Shown: one piece after another, positions 1 through 64,000 of the stretch
Layout: each line of letters begins with the position of its first letter
Position numbering within the stretch: the first letter of the stretch is position 1
Source: Macrostomum hystrix
Lineage: Eukaryota > Animalia > Platyhelminthes
NCBI GenBank assembly: GCA_950097015.1
Contig: CATNEN010000010.1
Coordinates: forward strand, 2,914,001 to 2,978,000
Direction: 5' to 3'
DNA length: 64,000 nucleotides
The notes under the pieces: generated by a model
Told to the model about the DNA's origin: nothing
The model's input: only the letters and a program-made list of their open reading frames with translations
Databases searched by the model: none
Program-made: the position numbers and the translations under genes

Positions 1-180
1 GACTGTACATTGAATTTCAAGCCGTGAATGTACACAGCCCAAACCCCTAGACTGTCTACTGGCCCCCAAGCAGCACTGAGACTGAGTGCGGTGAGTGCGG
101 TGGCGTCCCAGTGCGCAGGGCTCTCCGGTCGATATTTCTCTCCAGCCAGCCTGGGATAGAAGAAAGAGAGAGGCTGGCGT

Positions 181-796
181 TGACTGGCTGTCAGAGAGGG
201 CAATTCTGTGTCCTAGAAATGATGCCGCCAACGAAATTAACTACCAACTGCTTCAGGAGTTGCCAGGTGCAGTTTTCACCTACAAGTCAATTGATACAAC
301 GTTGACTGATGACACCGCTGTGGAGTATCCTGTTGAGTTTCTGAACTCTCTAGATCCTCCTGGAACTCCATCGCACAACTTGCAGCTGAAAGTTGGGGCA
401 CCAATTATGCTCCTCCGCAACCTGAATGTGCCAAGGCTGTGTAACGGCACCAGACTGATAGTCAGGCGGCTCTTCCCACACGTGATTGAGGCCACGATAA
501 TGACTGGATCTGGCAGAGGAGAGTCTGTGTTCGTTCCCCGGATTCCAATTATCCCCACGGACCTGCCATTTCAGTTCAAGCGACTGCAGTTCCCTGTGAG
601 AGTGTGCTTTGCGATGACTATTAACAAGGCTCAGGGACAGTCGCTGAAGGTGGCTGGCATCAACCTGGAGACTCCTTGCTTCTCGCATGGGCAGCTTTAT
701 GTCGCCTGCTCCCGTGTTGGAACTCCAGCTGGCCTATTCATTTTCGCACCAAGGGGAAGAACGAAGAATGTGGTGTATGCCCAGGCCTTGAAGTGA
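181..796 (+). mobile_element. Helitron RepHel / PIF1-like helicase, C-terminal fragment (5'-truncated)
   Basis: The ORF has DWLSERAILCPRND, YPVEFLNSL, LKVGAPIMLLRNL, LCNGTRL, RLQFPVRVCFAMTINKAQGQS and FSHGQLYVACSRV, the helicase motifs typical of Helitron PIF1 domains. The N-terminal helicase motifs and Rep domain are absent. Confidence 0.9.
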
Positions 797-948
797 CTCG
801 CAAGCAATTAATAGAAAAGTAGTCACGAATTGACCTTGACCTGTCTAACTCTGAACTCTGAAACAGTTAAATTTTGTTTCTTTGACATTGTTATTGTTAT
901 GTCATGGCTATTTTCCTTATGTCTACGCGTGTACATGCATACTGTATA

Positions 949-1206
949 CAGAGGCAGATTTAGGGGGGGGCGGGGGGGCAGTCGCCCCCCTAAATTTTAA
1001 TCATGGGAATAAGATGCCCCCACCATGCACCCCCCACCTTTTCGGCCGCTGGCGCCCCTTTTTCAGCCGCTGGCTCCCGTTTTTCAGCCGCTGGCGCCCT
1101 TTCTTGGCTCCTGGCGCCCTTTTTCGGCCGCTGGCACCCCCTCTGTGATTCTCATGGCGCTCCCCTGACAGACCGCCCCAAAACAAAATTCCTGGATCTG
1201 CCACTG
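949..1206. mobile_element. 258-bp hAT-type MITE
   Basis: Imperfect 16-bp TIRs CAGAGGCAGATTTAGG / CCTGGATCTGCCACTG, flanked by a perfect 8-bp TSD ACTGTATA (941-948 and 1207-1214). No coding capacity. Confidence 0.85.
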
Positions 1207-1413
1207 ACTGTATAGAGGAGTGGCTAAGAGACATGTTTCTAAAGAAGTAATCAAGAGGGGGCTGTTTGGACAAACTTTTCACTTATTTTTTACTTAAAAC
1301 GCCCTTAAACAAACTCTTCACTTTTCATTAATGCAGTAAATAAATAAATGGTGACCTTCACTATAAAGTTAATACAGAGACGTGAATTGCTTACTGCTTT
1401 GCTTTAAATTTCT

Positions 1414-1446
1414 GCCCCCAAAAAACAACGGGCCAAAAAAGCTAGT
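1414..1446 (+). mobile_element. Probable Helitron 3' terminus
   Basis: GCCC...GGGC (degenerate hairpin), then CAAAAAAG-CTAG (1442-1445) followed by T, about 650 bp after the helicase stop. This matches the hairpin + CTRR|T rule. Confidence 0.55.
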
Positions 1447-3185
1447 TTCATCTATAAATAATAATGCTTACAATTCATGCATACCGATATCTGATACTAA
1501 TATGTGCTATGGGCATGGGCCTTGATACCTAATACACAAGTGTCAAGTGACAACACTGTCTATTTTAATTAACTTAAACTTTTTAGCTAATTTCTTTTTG
1601 CTTGGTGTACTAGACAGTTTTTATCAAAGTAGACCTAAGAGTAGCACACAATTGCCAATATTTAATTGACTTTATAAACAAAACTTTAAGGTAGAAAATT
1701 TATTAAGGTAATGTATCATCAACCAAACAAGAATGTGTATTTTTTAACTTCAAACCTAAGCTAGGCCTACAGATTTTCTATTTAAGATAGGCCTATGATA
1801 AACCAAAAGCCAAGTTATAGAAAACAGTTACATCTTTCTAAAAAGTATCTGCTTTTGCTATTTTGTCAAATAGAAAAAGTTATTCCTGCTTTTTATCTAA
1901 AACTGTACAATAATTTTCAATTTTCATGTATCTTCAAACCAAACAGAGAATTTGATGTTTGGTTTTACAATTTGACTGAGTGGTTTAATCTTATCTTAAG
2001 GAGTGAACTATCATGAATTATGTCATTTGAAAGCATTTTTCATGCTCTATAAATAACTACATTTATGGTCATTTAATTGGCAAGCAACCACATACAATCT
2101 TCATCTAAAGTATATACAGAAAAAATGATGTTAAAAAGTATGCTTTTGCAATAAAAATTTCTACTGAAACATCAATATCTTTCTTTCCTCTTTATGCTTC
2201 ATTGCACACGCCTCAGCTTGTAGATAATTTCTTCAACTTTCAAATTAGTTGTTCTGTGAAACACAATAGCTTGTTTCTGTCTTACACAAGACCAAGGAAG
2301 GAGTCAAAATTCTTGTTTGTTTTGAAGATAGACTGTTTGGTTGATGATACATTACCCTATAAATAGTCAATGATCATGGATCAATCATGATGCATATAAT
2401 AATTATTTACATCCTTATAGATACATGCATCAATTATTGTATGTTTTATAAGCACTTTATTATTGTAAGAAGCACAATTTTTAAATAAGTCATGATTATA
2501 TATAAAATATCATATATTTCATGATTGAAAATGATAGGCTACCATAAAAACAATAGAACTTAGAGTAGTGCCTGTTCTACAGAACTTTAAAAAAGCAACT
2601 TTTTCTTATATTTACATTTGCTGTTTAAAGTTTAATTGCCAATGCTAGCCATGGTAATCAACTTTAGCACTTATTGTAGACAAGTTTTGTTGCCAAATGT
2701 TTTCTTTTCCACAAAAACATTACATTTGATGTATTCCCTTCTTTGATCTAGATGAAAACATGTAAGTTAGCCATATTAAAGCACAAATACTATGTAATAT
2801 TCAACCATAAAATGTATATTAATTGAAAGCAGTAACAAATAAACTCTAGACTTTTGATTGTTTGTTTAATTGAATTCTAATTTGTTTAGCTAAATGCTCA
2901 AAAAATTGAAATCTAGAGCTCTTGCTCTACATAACTTAATAACACAGGTCAATGGCTGTGTTTATGTAGTTTAAAAAAGAGTTTTAGTCTATAAAGTATC
3001 TTCCTTTTATGTAGTCATAAAATGCTTGTAACTTTGCTTAACTTAGCCAAGTTCGACACAGATTATATCTCAGATGATAAATTGTCTCATTAAATTTCAG
3101 TGGACAATACTGAGACTTAGTCCAGCAAGCTGAAATCACAGATTAACCTAGATTGTGATAAGAACAGGCATTCCGAGCCAATAGA

Positions 3186-4106
3186 ATGAGTGGCAGTGGC
3201 CGCTATGAGCCAATAGAGCGGCCATTGTTTGGGGAGTCGCGGGCGGCCGACAGCCTACTGCACTATGCCATCGCCTGTGTGCTCAGCCTGTCTGTCCTGC
3301 TCACCCTGGTATTTGCATTCGTCTTTCCCAAGTGGCCACCGCGTGGTGTCAATATCATGTTTGCTGGGTGCATAGTCATGCTGGCCGCCTCACACCTGCT
3401 GCTTGTAAGTGGGAGAGATTCTAATAGAATCAAACTGAATCTATCTATAGACACAACACAATGCTTTGATTGGCATTGAATTACTGATTGCTCAAGCTCT
3501 AAGGGTGAGCCAGTGGCTCTGTTGTGGTTTAGAGACTGACCAATCTCAGGTGAAAGAATAATTTTGTAACTATCAAAGACTACATGTAAAAATACTATAA
3601 TAAAGGAGCAGAGCAGACCTATACTGAACCAAACTCAAAGCACTGATTGGGCTTGTTTTCCAGGAAACTTTTAGCCCTTAGAGCTTCGGACTTCTAACCT
3701 AGAGGGGTCTGAGGTTCGAATCTTGGGCCTGGGAAAAAACTAGTATCCCTACCTGTACCTGTGCAAGCGAGTCAATTGCCTATCGTTTTAATTCAGCAAG
3801 ATTTGTATAGATATCAGCATCAGCTGGAGTACATTGCCCTCTAGTCCATGGACTGAATAGTTGTACGCAGCCTTTAAAAGCGCTGCACAATATCTGTGGC
3901 TGTGCAACTGGCTGTAAAACTGGGCTATGTGTAATCACTATGCTCGAATCTCTATTCTATGATTTCTCTACTCATTAAACATTGACCAGGTGTATTGGTA
4001 CCGTCAGGGCGACCTGGAGCCCCGGTTTCGCCGGCTCATCTACTTCAACTCTCTGGTCATCTTCCTGCTTTGCGTGTGCGCTAACTTGTACTTTCACAAT
4101 GTGTGA
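3186..4106 (+). CDS. TMEM243: Transmembrane protein 243 (2 exons: 3186-3404, 3990-4106; 111 aa)
   Basis: Spliced product contains RPLFGE...AFVFPKWPP...VYWYRQGDLEPRFRRLIYF...LCVCANLYFHNV, recognisable as the TMEM243 family. Phase-0 GT-AG intron; AATAAA at 4445. Confidence 0.9.
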
Positions 4107-5220
4107 AACTGCAGCCCCGCTTTGAGCAGTGCCGATTTGTCGAGACAAATGCCGAATATTATTTGTAAAAAAAATTTTATCTTGGATTTCGTGCTCCTTC
4201 CATTGCGAGCTCATATTTATTCAGTACAATTTTGTGATTCGTTTTCTTTTTTTGCATGCCTGCTCCCGTATGTGCTACTTTCAATAACTCAGTAGTAATA
4301 CTTGTGTGTCTATATTATTTTATGTGAAAAACTGAAAATGAAGAAATATGAAAAAATCGTGTAAAGTTACATGATATGAGCATTTCCTCTCCCCTATACA
4401 TTTCCAGACAGAGAGAAGTTTAAAAAATCTCATAAATTCTTGACAATAAAATGTTGTTAAAATGTTTTTTTTCTGAGCCATCGGTGACAACCAAATAGAT
4501 TACAGTTTGTCTGTGTTCGTGCTCAACTATCCAGACTCAGCCCTGTTATAGATTAGTACATTTTTGCGCTGCCTTCAATGCTATTTTATAAGTCGTCCTT
4601 TGTCAAGCAAGTTTTTATATGTGTAGAATTAAAAATACACCCAGAGTTGCCTGAAAGTAACACACATTTTTTGCACTCGATGCTAATACAGAAGTTAAAA
4701 CCTAGCCATTGTCTTTTCATTCCTGATTGCCGTGCCAACTGCCCCGTACAATCATTCCACTTCTACTAATAGTAATAGTTTTGGTGTTAATAATTATTTC
4801 GATTTTTATTAGTAGCTTGGTTAAGTATTATGTTATTATTCACAGCTAAGTCTTAGATATGGCAAACACGGGTTTATTCTGTTGAACAGAAGTCTATTTT
4901 AACCGAATGAGAGAGGCCTGATATAAACTTTTTTATCTGCTTTGATAAATATCTTATGAAGGTAACCTAGAAGGGGACATTGTTGTAATGGGACACTTAG
5001 TTTGACATATTTCTGTTCAAACTTCGAAGCGAAGAATTTCGAATTCCACGATATTTCTAAAGGGTGTAACAACTTGTCTTTAATATTATCCAGTGTGTCT
5101 GAGACAGCCTGACAAACCTTTGAAATGGTTTACTGTTCATCCTATCATCGCTACATCTTTCTGCGACAGTTAGCACACCTCAGCTGAGAAGTTGTGGACA
5201 TACAATTTATTTAGATTAAA

Positions 5221-5420
5221 TGTATGTTAGTTAGGGCGTCGGACTAACGACTTAAAGGTCGGGGGTTCGATTCCCGACTCCACTGAAACAATTTGTGTCC
5301 TTTAGCAAGACACTTAACTCTGCATTGCTTCAGTTCACCCAGCTGTTGAATGGGTACCAGCATCAGCTGGGATAATTGAATGTGGGTGTGGCGTCATCTG
5401 GCCCGATTGGGGCAGGTGTA
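5221..5420 (+). mobile_element. tRNA-derived SINE (family A) with CORE-like and Nin/Deu-like central domains
   Basis: B-box GGTTCGATTCC followed by TGTGTCCTTTAGCAAGACACTTAAC (CORE-like) and CAGTTCACCCAGCTGTTGAATGGGTACC (Nin/Deu-like). Confidence 0.6.
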
Positions 5421-6018
5421 ATCAATTATTATTATTTATTAATTAGATAGTGTTTTACATCTGTGTGGTCTCAAAGAATTTACTAAGATGAGTGAGTTGG
5501 GGCCATATTTCAAAAACAATACTTAGTAAGCAAAAAATGTGACCCAGCTAGGCCAATGAGAATTTCAAAGCTGAATTCTTAACTAACAGAAGAAAAAAAG
5601 TAAAAAAATACCCGATTCAGAGTTGTCCCTGTGTCCACAGGTGCAGAATTTCGGTGCTGCATGCTCACACATCCTCAACTTTGCTGAGTTTGTCCAGGCA
5701 GTGCTGAAATTTCACACCCACTCTCGCTCGGCAAGATGCTTGCTTGAAAGAAGCCAACACACTACACTCGGTGCGACAGGACACACGGGCCGGCACATAG
5801 TAGGTACCTCTAGGTAAGTGGAGGCATTTTCACTTTCCATGAGTTTCGCCCTTGGTCCCGCTCGCCAATGTTGACTCTTAGCTCGCTTTTGACATCACGA
5901 CCGATATATGTGCCAGTGCAAATAAGTGCGCCGGCGAGAGCTGGGCAAACTGTTGTGCGACATCCTATAGTTGCAAGATCCTAGTATTCACATTTCCTAA
6001 TATTTTCGTGAAGGGTTT

Positions 6019-6400
6019 GACTCACTCAAGGACCACATGGGTAGTGCCCGACTCACTCAAGGGCCACTTGGGTAGTGCCCGACTCACTCAAGGACCAGAT
6101 GGGGTAGTGCCCGACTCACTGAAGGACCAGATGGGTAGTGCCCGACTCACTGAAGGACCAGATGGGTAGTGCCCGACTCACTGAAGGACCAGATGGGTAG
6201 TGCCCGACTCACTCAAGGACCAGATGGGTAGTGCCCGACTCACTCAAGGGCCACTTGGGTAGTGCCCGACTCACTCAAGGACCAGATGGGTAGTGCCCAA
6301 CTCACTCAAGGACCAGATGGGTAGTGCCCAACTCACTCAAGGACCAGATGGGTAGTGCCCGACTCACTCAAGGACCAGATGAGTAGTGCCCGACTGACTG
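6019..6400. repeat. Minisatellite, 31-bp unit, ~12 copies
   Basis: Unit GACTCACTCAAGGACCAGATGGGTAGTGCCC. Confidence 0.95.
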
Positions 6401-6808
6401 AGGGACTCAAAGTGAAGACTTCGTTAATCACACCGTTGTTGGCACCGTAAAGCTATCGGTATGGCCTGCCAATGCTGCATGAAGCTGTCGGCTTGGCCCA
6501 TAGGCTGAGGAGGCAGCATCCGCGCTGAACCAATGGGCGGGCCCGGAGGCACACCGTCAGCCGAAGCTCTTGCCGCAGACTCTTGCATCCTATAAGCTGT
6601 GTCCCTGTGAGCAGTCGTTGTAAATCAGTAAAAATGAGGAGTCTACTGTGTTAGCCTCGACTTCCGCGTATGCTTGGACGATCGAGTTCAGAAGCATCTT
6701 TATTTGGGATTCTAAACTTTTCTTAGCAGAATTAGAACGGGTTTATTAAGCCGCGCAAGCAGAGATACCAGAGGCTAGTAGAGTTAATCCTCTATCCGCG
6801 GTCGGATT

Positions 6809-9800
6809 ATGCATCAGATTAACTGCGGTCTGACAGCAGGATCCTTGTCTCTAAAGTGTTTGCTAGCTGCAAGAAACAGTCCCGTGCTGCTGCTGCTGCT
6901 GCTGGCAAGTAAGTAATCAAAATTTCTTTTGTCTGCGTACGCGTCCACATTGAGACGTCTCAAAATGATGAGCTGAACTAATGCCTGGCAAAGCGGAGCA
7001 GCCGAACAAAGAAAAGGAAAAAGGGAGGCATGTTAAAGCAGTTCGCTGGAGTGAGTGAGCAGACTAGGTGAGCCTGAGAATGGAGCATCTTGCGGTAGCC
7101 GAGTGTTGGGAAGCGGCAGCGATGACACCTAATTACTGTCGATGCCTCAGCTTCATCTGCACGGCAACTGAAACCGCTGCCATTCTGCATAGCTGAGTGA
7201 GTGCGCCTCTGTAGAGTGGAACTCTTTAGAGTGAGTGCCAAGTTCTGGCAGTCAAAGAATGTCCTGACAATGCGACCTCCCTAGTCTTTTCATCCATCCC
7301 CCGCAGCCTCCTCTCTTTGGCCACTTCTTCTCTTCTTCCAGCTCTTTAACACGTTGGATGAGTTTTGATTCTTTCATGACTGCCGATGACTAAAAGACTG
7401 CCAAACTCTGGCCCACGCTCAATGCTGAGGAGCAAATGCGGGCATTGGGCTGAGCTGGCCGCTCCGGTAGCTGCTGGGTCCTCGGCTACCCAAGGCGGAG
7501 TCATTAATGAGGCTTGTTGTAAGCTACTAGGCGCTCAGCGAGTGCACATTCTTCTTCTTTATATTGCTTCAAAGACTTCGGCCGGCACACTGCAGACGCT
7601 GCTGCTTCGGGACTACGTACGTGTTGTCCTTGTTGCGCAGTGGACAATTTTCTTTTAAGCTCTTTAGTTGCTTTGTTTTCTCAGAGCTGGCCTTATCGTG
7701 CTAAACTTATGGGAATCTAGGTCGCCACTTACCTCTTCATCTCTTCTGCTTTTAATGACTTTTCAACACCCCCTGCCTCTTCGCTACCCCTTGCCTCTTC
7801 GCCCCCCTATGCCTCTTCGCCACCCCTTGCCTCTTCGCCACCCCTTGCCATTTCGCCACCCCATGCCTCTTCGCCACCCCTTGCCTCTTCGCCACCCCTT
7901 GCCTCTTCGCCACCCCTTGCCATTTCGCCACCCCATGCCTCTTCGCCACCCCTTGCCTCTTCAGCACCCCCTGCCTCTTCGCCACCCTTGCCTCTTCGCC
8001 ACCCCTTGCCTCTTCGCCACCCCTTGCCTCTTCGCCACCCCTTGCCATTTCGCCACCCCTTGCCATTTCGCCACCCCATGCCTCTTCGCCACCCCTTGCC
8101 TCTTCAGCACCCCCTGCCTCTTCGCTACCCCTTGCCTCTTCAGCACCCCCTGCCTTTTCGCTCGCCTGTCAAGGATGATGACACCGCTGATTGAAGACTC
8201 CCCTATACTGTAGAATAACAGGAGACTTTCGTCATCAAAGGCTTAAATAGGAATTTGAAACGTAAACTTAGTAGATTAGACTGGACTGTGCTCATTGCTT
8301 TTCTTGTCTTTAGAACGCTTGCTTTTAATGACTTCTCAATCTCACATACCATTCTCTCCTCTTTCACTCAAACCCTTCTTCGTTCTCGCTTGGAACTTTA
8401 AGCGCATTAATACTGCTTCCCTGAGTTGAGAGTCAGCCATGGGAAAATGGCAGTCCTTCGACTTTGACTCCCAAGGAACCCCTGAATTGCTTGCTTAACC
8501 GCGGATAGCAACTCAAGCTGAGCTGATTCTAAGCTACGGCAGAAAGCAACATCAGAAATTGTCCATTTTGTTTGTTCTTGCTTATATAGCAACGGCAATC
8601 GTGTGTGCATTGTGTGGGACAGTGTGCGGGCCCTAACTTCATTAATTAGGGTCGGCGACAGACTAAGACGATCTAAAAGGCAAGCGGATTATCTGCTCTC
8701 CGCTTTTCTTCTAGTTAAGCCCTCAATCTCGGGAATTTTATTGTTAGGGGCGTGTGTTAGAGGACTTGCCCTAGCAACTGGTTTTTATAGAACTAAGCAG
8801 CGAGAAAAGTGCCAAGACACAAGCTAAAACACGAAAACACAGACTTTTACCCTCAGACCGCCATTTCCTCAGACCGCCATTTTCCCAGACCGCCATTTCC
8901 TCAGACCGCCATTTCCTCAGACCGCCATTTCCTCAGACCGCCATTTCCTCAGACCGCCGTTTCCTCAGACCGCCATTTCCCCAGACCGCCATTTCCTCAG
9001 ACCGCCATTTCCTCAGACCGCCATTTCCTCAGACCGCCATTTCCTCAGACCGCCGTTTCCTCAGACCGCCATTTCCCCAGACCGCCATTTCCTCAGACCG
9101 CCATTTCCTCAGACCGCCGTTTCCTCAGACCGCCATTTCCTCAGACCGCCATTTCCCCAGACCGCCATTTCCTCAGACCGCCATTTCCTCAGACCGCCGT
9201 TTCCTCAGACCGTCATCCTTCACACTGGCATATCGCTGTGCCTCGGACACAGTTATCATCCATGTTTTCAGGCCAGATGTGTCGAAAATTTTTCCGAATC
9301 AATTTCTGCCCTAAGTGACAAAATTCTGGGCAGGTTATTTCATATCAAAGTTGATCGGAGGTGGAAGGGTGTCCCTTCTCAAACTCCCCGCCCCATTATC
9401 GCTCAGGGCTAAAGTCGTGGCCAAGAACGCATTTTCACTGCGCTCTGATTTTTAATGCGATGCATTTTTAATGCATTTTTCAGTCGAAAAAATCGATAGA
9501 ATGATTTGTGCCGCGGTCAGAATATGACACCAACCCGGGTGTTAGGCCCGGAGCTAGGCGCGTCTCCCCCTACCCGCGTCCGTATCGAACTCACCGGACT
9601 CACTCGCTGTTTCCATCGCGAACGCCGCATCCACTGTGAAGCAAATGGAAATTGACAATATTTGTTCTCAAAATTCTGGTCAATCAATTTTTATTTGATC
9701 TGAGATTCTTGTAAAAAATATATTCGAATTTAGGGATTAAAACAGGTGGGACATACAGAGGAACTAATGTGCGATGTAGGAAGCAGATTAGTTGTAGGGA

Positions 9801-12800
9801 GAAAGGTGAGATGTAGGGAGGAAGATCTGATGTAGGGAGGAAGGTCTGATGTAGGGAGAATGGTGAGATGTAGGGAGGAAGGTGAGATGTAGGGAGGAAG
9901 ATCTGATGTAGGGAGGAAGGTCTGATGTAGGGAGAATGGTGAGATGTAGGGAGGAAGGTGAGATGTAGGGAGGAAGGTGAGATGTAGGGAGGAAGGTGAG
10001 ATGTAGGGAGAAAGGTCTGATGTAGGGAGGAAGGTCTGATGTAGGGAGGAAGGTCTGATGTAGGGAGGAAGGTGAGATGTAGGGAGGAAGGTGTGATGTA
10101 GGGAGGAAGGTATGATGTAGGGAGGAAAGTAAGATGTGGGAAAATTGAGGTGATATGTAGGACGAAAGAAGGTGGGATCTAGGGAGGAAGAAGGGTGGGA
10201 TGTAGTTTGGAGGAAAGGTGAGATGTAGGGACTCAGAAAGGCTAAGGCAGGACGGGACAAGCAGGAGGGAGCCATGGAGAGGTTCCGAACTGCACTGGGA
10301 ACTTGCGGAATGCGATCAAGAGTCGCCAGGCTGTCCCGTAGTTTCGTCCGACCCCAGGGGAATTTTCGGAGGCGCTGCGCTGCGCCAGAGGCGGAATCAT
10401 CTCGTCCACCTCCCCATTACTTTTTTTGCCATGCAGTTTCATTATTCCCATCGCCTCGGCCTCCTCCCATCTGCTTCCTGACTCCCAACTCCCCGTTGTC
10501 TTTGCTCCCCATTGGCACAACTCCGCCTGCTCGGAGCAGTATCGCCCAGTTACTGACTGGGATAGATAAACTCGTTGCGGCCGGTGTCATTACACGGTTT
10601 GGTTGGCATTCTCTCGGCGGGATATCGACTCGGATCTTGGCTTCTGTAGACTTCTCAAGCTTGTCAGCCCTGCTCAGCTCATTTTTTATCGGGCTTTGCC
10701 TGACTCTCTGGGTACTCAGCCGGATGCTGCTGCTGCTGCTGAGCTGTATTGGCAGAAGTGTAAAAAACGTGCAAAACACAGCGCAGAGCTATTTTTCCTC
10801 ATCCAACATTTGAATAAAAGAGGACTGGCAACTGTGTGCAACATCTTTTTTTAGTCTTCCGTTTCAGCGGTTTCACGGCTCACAGCGGCTTCTGGATGCT
10901 GCTTTTTAAAAGGAATCATTGCTTGAAACACTGTACAAAAACTAGAAAACTAAATGAGGCGGTCAGAAAATCAGCACACCCCCTTAGAGGATTTTCGCGA
11001 TTAACTATACGTTACACTGGCTAGATTAGCAGCTAGAATTGCAGGTGGTACACAGCAGCTAGAATTGCAGATGGAACAGCAGCTAGAATTGCAGATGGTA
11101 CAGCAGCTAGAATTGCAGATGGAACAGCAGCTAGAATTGCAGATGGTACAGCAGCTAGAATTGCAGGTGGTACAGCAGCTAGAATTGCAGGTGGTACACA
11201 GCAGCTAGAATTGCAGATGGAACAGCAGCTAGAATTGCAGATGGAACAGCAGCTAGAATTGCAGATGGAACAGCAGCTAGAATTGCAGATGGAACAGCAG
11301 CTAGAATTGCAGATGGAACAGCAGCTAGAATTGCAGATGGAACAGCAGCTAGAATTGCAGATGGAACAGCAGCTAGAATTGCAGATGGAACACAGCAGCT
11401 AGAATTGCAGATGGAACAGCAGCTAGAATTGCAGATGGAACAGCAGCTAGAATTGCAGATGGAACAGCAGCTAGAATTGCAGATGGAACAGCAGCTAGAA
11501 TTGCAGATGGTACAGCAGCTAGAATTGCAGATGGAACAGCAGCTAGAATTGCAGATGGAACAGCAGCTAGAATTGCAGATGGAACAGCAGCTAGAATTGC
11601 AGATGGAACAGCAGCTAGAATTGCAGATGGAACAGCAGCTAGAATTGCAGATGGAACAGCAGCTAGAATTGCAGATGGAACAGCAGCTAGAATTGCAGAT
11701 GGAACAGCAGCTAGAATTGCAGATGGAACAGCAGCTAGAATTGCAGATGGAACAGCAGCTAGAATTGCAGATGGAACAGCAGCTAGAATTGCAGATGGAA
11801 CAGCAGCTAGAATTGCAGGTGGTACAGCAGCTAGAATTGCAGGTGGTACACAGCAGCTAGAATTGCAGATGGAACAGCAGCTAGAATTGCAGATGGAACA
11901 GCAGCTAGAATTGCAGATGGAACAGCAGCTAGAATTGCAGATGGAACAGCAGCTAGAATTGCAGATGGAACAGCAGCTAGAATTGCAGATGGAACAGCAG
12001 CTAGAATTGCAGATGGAACAGCAGCTAGAATTGCAGATGGAACAGCAGCTAGAATTGCAGATGGAACAGCAGCTAGAATTGCAGATGGAACAGCAGCTAG
12101 AATTGCAGATGGAACACAGCAGCTAGAATTGCAGATGGAACAGCAGCTAGAATTGCAGATGGAACAGCAGCTAGAATTGCAGATGGAACAGCAGCTAGAA
12201 TTGCAGATGGAACAGCAGCTAACATTATATATGTAAAGCCATGAACTGTTTACTTTCTCCGAATTGTGATATCTCGGCCTCGCATTGTACTTCGCATTGG
12301 CCTCCTGGCCTAATGCGCCAATTGCATGACTGTGATGGAAAACGCGAGATGTATAGATTAGGAAATAAAAGAAGAAAAATGAGAAAATGTTTCGAGCTGC
12401 CCTGTTCGCGGCCGCAATTCTATCTGCAGTCACGCCACCAAGAAGACAAAGGGTTGCACAGAGAGGCACATGTGGCCAGCATCTTTGAGCTTTTTTCAAA
12501 ACCTCTGCTTTGATTCTTTTCGAATGAGCATGAGGATTGCTGCTTTCACTTACGAGTAACTGACCAGCTAATAATAATGATACTTCTCTATTGCTACTGC
12601 AGTTCCTTCTCAAGCTCTTTCGTCACTGCGCAACATTACTCTCGCCTGTTTCCCATCTACCTTCCTCTCACCTGTCTCCCGCCTCTACCTTCCTCTCACC
12701 TGTCTCCCATCTCCACCTGCCTCTCACCTGTCTCCCATCTCCACCTTCCTCTCACCTGTCTCCCATCTCCACCTGCCTCTCACCTGTCTCCCATCTCCAC

Positions 12801-15800
12801 CTGCCTCTCACCTGTCTCCCATCTCCACCTTCCTCTCACCTGTCTCCCATCTCCACCTGCCTCTCACCTGTCTCCCATCTCCACCTTCCTCTCACCTGTC
12901 TCCCATCTCCACCTGCCTCTCACCTGTCTCCCATCTCCACCTTCCTCTCACCTGTCTCCCATCTCCACCTTCCTCTCACCTGTCTCCCATCTCCACCTGC
13001 CTCTCACCTGTCTCCCGTCTCTACCTGCCAATCAGCCCACCAGTCGGCGGCGGTGCAGGCCGATCAGCCGCGCGTCCAGAGCCGACAACCGCCGGCCGGA
13101 TGCGACTTCCCCGAAGCTCTTCGCCGACACGGGCCGTGGGCGTTTCAGCACCACCTTGCCAGGGACTCGGCCACTGGGGAGCGCCTGCAGCCGCCTGCCG
13201 ACGAGTTGCGCTATGCTCTGGCCAGCGTTTCCATGGCAACCGGACGGCCGGAGCATCCGCTGGGCCGGCTGAACATTCACCGCCGTCTGGTCCTGCCCAG
13301 CGGCGACCAACGCGGCGGTTACCGCGAATCAGCGCCAGACGAGCCGCAGGAGGCGCTGGAGTGCCTGGAGATGGCGGCGACCAATCAGAGGCGGACGGAG
13401 ACCTTCCTGACTGCGCACTACCACTCGGACAGGTGGGATTTCAGCCCTTATTGCTGTCTAGTGTCCAGCTTTTATCCAACCATAAGTAGCCTATATCCGA
13501 CCACATCTTGTCCTTATCCAGCCATATAAGCCTTTATCCAACCATATATTGCCCTTATCCAGCCATATATTGTCTTTATCCAACCATAAGTAACCTTTAT
13601 CCAACAATATCAAGCCTTTATCCAACCTTATCTAGACTTTATCCAACCATATATAGCCCTTATTCAACCATATCAAGCCTTTATCCAACATTATCTAGCC
13701 ATTATTCAACCTTGAAAGATTCCATAACCTTGGCAAATTCTGATTGGCTGGCCTGTCTCTAGCCTGACTCTGCTAGCCACACCCCAACCACCTTGCAGAG
13801 GCACGCAGCAGCTGTCCGGCTACCTGTGCGTCACCTTCGAAGCCAAAACCGACGAACGCACCAGGGCTGTGTTCGCTATCACCGTGTACTTTGGTAATTC
13901 AGTCACCTGAACTCTGAACTGCGAGCCCCCTGTGACGTCACTCACCGCTCTCGATCCGCCGAACATTTCAGGCCAGGTGGAGCCGCACCGATTTCCAGTT
14001 GCGAATTGTCCGGTGGGGGAGCTCAGCGACAAATGGGCCTGGATTCGTGAGCTGGGGCCGCATATTTACCTTCTACAGAAATAACATTGCTATCTCACAT
14101 CTTACCTGAAAATATGAAACACTAATAATTTAGCCGAACCGAAAACAGCAAACTTCCGCGACCTTTCGTGTCCGTTCACCTTCTCCTACCGGGCCGTCCT
14201 GGACTGGATCGACGCCAGGGACCGGACCCACCCGCGTCCCGTTGTGAGTGCCATACGGACAATTTTTTATTTCCACGGCTGAAACTCACCCACCCCACCT
14301 CCGCTACCCCCACCCCAACTCGGCTAACCCCCGCCCCAGCACCGCTTTCCCCCGCCCCACCTCCGCTAACCCCAACCACAACCACACTAACCCCAACCCC
14401 AACTCCGCTAACCCCAACCCCAACTCCACCAACCCCCACCACAACTGCGCAGAACCTGCGATCCGGCCTGGGCACCGTGCAGGAGAACACCTTCACCCTG
14501 GTGCAGAGTCAGTGCGTCCGTGGCACCGGCATGAGCTGGCTGTTCTACAACGTGCCTCCCGGCTCGCTGCTGCGGGTAGCTCCGCTCTCACTGCTCGCCA
14601 GCCTGCCGAAACAGGATTCGATTCGTGAGTTCCCACTGTCAGGCATCTTAATTGATTAGGGCTTTAGACCTGATAAAGGCGTCATTTCTTTATAGAACCG
14701 AATTTCTCCCCTAATGATGTGCCGAAAATGGCCGCTATTTCAGAAGCCTCAATTAATTAGTCCCAAACAGACTCCCCAGTAGGAGTGAGGTCCCATCCAT
14801 CCTCCGCCTCTTGGCTGTCGAGTCTGCACTTGAGATTTCGCCTAATCACCAGCTTGAGGTGATGCGGGGGCGGTGAGGTGGCGGCTTTAATCGCTTTCAA
14901 TTTGCAGAGCAGCTGAAGCTGACTTTTGATGACGGCTGCAGGGCTCTTAAGGCTGAAGCATTTAATCTGGGCGCTCATAAAGTTGGAAGTGTCCCGTAAA
15001 ACTGAAGCCGCCGAACAATTCTCACTTATCATTCCTTCCGTCTTTTAGAAAATATTCTTTCAGAAAATTGAGAACTAAAATAATTAATTTCCGAATAGAT
15101 AAGAATCTTAATTGTCATATATCTTTCATCCATCATACGATATCGGCTGCGATTCGAAATAGTATTTTTGCTGCTTTTATGCTGCGATATTTGATATACG
15201 GCTATATTGATCAGAGCGATTCTCACTTTAGTTCCTGCTGCGATTCTCGCTATGGTTCCTGCTGCGATTCTCGCTATGGTTCCTGCTGCGATTCTCGCTA
15301 TGGTTCCTGCTGCGATTCTCGCTATGGTTCCTGCTGCGATTCTCGCTATGGTTCCTGCTGCGATTCTCGCTATGGTTCCTGCTGCGATTCTATATCTTCG
15401 GCTTCGGTTCTAGCTGCGATTCTATAGCTTCGGCTTCGGTTCTAGCTGCGATTCTATAGCTTCGGTTCCTGCTGCGATTCTATAGCTTTCGTTCCTTTTG
15501 CAATTCTATAGCTTCAGTTCCTGCTGCGATTCTATAGCTTCAGTTCCTACTGCGATTCTATAGCTTCAGTTCCTGCTGCGATTCTATAGCTTCAGTTCCT
15601 ACTGCGATTCTATAGCTTCAGTTCCTGCTGCGATTCTATAGCTTCAGTTCCTGCTGCGATTCTATAGCTTCAGTTCCTACTGCGATTCTATAGCTTCAGT
15701 TCCTGCTGCGATTCTATAGCTTCAGTTCCTGCTGCGATTCTATAGCTTCAGTTCCTGCTGCGATTCTATAGCTTCAGTTCCTGCTGCGATTCTATAGCTT

Positions 15801-18800
15801 CAGTTCCTGCTGCGATTCTAGCTACGCTTCTACGCTCGTACTAGTCTATGGCATTCATAAAATACTGCTTGGTCCAGGTTTTGCACTTTTAAGTCGAGTC
15901 GAGTCCAGCTGACTCTCCTTGTTCTGCGACTGGTTCTTCGTTTCACTTTCTGCCGCCCCAGGCTGGCTGAGCTGCTCATTTTGTGGCCTCAGAATATTGC
16001 TACAATATCCCATGGCGTGAGTGGCCGCAGTCACCAGCAGGTCACACTGGGTCCTCTTCCTTGCGCTCCCAGAAATCAGTGCGATTTTTTATTTCATGTA
16101 AAATTCGGCCACTCACGGCTGAAGTGGATGCTTGAACGCATAAAATCTGTTGAAAGCGATGATTGAAGTAGTGAAAAAAAGAAGTATTATCTGTACTTGC
16201 TACTGCTAGTACTATACCTAGCTGAGTGGATAAAAGAAAAATAATTATTAATGAACTTAAAAAATGTCCACAGAGGTGGACATGAGGTGCGCCGGCTCCT
16301 GGATCAAGCACAATGGCTCGCTGATGTATCACTTCACACTGCTGTACAACCCACTGCTGCCAATGTCTATATATACTCTGGTAAGGGCGAGATGAGATGA
16401 GACGGGACTGGTTGGGGAGGGATGGGACTGGTTGGGAAGGGATGGGACTGGTTGGGGTGGGATGGGACTGGTTGGGGAGGGATGGGACTGGTTGGGGAGG
16501 GATGGGACTGTTTGGGGAGGGATGCGACTGATTGGGGTGGGATGCGACTGCTTGGGGAGGGATGGGACTGGTTGGGGAGGGATGGGACTGTTTGGAGAGG
16601 GATGGGACTGGTTGGAGTGGGATGGGACTGGTTGGGTGGGATGGGACTGGTTGGGAAGGGATGGGACTGGTTGGGGAGGGATGGGACTGGTTGGGGAGGG
16701 ATGGGACTGGTTGGGGAGGGATGGGACTGTTTGGGGAGGGATGCGACTGATTGGGGTGGGATGCGACTGCTTGGGGAGGGATGGGACTGGTTGGGGAGGG
16801 ATGGGACTGTTTGGAGAGGGATGGGACTGGTTGGAGTGGGATGGGACTGGTTGGGTGGGATGGGACTGGTTGGGGAGGGATGGGACTGTTTGGGGAGGGA
16901 TGGGACTGCTTGGAGTGGGATGGGACTGTTTGGGGAGGGATGGGACTGGTTGGAGTGGGATGGGACTGGTTGGGGTGGGATGGGACTGGTTGGGGTGGGA
17001 TGGGACTGGTTGGGGAGGGATGGGACTGGTTGGGGAGGGATGGGACTGGTTGGGGAGGGATGGGACTGGTTGGGGATGGGAGTGGAGTGAAGATGAGCAT
17101 ACAATCGGCTCTCCCATTCCAGTCATAATCCTGGGCCTTGCTCCTCACTCCGAAATCCCACCAGAGAATTCCCGCCCAGAGCTACGAGGATGATTCGGCG
17201 GACTACGCGGCGGAGTTTCCCTCAACAGGCGAGTTCCGCCGGCAGCGCGCGCAGCAGCAGCGGCACCAGTACCGGGAGGCCATGCTGTATGAGGGTGCGG
17301 CTGAGGTGCTGGCGACCGGCTGGCAGTCCGGCCTGCTGCCCGCCAGGGGCCACCTGCTCAGCCGGGACGAGGTGGGCCACGCCCGGTTCCGCCTCACCTA
17401 CAGGCGATCGCGTGAGAGCCCGATTGCTAGGCTTGATGGGATTTCAAGAATTGGTTATGGGATTTCACAGACTGACGATGGGATTTTACAGACTGACGAT
17501 GGGATTTTACAGACTGATGATGGGAGTTCCCAAATTTCTGATGGGATTTTCCAAATTTATGATGGGATTTTCCAAATTTATGATGGGATTTCCCAAATTT
17601 ATGATGGGATTTCCCAAATTTCTGATGGGATTTACGAAATTTCTGATGGGATTTCCCAAATTTATGAGGGGATTTCCTAAATTTATGATGGGATTTCCCA
17701 AATTTATGATGGGATTTCCCAAATTTATGATGGGATTTCACGGATTGATGATAAGATCATTCAGATTTTGGAGGGATTGCAAATATCGACAATGGGATTT
17801 TTCCAGTGGGCGACTGCGACAACCATATTCGCGGCTGCCTGTTCAGCGAGAGCGCCCACCTTGGCGCCTCCATGCAGCTGAGGGTTCGCAACTGTCGCTT
17901 GAACTCCGAGTACGGCGACAGCCCCTGCCAAAGTGAGAGAATTGTCGAGACTGGCGTCCCAAATTTTAATTTGACAGCCTACTTTTCCAACTACATGAAT
18001 ACAAGTTGTCCGTCCCCGATCCCCCTTAATGAACATTTGCCACCTCGTCCAGCCCCCAACCCCTTAAATGTACACTCGCTAGCCCCAACTCTCTACTCGT
18101 AAATGTACATTCGCAAGCCCCAACCCCCCAAATTTACGTTCGCCACATCGTCCAGAAAGACAGATCAATTCGATACTCACTACTAACAAGTCACTACTTC
18201 CACTCCGGTCAGCACCCTGGAGTACCTCCAGTTGCTCCTTCACTGAAGCCGTCACAGGCAGCTGGGTCCGGCCGGGCCGCGAAGGCGGCTCCGTGGACAT
18301 CGGTGTGCGGACAGCTGGTGCTGAGGATGGGCAGCGCCGCCGGTTGCAGCCGCTGCCGTGGCCGATGCCGGGGAGCGGCATGCCGGACTCGACAGCCAGC
18401 AGTTTGACCCTGCGGCGCTGGGCCAGCTCTGGCAGGACTCTCGGCGGCATAGTGCTGGACGACTGGCCGACCGCTGACGAGGAGGCGTTATTCACCTGCC
18501 GGCGCACCTTTGGCCTGGCCAATCCTGGCATCCCGGACGGTGTCTACGTGATGCAGAAGGTGCCGGACGGCAGGTGGTGAGTGACATTAGAGCCGCAACC
18601 AGCGAGTAGGCAATTCTGCCCATTTCGCTGACTCCTGAGCACACACGCACACATATACCGTACACAGGCACACGCTCAGAAAGGTGTGTACATCTGCCCT
18701 GACTTTCTCATCGTCAGGCAGTGCACACTTCTACTGTGCCTTGGAGGGTGGCCCTCAAGGGCGTAGATTCCACGACAAGTCCCCAAGCCTTCTCTTGCGG

Positions 18801-20918
18801 CTGCGCCCCAAATGAATGTGGCCTAGCCGTGGAATCGAACTTAGGGACCTTGGTGCGAGAGGCAAACGCGCTAACCGCTCTGCCACCGACCCCCTACGAG
18901 CGTATCTGTTGGACTCTGAAGAAAATCGGTCGTTCGGTTTGAGAGCTGTCGTGAAGTAGGCAGACTGAATTTGAAATTTGAAGTGCCCCCGTACCCAAAA
19001 AATTTGTCGATTCCTTTCAGCGCCTCGATCAACTCCTGCCTGCAGACGCTGGCGCCGCTTCGGGTGACCAAACCCAACGGGGAGCTGACGGAGAATGGCA
19101 ACCTGCTGTTCCTCCGGATCAGTGAGTTGCCAATTCCCGGTGCTGTTCGGGGCTCGAATCTGCTTGTGTAAGCTGAAACTTGCTTAACTCCATGCAGGCC
19201 ACGACACTGCCCTGTCCGAGAGCCACGTCGCTGACAGATGCGTCTTCAACGAGAGGTCCATGGGGGTGGGCAACGCCACCATTCCCGTGTCGCGGTTTCA
19301 GACGGTGATTTCACGAGGAGCGTTGCGCGAGCCTCGTTAGTGAATTTGACCGGCTCAACATGTGCTAGCTTAAACACTGATAAGAGTGTACTCAGAGCCT
19401 ACCCAAAGTGCCTGGACACTGGGAAGAGTGTAGTCAAAACCTACTCAAAGTGTCCAGACACTGAGAAGAGGGAACTCAAGACATACACCAAGTGTCTAGA
19501 TACTGAGAAGAGGGTACTCAGAACCTACTCAAAGTCTCTAGACACTGAGAAGAGGGTACTCAGAACCTACTCAAAGTCTCTAGACACAGAGAAGAGGGTA
19601 CTCAGAACCTACTCAAAGTCTCTAGACACTGAGAAGAGGGTACTCAGAACCTACTCAAAGTCTCTAGACACAGAGAAGAGGGTACTCAGAACCTACTCAA
19701 AGTCTCTAGACACTGAGAAGAGGGTACTCAGAACCTACTCAAAGTCTCTAGACACTGTGTCGAGTGTACTTTTTACAAATCAGGCTACACACTGTCCTCC
19801 TGCTCATTTTCAGCCGGCTCAGTTTACTGCAGCGTGAACTTCTACTCCAGGTACAACTTCTCAACGGCCAGCAGCCGCCTTCCCTGCCTCTTCACCCTGA
19901 TGTCTGACACGCCCGCCTATGACAGCTTCCACTTCGGCTTCGTCAATGGCAGCCGGGGATGCCAGACTGATTTGGAATTCGCCACCCGCAGTAAGTCCTG
20001 ACTCAGGGTCTCTCAGGACTTCAAAACTTCATTCCTGCGCTTCAAAAGTTTCCACCTGATCCAATCATTTCCAGAGTACTTCTGTCTGGGCGGCTACAAC
20101 ATCGACCAGCAGGCATTCAGCCGGACAGTCAGCCGCACGGCCTTCATGTTCCACGCGGTGATCACCTACTTCGAGGAGGCCGGGCACCGCAGGTTCAACT
20201 GCTGGGTGAGACAGATTTTTTCTGCGACATTTTTCAGCCTACTTATCCTACTATAAGTAGAAATGAAAGCGCCTTGCATTTTTATAGTTTGATGGAAAAC
20301 CTAATGATAAAAAAACTGCTCAAACCCGATTAGCTAATTGAGAAGACCACCAGCCAGCTGGTGTCCCGCATGCTGCTCTTCGACACGGCCCAGTGCGGCC
20401 TTCTGTTCGCCGCCGACTCGCCCAGCTACGGCGAGAGTCCCGTCTACTTGGAGGCGGTGGAGGAGTCGGCAGCGGCTGCCGTGTTCCACAACCCGGAGCT
20501 GTACCCGATCGAGGCCAAAATGGACAGCGTTTTGGCTGGTGAGGGAGGGGGTGGGTGACACCCTAGTAGGACTTTAAGAAGTGAGCGACACTTTGAGCAA
20601 GCTGCTCGAGGCCCATATGTCTCGCATTCATTTACAGCTGATCGTGAGCGCCGGTCTCTCGAAGCCGCCTCTTCGACCTCGTTGACCGGCGGCAAGTCGG
20701 GGGCGACGGTAGCAGAGGCTGCGGCTGCTGGTGGAGGAGCCGCTGCGGCTGCGGCTTCGGGAACTTCGCTGAAGTCCGCTTCGGCCGTTTCAAATGACGT
20801 TAGTCGGCAGGCAGGAGGCGGCCTGGATGCGTCGTCTGGAACCTCCATCACCACCGGGCCGATGATTTTGTGGCTGATCGTGGTCGCGATAGCAGTCCCA
20901 CAAGGCTCGAGATTTTGA
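6809..20918 (+). CDS. Uncharacterised secreted, probably GPI-anchored, Cys-module protein (~960 aa, 16 exons)
   Basis: Phase-consistent GT-AG model: 6809-6908, 13036-13432, 13799-13893, 13972-14046, 14134(or 14149)-14243, 14453-14624, 16274-16380, 17165-17411, 17807-17932, 18156-18576, 19021-19121, 19198-19335, 19814-19990, 20075-20205, 20334-20538, 20638-20918 (2883 nt). Most exons are GC3-rich. The N-terminus has a signal-like PVLLLLLLA and the C-terminus a hydrophobic MILWLIVVAIAV. Exon 1 and the exon-12 donor are the least certain parts. Confidence 0.75.
7765..8160. repeat. Minisatellite, 18-bp unit
   Basis: Unit GCCTCTTCGCCACCCCTT, with variants. Confidence 0.95.
8851..9212. repeat. Minisatellite, 16-bp unit, ~22 copies
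   Basis: Unit CCTCAGACCGCCATTT. Confidence 0.95.
9765..10235. repeat. Purine-rich minisatellite, ~19-bp unit
   Basis: Unit GATGTAGGGAGGAAGGTGA. Confidence 0.9.
11027..12221. repeat. Highly homogeneous minisatellite, 24-bp unit, ~50 copies
   Basis: Unit GCAGCTAGAATTGCAGATGGAACA, with occasional 26-bp variants. Confidence 0.97.
12648..13030. repeat. Pyrimidine-rich minisatellite, 28-bp unit, ending at a splice acceptor
   Basis: Unit CCTCTCACCTGTCTCCCATCTCCACCT(G/T); the AG acceptor follows at 13034-13035. Confidence 0.95.
15228..15822. repeat. Compound minisatellite (24-bp units, then 26-bp units)
   Basis: GTTCCTGCTGCGATTCTCGCTATG switches to GTTCCTGCTGCGATTCTATAGCTTCA. Confidence 0.95.
16395..17080. 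repeat. G-rich minisatellite, 20-bp unit
   Basis: Unit GGGATGGGACTGGTTGGGGA; a variant block is repeated about 219 bp apart. Confidence 0.95.
17432..17745. repeat. Minisatellite, 21-bp unit
   Basis: Unit GATGGGATTTCCCAAATTTAT. Confidence 0.9.
18590..18894 (-). mobile_element. tRNA-derived SINE (family B), copy 1
   Basis: Reverse complement starts GGGGTCGGTGGCAGAGCGGTTAGCGC (A-box) and has GTTCGATTCC (B-box). The body is shared with the copies at 36984, 37930 and 39418. Confidence 0.85.
19375..19756. repeat. Minisatellite, 42-bp unit, ~9 copies
   Basis: Unit AGACACTGAGAAGAGGGTACTCAGAACCTACTCAAAGTCTCT. Confidence 0.95.
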
Positions 20919-20954
20919 CGCGTATAACATCGCCGCTTTACGAAATCCATGAAC

Positions 20955-21490
20955 TCCTGAACAAAAAGCGGAATGGGCTAGAGACACGCTGAAGAACCCC
21001 TGAAGAAACAGCGGAATGGGCTAGAGACACGCTGAAGAACTCCTGAACAAACAGCGAAATGGGCTAGAGACACGCTGAAGAACCCCTGAACAAACAGCGA
21101 AATGGGCTAGAGACACGCTGAAGAACTCCTGAACAAACAGCGGAATGGGCTAGAGACACGCTGAAGAACTCCTGAACAAACAGCGGAATGGGCTAGAGAC
21201 ACGCTGAAGAACTCCTGAACAAACAGCGGAATGGGCTAGAGACACGCTGAAGAACCCCTGAACAAACAGCGGAATGGGCTAGAGACACGCTGAAGAACTC
21301 CTGAACAAACAGTGGAATGGGCTAGAGACACGCTGAAGAACCCCTGAACAAACAACGGAATGGGCTAGAGACACGCTGAAGAACTCCTGAACAAACAGCG
21401 GAATGGGCTAGAGACACGCTGAAGAACTCCTGAACAAACAGCGGAATGGGCTAGAGACACGCTGAAGAACTCCTGAACAAACAGCGGAAA
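20955..21490. repeat. Minisatellite, 43-bp unit, ~12 copies
   Basis: Unit GCTAGAGACACGCTGAAGAACTCCTGAACAAACAGCGGAATGG. Confidence 0.95.
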
Positions 21491-21811
21491 GGCTTCGAAG
21501 CATCAGGTTTAGTCGTCTTGTCAACAAACCCTATTACACAATTGGCTCAACTTTATTCGAATATGAAATTGCTTTTGTCAATGATGGACAATCAAACTTT
21601 ACGCAGCTGTTGTTTTATGAGTATTTTAACAAGCTTTATTTGCAATAATCTAAATTCGAACCTTCGGATGTTCGCTTCCGCTCCACTTGTGCGGTTACCC
21701 AATCGAAGTCATATTAAAAGCTAAATGCGTCAAGTACACAGTCGCGTTTACTGCGACTCTGAAATATTACGCAGAGTTGAAAAAACATCATTTCAACCAA
21801 AATATCCCAAA

Positions 21812-22062
21812 AGACTGCTGGACATATTGGAACTAATGAAACTTAACATAAAAGACTGCTGGACATATTGGAACTAATGAAACTTAACATAAAAGACTGC
21901 TGGACATATTGGAACTAATGAAACTTAACATAAAAGACTGCTGGACATATTGGAACTAATGAAACTTAACATAAAAGACTGCTGGACATATTGGAACTAA
22001 TGAAACTTAACATAAAAGACTGCTGGACATATTGGAACTAATGAAACTTAACATAAAAGACT
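21812..22062. repeat. Minisatellite, 41-bp unit, 6 copies
   Basis: Unit AAGACTGCTGGACATATTGGAACTAATGAAACTTAACATAA. Confidence 0.95.
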
Positions 22063-22131
22063 GTGCTCATGTCGCGATGGAACATTTGTAATCTGTTGTT
22101 TGTGCTGTTTGAGATCATTTCTCATTCACTC

Positions 22132-23095
22132 TCAGTCACTCCCAGTCATTTGCAGTCACTCCCAGTCAATGTCAGTTACTCCCAGTCAATGTCAGTTACT
22201 CCCAGTCAATGTCAGTTACTCCCAGTCAATGTCAGTCACTCCCAGTCAATGTCAGTTACTCCCAGTCAATGTCAGTTACTCCCAGTCAATGTCAGTTACT
22301 CCCAGTCAATGTCAGTTACTCCCAGTCAATGTCAGTCACTCCCAGTCATTTGCAGTCACTCCCAGTCAATGTCAGTTACTCCCAGTCAATGTCAGTTACT
22401 CCCAGTCAATGTCAGTTACTCCCAGTCAATGTCAGTTACTCCCAGTCAATGTCAGTCACTCCCAGTCAATGTCAGTTACTCCCAGTCAATGTCAGTCACT
22501 CCCAGTCAATGTCAGTCACTCCCAGTCAATGTCAGTTACTCCCAGTCAATGTCAGTCACTCCCAGTCAATGTCAGTTACTCCCAGTCAATGTCAGTCACT
22601 CCCAGTCAATGTCAGTTACTCCCAGTCAATGTCAGTTACTCCCAGTCAATGTCAGTCACTCCCAGTCAATGTCAGTTACTCCCAGTCAATGTCAGTTACT
22701 CCCAGTCAATGTCAGTCACTCCCAGTCAATGTCAGTTACTCCCAGTCAATGTCAGTTACTCCCAGTCAATGTCAGTCACTCCCAGTCAATGTCAGTTACT
22801 CCCAGTCAATGTCAGTCACTCCCAGTCAATGTCAGTCACTCCCAGTCATTGGCAGTCACTCCCAGTCAATGTCAGTTACTCCCAGTCAATGTCAGTCACT
22901 TCCAGTCAATGTCAGTCACTCCCAGTCAATGTCAGTTACTCCCAGTCAATGTCAGTTACTCCCAGTCAATGTCAGTCACTCCCAGTCAATGTCAGTCACT
23001 CCCAGTCAATGTCAGTCACTCCCAGTCAATGTCAGTCACTCCCAGTCATTGGCAGTCACTCCCAGTCCAACTTCAGTCACTCCTGTCAATGTCCG
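22132..23095. repeat. Minisatellite, 20-bp unit, ~48 copies
   Basis: Unit CCCAGTCAATGTCAGT(T/C)ACT. Confidence 0.97.
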
Positions 23096-23465
23096 TTAAC
23101 CTCAGTCACTCGGCCCAGTCATTGTTTATGTAAGTTTTTATTCTCAAGCGAGAAAGGCAAGAGTACACAAGGCATTGCTGCTATTAGAAGATGATCTTCG
23201 AATTTTTATTTAGAGTTTGATCCTCTTATAGTTTTCTGTGTTAAAAATCTTCACAATTAGGGCACTTAATACATTAACAAGATAAACAAATATATAGAAA
23301 AACGAAATTTATTAACAAATTTTCGAGCTTAGCTAATACATTTATCCAGATATTAATCTCAGAGTACAGTACTGATCCAATGGAGTACCTGCTATTGATT
23401 AGTCAAATTTCAGCCAAAACGTCTCTGGGTGAAACTGAAAGTCAGAGCCCGGTCCGCTGCCGAAT

Positions 23466-23735
23466 CTAGCGCGACCCGTCACCGAACGGCTTGAAGGCGC
23501 CACCGACCGAACCGAGGATGCGGGCCACAAGGTCCGCCCAGTTCTTCTTCTGCAGACGCATCGACTCGCTGTCCAAGGCCTCCGGGTCGTCAACGTCGGA
23601 CAGGGCCTCCAGGGCCTCCAGGACCGCCTTCTTCTTCTCGAGCGCGTCCTCGGTGTCGTGGTGGCTGACGCTCGGCTTGGCCAAGGCCACAACGGCTGCG
23701 CAGAGCAGGAGAGCTGCGACGAATTGCCACTTCAT
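23466..23735 (-). CDS. Secreted prepro-peptide, copy 1 (89 aa)
   Basis: Intronless GC3-rich ORF: signal peptide MKWQFVAALLLCAAVVALA, acidic pro-region, KK site, then NWADLVARILGSVGGAFKPFGDGSR. Candidate polyA signal at 23308-23313. Confidence 0.85.
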   Translation of the reverse strand: MKWQFVAALLLCAAVVALAKPSVSHHDTEDALEKKKAVLEALEALSDVDDPEALDSESMRLQKKNWADLVARILGSVGGAFKPFGDGSR

Positions 23736-25424
23736 GATTTCTGTCGGTTAGCGAAGCTTTGCTGGTGCAGCAATGGATTGGTCAGTCAGGCCTAGGTTGA
23801 GTTGAGCTGGGGTCTCAGCACCACCTGCTTTTATCCCCTGCTCAGCGACCGCGGCAGAGCTCACGTTTTTCCGGACTGATGTTTTTCTCTGGGACACGTT
23901 TTCTGTTCTCTTTATTTGTTGAGTTTTTTACTAGACTGCTTGGCAATGAAATTGGCCCCTTAAAAGTAGCTAGTATAGTCTTTTAAAGCATTGTAAACAT
24001 ATTTTTACGGCAATTCGTTCAGCACAATAGCGTCTCTGCTGCTTAATGCTTTCTTTTTTACCGTTTTTCTCTAAGGCTACGCTGGCAGTCTAAGCGTGCA
24101 TTCTATTGGCCATGAAGGTCATTGTCGCTGGTGTTGGTTTTCCGAGTCTAAACAACAAGGGGCCATTTTTAGCAAAACTTTCGTGCTCTTGCACCGACCG
24201 CCTTAAAAAATCCAGGAAAATATTCTTATTTTCCTGGCCATGGTGAAATTTAAGAAGCCCTTTTTAGGTCTATGCGTTCGATCAGAATGTGACAACCTGT
24301 TTAAAAATTAAATCAATAAGCGGGGGATAAACCTGGTGATAAATAGTTTTAAGCCTGAGTTTTGCCACCGTCTGTGCCTCCTTCGCCTCTATACAACTTT
24401 TTTCACCTGTTTAAAATAATTTTCTTTAAGAATCTTCTTTTCAGTGATTTACGTCAATTTACGGGCCAACTTTTTGTTACGCATCTTCTGAAACAAGAAT
24501 CAAGTCGCCAGCCCTTCACACCGTCGAGATATTCGATGGTTCTGGCCAAAAGGTTTGATTTTTCCCAAAAGAGCTAGTGTATTTCAAACACCCCTGCACA
24601 CGAATTTGCAATGTGCCTCAGTGCGGCCTTGCCAGGCCTTTAAAATTCATCAGCATGTCACCCGAGTGTGCCTGCATCATCTCGTGTACTTCCGTTCCTC
24701 CGTTCGGGTGCAGCACAGAAAATTGTCAGTTCTCCCCATTCTGCTGTTCTGCTGTTAATTCGTGCCTAATGCGAATTTCCAACGCTACCCCGAGATCGAG
24801 AAGTCTATGATGGTCTGCTCTCTGGGAGATATTTTTGCCAAATAAAATGGGAAATTTTCTCTGTTTAACTAATTTTATCAGTCCTTTGGCCGCTCTGTCG
24901 GCGACACCAATGTAAAGAGGAGCCCAGCACAGCCAGGTTGATGCTGCTGCTGGTGCGTTTCTGTGTATTGGAACCCGTATTGTTTATCATCTGCACTTTA
25001 ACTGGTACACGAGGCCTTCAATCGGTTGCGCATTACTTTCGAGCTACTTGTACAAAAAGCGCAATTTTCCTGCTTCTAGCGGCTACTTGATGCTTAAACT
25101 GCCTACTTAATAATCTACTTAATTTGAAATAACAAGTTCGCAAACTTTCATTGTATAGGCTCTCTTGGGCCTAATAAACAAAAATATGCTCATAAATAGC
25201 ATTTCTCATAGCGAAAATTGACAATATACGAACAAACAAATAACACTGGCCTTCACAGAACCACAGTGCAGTGCAGCAGAGCAAGTACCTTGTGACATTA
25301 AAGCAGCCAATTGTGGAGGCAGACAAACAATTGTTTACAATGCTTTGATACGACTTGGCATGCAACACTGGGCTGGCTTCAATGCCTAGCGTGAGTTCAA
25401 CTTCAATAATTAGATCTGGCCCTC

Positions 25425-25576
25425 AGAAAACATCAGTCCGGAAAAACGTGAGCTCTGCCGCGGTCGCTGAGCAGGGGATAAAAGCAGGTGGTGTTGAGAC
25501 CCCAGCTCAACTCAACCTAAGCCTGACTGACCAATCCATTGCTGCACCAGCAAAGCTTCGCTAACCGACAGAAATC
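25425..25576 (+). promoter_or_regulatory. Duplicated proximal promoter/5'UTR of the peptide genes (mirror copy at ~23736-23888, minus strand)
   Basis: About 150 bp with 2 substitutions between copies; TATA/GATA-like GATAAAAG at 25477-25484 and 23828-23835. Confidence 0.6.
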
Positions 25577-25819
25577 ATGAAGTGGCAATTCGTCGCAGCT
25601 CTCCTGCTCTGCGCAGCCGTTGTGGCCTTGGCCAAGCCGAGCGTCAGCCACCACGACACCGAGGACGCGCTCGAGAAGAAGAAGGCGGTCCTGGAGGCCC
25701 TGGAGGCCCTGTCCGACGTTGACGACCCGGAGAAGAAGAACTGGGCGGACCTTGTGGCCCGCATCCTCGGTTCGATCGGCAACGCCTTCAAGCCGTTCGG
25801 TGGTGCCAAGCGGGGCTGA
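25577..25819 (+). CDS. Secreted prepro-peptide, copy 2 (80 aa)
   Basis: Paralogue of copy 1 with the same signal peptide and a pro-region lacking a 10-aa segment; predicted mature region NWADLVARILGSIGNAFKPFGGAKRG. Confidence 0.85.
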   Translation: MKWQFVAALLLCAAVVALAKPSVSHHDTEDALEKKKAVLEALEALSDVDDPEKKNWADLVARILGSIGNAFKPFGGAKRG

Positions 25820-26472
25820 ACTTTCAGCGAAATTTTCTAAGTGACTCGTTGATCACTATAAATAGTGCGTACAGTATTATTGACGTTGCGAGTCTGAACT
25901 AACAATTAGATTTTCTATCTGTACCTTACGGAACTAATTTCGATCATGTACGTCTCAATGTCGACCTGACCAATATTGGAAAAAAAGTTTTTAATAATAT
26001 AACGACACAACGTCAAACAAAAAACGTCGAAAAGTTATCAAGCCAGAAATCAAAACGCCTTGCTTTTTCGACATCAACAGCAGTGGAACATCAAAGGTCA
26101 ACTGGGTGGTAATAAATGTCCTAGCAGTTTTACCCCATGTCTATACTAGTCGATCAGCTACAACCGATTGCGGCTTGGCTTCTTCGGGTTATTATTTCGA
26201 TTCGGGAGCATCTTGTTGCAGATATGTTTCATATGGGAACTCTGAAGACGGTTGTCAAAGCCATTGCTTGTTAGCAGCAGTTTATAGCGCGCGCTAACAT
26301 AAAGTTAAACTGATGCCGGTTTAGCGTTCAATCAGAACAGACTGCTGTTGGGAAGAATACGTAGAGAAGGATTTTTATGTATAGTGTTTGTTTTGCTTTT
26401 GATTAAATAGTATTCTTATTTAACTTATCGAATGCCTTTATTCTAACCATGCACTGTTGTCTTTACGACAAT

Positions 26473-26927
26473 TTAGGTTATCCGCCGGTCAGCTTCTACC
26501 AGCTGGCGGACACGAGCCACTGTTTCTGGTGTAGTGGCAGTGGAAGGTCGACCCGTCCGCTCCTCGTCTTCCAACGAGTCTCGGCCACGACTAAACTCGC
26601 GGAACCAGTTGCTGACGGTCGCAAGTGATGGAGCAGCTTCTGAGAAAGCCGCTGACAACCTTTCGTGGCACTGGCGGCAATCAAGGCCGCTGCGATAGTC
26701 ATAGAAGATCATGGCACGAAAGTGCTCGCGATTCAGTTCCATGAGCTCAGCTGGAAAGTGGGCAGAGGTGCTGAAGTTATCTGGCTCTAGCGGCTAAATG
26801 CTGCGAGATATTTTCGTGAAATTTTATTCATCATGGTCATATATATTGTCCTGTAAGCCTGTGAAAAATTAATCTGATAGGACAAAAAGCTGAGGTCTAG
26901 CTAAAAACTTTCGTAGTGCCCCTCGTA
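26473..26927 (-). mobile_element. Truncated mariner (Tc1/mariner) element: one TIR plus transposase N-terminal HTH
   Basis: MELNREHFRAMIFYDY...APSLATVSNWFREFSRGRDSLEDEERTGRP...DRRIT is a mariner DNA-binding domain. TA-CGAGGGGCACTACGAAAG terminal sequence ends at 26925-26927. No DDD domain or second TIR found. Confidence 0.85.
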
Positions 26928-27289
26928 TATTTATCAGTAACTTTTTTTAAACTACTTTCCTAAGCTGTAGTTTACTAACTATTTCATTTGTCAATTGTAA
27001 ATTGCCGACTAAAATCCTACCTTACCTGAGCATGATACTTTGTTCCCGATTGCTTCAGTGTGAACTGTGTAGCAGCATTAGCTGTGGCCTGCGTGTTCTG
27101 CCAAATGCTAATGGTGATTTGTGTTCTCTCTATCAGCATCTGGATTAGATTCAAGCCCTATTATTTTTGGTTTTCCTGGTTTCACGCAAGCATCGAGCTG
27201 CAAGGTACATGTACGCTCGTATGTATAATGCGCCTGGCAGCCGCTGAATCACCTCGAGGCGCCGCCATAGCTCCTAACGACCGGCCTGA

Positions 27290-28470
27290 TGTGGGCGGTT
27301 CTGGGGTGTCCTGGCGAGCCACAGCGAGCTGTTGAAGATGGTGCGACAGACTTCCAGGGCGTCCTCTGGGAGATTCTTGAGCCGGCTGGGGTGTATGTGG
27401 TCTCTACCGGCCACCCGGTTTCCGTTTTTTTCTGCCTGTATTTCCTTAATCTCCTGCTGGGTGATGTGTTGCCCTGTTCAGTGTGGACTTTTCATTCCGA
27501 AGCTCCTGCCAAGCCTGATTGTGTTCTTCCTTGTCCACAGCCTTGTCTTTTATTAATTCCATGGAACTAACTCTGGCATATTCTCTAGGGAATGCGCTGA
27601 CCTTGGCTCTGTCCGTGGCTGCGGTGGCTGTCCGTGGCCTTCCTGATCGGCCGCCCTATCATGCAGATACTTCAGCATTACTTCAGCTTACGGAGGAGCT
27701 GCCATATACGCCGCCCTTGCCTTCAATGGTCTTTCTCCGAAGCTCCTAGTAGTTTTGACTTTTTCTGCTCTCTCCTCGGTCTGGGCCCTCCACTCTTCTC
27801 CGCCATCGTCATGTTTAAATCATCCCGATGATGCTGCTCCAGCACTTCAGGTGCTCTGGCACTTCACTTTAATAGTCTCTGGCCGCTTTGATCACAATGG
27901 CGCGCAATTTGCTCTCCATCTGGGTTAGAGTGAGCATCTTCCAGTTCGTTGCCAATTGCAGCCTTCCGACATGCATTTCTCTGAATGCGGCCTTCTTGAG
28001 GTCCCAGCTGATCGATGATCTCCCTAGCCGCGTGCTGCTCCTTCTCACCTCCTCCCCAACCTGCAGCACCATCGCGAGGTGGTTGCATCCCATCGAGCTG
28101 AGCTGCTTTTTTCTCACCGCACAGGTCGTCTTGCTCCGCCGCGGCGTGGCAGATAGCAACGTCGGGGCGGAGTCCCCCTGTCCCTTTCCGGGTGTTTCTG
28201 TCATCATTCAGCGGCATCATACCGTGGTCGTCACACCATTCCATCAGGCTTTGCCCCGGGCCTCTTCGCCCCAAGTTAATTACCCGGCTGCAACAAGACA
28301 CAGCCGGGCGTCATTGAGCTGTCTAGTCCAACATAACCCGCCAGAAAACAATGGTTGCTGCATGGCTCGCGGCTTGCGCATGGGTCGGGTGACACCTGGC
28401 AATTCAGCTCTGACCGGCAGCCCCGATGGGTCTTGCTGGAGTCTAAAACAGCTCTGTTGAAAGTCGGGCT
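27290..28470 (-). mobile_element. Decayed non-LTR retrotransposon ORF2 fragment (end of AP endonuclease to start of RT)
   Basis: Frameshifted remnants: LMEWCDDHGMMPLND..TRKGTGG..PDVAICH (endonuclease C-terminus), WDLKKA (linker), DHIHPSRLKNLPEDALEVCRTIFNSSL (RT N-terminus). Confidence 0.7.
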
Positions 28471-30583
28471 GCTACAGCAATTTTTGCTGCAAAACAAATT
28501 GCGAAAATTGGGAGTTGTGAATAAAGCTTTATTGTTAATTTAGCAAAATAATTTAACATTCGTATTAAAAAATTGCACGTTTAATATTTTACGTGTATGT
28601 TTCTTAGCGTTTGTTCAAGTAAATTTGTTTCTATTGCGTACAATTTAAAACACTTTGTGCATGGGAAGTATTTCTATGCACGGTTAACTATTTATTAATC
28701 AGAGAGTTTTCTTAGATACAATTGTTTATTTCTGTACATGTATATTCAGTCTGTGGGGAATGTGTTTCAAATCGAGATGACAAGTCAAGATATGCCTTGT
28801 CTTTATGGAGTCAATTCACTTTGCTCTATAATATAGTATGGTATTAGTATTACAGTAGGCCTAGTGCGAAAATGAGCTAGCCTAATTCCTAATGATAGCA
28901 AATATATAAAGTCTTTAAAATCCTACTTATACTAAATAAATGGCTACATAAATTAAAATGAGCCACTACACTGAGTAAAGAATTAAATGAATTGTTGATA
29001 ATCCTTAGTGAGTCAAAAGTTTTTTGTAAGGCCTAGCTAATCTAGCTAATCTAAAGTGACTAATTTTATTTTACTCATTTGTTATACATTTACAAGTTGT
29101 AGCTTGTAACTAAAAACAAAGAACTAGATTAGTTATTACGTGGTCTACTATATACTTTTTCTTTCAGTTTCTTTTCTTATGACCCATTTAGTTTACAAAG
29201 TACATTGATATAGTGCACTAAATCCATTGCTATGCATTTTATCAGTGAAGCCAGTATAATGTAAATGTAAATTCTCCTTGTAATGTAATTAAATGTAATT
29301 AAATAATCTGAAGTATGGTATTAGGGGGATAAATATTGGTAGTTCAATACCCTATTGGAGCCAATAGGGGTTTTTATGGACAGCGTCTGGCGTGTTTGTG
29401 AAAAATTGCCTGCGCAGCTGTGCAGAAAGAAATTCCTATCCGCGCGGCTGCGCCTTGTGTGTGTAAATTTGTCGTAAGTATGTAGATGTATAACAAAAAG
29501 TGCGCCCTTGTGCCCCTACACAAATACATGCTCCGTAGTGTCCGAGTGCGAAAAGACAACCTTAGTTATACACTACGGAGATTAAAGAAAGGTCATTTGG
29601 TATATGCGTCCATTTTTGCAAAATCACCACGTACCTGTTCTATTTTTAGAAATACACTACGGAGATCAAAAAAGGTCTTTTGACATTTTTTCGTGAGTTG
29701 AGTCTACATTGAGTCAGACTGAAAATATATAGCAATTGCAGATTTGTGCTCTTTTTCTTGAAAACACAACTGCGCACCTGCATGCCTAGCAGGAGTGTCT
29801 GCAGCTTTTTTAAATTCGCTCCATTAGGGGTTCAATAATTTAGAAAGAGCTTAAAAAAGTATTAATAGTTTCAGTAAAACAACAAAGCACATGACAAATC
29901 ACTCATAAATTATTCATATTAGATAGTGTAATTAACCATGATCTGATAGAGTAGAGCCCCAAAGCTGTTCTCTGTGTAGAGGCAATGCCAGAAGTCTTCT
30001 CAATGTAGCTCTCAAAGATCTTAAATAATAGCTAATTAAAATCAGCTTTGATACTTAAATTCTTAATACTTAGTTGTACTCTGCATACTATCTTAAATCT
30101 TACTAGGCCTACTTAGTATTTAAAAAATGTAAAAATAATTGGACAAGGAAATCTAGAAAAATGCTAAAATTACTGTAAGCAGAAAATTAATTTAGCAAAT
30201 TATTTTTAATTAATAACAACATAATAACAAAATAACATGGTAAAAGTGCCAAAACCAATGCAACTTGCTTTTACTAAGGCTAAGCAAGTCTTAAACAAAC
30301 AAAACTATTTAAAACACTTCAATTCAAACACAATATCATATCATACTCACATAAAAAAATCAAACCCAAAAGGCATAATTTTGTGATTTGGTCATAGGTC
30401 ATAGGTCATAGGTCATGATTCACATCATTGGTCACTGGTGATGTTGACCTGGAACTACCAGTATGAGAACCAGAAACTTATGGCTATTATTCAGTGCTAG
30501 CTAATTTTTTTCCTATTCAATTTCAGGAGTCACAATGGCAAGACTAAATTGGTTCCATCTCTGAGTGGCACTTCACAGCAGAG

Positions 30584-31994
30584 ATGGACGCAGTGCAGAC
30601 GTCGGTGCTGTCCCTGATTGCACTGATCGTATGCTTCACAGTCAGCTTGTTCGTCTGCTGCTGCTGCGCCAGGATCTGGGGCAGGCGGCGCTACCAGCCA
30701 ACGCCCACCTCCGAGTTGAACAGGCCGCTCTACATCGGACGAAGCCTCCCTGGCAGGACGGAGCGCCTGCAACAGTCTTTTGAGCGCTTCTCTGCCTCTG
30801 TCAGGTGAGTATTCTAGATATGATGCTAAAAGTGGAAGGCTGTGGTGATCAGTGGAAGGCTGGAGTGATTAGTGGAAGGCTGGAGTGATCAGTGGAAGGC
30901 TGTGGTGATCAGTGGAAGGCTGGAGTGATCAGTGGAAGGCTGGAGTGATCAGTGGAAGGCTGGTGTGATCAGTGGAAGGCTGGAGTGATCAGTGGAAGGC
31001 TGTGGTGATATGTGGTAGGCTGGAGTGATCAGTGGAAGGCTGGAGTGATCAGTGGAAGGCTGTGGTGATCAGTGGAAGGCTGTGGTGATCTGTGGTAGGC
31101 TGGAGTGATCAGTGGAAGGCTGGAGTGATCAGTGGAAGGCTGGAGTGATCAGTGGAAGGCTGTGGTGATCAGTGGAAGGCTGTGGTGATCAGTGGAAGGC
31201 TGTGGTGATCAGTGGAAGGCTGGAGTGATCAGTGGAAGGCTGTGGTGATCTGTGGTAGGCTGGAGTGATCAGTGGAAGGCTGGAGTGATCAGTGGAAGGC
31301 TGGAGTGATCAGTGGAAGGCTGTGGTGATCAGTGGAAGGCTGTGGTGATCTGTGGTAGGCTGGAGTGATCAGTGGAAGGCTGGAGTGATCAGTGGAAGGC
31401 TGGAGTGATCAGTGGAAGGCTGTGGTGATCAGTGGAAGGCTGTGGTGATCAGTGGAAGGCTGTGGTGATCTGTGGAAGGCTGTGGTGATCTGTGGAAGGC
31501 TGTGGTGATCTGTGGAAGGCTGTGGTGATCTGTGGAAGGCTGTGGTGATCTGTGGTAGGCTGGGGTGGACGGCTGCAGTGAACAGAACGTCTTTCAATCT
31601 GCTCTCCAGACGGAAGTTCCGTCGGCAGCGCTCAATAAACCGGGCTCTGGCCTCAGACGATGGCGGCGGCCTCACCCTAAATCCCTCGGTCTATCACCGG
31701 ATGGAGAGCGGGCAGGCGAACGACGCCTTCGAGAACTTATACGCGAATGAGGAGCCGGCCTGTTTCGTAATGACCAGTGGCGGCCGGCCTCCCTTCGCCA
31801 ATGGCTCCGTAGGCGGTCCGCCCAGCAATGGAAACGAAGGCGGGCCATTCCAACTGCAGCCTCTGGAGTTTCAGGGACCATTTCAGCAGCAGGTTGAGCA
31901 GTTGCAGAACCTGTACTCTGCTGAGCAGCAGCAGCGGCAGCATCCAGGCAGACCTGGAGGTAGAGGTCGCAGGCAGAACGAATCTGCAGTTTGA
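30584..31994 (+). CDS. Small single-pass membrane protein with Cys cluster and Tyr-motif tail (2 coding exons: 30584-30804, 31610-31994; ~200 aa)
   Basis: TM segment SVLSLIALIVCFTVSLFV, then CCCC and RRR. Phase-2 GT-AG intron containing a minisatellite. The protein ends ...NESAV. An additional upstream coding exon cannot be excluded. Confidence 0.7.
30833..31560. repeat. Minisatellite, 20-bp unit, ~36 copies
   Basis: Unit TGGAGTGATCAGTGGAAGGC. Confidence 0.97.
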
Positions 31995-33039
31995 AGCTCA
32001 GTCTCACTGCTTATTAAAAATTTCACTCGGCTCAAAATCGATGCTAATAATATTTGCATAGACCGTATGGTCACATACACTCACCGTGTTGTACAACTGC
32101 ACATCGACTCATCGTCAGGCAGTGTACACTCACTGTTGCTTGGGGGTTGGCCCTGATTGTACAAAAAGCCTCCACGTCATCTCTCTCATCTCATATTGAA
32201 GAAGTTTAAAAATAGACTCTATTGAGACTCGTGGATTCGAACTCGGGACGTTTTATTCTGCGCGTGAGTCGGACTGCTTGGGTGGATCGGTCGTGGTCAG
32301 ATTTCTTAGCCAAATTTCTGTTCTGCTGCTTCCACGGCAAAATCATGCATTGATTGTATTTTTACAAGTATCTCGTAAGCCTATAATATCTGTCTGTGTC
32401 ACTGTAGACTGCAGACACATTTCCTTACTGCCTACTAACGTCAGTAGAGTAGCGAGTAAATAGTTGTTTATCCTAATAAGACAAAGATCTCTATGCAAGC
32501 CGATATTCACTTTGTTGTCAAATCTTTTGATTTTCCTGATGTCTAATGTTGCAGCTCGCTCAATATTATTTTCTGCATTCCTTGTTGCTGTTGACCATAG
32601 CAGAACAGCTTCCATGATTCTGACAAAAATGTGAATCTCAGTTTATCAATTAGCTTATTAAAACAGGACTTATGCTATATTTAGTTTGCTGACCCACACA
32701 TTCCTCTGTACAGTTTTACAGCATTCCAGAGCATATCGAGTTTTTTATTACTGAAGAGTGAATAAAATGTATTGAAATCGAATACTTGATTATATATTTT
32801 TTTATGCTTGTCCGAGTGGCGCTTCCTGGAGGAGAGAAACGCCACTCGGACCTCCTTTCACTTGTTGAAAGGTTACCACGGATGCAGCTTTTGGTTTTGT
32901 CGTTTCAGTCTATTAATGTGAATTCTAGAACAATATATGCAGCCTATTTTCTGTCCATTTTTGTTTGGATTATCGGGTTTCGATTTGTGCTTTATCCCAT
33001 TGATTTTAGGATTAACGGAATTTTTTGTGTTCTGTCTCT

Positions 33040-33822
33040 TTGCTGCTGGGATTATCGGGTTTGGATCTGTGTTCTGTCCCATTGTTGTTTGGGATTAACG
33101 GACTTGTATCTGTGTTCTGTCCCATTGTTGTTGGGATTAACGGCCTTGTATCTGTGTTCTGTCCCATTGTTGTTGGGATTAACGGACTTGTATCTATGTT
33201 CTGTCTCATTGTTGTTGGGATTAACGGACTTGTATTTGTGTTCTGTCCCATTGTTGTTGGGATTAACGGACTTGTATCTATGTTCTGTCTCATTGTTGTT
33301 GGGATTAACGGACTTGTATCTGTGTTCTGTCCCATTGTTGTTGGGATTAACGGACTTGTATCTGTGTTCTGTCCTATTGTTGTTGGGATTAACGGACTTG
33401 TATCTGTGTTCTGTCCCATTGTTGTTGGGATTAACGGACTTGTATCTGTGTTCTGTCCCATTGTTGTTGGGATTAACGGACTTGTATCTGTGTTCTGTCC
33501 CATTGTTGTTGGGATTAACGGACTTGTATCTGTGCTCTGTCCCATTGTTGTTGGGATTAACGGACTTGTATCTGTGTTCTGTCCCATTGTTGTTGGGATT
33601 AACGGACTTGTATCTGTGTTCTGTCCCATTGTTGTTGGGATTAACGGACTTGTATCTGTGTTCTGTCCCATTGTTGTTGGGATTAACGGACTTGTATCTG
33701 TGTTCTGTCCTATTGTTGTTGGGATTTACGGACTTGTATCTGTGTTCTGTCCCATTGTTGTTGGGATTAACGGACTTGTATCTGTGTTCTGTCCCATTGT
33801 TGTTGGGATTAACGGACTTGTA
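33040..33822. repeat. Minisatellite, 42-bp unit, ~18 copies
   Basis: Unit GTTGTTGGGATTAACGGACTTGTATCTGTGTTCTGTCCCATT. Confidence 0.97.
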
Positions 33823-34317
33823 TGCGGTCGGCATTGGTGCTGGTCGTATTTACTAGTGTTGCGGTTTATGCAATGTCCAGCCAGAAAGTGGCATGCAGCC
33901 CCAGCCATGCAGCAACGGAAGGCCAGAAGCTGAAAGCGAGCGCCAGAAAAACATTGCAGGCAATTCTTAGTATTAACTTTCAATCTAAGCCTGCCCGTCA
34001 GGTGGCCTCCATGCAGCAAGTCTGAAATCGCTTATAATCTTATCTGTCTGGCCCACCTGTGGGCTTGTGGTGGGGCTGTTATCACAGCGGAGATATTCCG
34101 CTCATTGGTCAGAGCTGTCAGACAACGCCCAGCTCAAAGCTGGAGTCAGGGGCCTAATAATATCTGACACTCGGCCAGGACCGGGCGAGTGCTTGAAATA
34201 TTTTCTATTTTAGATTTCGGATAAAAAACTGCTCAATCAACTGCTAAACTTTGTCACACCTGAGCTGTTAGCGAAAGTTGGCTGAGAGCTGCTTATTGCG
34301 GAGTGATCTCCGAGTCC

Positions 34318-37300
34318 ATGGCGCTGCTAATTAAGTCGCTTGCCGCTGGGACCACCGGCTTTGAACTTAACGTTTCTGCCATGGCCTGCACAGACGTCAT
34401 TCACAATGAGACGTGAGACTGTCTGTTTTTGTACTGTTCACTTTGTGAGCCGTTGCTCTGCTACATTTAACCCATGCGATGGCTTGATTGGGCTGATTCA
34501 GACATTAATTGCCATCGAGTAATCTGGAGCCCCCATTCTCACGGCTTTATTTTCATTCAGTCACTCCTCTGCGATCGTTCACACACATTCAGTCACTCTT
34601 CTGCGATCATGCACTCACACACATTCAGTCACTCTTCTGCGATCACTCACACATTTAGTCACTCCTTTGCAACCACAATCAATAATAGTCACTCCAGGTC
34701 GCTCAGTCACTCTCAATCGCTCCGCAGGCTGTGGGACGGCAGTTTCGACACGCGCTGCCAGCTGGTGAACGACGCGGAGAGTTGCTTGTTCAACGACGGC
34801 CACATTGAGTACATTCTTGGCATGTACTGTACATTCAGGAATGTGCTGCCGCTGGGTGTCACGCTAATGGTGCGCTGCTGTGGTTTCAAATTTATGCAAC
34901 AATGAAATATTGATTTCACTCACTCACTCAGTCACTCACTCACTCACTCATTCACTCAGTCACTTACTCAGTCACTCACTCACTCACTCACTCATTCACT
35001 CAGTCACTCACTCACTCAGTCACTTACTCAGTCACTCACTCACTCACTCATTCACTCAGTCACTCACTCACTCACTCATTCACTCATTCATTCACTCAGT
35101 CACTCACTCACTCACTCAGTCACTCATTAATTCACTCACTCACTCACTCACTCAGTCACTCATTCATTCACTCACTCACTCAGTCAGTCACTCATTCATT
35201 CACTCACTCACTCAGTCACTCAGTCACTCAGTCACTTACTCACTCACTCACTCACTCATTCACTCAGTCACTCAGTCACTTATTCATTCACTCACTCACT
35301 CACTCACTCAGTCACCCAATCAGTCACTCTCACTCACTCACTCAGTCACTCTCTCACTCACTCACTCACTCACTCATTCACTCAGTCACTCAGTCACTTA
35401 TTCATTCACTCACTCACTCACTCACTCAGTCACCCAATCAGTCACTCTCACTCACTCACTCAGTCACTCTCTCACTCACTCAGTCACTCACTCATTCACT
35501 CAGTCACTCATTCACTCAGTCACTCACTCAGTCACCCAATCAGTCACTCTCACTCAGTCACTTACTCACTCACTCACTCACTCATTCACTCAGTCACTCA
35601 GTCACTTATTCATTCACTCACTCACTCACTCACTCAGTCACCCAATCAGTCACTCTCACTCACTCACTCACTCACTCACTCAGTCACTCACTCACTCACT
35701 CAGTCACTCACTCACTCAGTCACTCACTCACTCACTCACTCTCACTCACTCACTCACTCACCATGAATTTACATTCTCAGTTCCTGTGGCTCATTCTGAT
35801 GCTGATTGGGCTGGCAACAACTGCCGATGTATTGTAAGTGCCAAACTTAGCAAGTCTTTGACCGTCTGCAGTAAAGCGTTTGCTGAAGCGTAGCTAAAAC
35901 CAGAGCTAAATGTGAATGCCGTCCTTCAGCTTCGGGCCCTGCCTGATTGTGATGGCTGACACGATGCGGCTGAGCCAGAATGTGGCCGGCGTGACTCTCC
36001 TAGCCCTCGGCAACGGCGCCCCGGACATCTTCAGCGCGATCTCCTCCATAACCACCCTGAGAGACGGAGATGCCGGCCTGGCATTCGGGGCGTTGCTGGG
36101 TAAATTTTAACCTACTTTAGCAGTTCGCAACCCGCCTCGTATCATTTGGGAACGCCCTCATGCTTTCAAATGGGATCCCTTAAATTGATCTCACCTCGCG
36201 TCATCCGCTGCTGTCATCAGGCGCTGGCATCTTCGTGACATCCGTGACCGCCGGCGCCATTGCCATCGTGAAGCCATTCACGGCCATGTCTAGGCCTCTC
36301 CTGAAAGACATTGTGTTCTACATGCTAACCATTTTCTGGGCGTTCATCGTCATGTTCAAGCAGTCAATCACTCTGGCTGACTCCATCGGCTTCATTGTGC
36401 TGTACGCACTGTACGTGATACTGACCGTGGTGTCCCGGGCTCTCTACGCCAAGGGCTTTGGCTCTAGCAGCAAAGAAGCTATGGCAGCCGAGGAAGTCGC
36501 CGAGGGCAAGGCCGTGGTGAGCGACTAGAGCCTGCATCCATTCATTCATCCATCCCTCCATCCGTCCCTTCACCCCTCCCTTCATCCATCCCTTCACCTA
36601 TCCCTTTATCCATCACTTCCCCCATCCCTTCATACATCCCTTCACCCATCCCTTCAATCCATCCCCTCCCCCATCCCTTCCCCCATCCCTTCATCCATCC
36701 CTTCAATCCATCCCTTCCCCCATCTCTTCCCCCATCCCTTCATCCATCCCTTCAATCCATCCCTTCCCCATCCCTTCACCCATCCCTTCAATCCATCCCT
36801 TCATCCATCCCTTACCCCATCCCTTCCCCCATCCCTTACCCCATCCCTTCCCCCCATCCCTTCCCCCATCCCTTCACCCATCCCTTCCCCCATCCCTTCC
36901 CCCATCCCTTCCCCCATCCCTTCAATCCATCCCTTCCCCCATCCCTTCCCGCATCCCTTCCCCCCATCCCTTCCCCCATCCCTGGGGGTGAGTGGCAGAG
37001 CGGTTAACGCGTTTGCCTCTCGCACCACGGTCCCTAAGTTCGATTCCACGGCGAGGCCACATTTATTTGGGGCGCAGCCGCGGAGAGAAGGCTTGGGGGC
37101 TTGTCGTGCAATTGACGCCCTTGAGGGCCAACCTCCAAGACACAGTGAAGTGTACACTGCCTGACGATGAGAAAGTCAGGGCAGATGTACACACCTGTGT
37201 GAGCATATGCCTGCGTACAGTATTTGTGTGCGTGTGTGCTCAGGAGTCAGCGAAATGGGCAGAATTGCCTCCTCGCTGGCTGCGGGTCTAGTGTCACTAA

Positions 37301-40300
37301 ATAATGTGCCATTGCCCGCAGCCCTCCTGCAATTATTATTATTATTATTCCCCCATCCCTTCCCCCATCCCTTCCCCCATCCCTTCCCCCATCCCTTCCC
37401 CCATCCCTTCCCCCATCCCTTCCCCCATCCCTTCAATACATCCCTTCAATCCCACCCTTCAATCCATCCCTTCAATCCATCCCTTCCCCCATCCATTCAT
37501 CTATCCCTTCACCCATCCCTCATCCATCCCTTCACCCATCCCTTCATCCATCCTTTCCCCCATCCCATCCATCCCTTCATCCATCCTGCATCCATCCCTG
37601 CATCCATCCCTTCATCCATCCCTTCATCCACCCTGCATCAAATTTTCTCAGTCCAGCGAGGCCTCCAGCGGACCCGCATTTCGCATGCGCAGCATCAGCG
37701 ACATCGCGAACGCCAATGTAAACGCGGCCTACAAGGCGGACGCTAACGAGGCCGGCGGCGCTGCCTACGATACGCAGCAGCGAAGGTCGGATGCCGAGGC
37801 CGGCTATGACACATCACTGGACTTTCCAGGCGGTCTGCTTCGGGCTGAGGGGTCCGGAGACGACTCCAAGGCGCCGCGGTGAGACCCAATATGAGTTGGT
37901 TTTCAAGCCATTATAGAACCGCTTTAATAATAAAAAAAATTGCAGGAGGGTTGTGGGCAATGGCACACCGTTTGGTGACACTAGAACCGCAGCCAGCGAG
38001 GAGGCAATTCTGCCCATTTCGCAGACTCCTGAGCACACACGCACACAGATACAGTACACAGGTACTCACTCACACAGGTGTGTACATCTGCCCTGACTTT
38101 CTCATCATCAGGCAGTGTACACTTTCACTGTGCCTTAGAGGTTGGCCTTCAAGGGTGTACATTGGACGACAAGCCCCCAAGCCTTCTCTCCGCGGGTGCG
38201 CCCTAAATAAATGTGACCTCACCGCGGAATCGAGCTTAAGGACCTTGGTGCGAGAGGCAAACGCGTTAACCAGTCAGTCTGCCACCGACCCCCTATAAAT
38301 ATATATCTGGGTTAATAGCTGGCTGGTTTACGCTTTACGAGCTACAGACTATAAAATATTCTATGGTTAAAGTTAGTTTTATTTCAATTGGCGCCCTTGC
38401 AGCTCGCGCCGCTTTCAAGAACTCGACGTCTACAGCTCGCCGAAGACGTCCTCCGCGAGTCGCCGGCCGTCCCACCTGGACGAGCGCATGAAGCGCGTGT
38501 CGCGGGTCCAGATGCAAAAGCTGTCCCGCGCCAACCAGGAGTCCTTCGGCTCCGGCGACAATGTCGTGTCCGGCGGCAACCGGAAGCGATCCGACGTCGG
38601 CCGGAAAGTGTCCACGGCCAGCTTCACCGGGGTGGAGCGGCGGGCGAACTACCTGACTCGCTGGATGCTGGGTGAGGCTGCGCTCCCGTGTAGTCCAACG
38701 GTCTCGAACAGACCACAAAATGCGGATTAGGATCCACATTAGATCGTAATTAGATCGTAATTAGATAGAAGGACAATAGAAGGATCAAAATCCCTAAATG
38801 AGGATTAGGATCCGAAAAGAAGGATCAAAATCCCTAAATGAGGATTAGGATCCGAAAAGAGGGATTAAGATCCCAAAATGAGGATTAGGATGCGAAAAGA
38901 AGGATCAAAATCCCTAAATGAGGATTAGGATGCGAAAAGAGGGATTAAGATCCCAAAATGAGGATTAGGATGCGAAAAGAAGAATAAAAATCCCTAAATG
39001 AGGATTAGGATCCGAAAAGAAGAATCAAAATCCCAAAATGAGGATTAGGATCCGAAAATAAGGATCAAAATCCCAAAATGAGGATTAGGATCCGAAAGGA
39101 AGGATCAAAATCCCTAAATGAGGATTAGGATCCGAAAAGAAGAATAAAAATCCCTAAATGAGGATTAGGATCCGAAAATAAGGATCAAAATCTCAAAATG
39201 AGGATTAGGATCCGAAAAGAGGGATTAAGATCCCAAAATGAGGATTAGGATCCGAAAAGAGGGATTAAGATCCCAAAATGAGGATTAGGATCCGAAAAGA
39301 GGGATTAAGATCCCAAAATGAGGATTAGGATCCTAAAATGAGGATCAAGATCCTGAAATAAGGATTACGATCCCAAATTGAGTATTCGAACCCCTCAATG
39401 ACATAAAAGCTTACATCGGGGTGACTGGCAGAGCGGTCTAACGCATTTGCCTCTCGCACCAAGGTCCCTGAGCTCGATTCCGCAGCGAGGCCACGTTCAT
39501 TTAGGGCGCGGGAAAAGTTTTTGGCGGCTTGTCGTGCATTTTGCGCCCATGAGGGCCAATCTCAGTGAAATTAGGAAGTCAGGGCAGTTGTAAATACCTC
39601 TGTGAGCATGTGCTAGCGTAGGGAATCTGTGTGCGTGCGTGCTCACGAATGATGTGCCAGTGCCCGAGCTCTCCTGCAGTTATTATTGTTAAAGAGTCAC
39701 CCACCCCTCCACCACTTAGTGTACGGCAACCTGGAGCAGGTGGAGCACCGCAGCCGCACTCCGTCTCAGTCTTCCTACGACGGCTCACCGGCGGCAGCCG
39801 CTGTGGCTGCATCCAGCTCGCAGCCGACTCGATCTGTTAGCGTTGCTCGCCAACCATCGGCCTTGAAGCAGCAGCAGCAAGCTGACCGACGGAGTTCCGA
39901 ATCTGACAGGCCGGGCGGCAGCGGGGGTCCCAGCGGAGTCATGGCGCGGCCAGGATACAAACTGTCTGCTGGCCTCCGCATGGACGGTGAGTCAGAGCCA
40001 GATCTGGGTGCACTCTTAGCCTTGGCTGTGTACATTGCTCTGACTTTAAGGAAGGAGTTGACTGTACATTGCTCTGACCTTGGGGAAGGAGTTGACTGTA
40101 CATTGCTCTGACTTTGGGGAAGGAGTTGACTGTACATTGCTCTGACTTTGGGGAAGGAGTTGAATGTACATTGCTCTGACTTTGGGGAAGGAGTTGACTG
40201 TACATTTCTCTGACCTTGGGGAAGGAGTTGACTGTACATTGCTCTGACCTTGGGGAAGGAGTTGACTGTACATTGCTCTGACCTTGGGGAAGGAGTTGAG

Positions 40301-43300
40301 TGTACATTGCTCTGACCTTGGGAAAAAGTTATGGTACACTTTTACATTTCTCACATTTTTAGCGGCAGACGCCTACTTCAACAAGAAGGAGATCGATCAG
40401 CAGGCTCGCAAAAAGTCTCAGCAGCAGCAGCCGCAACCGCCGCCGCCGCAGCAGACACGAGTCAGCCAGTCCCGCCCGGTCCAGCCATTGCCGCCGACTT
40501 CGCAGCAGACACAGCAGGACGACGAAGATGGTAAATATCTTGTGTGGCCGACTTGACACCCCGGTGGGAGATCTTGTGGGATCTATTTGTGATTTTGTAC
40601 AGTTTCTAGAATTAGAAAGTGCAACTGGAAAGAATCCCATCTGGTTCTTCCACAGACGCGGGACCCCAGCACCAACTGTACCGAATCGACTCCGTGGACG
40701 AGGCCCTGGATGATGACACGGTGGACCGGCTGAATCGTCTCAACCAGCAGCGCATGCTGGAGGAGAAGCAACGGGAGAGGGAGGAGCGAGAGGCCGCCGC
40801 GGTCGCAGCCGCCGAGTCGAGTCGCGAGGCAGCTCAGGCGGGGGAGGCTGGGGAGGGAGACGAGACAGATGAGAACCAGAGCCCCGTCAAGGAGTTTCTG
40901 TACAGCCTGGTGCCAGTGGACTTGGAGGAGTTTTCGGAGATGACCTGGTACAACAAGGTCTATGAGATTATCAAGGTAGGCCTCTGAGTAGCTATCTGAT
41001 AGATATCTGATAGAGTAGCTATCTGAGGATGTGGATTGAGCTGACTAGTTAACTGAGGATGTGGATTGAGCTGACTAGTTAACTGAGGATGTGGATTGAG
41101 CTGACTAGTTAACTGAGGATGTGGATTGAGCTGACTAGTTAACTGAGGATGTAGATTGAGCTGACTAGTTAACTGAGGATGTGGATTAAGCTGACTAGTT
41201 AACTGAGGATGTGGATTGAGCTGACTAGTTAACTGAGGATGTGGATTGAGCTGACTAGTTAACTGAGGATGTGGATTGAGCTGACTAGTTAACTGAGGAT
41301 GTGGATTGAGCTGACTAGTAACTGAGGATGTGGATTGAGCTGACTAGTTAACTGAGGATCTGGATTGAGCTGACTAGTTAACTGAGGATCTGGATTGAGC
41401 TGACTAGTTAACTGAGGATCTGGATTGAGCTGACTAGTTAACTGAGGATCTGGATTGAGCTGACTAGTTAACTGAGGATGTGGATTGAGCTGACTAGTTA
41501 ACTGAGGATGTGGATTGAGCTGACTAGTTAACTGAGGATGTGGATTGAGCTGACTAGTAACTGAGGATGTGGATTGAGCTGAGTATTTAACTAATGATAA
41601 TAAATAAAAATCCTAAGGTTTATCTGAAAAATTGGCCCGCAGGCGCCGCTGCTGTTTCTGCTGCTTCTGTCCACTCCCTGCGTGGACTATGACCAGCCCA
41701 TGAACGGCTGGAGCCGCATCCTGAACTCCGTGCACTGCGCTATCGCCCCGGTCTTCATCTCCCTGGCCTTCAAGGGTATCGAACTCTGGCTCGCGATAGC
41801 TTTTGCTCCAGGGCTTTCAGAGAACTCCGCTTTGACATAAAAACCTCCCATTATAGTTCAAACCCGCAATTTCAGCTTCAAAACCCACACTTTCAGCTTC
41901 AAAACCCACACTTTCAGCTTCAAAACCCACACTTTCAGCTTCAAAACCCACAATTTCAGCTTCAAAACCCACAATTTCAGCTTCAAAACCCACACTTTCA
42001 GCTTCAAAACCCACAATTTCAGCTTCAAAACCCACAATATCAGCTTCAAAGCCCACAATTTCAGCTTCAAAACCCACACTTTCAGCTTCAAAACCCACAA
42101 TTTCAGCTTCAAAACCCACACTTTCAGCTTCAAAACCCACACTTTCAGCTTCAAAAACCACAATTTCAGCTTCAAAACCCACAATTTCAGCTTCAAAACC
42201 CACAATTTCAGCTTCAAAACCCACAATTTCAGCTTCAAAACCCACAATTTCAGCTTCAAAACCCACACTTTCAGCTTCAAAACCCACACTTTCAGATACA
42301 AAACCCACACTTTCAGCTTCAAAACCCACACTTTCAGATTCAAAACCCACACTTTCAGCTTCAAAACCCACACTTTCAGATTCAAAACCCACAATTTCAG
42401 CTTCAAAACCCGCACAAAGGACCTCAGAAGCCTTGAATTTGAACTTGAAAAGCCGCAATAAATTTCAAAATCTCCAATTTGCACTAAATCAAACAGGGTA
42501 CTCGTGGCTAATTCCCTTCGAGAATGGCGCTGGCTTCCCCGTGGTTGTCATCGTGTTTCTGGTCGGCCTAGCGCTCGGCCTGCTTGTGTACTTCACCTCG
42601 TCCGACTTCGAGCCACCGAAATACCACGCCGCGTTTTCATTCGTCGGCTTCCTGACCGCTATCGTGTGGATCTACACCTTTGCCAACGAGGTCGTGAACA
42701 TCCTGGAGAGCATCGGCGCCATCTTCCGCATCAGCAGCACCATCCTTGGCCTGACTGTGCTAGCCTGGGCCAACTCCATCGGAGGTGAGGAGTGTTGCGC
42801 TCTGGGTTCGAATCGGCATTCAAGTTTTCTACCCAATGTGCACTTTAGAATATTACGGCTCGTACATGTATTTGCTTTTGCCTCACAGCTCCTCGCTCGA
42901 TACTCTAAGTAGGTAAGCGTTCGATAACGGATTTGGCATCGAAAAGCAACTAAAAAAAGTTAAGCCAAGCCCAGTTGGGCCATATATGTACAGATATGTA
43001 CAGGCACAGCCACATCTATTGCGCGGCTAATCCAAAGGCTGTGTGTACAGCCATTTTGTTGGTACTGTGTAAACTGAAGCAATGGTGCATTCAGTGTCTT
43101 TCTCATGGACACAGAAACTATTTCTCTTGAGTTGGGAATCGAACTCTCGACCTCCCAGTCAGAAGTGCGATGCTCCCACTGGGCTACGAGCTCCGTTACT
43201 TAGCTCACCAAGTAAATGGTAGAGCACTAATAAAGATGAGTAACGCATTTCGTTTCGTTACTTCTAAAAAAGTAACTGAAATTGCAGTTAACGTCGGCCC

Positions 43301-45480
43301 TCATTTTCTTATCGGCGCACAGATGTGATCTCCAACACGGTGCTGGCCAGGCAGAATTTCCCCCGCGTGGCCATCTCCGCCTGCTTCGGCGGCCCCCTAT
43401 TCAACCTGCTGCTCGGCGTTGGCATCCCCTTCACCATCAAGCTGCTGAGCGAAGGCAAAACTGAGATGCGGGTGAGCGGCCTCGGGACTCCAGCCATCTC
43501 AGCACCTCCTGTGCACTGCTCACTCCCCCCTTACTGCTCTCTGTCAATCCACTTGTCACTGTCACTCTCCCATCCCGTCACTCTCCCATTCCGTCACTCT
43601 CCCATCCCGTCACTCTCCCATTCCGTCACTCTCCCATTCCGTCACTCTCCCATGCTGTCACTCTCCCATCCTGTCACTCTCCCATGCTGTCACTCTCCCA
43701 TGCTGTCACTCTCCCATGCTGTCACTCTCCCATGCTGTCACTCTCCCATGCTGTCACTCTCCCATGCTGTCACTCTCCCATGCTGTCACTCTCCCATGCT
43801 GTCACTCTCCCATCCTGTCACTCTCCCATGCTGTCACTCTCCCCTCCTGTCACTCTCCCATGCTGTCACTCTCCCATGCTGTCACTCTCCCATGCTGTCA
43901 CTCTCCCATGCTGTCACTCTCCCATGCTGTCACTCTCCCATCCTGTCACTCTCCCATGCTGTCACTCTCCCCTCCTGTCACTCTCCCATGCTGTCACTCT
44001 CCCATCCTGTCACTCTCCCATGCTGTCACTTTCCCATGCTGTCACTCTCCCATGCTGTCACTCTCCCATGCTGTCACTCTCCCATGCTGTCACTCTCCCA
44101 TGCTGTCACTCTCCCATCCTGTCACTCTCCCATGCTGTCACTCTCCCATGCTGTCACTCTCCCATCCTGTCACTCTCCCATGCTGTCACTCTCCCATGCT
44201 GTCACTCTCCCATGCTGTCACTCTCCCATGCTGTCACTCTCCCATGCTGTCACTCTCCCATCCTGTCACTCTCCCATGCTGTCACTCTCCCATGCTGTCA
44301 CTCTCCCATCCGTAACTCTCCCATCCAGTAATTCTCCCATCCTGTCACTCTCCCATGCTGTCACTCTCCCATGCCGTCACGCTCCCATGCTGTCACTCTC
44401 CCATGCCGTCACTCTCCCATCCAGTAATTCTCCCATCCTGTCACTCTCCCATGCTGTCACTCTCCCATGCCGTCACTCTCCCATCCAGTAATTCTCCCAT
44501 GCTGTCACTCTCCCATGCTGTCACTCTCCCATACTGTCACTCTCCCATCCTGTCACTCTCCCATGCTGTCACTCTCCCATGCTGTCACTCTCCCATCCTG
44601 TCACTCTCCCATGCTGTCACTCTCCCATGCTGTCACTCTCCCATGCTGTCACTCTCCCATGCTGTCACTCTCACATCCTGTCACTCTCCCATCCTGTCAC
44701 TCTCCCATGCTGTCACTCTCCCATGCTGTCACTCTCCCATCCGTAACTCTCCCATCCAGTAATTCTCCCATCCTGTCACTCTCCCATGCTGTCACTCTCC
44801 CATGCTGTCACTCTCCCATGCCGTCACTCTCCCATCCTGTCACTCTCCCATGCCGTCACTCTCCCATCCAGTAATTCTCCCATCCTGTCACTCTCCCATG
44901 CTGTCACTCTCCCATGCCGTCACTCTCCCATCCAGTAATTCTCCCATCCTGTCACTCTCCCATGCTGTCACTCTCCCATGCTGTCACTCTCCCATGCCGT
45001 CACTCTCCCATCCTGTCACTCTCCCATGCCGTCACTCTCCCATCCAGTAATTCTCCCATGCTGTCACTCTCCCATGCCGTCACTCTCCCATGCCGTCACT
45101 CTCCCATCCAGTAACTCTCCCATGCTGTCACTCTCCCATGCCGTCACTCTCCCATCCAGTAACTCTCCCATGCTGTCACTCTCCCATGCCGTCACTCTCC
45201 CATCCAGTAATTCTCCCATCCTGTCACTCTGGACAAGCGAGTCTCGCCCCAGACAGCCGCAGTCGCGCCCCACCCGCAGATCGAAGCCTCGGTGGTCCAG
45301 CTGCTGCTGGTGGTGTCAGTCACGGCCAGCCTGATCGTGTCCATGGTGTACCTGACTGTGATGCGGTTCAAGCTGGGCCGAGTGTACGGCATCATTCTCA
45401 TTGTGCTCTACCTGGCCTTCCTAGTGCTGGCGCTGCTGGCCGAGACCGACCAGCTGCCGAAGCTGGTGGCCAGGGCCTGA
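34318..45480 (+). CDS. SLC8B1: NCLX/SLC8B1-like cation/Ca2+ exchanger (CCX family), 14 exons, ~925 aa
   Basis: Alpha-1 [16 protein letters not shown] and alpha-2 [13 protein letters not shown] signatures, plus [15 protein letters not shown]. Phase-consistent exons: 34318-34412, 34728-34869, 35781-35833, 35930-36099, 36221-36516, 37652-37878, 38403-38671, 39720-39986, 40363-40530, 40656-40975, 41643-41775, 42497-42784, 43323-43471, 45280-45480 (2778 nt). The start codon is less certain. Confidence 0.9.
34915..35762. repeat. Degenerate (CACT)n microsatellite
   Basis: About 850 bp of CACT/CATT/CAGT tetramers in intron 2 of the exchanger gene. Confidence 0.95.
36533..37635. repeat. C-rich (CCATCCCTT/CCCCATCCCTTC) minisatellite split by a SINE insertion
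   Basis: Arrays at ~36533-36983 and ~37349-37635 flank the SINE. Confidence 0.9.
36984..37348 (+). mobile_element. tRNA-derived SINE (family B), copy 2, full length with (TTA)n tail
   Basis: Head GGGGGTGAGTGGCAGAGCGGTT, B-box GTTCGATTCC, tail ATTATTATTATTATT. Confidence 0.9.
37925..38292 (-). mobile_element. tRNA-derived SINE (family B), copy 3
   Basis: Reverse-complement homologue of 36984-37348, including the T/TTA tail. Confidence 0.9.
38770..39370. repeat. Minisatellite, 40-bp unit, ~15 copies
   Basis: Unit AGGATTAGGATCCGAAAAGAAGGATCAAAATCCCTAAATG. Confidence 0.95.
39418..39690 (+). mobile_element. tRNA-derived SINE (family B), copy 4, diverged and internally deleted
   Basis: GGGGTGACTGGCAGAGCGGTCTAACGC...CTCGATTCC...TCCTGCAGTTATTATT. 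Confidence 0.8.
40025..40325. repeat. Minisatellite, 34-bp unit, ~9 copies
   Basis: Unit GACTGTACATTGCTCTGACTTTGGGGAAGGAGTT. Confidence 0.95.
41023..41582. repeat. Minisatellite, 30-bp unit, ~18 copies
   Basis: Unit GAGGATGTGGATTGAGCTGACTAGTTAACT. Confidence 0.97.
41868..42415. repeat. Minisatellite, 21-bp unit, ~26 copies
   Basis: Unit TTTCAGCTTCAAAACCCACA(C/A). Confidence 0.97.
43020..43196 (-). mobile_element. tRNA-derived SINE (family A-like), partial
   Basis: Reverse complement has A-box TAGCCCAGTGG, B-box GTTCGATTCC and CORE-like TGTGTCCATGAGAAAGACACT...CATTGCTTCAGT, resembling 5221-5420. Confidence 0.6.
43555..45228. repeat. Minisatellite, 16-bp unit, ~100 copies
   Basis: Unit GTCACTCTCCCATGCT filling the last intron of the exchanger gene. 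Confidence 0.97.
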
Positions 45481-47499
45481 CGAGGTCCCGGGCAAGCAAC
45501 AATTTGAGCTTTTCTACTCTGAAGCAGACAGTAGCTGTGGATGTGACTGTGTGATTCTGTGATTCACTGTAGAATAATTATCCTTTATTCCTTTACCCTC
45601 AGTCGTAAAATAGCATGCTCTGTACCGCATGTACATAAATTTAGGACAATTCGTGATGAAACAGCCTTCAGAAGTATTATTGTCGAGGTCTGTTATAACA
45701 AATTTTAGGTTACACTAATAAGCCAATACACCGTGCAGTCAGAACAGCGCAGTTGCGTGCCAATGATGCAGCAACAGTTGCCTATTATTAATCGTCATTA
45801 AATGTAGCTATGAAGCACACGCGCTTCAGTGCCTACAAGTGTTTCATTGTCCGCTAGCTTCGACATTTAAACTTCGTTTCAGAAATTTACTTATGCGCAT
45901 AATAAATGCGCACTTGCCTACTTCTAGCCACTCTAGTAGTAGTATGAGAAGCTCTAAAGCTTATAGGAAAAAGTTAGTTTGTTGAATTTAGTTAGGACTT
46001 TCGGTTAGTAGCTTCAACTTTAGTAGGCAGCGATTATTCCGTTTAAGAAGCTGCAGTTTAGTGTCGGGCAATGCTGAATTTAGTAGGCAAGCTACACTAC
46101 TGCCAGTAAGTAGTCTCAGCATGTCTTAAATAAAACTGATCCGGTAGTAGTAAATAAGGTTAATGGTTTAATAAGACGATGCCAAATAATAGTTAAAAAG
46201 GCCATTATTTTGTTAAAATTCGTGCAGCAACTTGCGAGTCGAGGAAGATCGTTGTTAAACGTCCGTTTGCATTTTAAATAACAATAGCTACGATGTTAGA
46301 GACGGAAGTACAGGTTAATAACACTGACAGCAGGAATAAATATTGGTTTCGTCTTTGATACAAGGAGGAAGCGAAAACGGACAAGCAAACTAAGAACTTC
46401 AGCTGGTTAAAATACAACGAATGTTGTAAGAAAAAACAGCACGTTACATTAGACATGCACAAATAATTATTGTGTTCCCGCAGCAGCAGTACTTATATCA
46501 TTACCTGCTGAGTTATTAAAAAAAGCACACGCGAATCAATCTACTGGTGAGTAGTGCAGTGAGTTTGTTGTCACGCTAAAAATGTGGGAGCGTACTTAAA
46601 AGTGAGTGCTAAAAATGTTAAAATCATTTCTAAAATTGAAAAATGGTTAAAAACTAACCCCAGTTGCTCGTGTTCAACTGGTAAACGGTCAGGATTTTTT
46701 GTTATAAATAGCAAATAGCAAATAGTTATAAATATAACTTTAATTTTATAAGCATTGTTTGTTCAGCAACAGACAAATATTTATCAAGAATATGATCACT
46801 ATTTGGTTTTTTATTATCTTCCTAAAATCTACCGTTTTCTGTGTTTTAGTGAAAGCAGCAATTATTAAAACGAAATGTTACAATAAAACATAAAATTAAT
46901 ATTTCTCAATACAGGAGTAAAAACGCGAGGCACTTGTTTGTGTTACTAATTTTTTTTTCTACATTAGATATTAAACAGTAAATATGAGCAAAATGGGAAA
47001 ATCGGTGTTAAATCTTCTACGAAGTTGATAAACAAAACAAACACGATCAGCTGTTGTCAGTGTTTTAAACTAAGCGCACAGACAATAGGCAGAGCTTTAG
47101 ATTCTGGGGTAGTGTTTTGCCATTGTGACCAACCAAAAAAAGTTACAAGCCAGGTTTTTGTGGTTGGTTTACTACTTTGGTAGTAGGGCATTAAGGATAT
47201 TTTATACTGAATTGTTATATCGAATCTTGCCTTCGTATTAAAATTAGGAGTTAAATATCACAGAGAGAAAGTTTAGTGAGGGGACAGCGAGGAGAATATT
47301 AAGTACTCAGGCTAAAGATGAACAGCGTGAGCAAGCAGTTTGCAGTTTTAGTTTCTGTGCAAACAAAAATCAAGTTCAGGTGTAAGTCGAAAATGTTGTT
47401 AATAAATTTATTCGTAATAAAACTTACTAAAAAGGAATAGAACGAATTGCGAATCTGCACTTGGCATTTTTTTAATAAATGTACTCAAACAAACCTCAT

Positions 47500-48003
47500 C
47501 CAGAGATTAGGTAGACTCAACCAAACCCGATCAAGAGATTGGGTAGACTCAACCAAACCCTATCAAGAGATTGGGTAGACTGCACCAAACCCGATTAAGA
47601 GGCTGGGTAGACTCTACCAAACCCGATTGAGAGATTGTGTAGACTCTACCAGTCTCGATCAAGAGGCTGGGTAGACTCTACCAGTCTCGATCAAGAGGCT
47701 GGGTAGACTCTACCAGTCTCGATCAAGAGGCTGGGTAGACTCTACCAGACTTGATCAAGAGGCTGGGTAGACTCTACCAGACTCGATCAAGAGGCTGGGT
47801 AGACTCTACCAGACTCGATCAAGAGGCTGGGTAGACTCTACCAGACTCGATCAAGAGGCTGGGTAGACTCTACCAGACTTGATCAAGAGGCTGGGTAGAC
47901 TCTACCAGACTCGATCAAGAGGCTGGGTAGACTCTACCAGACTCGATCAAGAGGCTGGGTAGACTCTACCAGACTTGATCAAGAGGCTGGGTAGACTCTA
48001 CCG
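47500..48003. repeat. Minisatellite, 32-bp unit, ~15 copies
   Basis: Unit GATCAAGAGGCTGGGTAGACTCTACCAGACTC. Confidence 0.95.
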
Positions 48004-48984
48004 ATATGGCCCAAAAACAGATTATCAACGCGTTCATTCCGTCGGCAAAGTGAGCAGAGATTAAAAGGAATTGGCGGCAGATAGGATTAAAACAACTGAG
48101 AACAAAAAAACATGAAATCTCAGGCCGCAGTAAGTGAGTAAGTGAGCTCCATGGCTGTCCAGTTAGAGTTAGTTGTTGAGTATGAGTAGTCAGCATCAGC
48201 CTCCGCCGCCGCTGCCCCAGCTGTTGCGGGTTGTTAAGACGGTTGCCAGCTAAAACATGAGCGCGGCAACAGGGAATTAAGCAAGATGCTTCAGTTACGA
48301 TTAAACAGAACAAGCTCAATATTAACTTTAAACAGATGAAGCTGCAATGCTTAATTATTAATATTAATTATGTCCAATTACGAGCGTAAGTAAGAAGTTG
48401 ATTATGAGACAAACAGTGTGCAGGAGATAGGCACAAAATCAACAGCAAGCTAATGTGTCCAGCAGTCTGGCTAGTGGAGCTCTGCAATGCAGCACAGTTT
48501 TCGTTGGTTAAATTTTCTTGCTCGACAACAGAACTCCACTGGGCCTTGTCTAATAAAATAGTTGATTAATTATGCTTTAGTTGGTCAGTAGTTAGCATTT
48601 GTTAAAATTGTTGGTAAACACGGGAGTCTGCCCTGCAACGGAACCGTCTCGAGTTAGTAGGGCCGAGCCCAACAGAAAATATTGTGAAAGTCGAAGCGGG
48701 CTTAATTAGGCATTCTTTATTCCCAAAGAATATTTGCGCACTGCACTACTCTGCTTCTAAACGAGCCAGTATCATTTGCCTAACTGGAGCAGTTAAATAC
48801 TCGTTGGCTTGCTGTTAATTTGTACCAACACAGATCGGGGAGAGACTCAGGGGAGACGAGATAGGAGAAGAAGAGGAAGGGACAGGGGTACGAGACCGGG
48901 AGAAGTGGAAGAAGAAGTTAAGTGGTTGAATAAGAGTGGAAGGAGAGAGTTAAGAGAAATGGGGAAAAAGAGAGGGGGAGATAG

Positions 48985-49590
48985 GGAGAAGGACAGGGGA
49001 GATAAGGAGATAGGGAGGAGAGGAGAGATGGGGAGAAGGAGAGGGGAGATGGGGAGAAGGAGAGGGGAAATGGGGAGATGGGGAGGGGAGACGAGGAGAA
49101 GGAGAGGGGAGACGAGGAGAACGAGAGGAGAGATGGGGAGAAGGAGAGGGGAGACGAGGAGAAGGAGAGGGGAGACGAGGAGAAGGAGAGGGGAGATGGG
49201 GAGAAGGAGAGGGGAGATGAGATGAGGAGAACGAGAGGGGAGACGGGGCGAAGGAGAGGGGAATCAGGGAGAAAGAGGGGAGACGGGGCAAAGGAGAGGG
49301 GAATCAGGGAGAAGGAGAGGGGAGACGGGGAGAAGGAGAGGGGAGATGGGGAGATGGGGAGAAGGAGAGGGGAGACGGGGCGAAGGAGAGGGGAATCAGG
49401 GAGAAAGAGGGGAGACGGGGCAAAGGAGAGGGGAATCAGGGAGAAGGAGAGGGGAGACGGGGAGAAGGAGAGGGGAGATGGGGAGATGGGGAGAAGGAGA
49501 GGGGAGACGGGGCGAAGGAGAGGGGAATCAGAGTGGAGAGGGGAGATGGGGAGAAGGAGAAGGGAGTCAGGTAGAATGAGAGGGGAGAAT
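48985..49590. repeat. GA-rich (polypurine) degenerate minisatellite
   Basis: Motif GGGGAGAAGGAGAGGGGAGA(T/C) repeated. Confidence 0.9.
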
Positions 49591-50324
49591 GAGAGGTGGG
49601 AGAGATTCGCAGACAGTTATCACAGAGGAAAAACAGCCCCATAAAAGACAGTCGCACTGGCGGGTACCTGTGTGTGCTTTAGTGTGTTATTGTTTAGATG
49701 CCGGACCGGCTATACGGGTGAGTTCTGAGGTTAACAGAGGCGCCAGGCCGTGACTTCATCGGACCTAGACATTGTGAGCGGAGCGGGCGGCGAGTTTGTC
49801 AGTTCGTTATTTGGCGTGGAAAGCACTGAACATGATCCCGAACTGCCGACTGCAGAACCCTGAGTGACAGCTCTAACTCTCAACTGGCCGATGTTGAAAA
49901 AATATTTGGCGAAACTGGCTGCGTCTCGATACGTTTCATATCAAAAAGGTATGCATGAGCATGAGTATGTATTGTGCATATAACTCGGTACATAGAGCAC
50001 TAGGCTAGGCTCAAACTAACATGAGGACACAACAAAACAAATGAAAGCAAAACTGCTTTATGCTAATGACCTAGTAGGCTTCCTAATTCACAAAAATGGT
50101 ACAACAGTTGGATGAAGTGAGCAGTTCTCACAGCCAAAGACAGAAACGACTGGGTGCACAGAGGCAAGCAGCTGTACTTGAATAAAAACTAACATTTTGC
50201 TCTTCAGATCCAAGAAGAAAGAAAAACCGCCAAGGAAGAAAGCGAACTCATTGCTAGCCACTTGAATACTTAGACTTCACTCTCTAGCTATATATCTACT
50301 TACACTGACTAGTTCTGGGGCTAG

Positions 50325-50865
50325 GCTAGCAATCCATTCTATATACTGACCTATGGGCTAGGCTAGCAATCCATTCTATATACTGACCTATGGGCTAGGC
50401 TAGCAATCCATTCTATTTACTGACCTATGGGCTAGGCTAGCAATCCATTCTATTTACTGACCTATGGGCTAGGCTAGCAATCCATTCTATATACTGACCT
50501 ATGGGCTAGGCTAGCAATCCATTCTATTTACTGACCTATGGGCTAGGCTAGCAATCCATTCTATTTACTGACCTATGGGCTAGGCTAGCAATCCATTCTA
50601 TATACTGACCTATGGGCTAGGCTAGCAATCCATTCTATGTACTGACCTATGGGCTAGGCTAGCAATCCATTCTATATACTGACCTATGGGCTAGGCTAGC
50701 AATCCATTCTATATACTGACCTATGGGCTAGGCTAGCAATCCATTCTATTTACTGACCTATGGGCTAGGCTAGCAATCCATTCTATTTACTGACCTATGG
50801 GCTAGGCTAGCAATCCATTCTATTTACTGACCTATAGGCTAGGCTAGCAATCCATTCTACATACT
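50325..50865. repeat. Minisatellite, 37-bp unit, ~14 copies
   Basis: Unit CTAGGCTAGCAATCCATTCTATATACTGACCTATGGG. Confidence 0.97.
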
Positions 50866-52067
50866 TAACAATCCGACCAATTCTTTGATCTAAGCGGCTA
50901 GACTAGCAACTCATTCAATTATTTCATTAACAATTGAAGCAATGAATGAGCACAAAAATAAAGGGCGATTGAGACAGAAAAAGAAAGATTGGAAGACGTC
51001 CTCGAACGGTACAATGATAGCAAAAAGGCACCTTTTGATCTAAATAAATGAAGAGTAAAAATCAACCAATTATTTAATTCGGCTTTTGTGAAATTTTAAT
51101 CTAGGGACTCTGGTGGTTTCCTAATGTAAATGCACTATTGTAAATAAAGTGACCATAGTTAATGCACTACATTAATTACAGGTAAAAATCGGTATACAAA
51201 AATACTAACCTGTGTCGGTTTGATTAAGAGTGCAGTAAGAATCGAAAATTGAAACTAGAAACAATACTGGCTCGCGTTCTAATTAGCTTTGAGTTATCGG
51301 ATTAAAAACTGTGTTTAGTATACTACTCACTACTGACACTGCTAAGTAGTTAATTTGAAAAAACCTTTAATATTAGTTAGGAAGACCATGGGCGTATTTG
51401 AAAGAGAAGAAAGAGTGACCATCAATGTAACAGAGCGAAAAAAAATAAAACAATGGAATCACACAGCAAATACAGAAAGCACAGCAAAACAAATACAAAA
51501 AAGAGTTCTTAAGGACTAACGAATAAATCAACTTACATAGAGAATAAAAGAACAAAATAGTTGTGAATCACAAAGAGTCAATCCAATTTAACTCTGCTAA
51601 TGAACAAGAGATGATGCAAAAATAATACAAAAACTAAAATATCCGACAAAATGTCTGAATTTGACTACTTAAAGCAGGAGATGCGCGCATGTGCGGATAA
51701 AAAGGGAATCGACGCGCACAGTCTATCACTTAAATAGTCTAAAAATAGCAATAGCGGCTAGAGCGATAGGCGAAAACAGAAACTCGCATGCAGAGTTCGC
51801 ATCGTTGTGGCGCAACTAAAACTATAATACGATTACGTAATGACAATTCGCACACTAGCCGCTTCTTCGGAAAGGCAAGGAAAGGCCGACAGAGGCGAGG
51901 CTCAATGTGACTCAGAAAAAAATGAAATGAATAAAAATATTCCGTCAGGCTGCAGAATTGACAATCTAGAACCCTCGATAGTTTTAAGTGGCAGAAATTT
52001 GGTCTAAACACAAAAATTACTTCAGGGGCGGCTTTTAAAAGGCCATCAAGCCGCGCCACAACGCCAG

Positions 52068-55000
52068 TCACATCAAACCACCGCCGACGCCAACGCCGAC
52101 ACCGCCGCGAAGCCTCACCTGCCCGACTGCGGCGCTCGGCTTTAGCGGCAGGCCGGAGGCGCCCCCGCTGCTCCCGAGGCCGGTGGCGAAGCCAGGCGGC
52201 GGTGGCGGCAGAGGCGGCGGCATGGACTGATGATGCTGGCCCTGGAGGTGGGAAATTGCGGGGAAAAAAAATCCAGCCGGAGCTGCAGCGGCCGTACCTG
52301 ATTGGCTGAGCTCGAGACCACCTGCCGGGTAGATTCCGCCCGCGGCAGCCGCAGCAGCAGCGGCCGCCGCCGCCGCCGCCATGTGGTCGGAGCTGGCGTG
52401 GCCCATCAGGCCGGATGCGGCGCTGGCAGCCAGCAGGTAGGAATAGTCGGCAGCTGACACGATCGGATAGTTCAAAATCTGGGCTGCGGCGGCTGCGGCT
52501 GCGGCGTCGTTGCTGGCACTGGCGGCCTGCTGCAGGAGCTGATGGTGATGATGAGCCTGCTGCTGCTGCTGATGCGCCGTCAGGCCGTGCAGGCCACGCG
52601 CCAGACCTGGGGCCAGAACGATGGGAGAACCACCGGCGGCGGCCGCGGCTGCTAGTGGGTGGTGCGCCGGCAGGCGTAGAAACTGCGGAGCCGCCGCGGC
52701 TGCCGACAGGGGCAGCCCAGCGTGTCCGGCGGGAAACAGCGAAGGACCACGGCTCGCTTCTGCGGAGCCAAAGTTTGGTTCTCAGAGTTAAGAGGAGCTC
52801 GATTTGTATTTCTATCTTGATTTTTAGTAATTTTCTGCTTTAACACAATGCAGACACAAATATTAGGAAAATGAAAAATACCGAAAAAAAAACTCGACAC
52901 CGGCCTACTAACAAGTAGGGTGTTGAGGAGCTGGCCATAAAAAGTTGAACTAAAACAATAATTTAACGCCCTCACTGGGCGCTGGAATGCAAGCGCATGA
53001 CTTCTCAGCTGTGGAAAGCCAACCCCTGGGCCCGTGAATTATGGCGGAAGGGCCGCAGAGCGGAAAGCCAGAGAAAAAGAAGCAGAAGACAGTGAAAGAA
53101 ATTATGAAAATCAAGGCGCCGGTCAAATGTGAAATTGGAATTCGCTGCGGAATCGGTGGGCCGTGACGCCAACCCGCAAGGCGGCAGGTCAGGCAGGCAG
53201 GCATTCAATGATCAAACAGGCGGGAACAAGCTTTACTGGGCCTTGCAAACTCAGCTGAGAATCTGAGAATCTGCCCGGTAAGAACTGGCCATTATTTGCT
53301 AGCGGAATTTCTGCAAGTTGATCGGCTTGACCAGCTGCCCGCCCTATGAAGATTGGCAACAATATGAAAGGTCCCAGAGAGTCGGACTGGTGTCCGCGGC
53401 TCGGACACAACAGATAGGCATAATTGAGTGTGTCAGCTGTCGGCTGAAAAATATCCTAGAATTTTGGAACTTCTGCATCTCGCAGACGGGTTGGGAAGCA
53501 TTTTCGGTAGGATTTCTAAACGCCATTTGGGAGGCTGTGTTGCTGGGGGGTTGGGGCAGACACATGCGGGCCAGGGCTTCTGCACGAGACTGAAGGAGAC
53601 ACAGACGGGAAGTGCCCGGCAATCACAGTCTTTTAACACTAATAGGCTGCTGTGCAAGGGAAAGCTGGGGGATTATGGAAACAGCCCGCCAACTTCCCTC
53701 AGTTTTTTTACCACCTCTTCAAACTTGGCGCGACCCGCCCTGACAAAATCTGGGCCCGGTGAGGGGAAAAAAACTGCCTGGCTTTGGGGAGACATTTCCC
53801 CTTCCTGTGCCGGCCCAGACCCACTGATTTCCTCTCCGGGTGGAGAAAGCGCAGTCCAGGAGAGGGGCGCCGGGGTTCGGATAAGTTCGCAGCAGCTGGC
53901 GCATTGGAGAGGGGCTGGAGGCTGGGCGTAGCATGCAGCATGCATATCTCGCAGGCAGTAGGGTGTACAATGATGACACAACAGTTAGGAGAGCTGGGAG
54001 CGGAATAGAGTTTAAAAAAGGTATAACAAACAAGTGAACAGTGCTAACTGTGTTATGCAATCGATTAAACGGAGCGGATCTGTGCGTGGCGACATGCGCA
54101 AGCAAGGCAGGACCAAGTCAATTGAGGCATGGCTGTCTGCATGCTGCCTTACCTCACTGCATTAGCATAAGCCTAGCTAGTCAGCATAGATTTGCTAATT
54201 AAGGTGACAAAAATTATGAGGAAATGCTACAGGCGGAGCAGACAAGGGCCAGGCAATGCATGCAAATTTTCTTGCCCATTTTTGGTTCATTTTAAGTGTG
54301 AGCAGATGCGAGGAAATCAAGTGATAAGTGCAAGGCAGGACATGCTAGCACAACAATGCTTTCACAACTGTGGTGAATGGGGGCACAGGGGGCGCTGGCC
54401 ATCGCGGGAGCCGTCGAGTGCCGGCCGGCCACTTACGCAATGCTGCATTGGACTGCATGGAGGCGGCGGCGGCGGCGGCAGCAGCGGCGGCAGCTGCCTG
54501 ATTGTCGCCACCGCCGGCCTGCGAAGAGGGTAGGCCGGCGGTGGCTGAGGAGGCGGAGCAGCCGCCCTTCTTACTGGTGTCCCGGTAAGTGCCATTGATA
54601 ATGGCCAGCTCCATCAGCTGCTTTTTCTTCAAGTCGTCTTCACCGTCGGGCTGTTTTATTGCGGCGGTGCAAAAACCGATCAGATATCATATAACTAGAG
54701 CCTCTGAACTGACAAATCAATCAACTCGAGTCATAAGCTTAGCATAGATACTAGCTAAACTAGCCCAAACATCTCACATACATTCCACCTCCAGGCATCG
54801 GAAAGCAAATAGACTGCACACACAGTCACTGGCCCACGTGACACACATTCAGGGGGGCCCCGAGTCCATGGTTGCCACCCAAGCGAGTTTTTCTATTGCC
54901 AACAAAATGTTTGGAGTTCAACGCAAAAAATTAATGCCTTTTTTTACTATTCTCAGTGTCTGAGATTGTCACAGCAACTAAAGGCTTAGAAGAGAGAGGG

Positions 55001-58000
55001 CAGAGAGCGAGCAAATAAGCACGCTAGAGCACGCATTGTGCTGGGGTGCAGTTGCTGCCCACTCGGTCTCTTTCTCTCTCTTGACTAATCTGCAGCACGA
55101 ACTAGCTAGCACACAGGCAAAAACTAATGAATGGAAAATGAGCGAGGCCTTGAGCAGGGAGGGGGGCAGCACGCTGAGGCGAGCCAGGACTCCACCCCAC
55201 CCCCCAGCTCATCAACTGGGCTGATAATTTGTCTTTGTGTGTGAGTCTCTGTTGTTGAATTTCTGAGATTGAATCTGGGCCAACTCTCAGAGTTGCAAAA
55301 TGGAAAAACTCTCGGCTAATTTTTTTTTATTCAGCAGTTTTAGTGCAACGCACCGAGTGAAGGAGAGAGAGAGAATGGCGTATCGTGTTACCAGGGGAAT
55401 AGAAAGCAGAATTCATATCGGTTGACTGAGCCACCACACAGTCAGTCGCAATCTACACAAAGAATTACAATTCGAATAAATTCCTTTGAAAATAAAAACG
55501 ATTTTTTGAATAGAAATTTAGAAATTCATGGAAATAATGAGCAGTCAACCGCGATAATGTTACTCGATATTTGTGACATTTCATATCAGCGATAAATACC
55601 TGGTACAGTTCTGTTTAACTGATTGCAAAATATAACAAAAACCTAGCCATGTGATTTAGCGTTGTACACTATTTCCAAAATGTTATTGTTACACACAGGA
55701 GTGTTACGCTTGTCATAATGAACTCTAGTACGCATCTATTGTTACAAAAAGCGTGTTAAATAAAAGCCTGAAATCTGAAAAAAACAATCGATTATTGCGC
55801 AATAACATGTGGATACTTTACCATTGAGCACAGCAACCTCCATGAGCTGCATCTGCTTCAGCTTGTCCTCGCTCTCTGGCTGCACAGAAATAAAGATGAA
55901 ATAAAGAATAGAGATGTTTAGCTTATTTAACAATAATTATCTCAGCAGCACACTGAACCCTCCTTTTAAACTTTCTTAGCTGCTTCCTAAGTAGACAACA
56001 AAATTAGAGTGAACTCAAATTCCTGGACTCTGGATTTCTGTATTCTGGCTGACAGGGTTGTGATCTTTCGGATATGTGAGGCTTAAGGATTGTGAGGCTT
56101 CAGGATTGTGAGGCTTAAGGATTGAGGCTCCAGGACTATGGGGCTTCAGGATTATGAGGCTTCAGGATTGTGAGGCTTCAGGATTGTGAGGCTTCAGGAT
56201 TGTGAGGCTTCAGGATTAAGAGACTTCAGGATTAAGAGACTTCAGGATTGTGAGGCTTCAGGATTGTGAGACTTCAGGATTGTGAGACTTCAGGATTGTG
56301 AGGCTTCAGGATTGTGAGGCTTCAGGATTAAGAGACTTCAGGATTAAGAGACTTCAGGATTGTGAGACTTCAGGATTGTGAGGCTTCAGGATTGTGAGAC
56401 TTTAGGATCATTGATTGTGAAGCGGTGAGTTTTTCATACTGCATTTTCTAGTCCTAGCAGAAAATTCAGCTTCATCAGTTAAGCCATCTTTCCGGTTTAA
56501 TCTAAAAAAAATTATCTAATAAACTTCTCAATCAATGAAAAATCGCTGGGCGACTTAGTGAGGGCCTGCAAGCCACATTCCATTGTGCGCGCACTTATTC
56601 ATTAAAAAGAGAGCACACAATAGAGATTATTTGCTGCAGAGTGCAGCTCAGCCAATAGCCTTGGGCGCCAATTGTGATTTGAGTCTGTCTACTCACCTGC
56701 CTGGAAATGAGGCGAGGGGTCAGGATGAGAACCCCCGGTGGGCACAGAAATGGGATAAGAATAATAGCTTGGGGATGAGGAAGAATTCAGGAAGCTGATG
56801 CCAAGATGAAGGGATGCAGATTGGACGGGATCTTAATTTCTAAAAGAAGGCAGACTTGGAGCACAAATCTGGGAGTAGAGACCTGAGACATTGCAATGGC
56901 CCAGTGAGCTGGCTGGAGCAAGAGAAGGCCCGGGATCTGGGCAGTTTCCGGGACGGCCCGGAGATGGGAAGAATGGGGCCGGGGGATTTGCGAGTTTGCG
57001 CCAGCATTTCCCATCGCCAAACTCCCAGGTTGGTGGGTGGGGGGTTGGCCGCAGTGCCATCCAGGCTGCAGCAGTGATTTTGCATAAAGAATGACAAAAA
57101 TGGCGCCTACAGCTAAACTGTTTCTGAGAGAAGCTAAAGAGAACACATAAATTTCTGCTCTCATGTCTCATTGCTGTCAGACTTAGATATAAAGCGAATT
57201 TCCAGCATCCAGTGTATCTAAGGCTTTTCATTGTGTAAGAATTTTACTTACGAACTAGCTAGCATGGCCGCATTCAACAAATTAGGCGCCATATGATAGT
57301 TTTGCAAGCTGTGTGCGAGTGGCGCATGGCTTCTGACAATGCCGACAACACAAAAGCAAACAGCAGCATTCTCTGGCCTCTCAAACTAATGGCTTTACAA
57401 GCGTATTCATGGAAGCTATTTGAGTTCAAATAAGATTTATTATGGCCAGAAAATGTGTAGCCAAAGCTCAACAAAAACAGCGGCAACTTCAAGTGACTAG
57501 AATAAAAGGCATCTAGAAACTGCACAGAACACTTTTCTTAGCCATTTTACCCTATCGCCATCTATTTAGCAGCGGGTGAGACATGCCCAGGAAAACTGTG
57601 ACCCGCAGCTACCCGGCCTCACTGGGAGACTCTCTGATTGGAATGGGATCGATAGACGCCCTCCGTTGCGGGCTTGCGAAAGGGATTTGGGGATCTCAGA
57701 GGAGGAGGAGGAGTGAGTTGGGGCGGGCGGCGGGGCTTTGCGCAGAGATAAGCCCGAGCCGATGGGAAAGGGACCAGAATAGTTTTTGGAGGCCAGTAAT
57801 CCCGCCTGCAAATTAGGGGGATATTTGACTATGGCTCCTTGACCATAGCACAATGGCCCGGGACCCCTGGAATTCAGCAACTAAACGACAGCAGCAGAAC
57901 TTTGGAATCAGAGACCGGCGCATGTCCGAGAAACTTATCCCCAACGGGATTGGAAGACTGCAAGCGGCGTTAATTAAGGAAAGGAGCAAAGTGCTGAAAT

Positions 58001-61000
58001 AAACTTGTGTCGGCTTTGCTCAAATTGCTTTCTCAAAGAGAGTTGGGACACGAAGGCTAGGAGGCTGGACTGGGAGGCAGATAGCATCGGTGCGGAGCTG
58101 AGTTCGCTAGGGAAATTTTCCCCATTCCTGTCTGTACCCAGTAGAAGCCCGCTTTCTTGAAATTTCAAACCCAAACCTGTGGCCGCTTTATATTTCTGTT
58201 GAGATCTTAGAATTAGATTACTTCCCAGTTGGGGATGCCTGAGCTGGGGGAAAGGGATCGAACCAAGTGTTAAGTAGGCGATAGACGGGGCTTTCTGATC
58301 TTGCTAGTAGCCACAGTCCGAGCTGTCGCTTCAGGGGGTTCATGGGGAGTCTGTGACATCAGTCGCTAATGCCTAATGGAGTGGCAGGATCCGGGTGGAG
58401 TGGGGGAGTGCGGGGCGTGCCTTTTCCCGCCTCTGTCACTCTCGCTTACTCGCACACAGCGGCAGCCCGTGCTCACAAGACAAGCTCCCAATTTCTAGCA
58501 TGTTCTCAGCGCTTCTCATAATTCTATCGAGCAGAATTTTGCGCATGGGAGCTGCTATGGGCGCCATAAGCTGATCCTGATAATATCACATGTGCTTAAT
58601 GCTGGCTGGCAGCATGACCGAGTACGGCCTAAGGCGCACGATTAGAATCTGTCGGATCTGTGAATTGTCGGATCTGTGAATCTGTCGGATCTGTGAATCT
58701 GTCGGATCTGTGAATTGTCGGATCTGTGAATCTGTCGGATCTGTGAATCTGTAGGATCTGTGAATCTGTCGGATCTGTGAATCTGTCGGATCTGTGAATC
58801 TGTCGGATCTGTGAATCTGTCGGATCTGTGAATCTGTAGGATCTGTGAATCTCTCGGATCTGTGAATCTGTCGGATCTGTGAATCTGTAGGATCTGTGAA
58901 TCTGTCGGATCTGTGAATCTAAACGATCTGTGAATCTAAAGGATCTGTGAATCTAAAAGATCTGTGAATCTAAAGGATCTGTGAATCTATCGGATCTGTG
59001 AATCTAGAGGATCTGTGAATCTTTAGCTCTAGAAATCTGTAAGATCTGTGAATCTATCGGATCTGTGAATCTGTAGAATGTGTGAATGAAGAGCCCATGG
59101 TATCAGACCCCAGTGACCAAGCAAGGCCAGCTCTACCGAGGATTGAGGTGAGATGAGATGGGATCATAGCAACCAATCGAGTGAGCTGGGCGTGATAATC
59201 AGGGTAGGTCCTGACAGCTGATGAAGCCCACCCCAGTTAATTAGCACACTCGCTGGAGCAGTAGGGTCAGCAACGTCCTGGTGGAGGCTGGGCCAGCCGG
59301 AGGGTGAAATGAAGACAGAGGGGAGGATCGGAGTACAACTGGAGCCATAGTCGGCTGTTTCATTTCCCGCCCTAGGCATCACATTGGTGACAGTGGCTCT
59401 GTTTTAAAATCATAGACAATATTAGTTAGACTAAGTAATTCAGTACAAAATATTGGTTGCATAAATAATTTTACCGATAATAATATATTCCGAATAGATG
59501 GGCTTGACAATGGACGGACTCACGCACACTTGGGCACTCCGATGAGAGAAAATTAAAGATGAAGAAAGATGAAGCTGCGCCTAGACAAGAGATGTGAGAG
59601 TGGGAGCGCTGGGTGTAGCGGAGTGGGGCTTTAAGTCATGGAAAATTCTGGGATCTCTTCCCGGACTATCAAGCCTAATCACATGTGATTGTTGGGCGAA
59701 AAGGCTGGGTGGGTGAATGAGACTCCTGCGAATCTCTCTAAGATAAATTTAGACCAGAAAGGCGGCGAGTCCCCGGGGTGCTCACCAACAAGTCGACTGT
59801 TACAAGCAGCCCCACATCCAAAGTTATTTTTAAAAGGCCACCGCATTTATCTATAAGACTTTTATGCCTAGCCACCTAATTCAATTTTCACCATATTCGA
59901 TCGGTATATTACTAGCTCAATATTCACAGTCTATCAGAGAACTCATGTTTTTTACGGGGTCTTAATGAGTCAATATTCCCAGTCTCTCTAGTGGGTCATA
60001 ATGAGTCAATATTCTCAGTCTCTCTAGTGGGTCATAATGAGTCAATATTCCCAGTCTCTCTAGTGGGTCATAATGAGTCAATATTCCCAGTCTCTCTAGT
60101 GGGTCATAATGAGTCAATATTCCTAGTCTCTCTAGTGGGTCATAATGAGTCAATATTCCCAGTCTCTCTAGTGGTCATAATGAGTCAATATTCTCAGTCT
60201 CTCTAGTGGGTCATAATGAGTCAATATTCCCAGTCTCTCTAGTGGGTCATAATGAGTCAATATTCCCAGTCTCTCTAGTGGTCATAATGGGTCAATATTC
60301 CCAGTCTCTCTAGTGGGTCATAATGAGTCAATATTCCTAGTCTCTCTATTGGGTCATAATGAGTCAATATTCCCAGTCTCTCTAGTGGGTCATAATGAGT
60401 CAATATTCCTAGTCTCTCTAGTGGTCATAATGAGTCAATATTCCCAGTCTCTCTAGTGGTCATAATGAGTCAATATTCCCAGTCTCTCTAGTGGGTCATA
60501 ATGGGTCAATATTCTCAGTCTCTCTAGTGGATCATAATGGGTCAATATTCCCAATTTCTCTAGTGGGTCATAATGAGTCAATATTCCCAGTCTCTCTAGT
60601 GGGTCATAATGAGTCAATATTCCCAGTCTCTCTAGTGGGTCATAATGGGTCAATATTCCCAGTCTCTCTAGTGGGTCATAATGGGTCAATATTCTCAGTC
60701 TCTCTAGTGGTCATAATGAGTCAATATTCCCAGTCTCTCTAGTGGGTCATAATGAGTCAATATTCCCAGTCTCTCTAGTGGGTCATAATGAGTCAATATT
60801 CCCAGTCTCTCTAGTGGGTCATAATGAGTCAATATTCCCAGTCTCTCTAGTGGTCATAATGAGTCAATATTCCCAGTCTCTCTAGTGGGTCATAATGAGT
60901 CAATATTCCCAGTCTCTCTAGTGGATCATAATGGGTCAATATTCCCAGTCTCTCTAGTGGTCATAATGAGTCAATATTCCCAGTCTCTCTAGTGGATCAT

Positions 61001-62641
61001 AATGGGTCAATATTCTCAGTCTCTCTAGTGGATCATAATGGGTCAATATTCCCAGTCTCTCTAGTGGGTCATAATGAGTCAATATTCCCAGTCTCTCTAG
61101 TGGGTCATAATGAGTCAATATTCCCAGTCTCTCTAGTGGTCATAATGAGTCAATATTCCCAGTCTCTCTAGTGGGTCATAATGAGTCAATATTTCCAGTC
61201 TCTCTAGTGGGTCATAATGGGTCAATATTCCCAGTCTCTCTAGTGGGTCATAATGAGTCAATATTCCCAGTCTCTCTAGTGGTCATAATGAGTCAATATT
61301 CCCAGTCTCTCTAGTGGGTCATAATGAGTCAATATTCCCAGTCTCTCTAGTGGGTCATAATGGGTCAATATTCTCAGTCTCTCTAGTGGGTCATAATGGG
61401 TCAATATTCCCAATTTCTCTAGTGGGTCATAATGAGTCAATATTACTTGGGATGTGTTACACTGCATTCATACAGAAGCAAGAATAAAAATAATAGGTCC
61501 AACCGAAGCTAACAGTGCATATTACGATGTCATTGACTTCTCTAAAATGTCTCAGAGCCAGTGGTCTAATTTTCCAACTAACCTAAAGTCCGATCCTGTC
61601 TACCCCATTTTCCTTGCTTCTTGAGAAGAAGATGGACTCAAATGATCGTTAAAAAGCGACCCGTCGGTATCGAATTTTCGGCGGCCTGCACCCCACCAGC
61701 CCGCGCGGCCAGCCAACCCCAGGGGAAACGGCAGCGCACCGATAATCAATCTGAACTGCGCAGGATGGACGATGGCGGAGGGTGGGTGGCAGGGATGACT
61801 GGCCAGCGAAATGTCGAAGCTACAATGCGTTTAATGCGAGCTGACACGCTCGCCTGGGGCCCGCATATTTTATTCGCTTATAATTCAATTCGCAACGACA
61901 CGGCTAAAACGTTAATCATAGGAGGATTAGTTGCTTGCTCTAAAGATTTAAAGGAGGATTAGTGCACTGCTCTATCTAATGAAAAATTCTGGTTTGGCTG
62001 ATGAAATCAACAAATGACACTAAAATTATTAATAAGCGTACGACATTGTCATGTTTAGTAAGATTTATTAATAGCAAAATACACTAGCATGCAAAAACAC
62101 AACTAATACAACTAATTTACAACAAGTAGGGCATACAACTCACCATTTTAACAGCCTGTTCTAGGAAAGCTTTGATCTCTTCAGCGGCCCGCTTCGCTTT
62201 TAACTCGGCGCGATTTTGATAATCCTCAACGCAGATTAGTACATGCAGCTCTTCAGACAAGTGCTCCCAGTTCGGCTTGCCACGGTTCTGATCCTCCTGA
62301 GTAAGCAGTAGAAAGTACTCTGTCAGTTTGCCTAACTCTTTAAACATCAAGGCTTAAAGCCTGCAACATATCAAAGCGAATGAGTTTTACCTTCTTCTTG
62401 TCGCGCATGGAGCCCTTGCCACGGACCATTATCTTGCAGTCCAGGTCAGTCTCCAGCTGCTTGGCTGTCATACCCCGTGGTCCAAGCAGTCGGCCAACAA
62501 AGTTATAGCTTGGATTGTCCTTCACAGGAATGAAGACTTTCTCCTGCACAGTCACCATGGGGCCCTCGCCCTCAGGCAGCTCATCAGAGGCACGCTTGGC
62601 GCCATTGAAATGGAACAGCTGGCTCCGAACTCGTGTGATCT
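52068..62641 (-). CDS. QKI: Quaking/How/GLD-1-like STAR KH-domain RNA-binding protein (5'-partial; QUA1 exon beyond the window)
   Basis: Exons: 62641-62391 (EITRVR...[19 protein letters not shown]...[15 protein letters not shown]), 62296-62144 ([23 protein letters not shown]), 54650-54437 (QUA2: [21 protein letters not shown]) and 52759-52119 (or read-through to the stop at 52068). Phases are consistent. A candidate last exon at 49859-49731 is uncertain. Confidence 0.9.
55822..55879 (-). CDS. Second, duplicated QUA2 exon of the Quaking-like gene
   Basis: Strong acceptor TTTATTTCTGTGCAG, then [20 protein letters not shown], then donor GTAAAG. Same start phase as the canonical QUA2 exon. Confidence 0.8.
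56085..56405. repeat. Minisatellite, 16-bp unit
   Basis: Unit CTTCAGGATTGTGAGG, with variants. Confidence 0.92.
58645..59085. repeat. Minisatellite, 17-bp unit, degenerating to the right
   Basis: Unit TCTGTCGGATCTGTGAA. Confidence 0.92.
59963..61443. repeat. Minisatellite, 36-bp unit (35-bp variants), ~41 copies
   Basis: Unit GTGGGTCATAATGAGTCAATATTCCCAGTCTCTCTA. Confidence 0.97.
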
Positions 62642-64000
62642 CTGTTACAGTAGAAAGTCAATGATTATTTGCAGATTTTGTAAAAGTAAAAACTGACTGT
62701 AAATGAGCATAAACTTAAACAAAAAATCAATATGCCTAGTGTGTCAAGAAATGCAACAATAGCCAAACTGATTGACAAAATAAATATGTATCTTTTGATA
62801 GCATAAATGAAAGTACTGCGAGATACATTTAAACTAGGAACTTATTCACTGCTACTGGGGGGAATCTGTTCTCTACTGCTGGGGGGACATTCGTTTTTTA
62901 CTTTTTACTGTTGAGGGGATAGTATTCACATGTACTTTAGTAGCATTAAGCTGAGTTGTATCAAACGTAAGTTACTTGTGTAATTTTGCCCCAATGGGGC
63001 TCTTGGTGTACAGACCAGATGTCTCAGAATGTATTCAAGCTCAGATGGACTATTTTTGCATTTAGTGAGAATTCCAATTCTCTTTGATTTGCAATCACAT
63101 ATATTCGCAATCAGGGAAATTAATACGGACGAAATGAGTTTATGTTTTTGTTTGCTTTCAGGTGTTTTGTCCCTATGCATTGCACAAGATTTTTTTGTCT
63201 GAACATTAGTGTCCCCCAAGGGGGGCTTAGTGGGCTAGTTAATTTACTAAAATATAAATTATTAAAACATTTTTTTGCTTTATACATAGGGGAATTCAGT
63301 TAGCTATTTTAGTTACATGTATGTGTAGTTAACTATATAAAATTGTTATAAAGAAGCTTATCTAGAATTACAAGCATACAATAATTCCTACTTTCTATAA
63401 AAACCATATTTATCAGTATAGTATAGTTTAGAATATTACAACAGCATCGTACTTCAACTTGGCATATAAATCTGTTCATATAAATCAACAAATCACAGTT
63501 AGAACATTGGCCAGACAAATTTAGCATAAAATTATAAAGATTATGGTTGGGACTATATATAATACAGTCTTGATATAATTGTCAAAATCATAAAGAAATT
63601 CAAAAATTCTAGCAGATGACCAGAAGATATAACTATACATGCAAGCAACTTGCAAAGTGCTGCACTAGGCCAACACAAATATTTTTTTGATTTTTGCTGA
63701 AAATAAAGTGTCAAATAAAAACTCTTAATGCAAAAATGAAATATATAGGATATAATATGTATAGTCATAATCTGTTTTGCTAAAGAGGTCCTAGCATACA
63801 CAACTTAGAACACAAATAGACAAAAAATTAGGCATAGCATTTCTAGCTACATTATTATATTATGACAAAAGCTAATGCTCGATTAAAAGTCTGTTGCAAA
63901 AGGCTAGGAATTGAATTAAGGTAATCGAAAAAAAGTTAAAATACAATATAGGATTGCTTCACATCTCTAAACCACATACCTGATTCCAGAATTTTATCAA

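Follow-up and report, generated by a model that had tools for sequence, protein, structure and literature searches.

In a Macrostomum flatworm, the orthologue of quaking/held-out-wings (QKI/HOW), encoded on the minus strand of the window (the whole 64,000-nt stretch of DNA analyzed), contains a real, ancient pair of exons, A and B, which are probably mutually exclusive and offer alternative versions of the QUA2 helix. Taken as a whole, the explanation that we consider probable is an ancient tandem duplication of a QUA2 exon, with A as the default choice and with isoforms differing in how they read the 5′ part of their RNA site. One gene thus probably encodes two RNA-binding proteins that differ slightly in their reading heads.

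Gene layout and the homologous exons A and B

All features described here lie on the minus strand. KH exon 1 (62391..62641) starts in phase 1 and encodes the end of the QUA1-KH linker and the GPRG/KH core. It is a maxi-KH with a GPRG loop, matches Pfam PF22675 (KH-I_KHDC4-BBP, E 4e-10, at 62391-62639) and is 98% identical to a M. lignano KH protein (P0001). KH exon 2 (62144..62296) adds 51 codons and ends in phase 0 at 62144, with the donor gtgagt. The QUA1 exons lie past the end of the window; the M. lignano orthologue (P0151/P0268) carries PF16544 STAR_dimer. Exon A (55822..55879; ag before 55879, gtaaag after 55822) is a 58-nt alternative QUA2 exon encoding 19 residues plus one nucleotide, and it is the main form in RNA. 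Exon B (54437..54650; ag before 54650, gtaagt after 54437) is a 214-nt exon with the canonical QUA2 sequence and an Ala/Gly/Ser-rich spacer, and it is minor in the RNA seen. A 1171-nt intron separates them, and every splice site is of the GT-AG kind with a U2-type donor. The common exon C (52298..52759) is Ala/Gln/His-rich and takes one nucleotide from A or B; with its opening codons (..ASR), it provides the end of the QUA2 helix in the A isoform. Pfam searches with exons A, B and C singly gave no match, the exons being too short or of low complexity.

Beyond exon C, two C-termini are encoded. Exon D (49694..49764) is a short C-terminal exon ending in ..LRTHPYSRSGI and a stop codon, a STAR nuclear-localization-type tail as in QKI-5 and How(L). 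The joint from C to D is seen as a loose RNA contig end at 52296 that maps to 49733-49762, and a D-type tail is also found in M. lignano P0151. Alternatively, the reading frame of exon C continues through its donor to a stop codon (52068..52297), giving a C-terminus without the nuclear signal; contigs 52216-52316 and 51900-52245 cross this donor unspliced. The choice between a nuclear-localization tail (..THPYSR..) and a read-through tail resembles that between QKI-5 and QKI-6/7.

Exons A and B share 40 of 58 nucleotides and 11 of 19 residues, or 12 of 20, as first reported, when the Gly read through the donor of A is counted. Aligned with the first 19 residues of B, exon A scores 63, compared with 29 for the next best match in the six frames of the window and a maximum of 36 in 100 shuffles; the similarity is far above chance. 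Searched alone against the PDB, exon B matched QKI 4jvh residues 179-205 (E 3.5e-6) and exon A matched QKI 4jvh residues 179-198 (E 0.016), and in both searches only STAR chains were matched. Each of the two exons, placed at the same position after the KH exon, has a phase-0 start and a phase-1 end. Because both are 3n+1 nt long, transcripts with A and B together, or with neither, lose the frame: translation of the joined exons runs into a stop once three codons of B have been read in the first case and shows a frameshift in the second. Exon A joins exon C in frame, and the codon at this junction (G from A, AA from C) is Glu, such that the A isoform reads ...AVLN-E-A-S-R... and not ...LNG. The coordinates, splice sites and translations of A and B in the first-pass annotation, as well as its immediate stop upon A+B splicing, were reproduced in the sequence, while the Gly with which it had ended the exon A product is replaced by this Glu upon splicing.

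RNA forms and conservation of the two exons

The RNA evidence consists of contigs from four runs (X1-X4) of one study on unspecified tissue; such contigs lose rare forms and give no ratios between isoforms, and their placement left out the GCN repeats at 52335-52389 and 54453-54499. The joint 55822>52759, which had been proposed as an in-frame splice from A to C, is present in 4/4 runs with one contig per run (depth 57-99). In runs X2, X3 and X4, the loose end of this contig at 55880 is the last 30 nt of KH exon 2, from which the junction 62144>55879 can be read off. Since the main in-frame transcript in all four runs is KH exon > A > 52759, exon A is a normal coding exon and not a poison exon. 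The first-pass annotation had considered A as a possible NMD switch, which would inactivate the message through joint inclusion with B or through read-through of the A donor. Stops do lie where this would need them, within B upon A+B splicing and at 55742 upon read-through of the A donor. However, neither the A>B joint (55822>54650) nor read-through of the A donor occurs among the contigs of the four runs, the dominant contig of every run splices A in frame to C, NCBI models of M. lignano use A, and the A protein is under purifying selection and conserved to flukes and tapeworms, which together render a poison function of A very improbable.

Exon B is represented by a single contig (54363-54651, run X1, depth 7.7) that retains 74 nt of the downstream intron; judged from the contig ends, the B acceptor appears to be used in this run, where 27 unplaced nucleotides lie upstream of exon B. 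Low-depth intron contigs are also present in X1. Among the Macrostomum RNA contigs there is no KH exon 2 > B > C transcript, and the A>C contig has no branch at the start of exon C. Our data suggest that A is the default and B the minor choice in Macrostomum, the reverse of the earlier view of B as the default, as A is the main form in 4/4 runs and B is seen only at low depth.

The A/B layout is common to M. lignano, a M. lignano paralogue, Schistosoma japonicum and Taenia solium, in answer to the earlier proposal to look for the duplicated exon in relatives. Exon A has the same length, 58 nt, throughout the five flatworm loci (this gene included), and exon B measures 208, 136, 202 and 181 nt in the four others, respectively, and 214 nt here, all 3n+1. 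The introns of the two Macrostomum loci are unalignable and only the exons align, exon A standing out as a 65-nt island of 91% identity with five synonymous changes and one conservative change (Lys>Arg). The QUA2 part of exon B is identical to that of M. lignano in 28/28 amino acids, with nine synonymous and no non-synonymous changes. In cestodes, two Hymenolepis isoforms (P0014 and P0234; 92% identical overall) hardly differ outside the swapped segment, and Echinococcus P0161 shows the B>C joint; cestode and fluke gene models join B to C. For M. lignano, NCBI models g1, g2 and g4 are A-type and UniProt models are B-type. A region-restricted word search with the A-type QUA2 found only two M. 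lignano clusters. The nearest relatives of the A-type protein P0080 are fluke proteins.

These comparisons bear on two further readings of exon B. The first holds that B is unproductive in Macrostomum: its downstream intron, with a stop 32 codons in, would be kept, giving a truncated protein or a detained or degraded RNA, and B inclusion would thereby control the A isoform as a dosage or autoregulatory valve. This reading draws on the sole B contig, which continues past the B donor, on the A>C contig without a branch, and on M. lignano models A0A1I8GFL6 and A0A1I8HVJ9, which read through the donor of B. We regard it as unlikely in view of the complete conservation of the B QUA2 residues between the Macrostomum loci despite the synonymous changes, and of the length of B, which varies among loci but always remains 3n+1, a phase that matters only if B joins C in frame. 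Moreover, cestode and fluke models make precisely this joint, the read-through tails are not conserved, the B-C intron contains no AATAAA or ATTAAA, and the low-depth intron contigs of the same run suggest ordinary pre-mRNA. The second reading, to which we assign slightly less weight still, is that inclusion of A is in effect constitutive in Macrostomum, B being a relic that is decaying or seldom used, with the pair functional only in other flatworms. The dominance of A in RNA, the three A-type NCBI models and the M. lignano paralogue, in which the B-like exon is strongly diverged and A well kept, are in line with it; yet this gene and its orthologue both keep the open frame, both splice sites and the 3n+1 length of B, the substitutions in its QUA2 part are exclusively synonymous, and its acceptor appears to be used in run X1, as the contig ends indicate. 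The first-pass interpretation of homologous, selectively maintained alternatives is supported by the frame, the RNA contigs, purifying selection and conservation in flatworms; its poison or NMD option for A is not supported.

Proposed exclusion of the second exon and possible differences in reading of the RNA site

In the mechanism that we propose, the phase-0 KH exon would join either A or B, and either would then join the common exon C. Transcripts with both exons or with neither would lose the frame and presumably be removed by NMD, such that only one-exon transcripts would encode protein, in-frame use of B in Macrostomum being part of this proposal. Across four loci the pyrimidine content of the acceptor is 0.70-0.80 for A and 0.50-0.70 for B, and the better polypyrimidine tract would make A the default choice.

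Several other mechanisms were considered and rejected. The 1171-nt intron rules out steric exclusion of A and B, and the GT-AG sites with U2-type donors rule out a U12-type mechanism. Competing RNA structures were dropped, as the inverted repeats are at chance level (12 perfectly paired nucleotides between exon B at 54588-54612 and the intron at 52927-52951; two 18-nt segments, one upstream of A and the other upstream of B, with 78% complementarity) and the introns are unalignable with those of M. lignano. Autoregulation through QKI sites was rejected because the gene strand contains no ACTAAY in 52759-55880; the window-wide count of this motif (62, with 49 expected) is not remarkable. Alternative polyadenylation after B was rejected for lack of AATAAA or ATTAAA in the B-C intron.

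As regards RNA reading, the QUA2 helix is expected to lie on the KH domain and to read the 5′ half of a UACUAAC-type site. A 65-sequence alignment that includes A-types shows no variation at the QUA2 Asp, Lys, Gln, Leu, Glu and Asn, with the Arg conserved in at least 90%. Of the RNA-contacting residues, Lys, Gln, Ala and Arg are retained in the A isoform, the Arg coming from exon C. Mapped on QKI and GLD-1 (residue roles from PMC6847458 and PMC4081071), the A helix keeps QKI D187, K190, Q193, L194, A198 and R205, residues that serve to bind the motif's C and A and to pack on the KH domain. It replaces GLD-1 G308 with Ser, Asn or Asp, GLD-1 R314 with Gln, and QKI T203 and Y204 with small polar residues, i.e., the residues lining the first-nucleotide pocket and part of that for the second. 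In the AlphaFold model of the M. lignano A-type STAR domain, the helix crosses the A/C junction up to the conserved Arg, although such a helix is guided by an alignment of mostly canonical proteins. The best structural matches of this model are QKI-RNA 4JVH (TM 0.72/0.82) and GLD-1-RNA, and the full QKI STAR domain is matched.

Use of A would give a compact QUA2, with the opening codons of exon C supplying its last turn (Glu-x-x-Arg), and use of B the canonical ..NGTYRD helix followed by a low-complexity spacer of about 45 residues. Because A keeps the C- and A-binding residues and replaces the first-nucleotide pocket, both isoforms would share a core CUAAC preference and differ in affinity and in strictness at the two 5′ nucleotides, so that one gene would serve two overlapping target sets. 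The residue mapping makes such a switch in RNA specificity plausible. The difference may be small, since A keeps the main contacts and a U at the first position gives GLD-1 only a 2-3-fold gain (PMC4081071), and the real difference could be the spacer of B.

Known isoform systems, origin and meaning

The STAR protein Sam68 (and T-STAR) provides a comparison for a QUA2 in which RNA-reading residues have been lost. At the position of GLD-1 Arg314, Sam68 has Gln, as does exon A; Sam68 has also lost the equivalents of Lys313, Ala321 and Arg328 and binds only the KH-read UAAA (PMC4081071). In contrast, exon A keeps the equivalents of Lys313, Ala321 and Arg328, and most of the 5′ half-site should therefore remain readable to it. 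Vertebrate QKI-5/-6/-7 and Drosophila How(L)/How(S) belong to the same QUA1-KH-QUA2 STAR family and also arise by alternative splicing; however, the QKI and How isoforms described in the review PMC9786888 differ only C-terminal to the STAR domain, whereas here a duplicated exon swaps the RNA-binding domain itself.

Classical mutually exclusive tandem exons that alter a binding surface are known from FGFR2 (IIIb/IIIc), SNAP-25 (5a/5b), tropomyosin and PKM. As in these genes, A and B are tandem homologues of the same phase, probably used one per transcript, and the frame is lost with both or neither. Unlike in these genes, the lengths of the two exons are very unequal (58 and 214 nt), the donor of A lies in the relic Gly codon of ..NG(T) with the next exon completing the helix, and the 1.2-kb intron excludes steric exclusion; neither conserved intron pairing nor U12-type sites were found at this pair.

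A closer parallel is found in molluscs, where predicted RefSeq models of Crassostrea virginica qki.L-like use one QUA2 exon (isoforms X2/X8) or the other (X5/X9). These tandem exons likewise occupy the phase-0 position after the KH exon and are both 3n+1 (94 and 127 nt in the oyster C. angulata). Unlike flatworm A, both mollusc copies keep the full ..NGTYRD helix, and they are only 99 nt apart, with a TACTAAC branch site, which makes steric exclusion possible there. Vertebrate QKI has Glu2 and Leu18 in common with flatworm A and mollusc copy 1 (in Macrostomum also Met10); Lys/Arg10 and Ile18 are common to flatworm B, mollusc copy 2 and arthropod HOW. Lineages with a single exon may therefore have kept different copies. 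That the two heads differ at the first two nucleotides of UACUAAC and so define two regulons, and that the pair dates to the flatworm-mollusc ancestor or earlier, is a bolder combined proposal that we hold to be possible but doubtful.

A literature search, with little coverage of subscription journals, found no description of alternative QUA2 exons. Both isoforms are already present in databases as unremarked models. QKI, HOW and GLD-1 have major roles in regulating splicing, mRNA stability and translation in muscle, glia and germline, and to our knowledge their isoform biology has so far been described only as C-terminal tails. Here, deeply diverged flatworms, including the human parasites Schistosoma and Taenia, have retained a conserved, expressed exon swap within the RNA-binding domain, with a parallel in molluscs. 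The pair offers a natural experiment on the roles of the QUA2 C-terminal turn and the first-nucleotide pocket, for which M. lignano is a tractable model, and across much of the animal kingdom this one gene may yield proteins that differ in how they read RNA.

Homology and reading frame of the two QUA2 exons

The quaking gene of the window lies on the minus strand, where KH exons 1 (62641-62391) and 2 (62296-62144) together encode a STAR-type KH core (Pfam PF22675), the second ending in phase 0 before a gtgagt donor. Exon A (55879-55822, minus strand; 58 nt) runs from CC after an ag acceptor to AATG before gtaaag, and exon B (54650-54437, minus strand; 214 nt) from CC after ag to TTGC before gtaagt, with 1171 nt between them. 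The two exons have 11/19 residues and 40/58 nucleotides in common. Aligned with the first 19 residues of B, A attains a BLOSUM62 score of 63, compared with 29 for the runner-up site in the six frames of the window and a maximum of 36 in 100 shuffles. In separate searches against all PDB chains, neither exon matched anything but STAR proteins, the matches falling on the QKI QUA2 helix (4JVH residues 179-205 for B and 179-198 for A). The first-pass annotation's observation of two homologous QUA2 exons is therefore confirmed.

The common exon C (start 52759, donor 52298, minus strand) requires 1 nt from the exon upstream, and both A (3x19+1 nt) and B (3x71+1 nt) have a length of this form. By local translation, KH-A-C and KH-B-C are open; KH-A-B meets a stop after three B codons, and skipping both exons (KH-C) causes a frameshift and a stop. 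The split codon between A and C is G plus AA (Glu), so that the A isoform reads ..AVLN-E-A-S-R-G-P..; the exon pair and its coordinates in the first-pass annotation stand, and its ..LNG reading of the end of A is replaced.

About 180 nt past the KH donor, a short direct repeat, CTAATCCTCCT, contains two ACTAAT motifs at a distance of 32 nt (61926-61963, minus strand), an arrangement like that of a bipartite quaking response element; across the window as a whole, the number of such motifs is not significant. A segment of exon B (54588-54612, GGAGCTGGCCAT..) is complementary to sites in the B-C intron at 52927-52951 and 53282-53295 (12 nt perfect; 14 nt at 93%), probably by chance because of its palindromic TGGCCA core.

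Splicing in Macrostomum RNA

We examined Logan contigs from four RNA runs (X1-X4) of a single study, of a kind not on record, in which the exons are present at 100% identity and contig depths do not give isoform ratios. The A-C joint (52759-55822) occurs in all four runs, in one contig each (depth 57-99), and in X2, X3 and X4 this contig has a loose end at 55880 reading ..CAAAGCTTTCCTAGAACAGGCTGTTAAAAT, the 3' end of the KH exon. KH-A-C is therefore the main transcript in the four-run contigs, and two junctions proposed at first pass, 62144 to 55879 and 55822 to 52759, are both present. An A-B joint (55822 to 54650), envisaged there alongside a role of A as a poison exon or NMD switch, is not reported among these contigs.

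Exon B appears in run X1 only, in a 316-nt contig (depth 7.7) covering 54363-54651, which retains 74 nt of the intron downstream of B and carries 27 extra upstream letters that are off the intron; B-C splicing is not seen in the contigs of these four runs. The X1 contig of A begins exactly 28 nt before the KH exon end, and the B contig has 27+1 upstream letters. Since A and B start with the same two bases, this is the pattern expected of a KH-A/KH-B fork in the Logan contig graph, which we take to have k = 31; an A-B junction would give 30 letters. We infer that in X1 the KH exon is spliced to the B acceptor. Acceptor pyrimidine content is higher for A than for B in all four loci examined, which fits A as the default and B as the regulated choice.

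The gene has two C-termini, since exon C either splices to exon D (49764-49694, minus strand) or continues past its donor, as in contigs 52216-52316 and 51900-52245. The read-through (52068-52298, minus strand) reaches a stop at about 52068, and one contig continues more than 1 kb beyond. The tail of D, ..LRTHPYSRSGI before the stop, is of the C-terminal nuclear-signal type, like that of QKI-5 and How(L); the two ends parallel QKI-5 versus QKI-6/7 and How(L) versus How(S). Short apparent joints and many loose ends at 52200-52580 are other transcripts' CAG/GCN repeats placed at 90% likeness, not splicing of the quaking gene. Directly past the D stop, presumably in the 3' UTR, lies a long CT-rich tandem repeat (49300-49600) with units like CTCCCCTCTCCTTCTCC.

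Conservation in flatworms and tandem exons in molluscs

Used as the query of an exhaustive HMMER search, the 83 residues of the KH exon retrieved M. lignano proteins with 98% identity in that exon. NCBI PAA64328, PAA80226 and PAA84600 are A-type (KH-A-C-D, ..AVLN-ETNR..LRAHPYSRPGV), and UniProt A0A1I8GFL6 and A0A1I8HVJ9 are B-type with read-through past B; databases thus already contain both exons, in gene models that carry no remark on them. The orthologous M. lignano locus (L001) has the same layout as the window (A, 11245-11302, 58 nt; B, 12555-12762, 208 nt). Between the two loci the exons alone align and the introns do not, A forming a 65-nt island of 91% identity. Synonymous and non-synonymous differences number 26 and 2 in KH exon 1, 20 and 3 in KH exon 2, 5 and 1 (Lys to Arg) in A, and 9 and 0 in the QUA2 part of B. 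Two short intronic matches (53631-53649 with L001 16237-16255, 19 nt exact; 59668-59694 with 7242-7268, 27 nt at 93%) could be regulatory elements or chance. A second M. lignano quaking-like gene (Mlig020226; L005, 14545-14933) has a well-conserved 58-nt A exon and, about 200 nt after it, a strongly diverged B exon of 136 nt (..CQLAEFALLKGNFR..) ending in TTGC before a gtaag donor, as in the window.

A-type QUA2, PE..D.LKQ.QLME[LV]AVLN followed by [DE]-x-x-R and without GTY, is found in Schistosoma, Fasciola, Calicophoron, Paragonimus, Taenia and Hymenolepis, and B-type QUA2 in Paragonimus, Echinococcus, Hymenolepis, Taenia asiatica and the monogenean Cichlidogyrus. Two Hymenolepis models (P0014 and P0234; 92% overall identity) are near-identical outside the swapped segment, and an Echinococcus model joins B to C. 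In genomic DNA, S. japonicum and T. solium both have A (58 nt) and B (202 and 181 nt, respectively), placed in that same order after the KH exon and ahead of C. Over five loci the length of B varies and is always 3n+1, a constraint that only in-frame splicing of B to C would explain. The A-type ..LN-[DE]-x-x-R ending is absent from all of the roughly 350 further animal QKI/HOW/GLD-1 proteins that were retrieved, almost all of which keep ..NGT[YF].. in QUA2.

In oyster, mussel and snail, each isoform model has a single one of two QUA2 versions (..KKMQLMELAILNGTYRDSK.. or an alternative), and Crassostrea angulata has the two in tandem, as exons of 94 nt and 127 nt (each 3n+1) on either side of a 99-nt intron. 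The informative positions are too few to tell whether the mollusc and flatworm duplications are one event. This oyster intron (L003 21159-21256) contains a perfect TACTAAC, about 55 nt past the first donor and 40 nt before the second acceptor; the motif is a consensus branch site and at the same time a site for QKI/SF1, which would make steric exclusion or autoregulation possible. A transcript-derived, vertebrate-like QKI in Logan (P0345) reads ..LMELAIL-KEQAAPR.., its QUA2 ending before NGTYRD, perhaps because some vertebrate has an alternative donor within QUA2.

Predicted RNA contacts of the A-type helix

In the QKI-RNA crystal structure, L194, A198, T203 and Y204 touch the first A of ACUAAC, K190 and L197 contact the C, and K190, Q193 and L197 the U (PMC6847458). 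In GLD-1, Lys313 hydrogen-bonds the C (K313A, 65-fold affinity loss), Ala321 and Arg328 hold A, and Arg314 with the Gly308-Thr309-Asp310 loop forms the pocket for the preceding U, which is lost in G308E; Sam68 has Gln at position 314 (PMC4081071). Mapped onto these contacts, exon A retains the Asp, Lys, Gln, Leu, Ala and Asn, with Val at the Leu197 position in Macrostomum, where the parasites have Leu. Exon C supplies the QUA2 Arg in every flatworm (EASR, ETNR, DKDR, DKER, ESDR), and the column of this Arg is kept in at least 90% of sequences in a 65-protein alignment. Consistent changes in A affect Gly308 (to Ser/Asn/Asp), Arg314 (to Gln), a Gly (to Asp/Glu) and the Thr-Tyr pair.

For the M. 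lignano A-type STAR domain, AlphaFold (mean pLDDT 82.6) predicts a helix that runs from ..RLKQ.. over the exon junction to exactly that Arg, with disorder beyond; the best superpositions of the model are with QKI-RNA and GLD-1-RNA (TM 0.72-0.82). The retained contacts and the modelled helix across the junction suggest that A provides a complete QUA2 helix, changed at the end that reads the 5' nucleotides. The A isoform would leave the core motif unchanged and read its first two positions more weakly or differently, and the B isoform would place an extra low-complexity spacer ahead of the C-terminal region.

A full-text literature search of incomplete coverage returned no account of alternative QUA2 exons, whichever STAR protein is considered. 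Within quaking's RNA-binding domain the two exons form a real and ancient pair, probably mutually exclusive; such pairs are known as a class, and this one is a new case, in a family for which the literature searched gives no earlier description.
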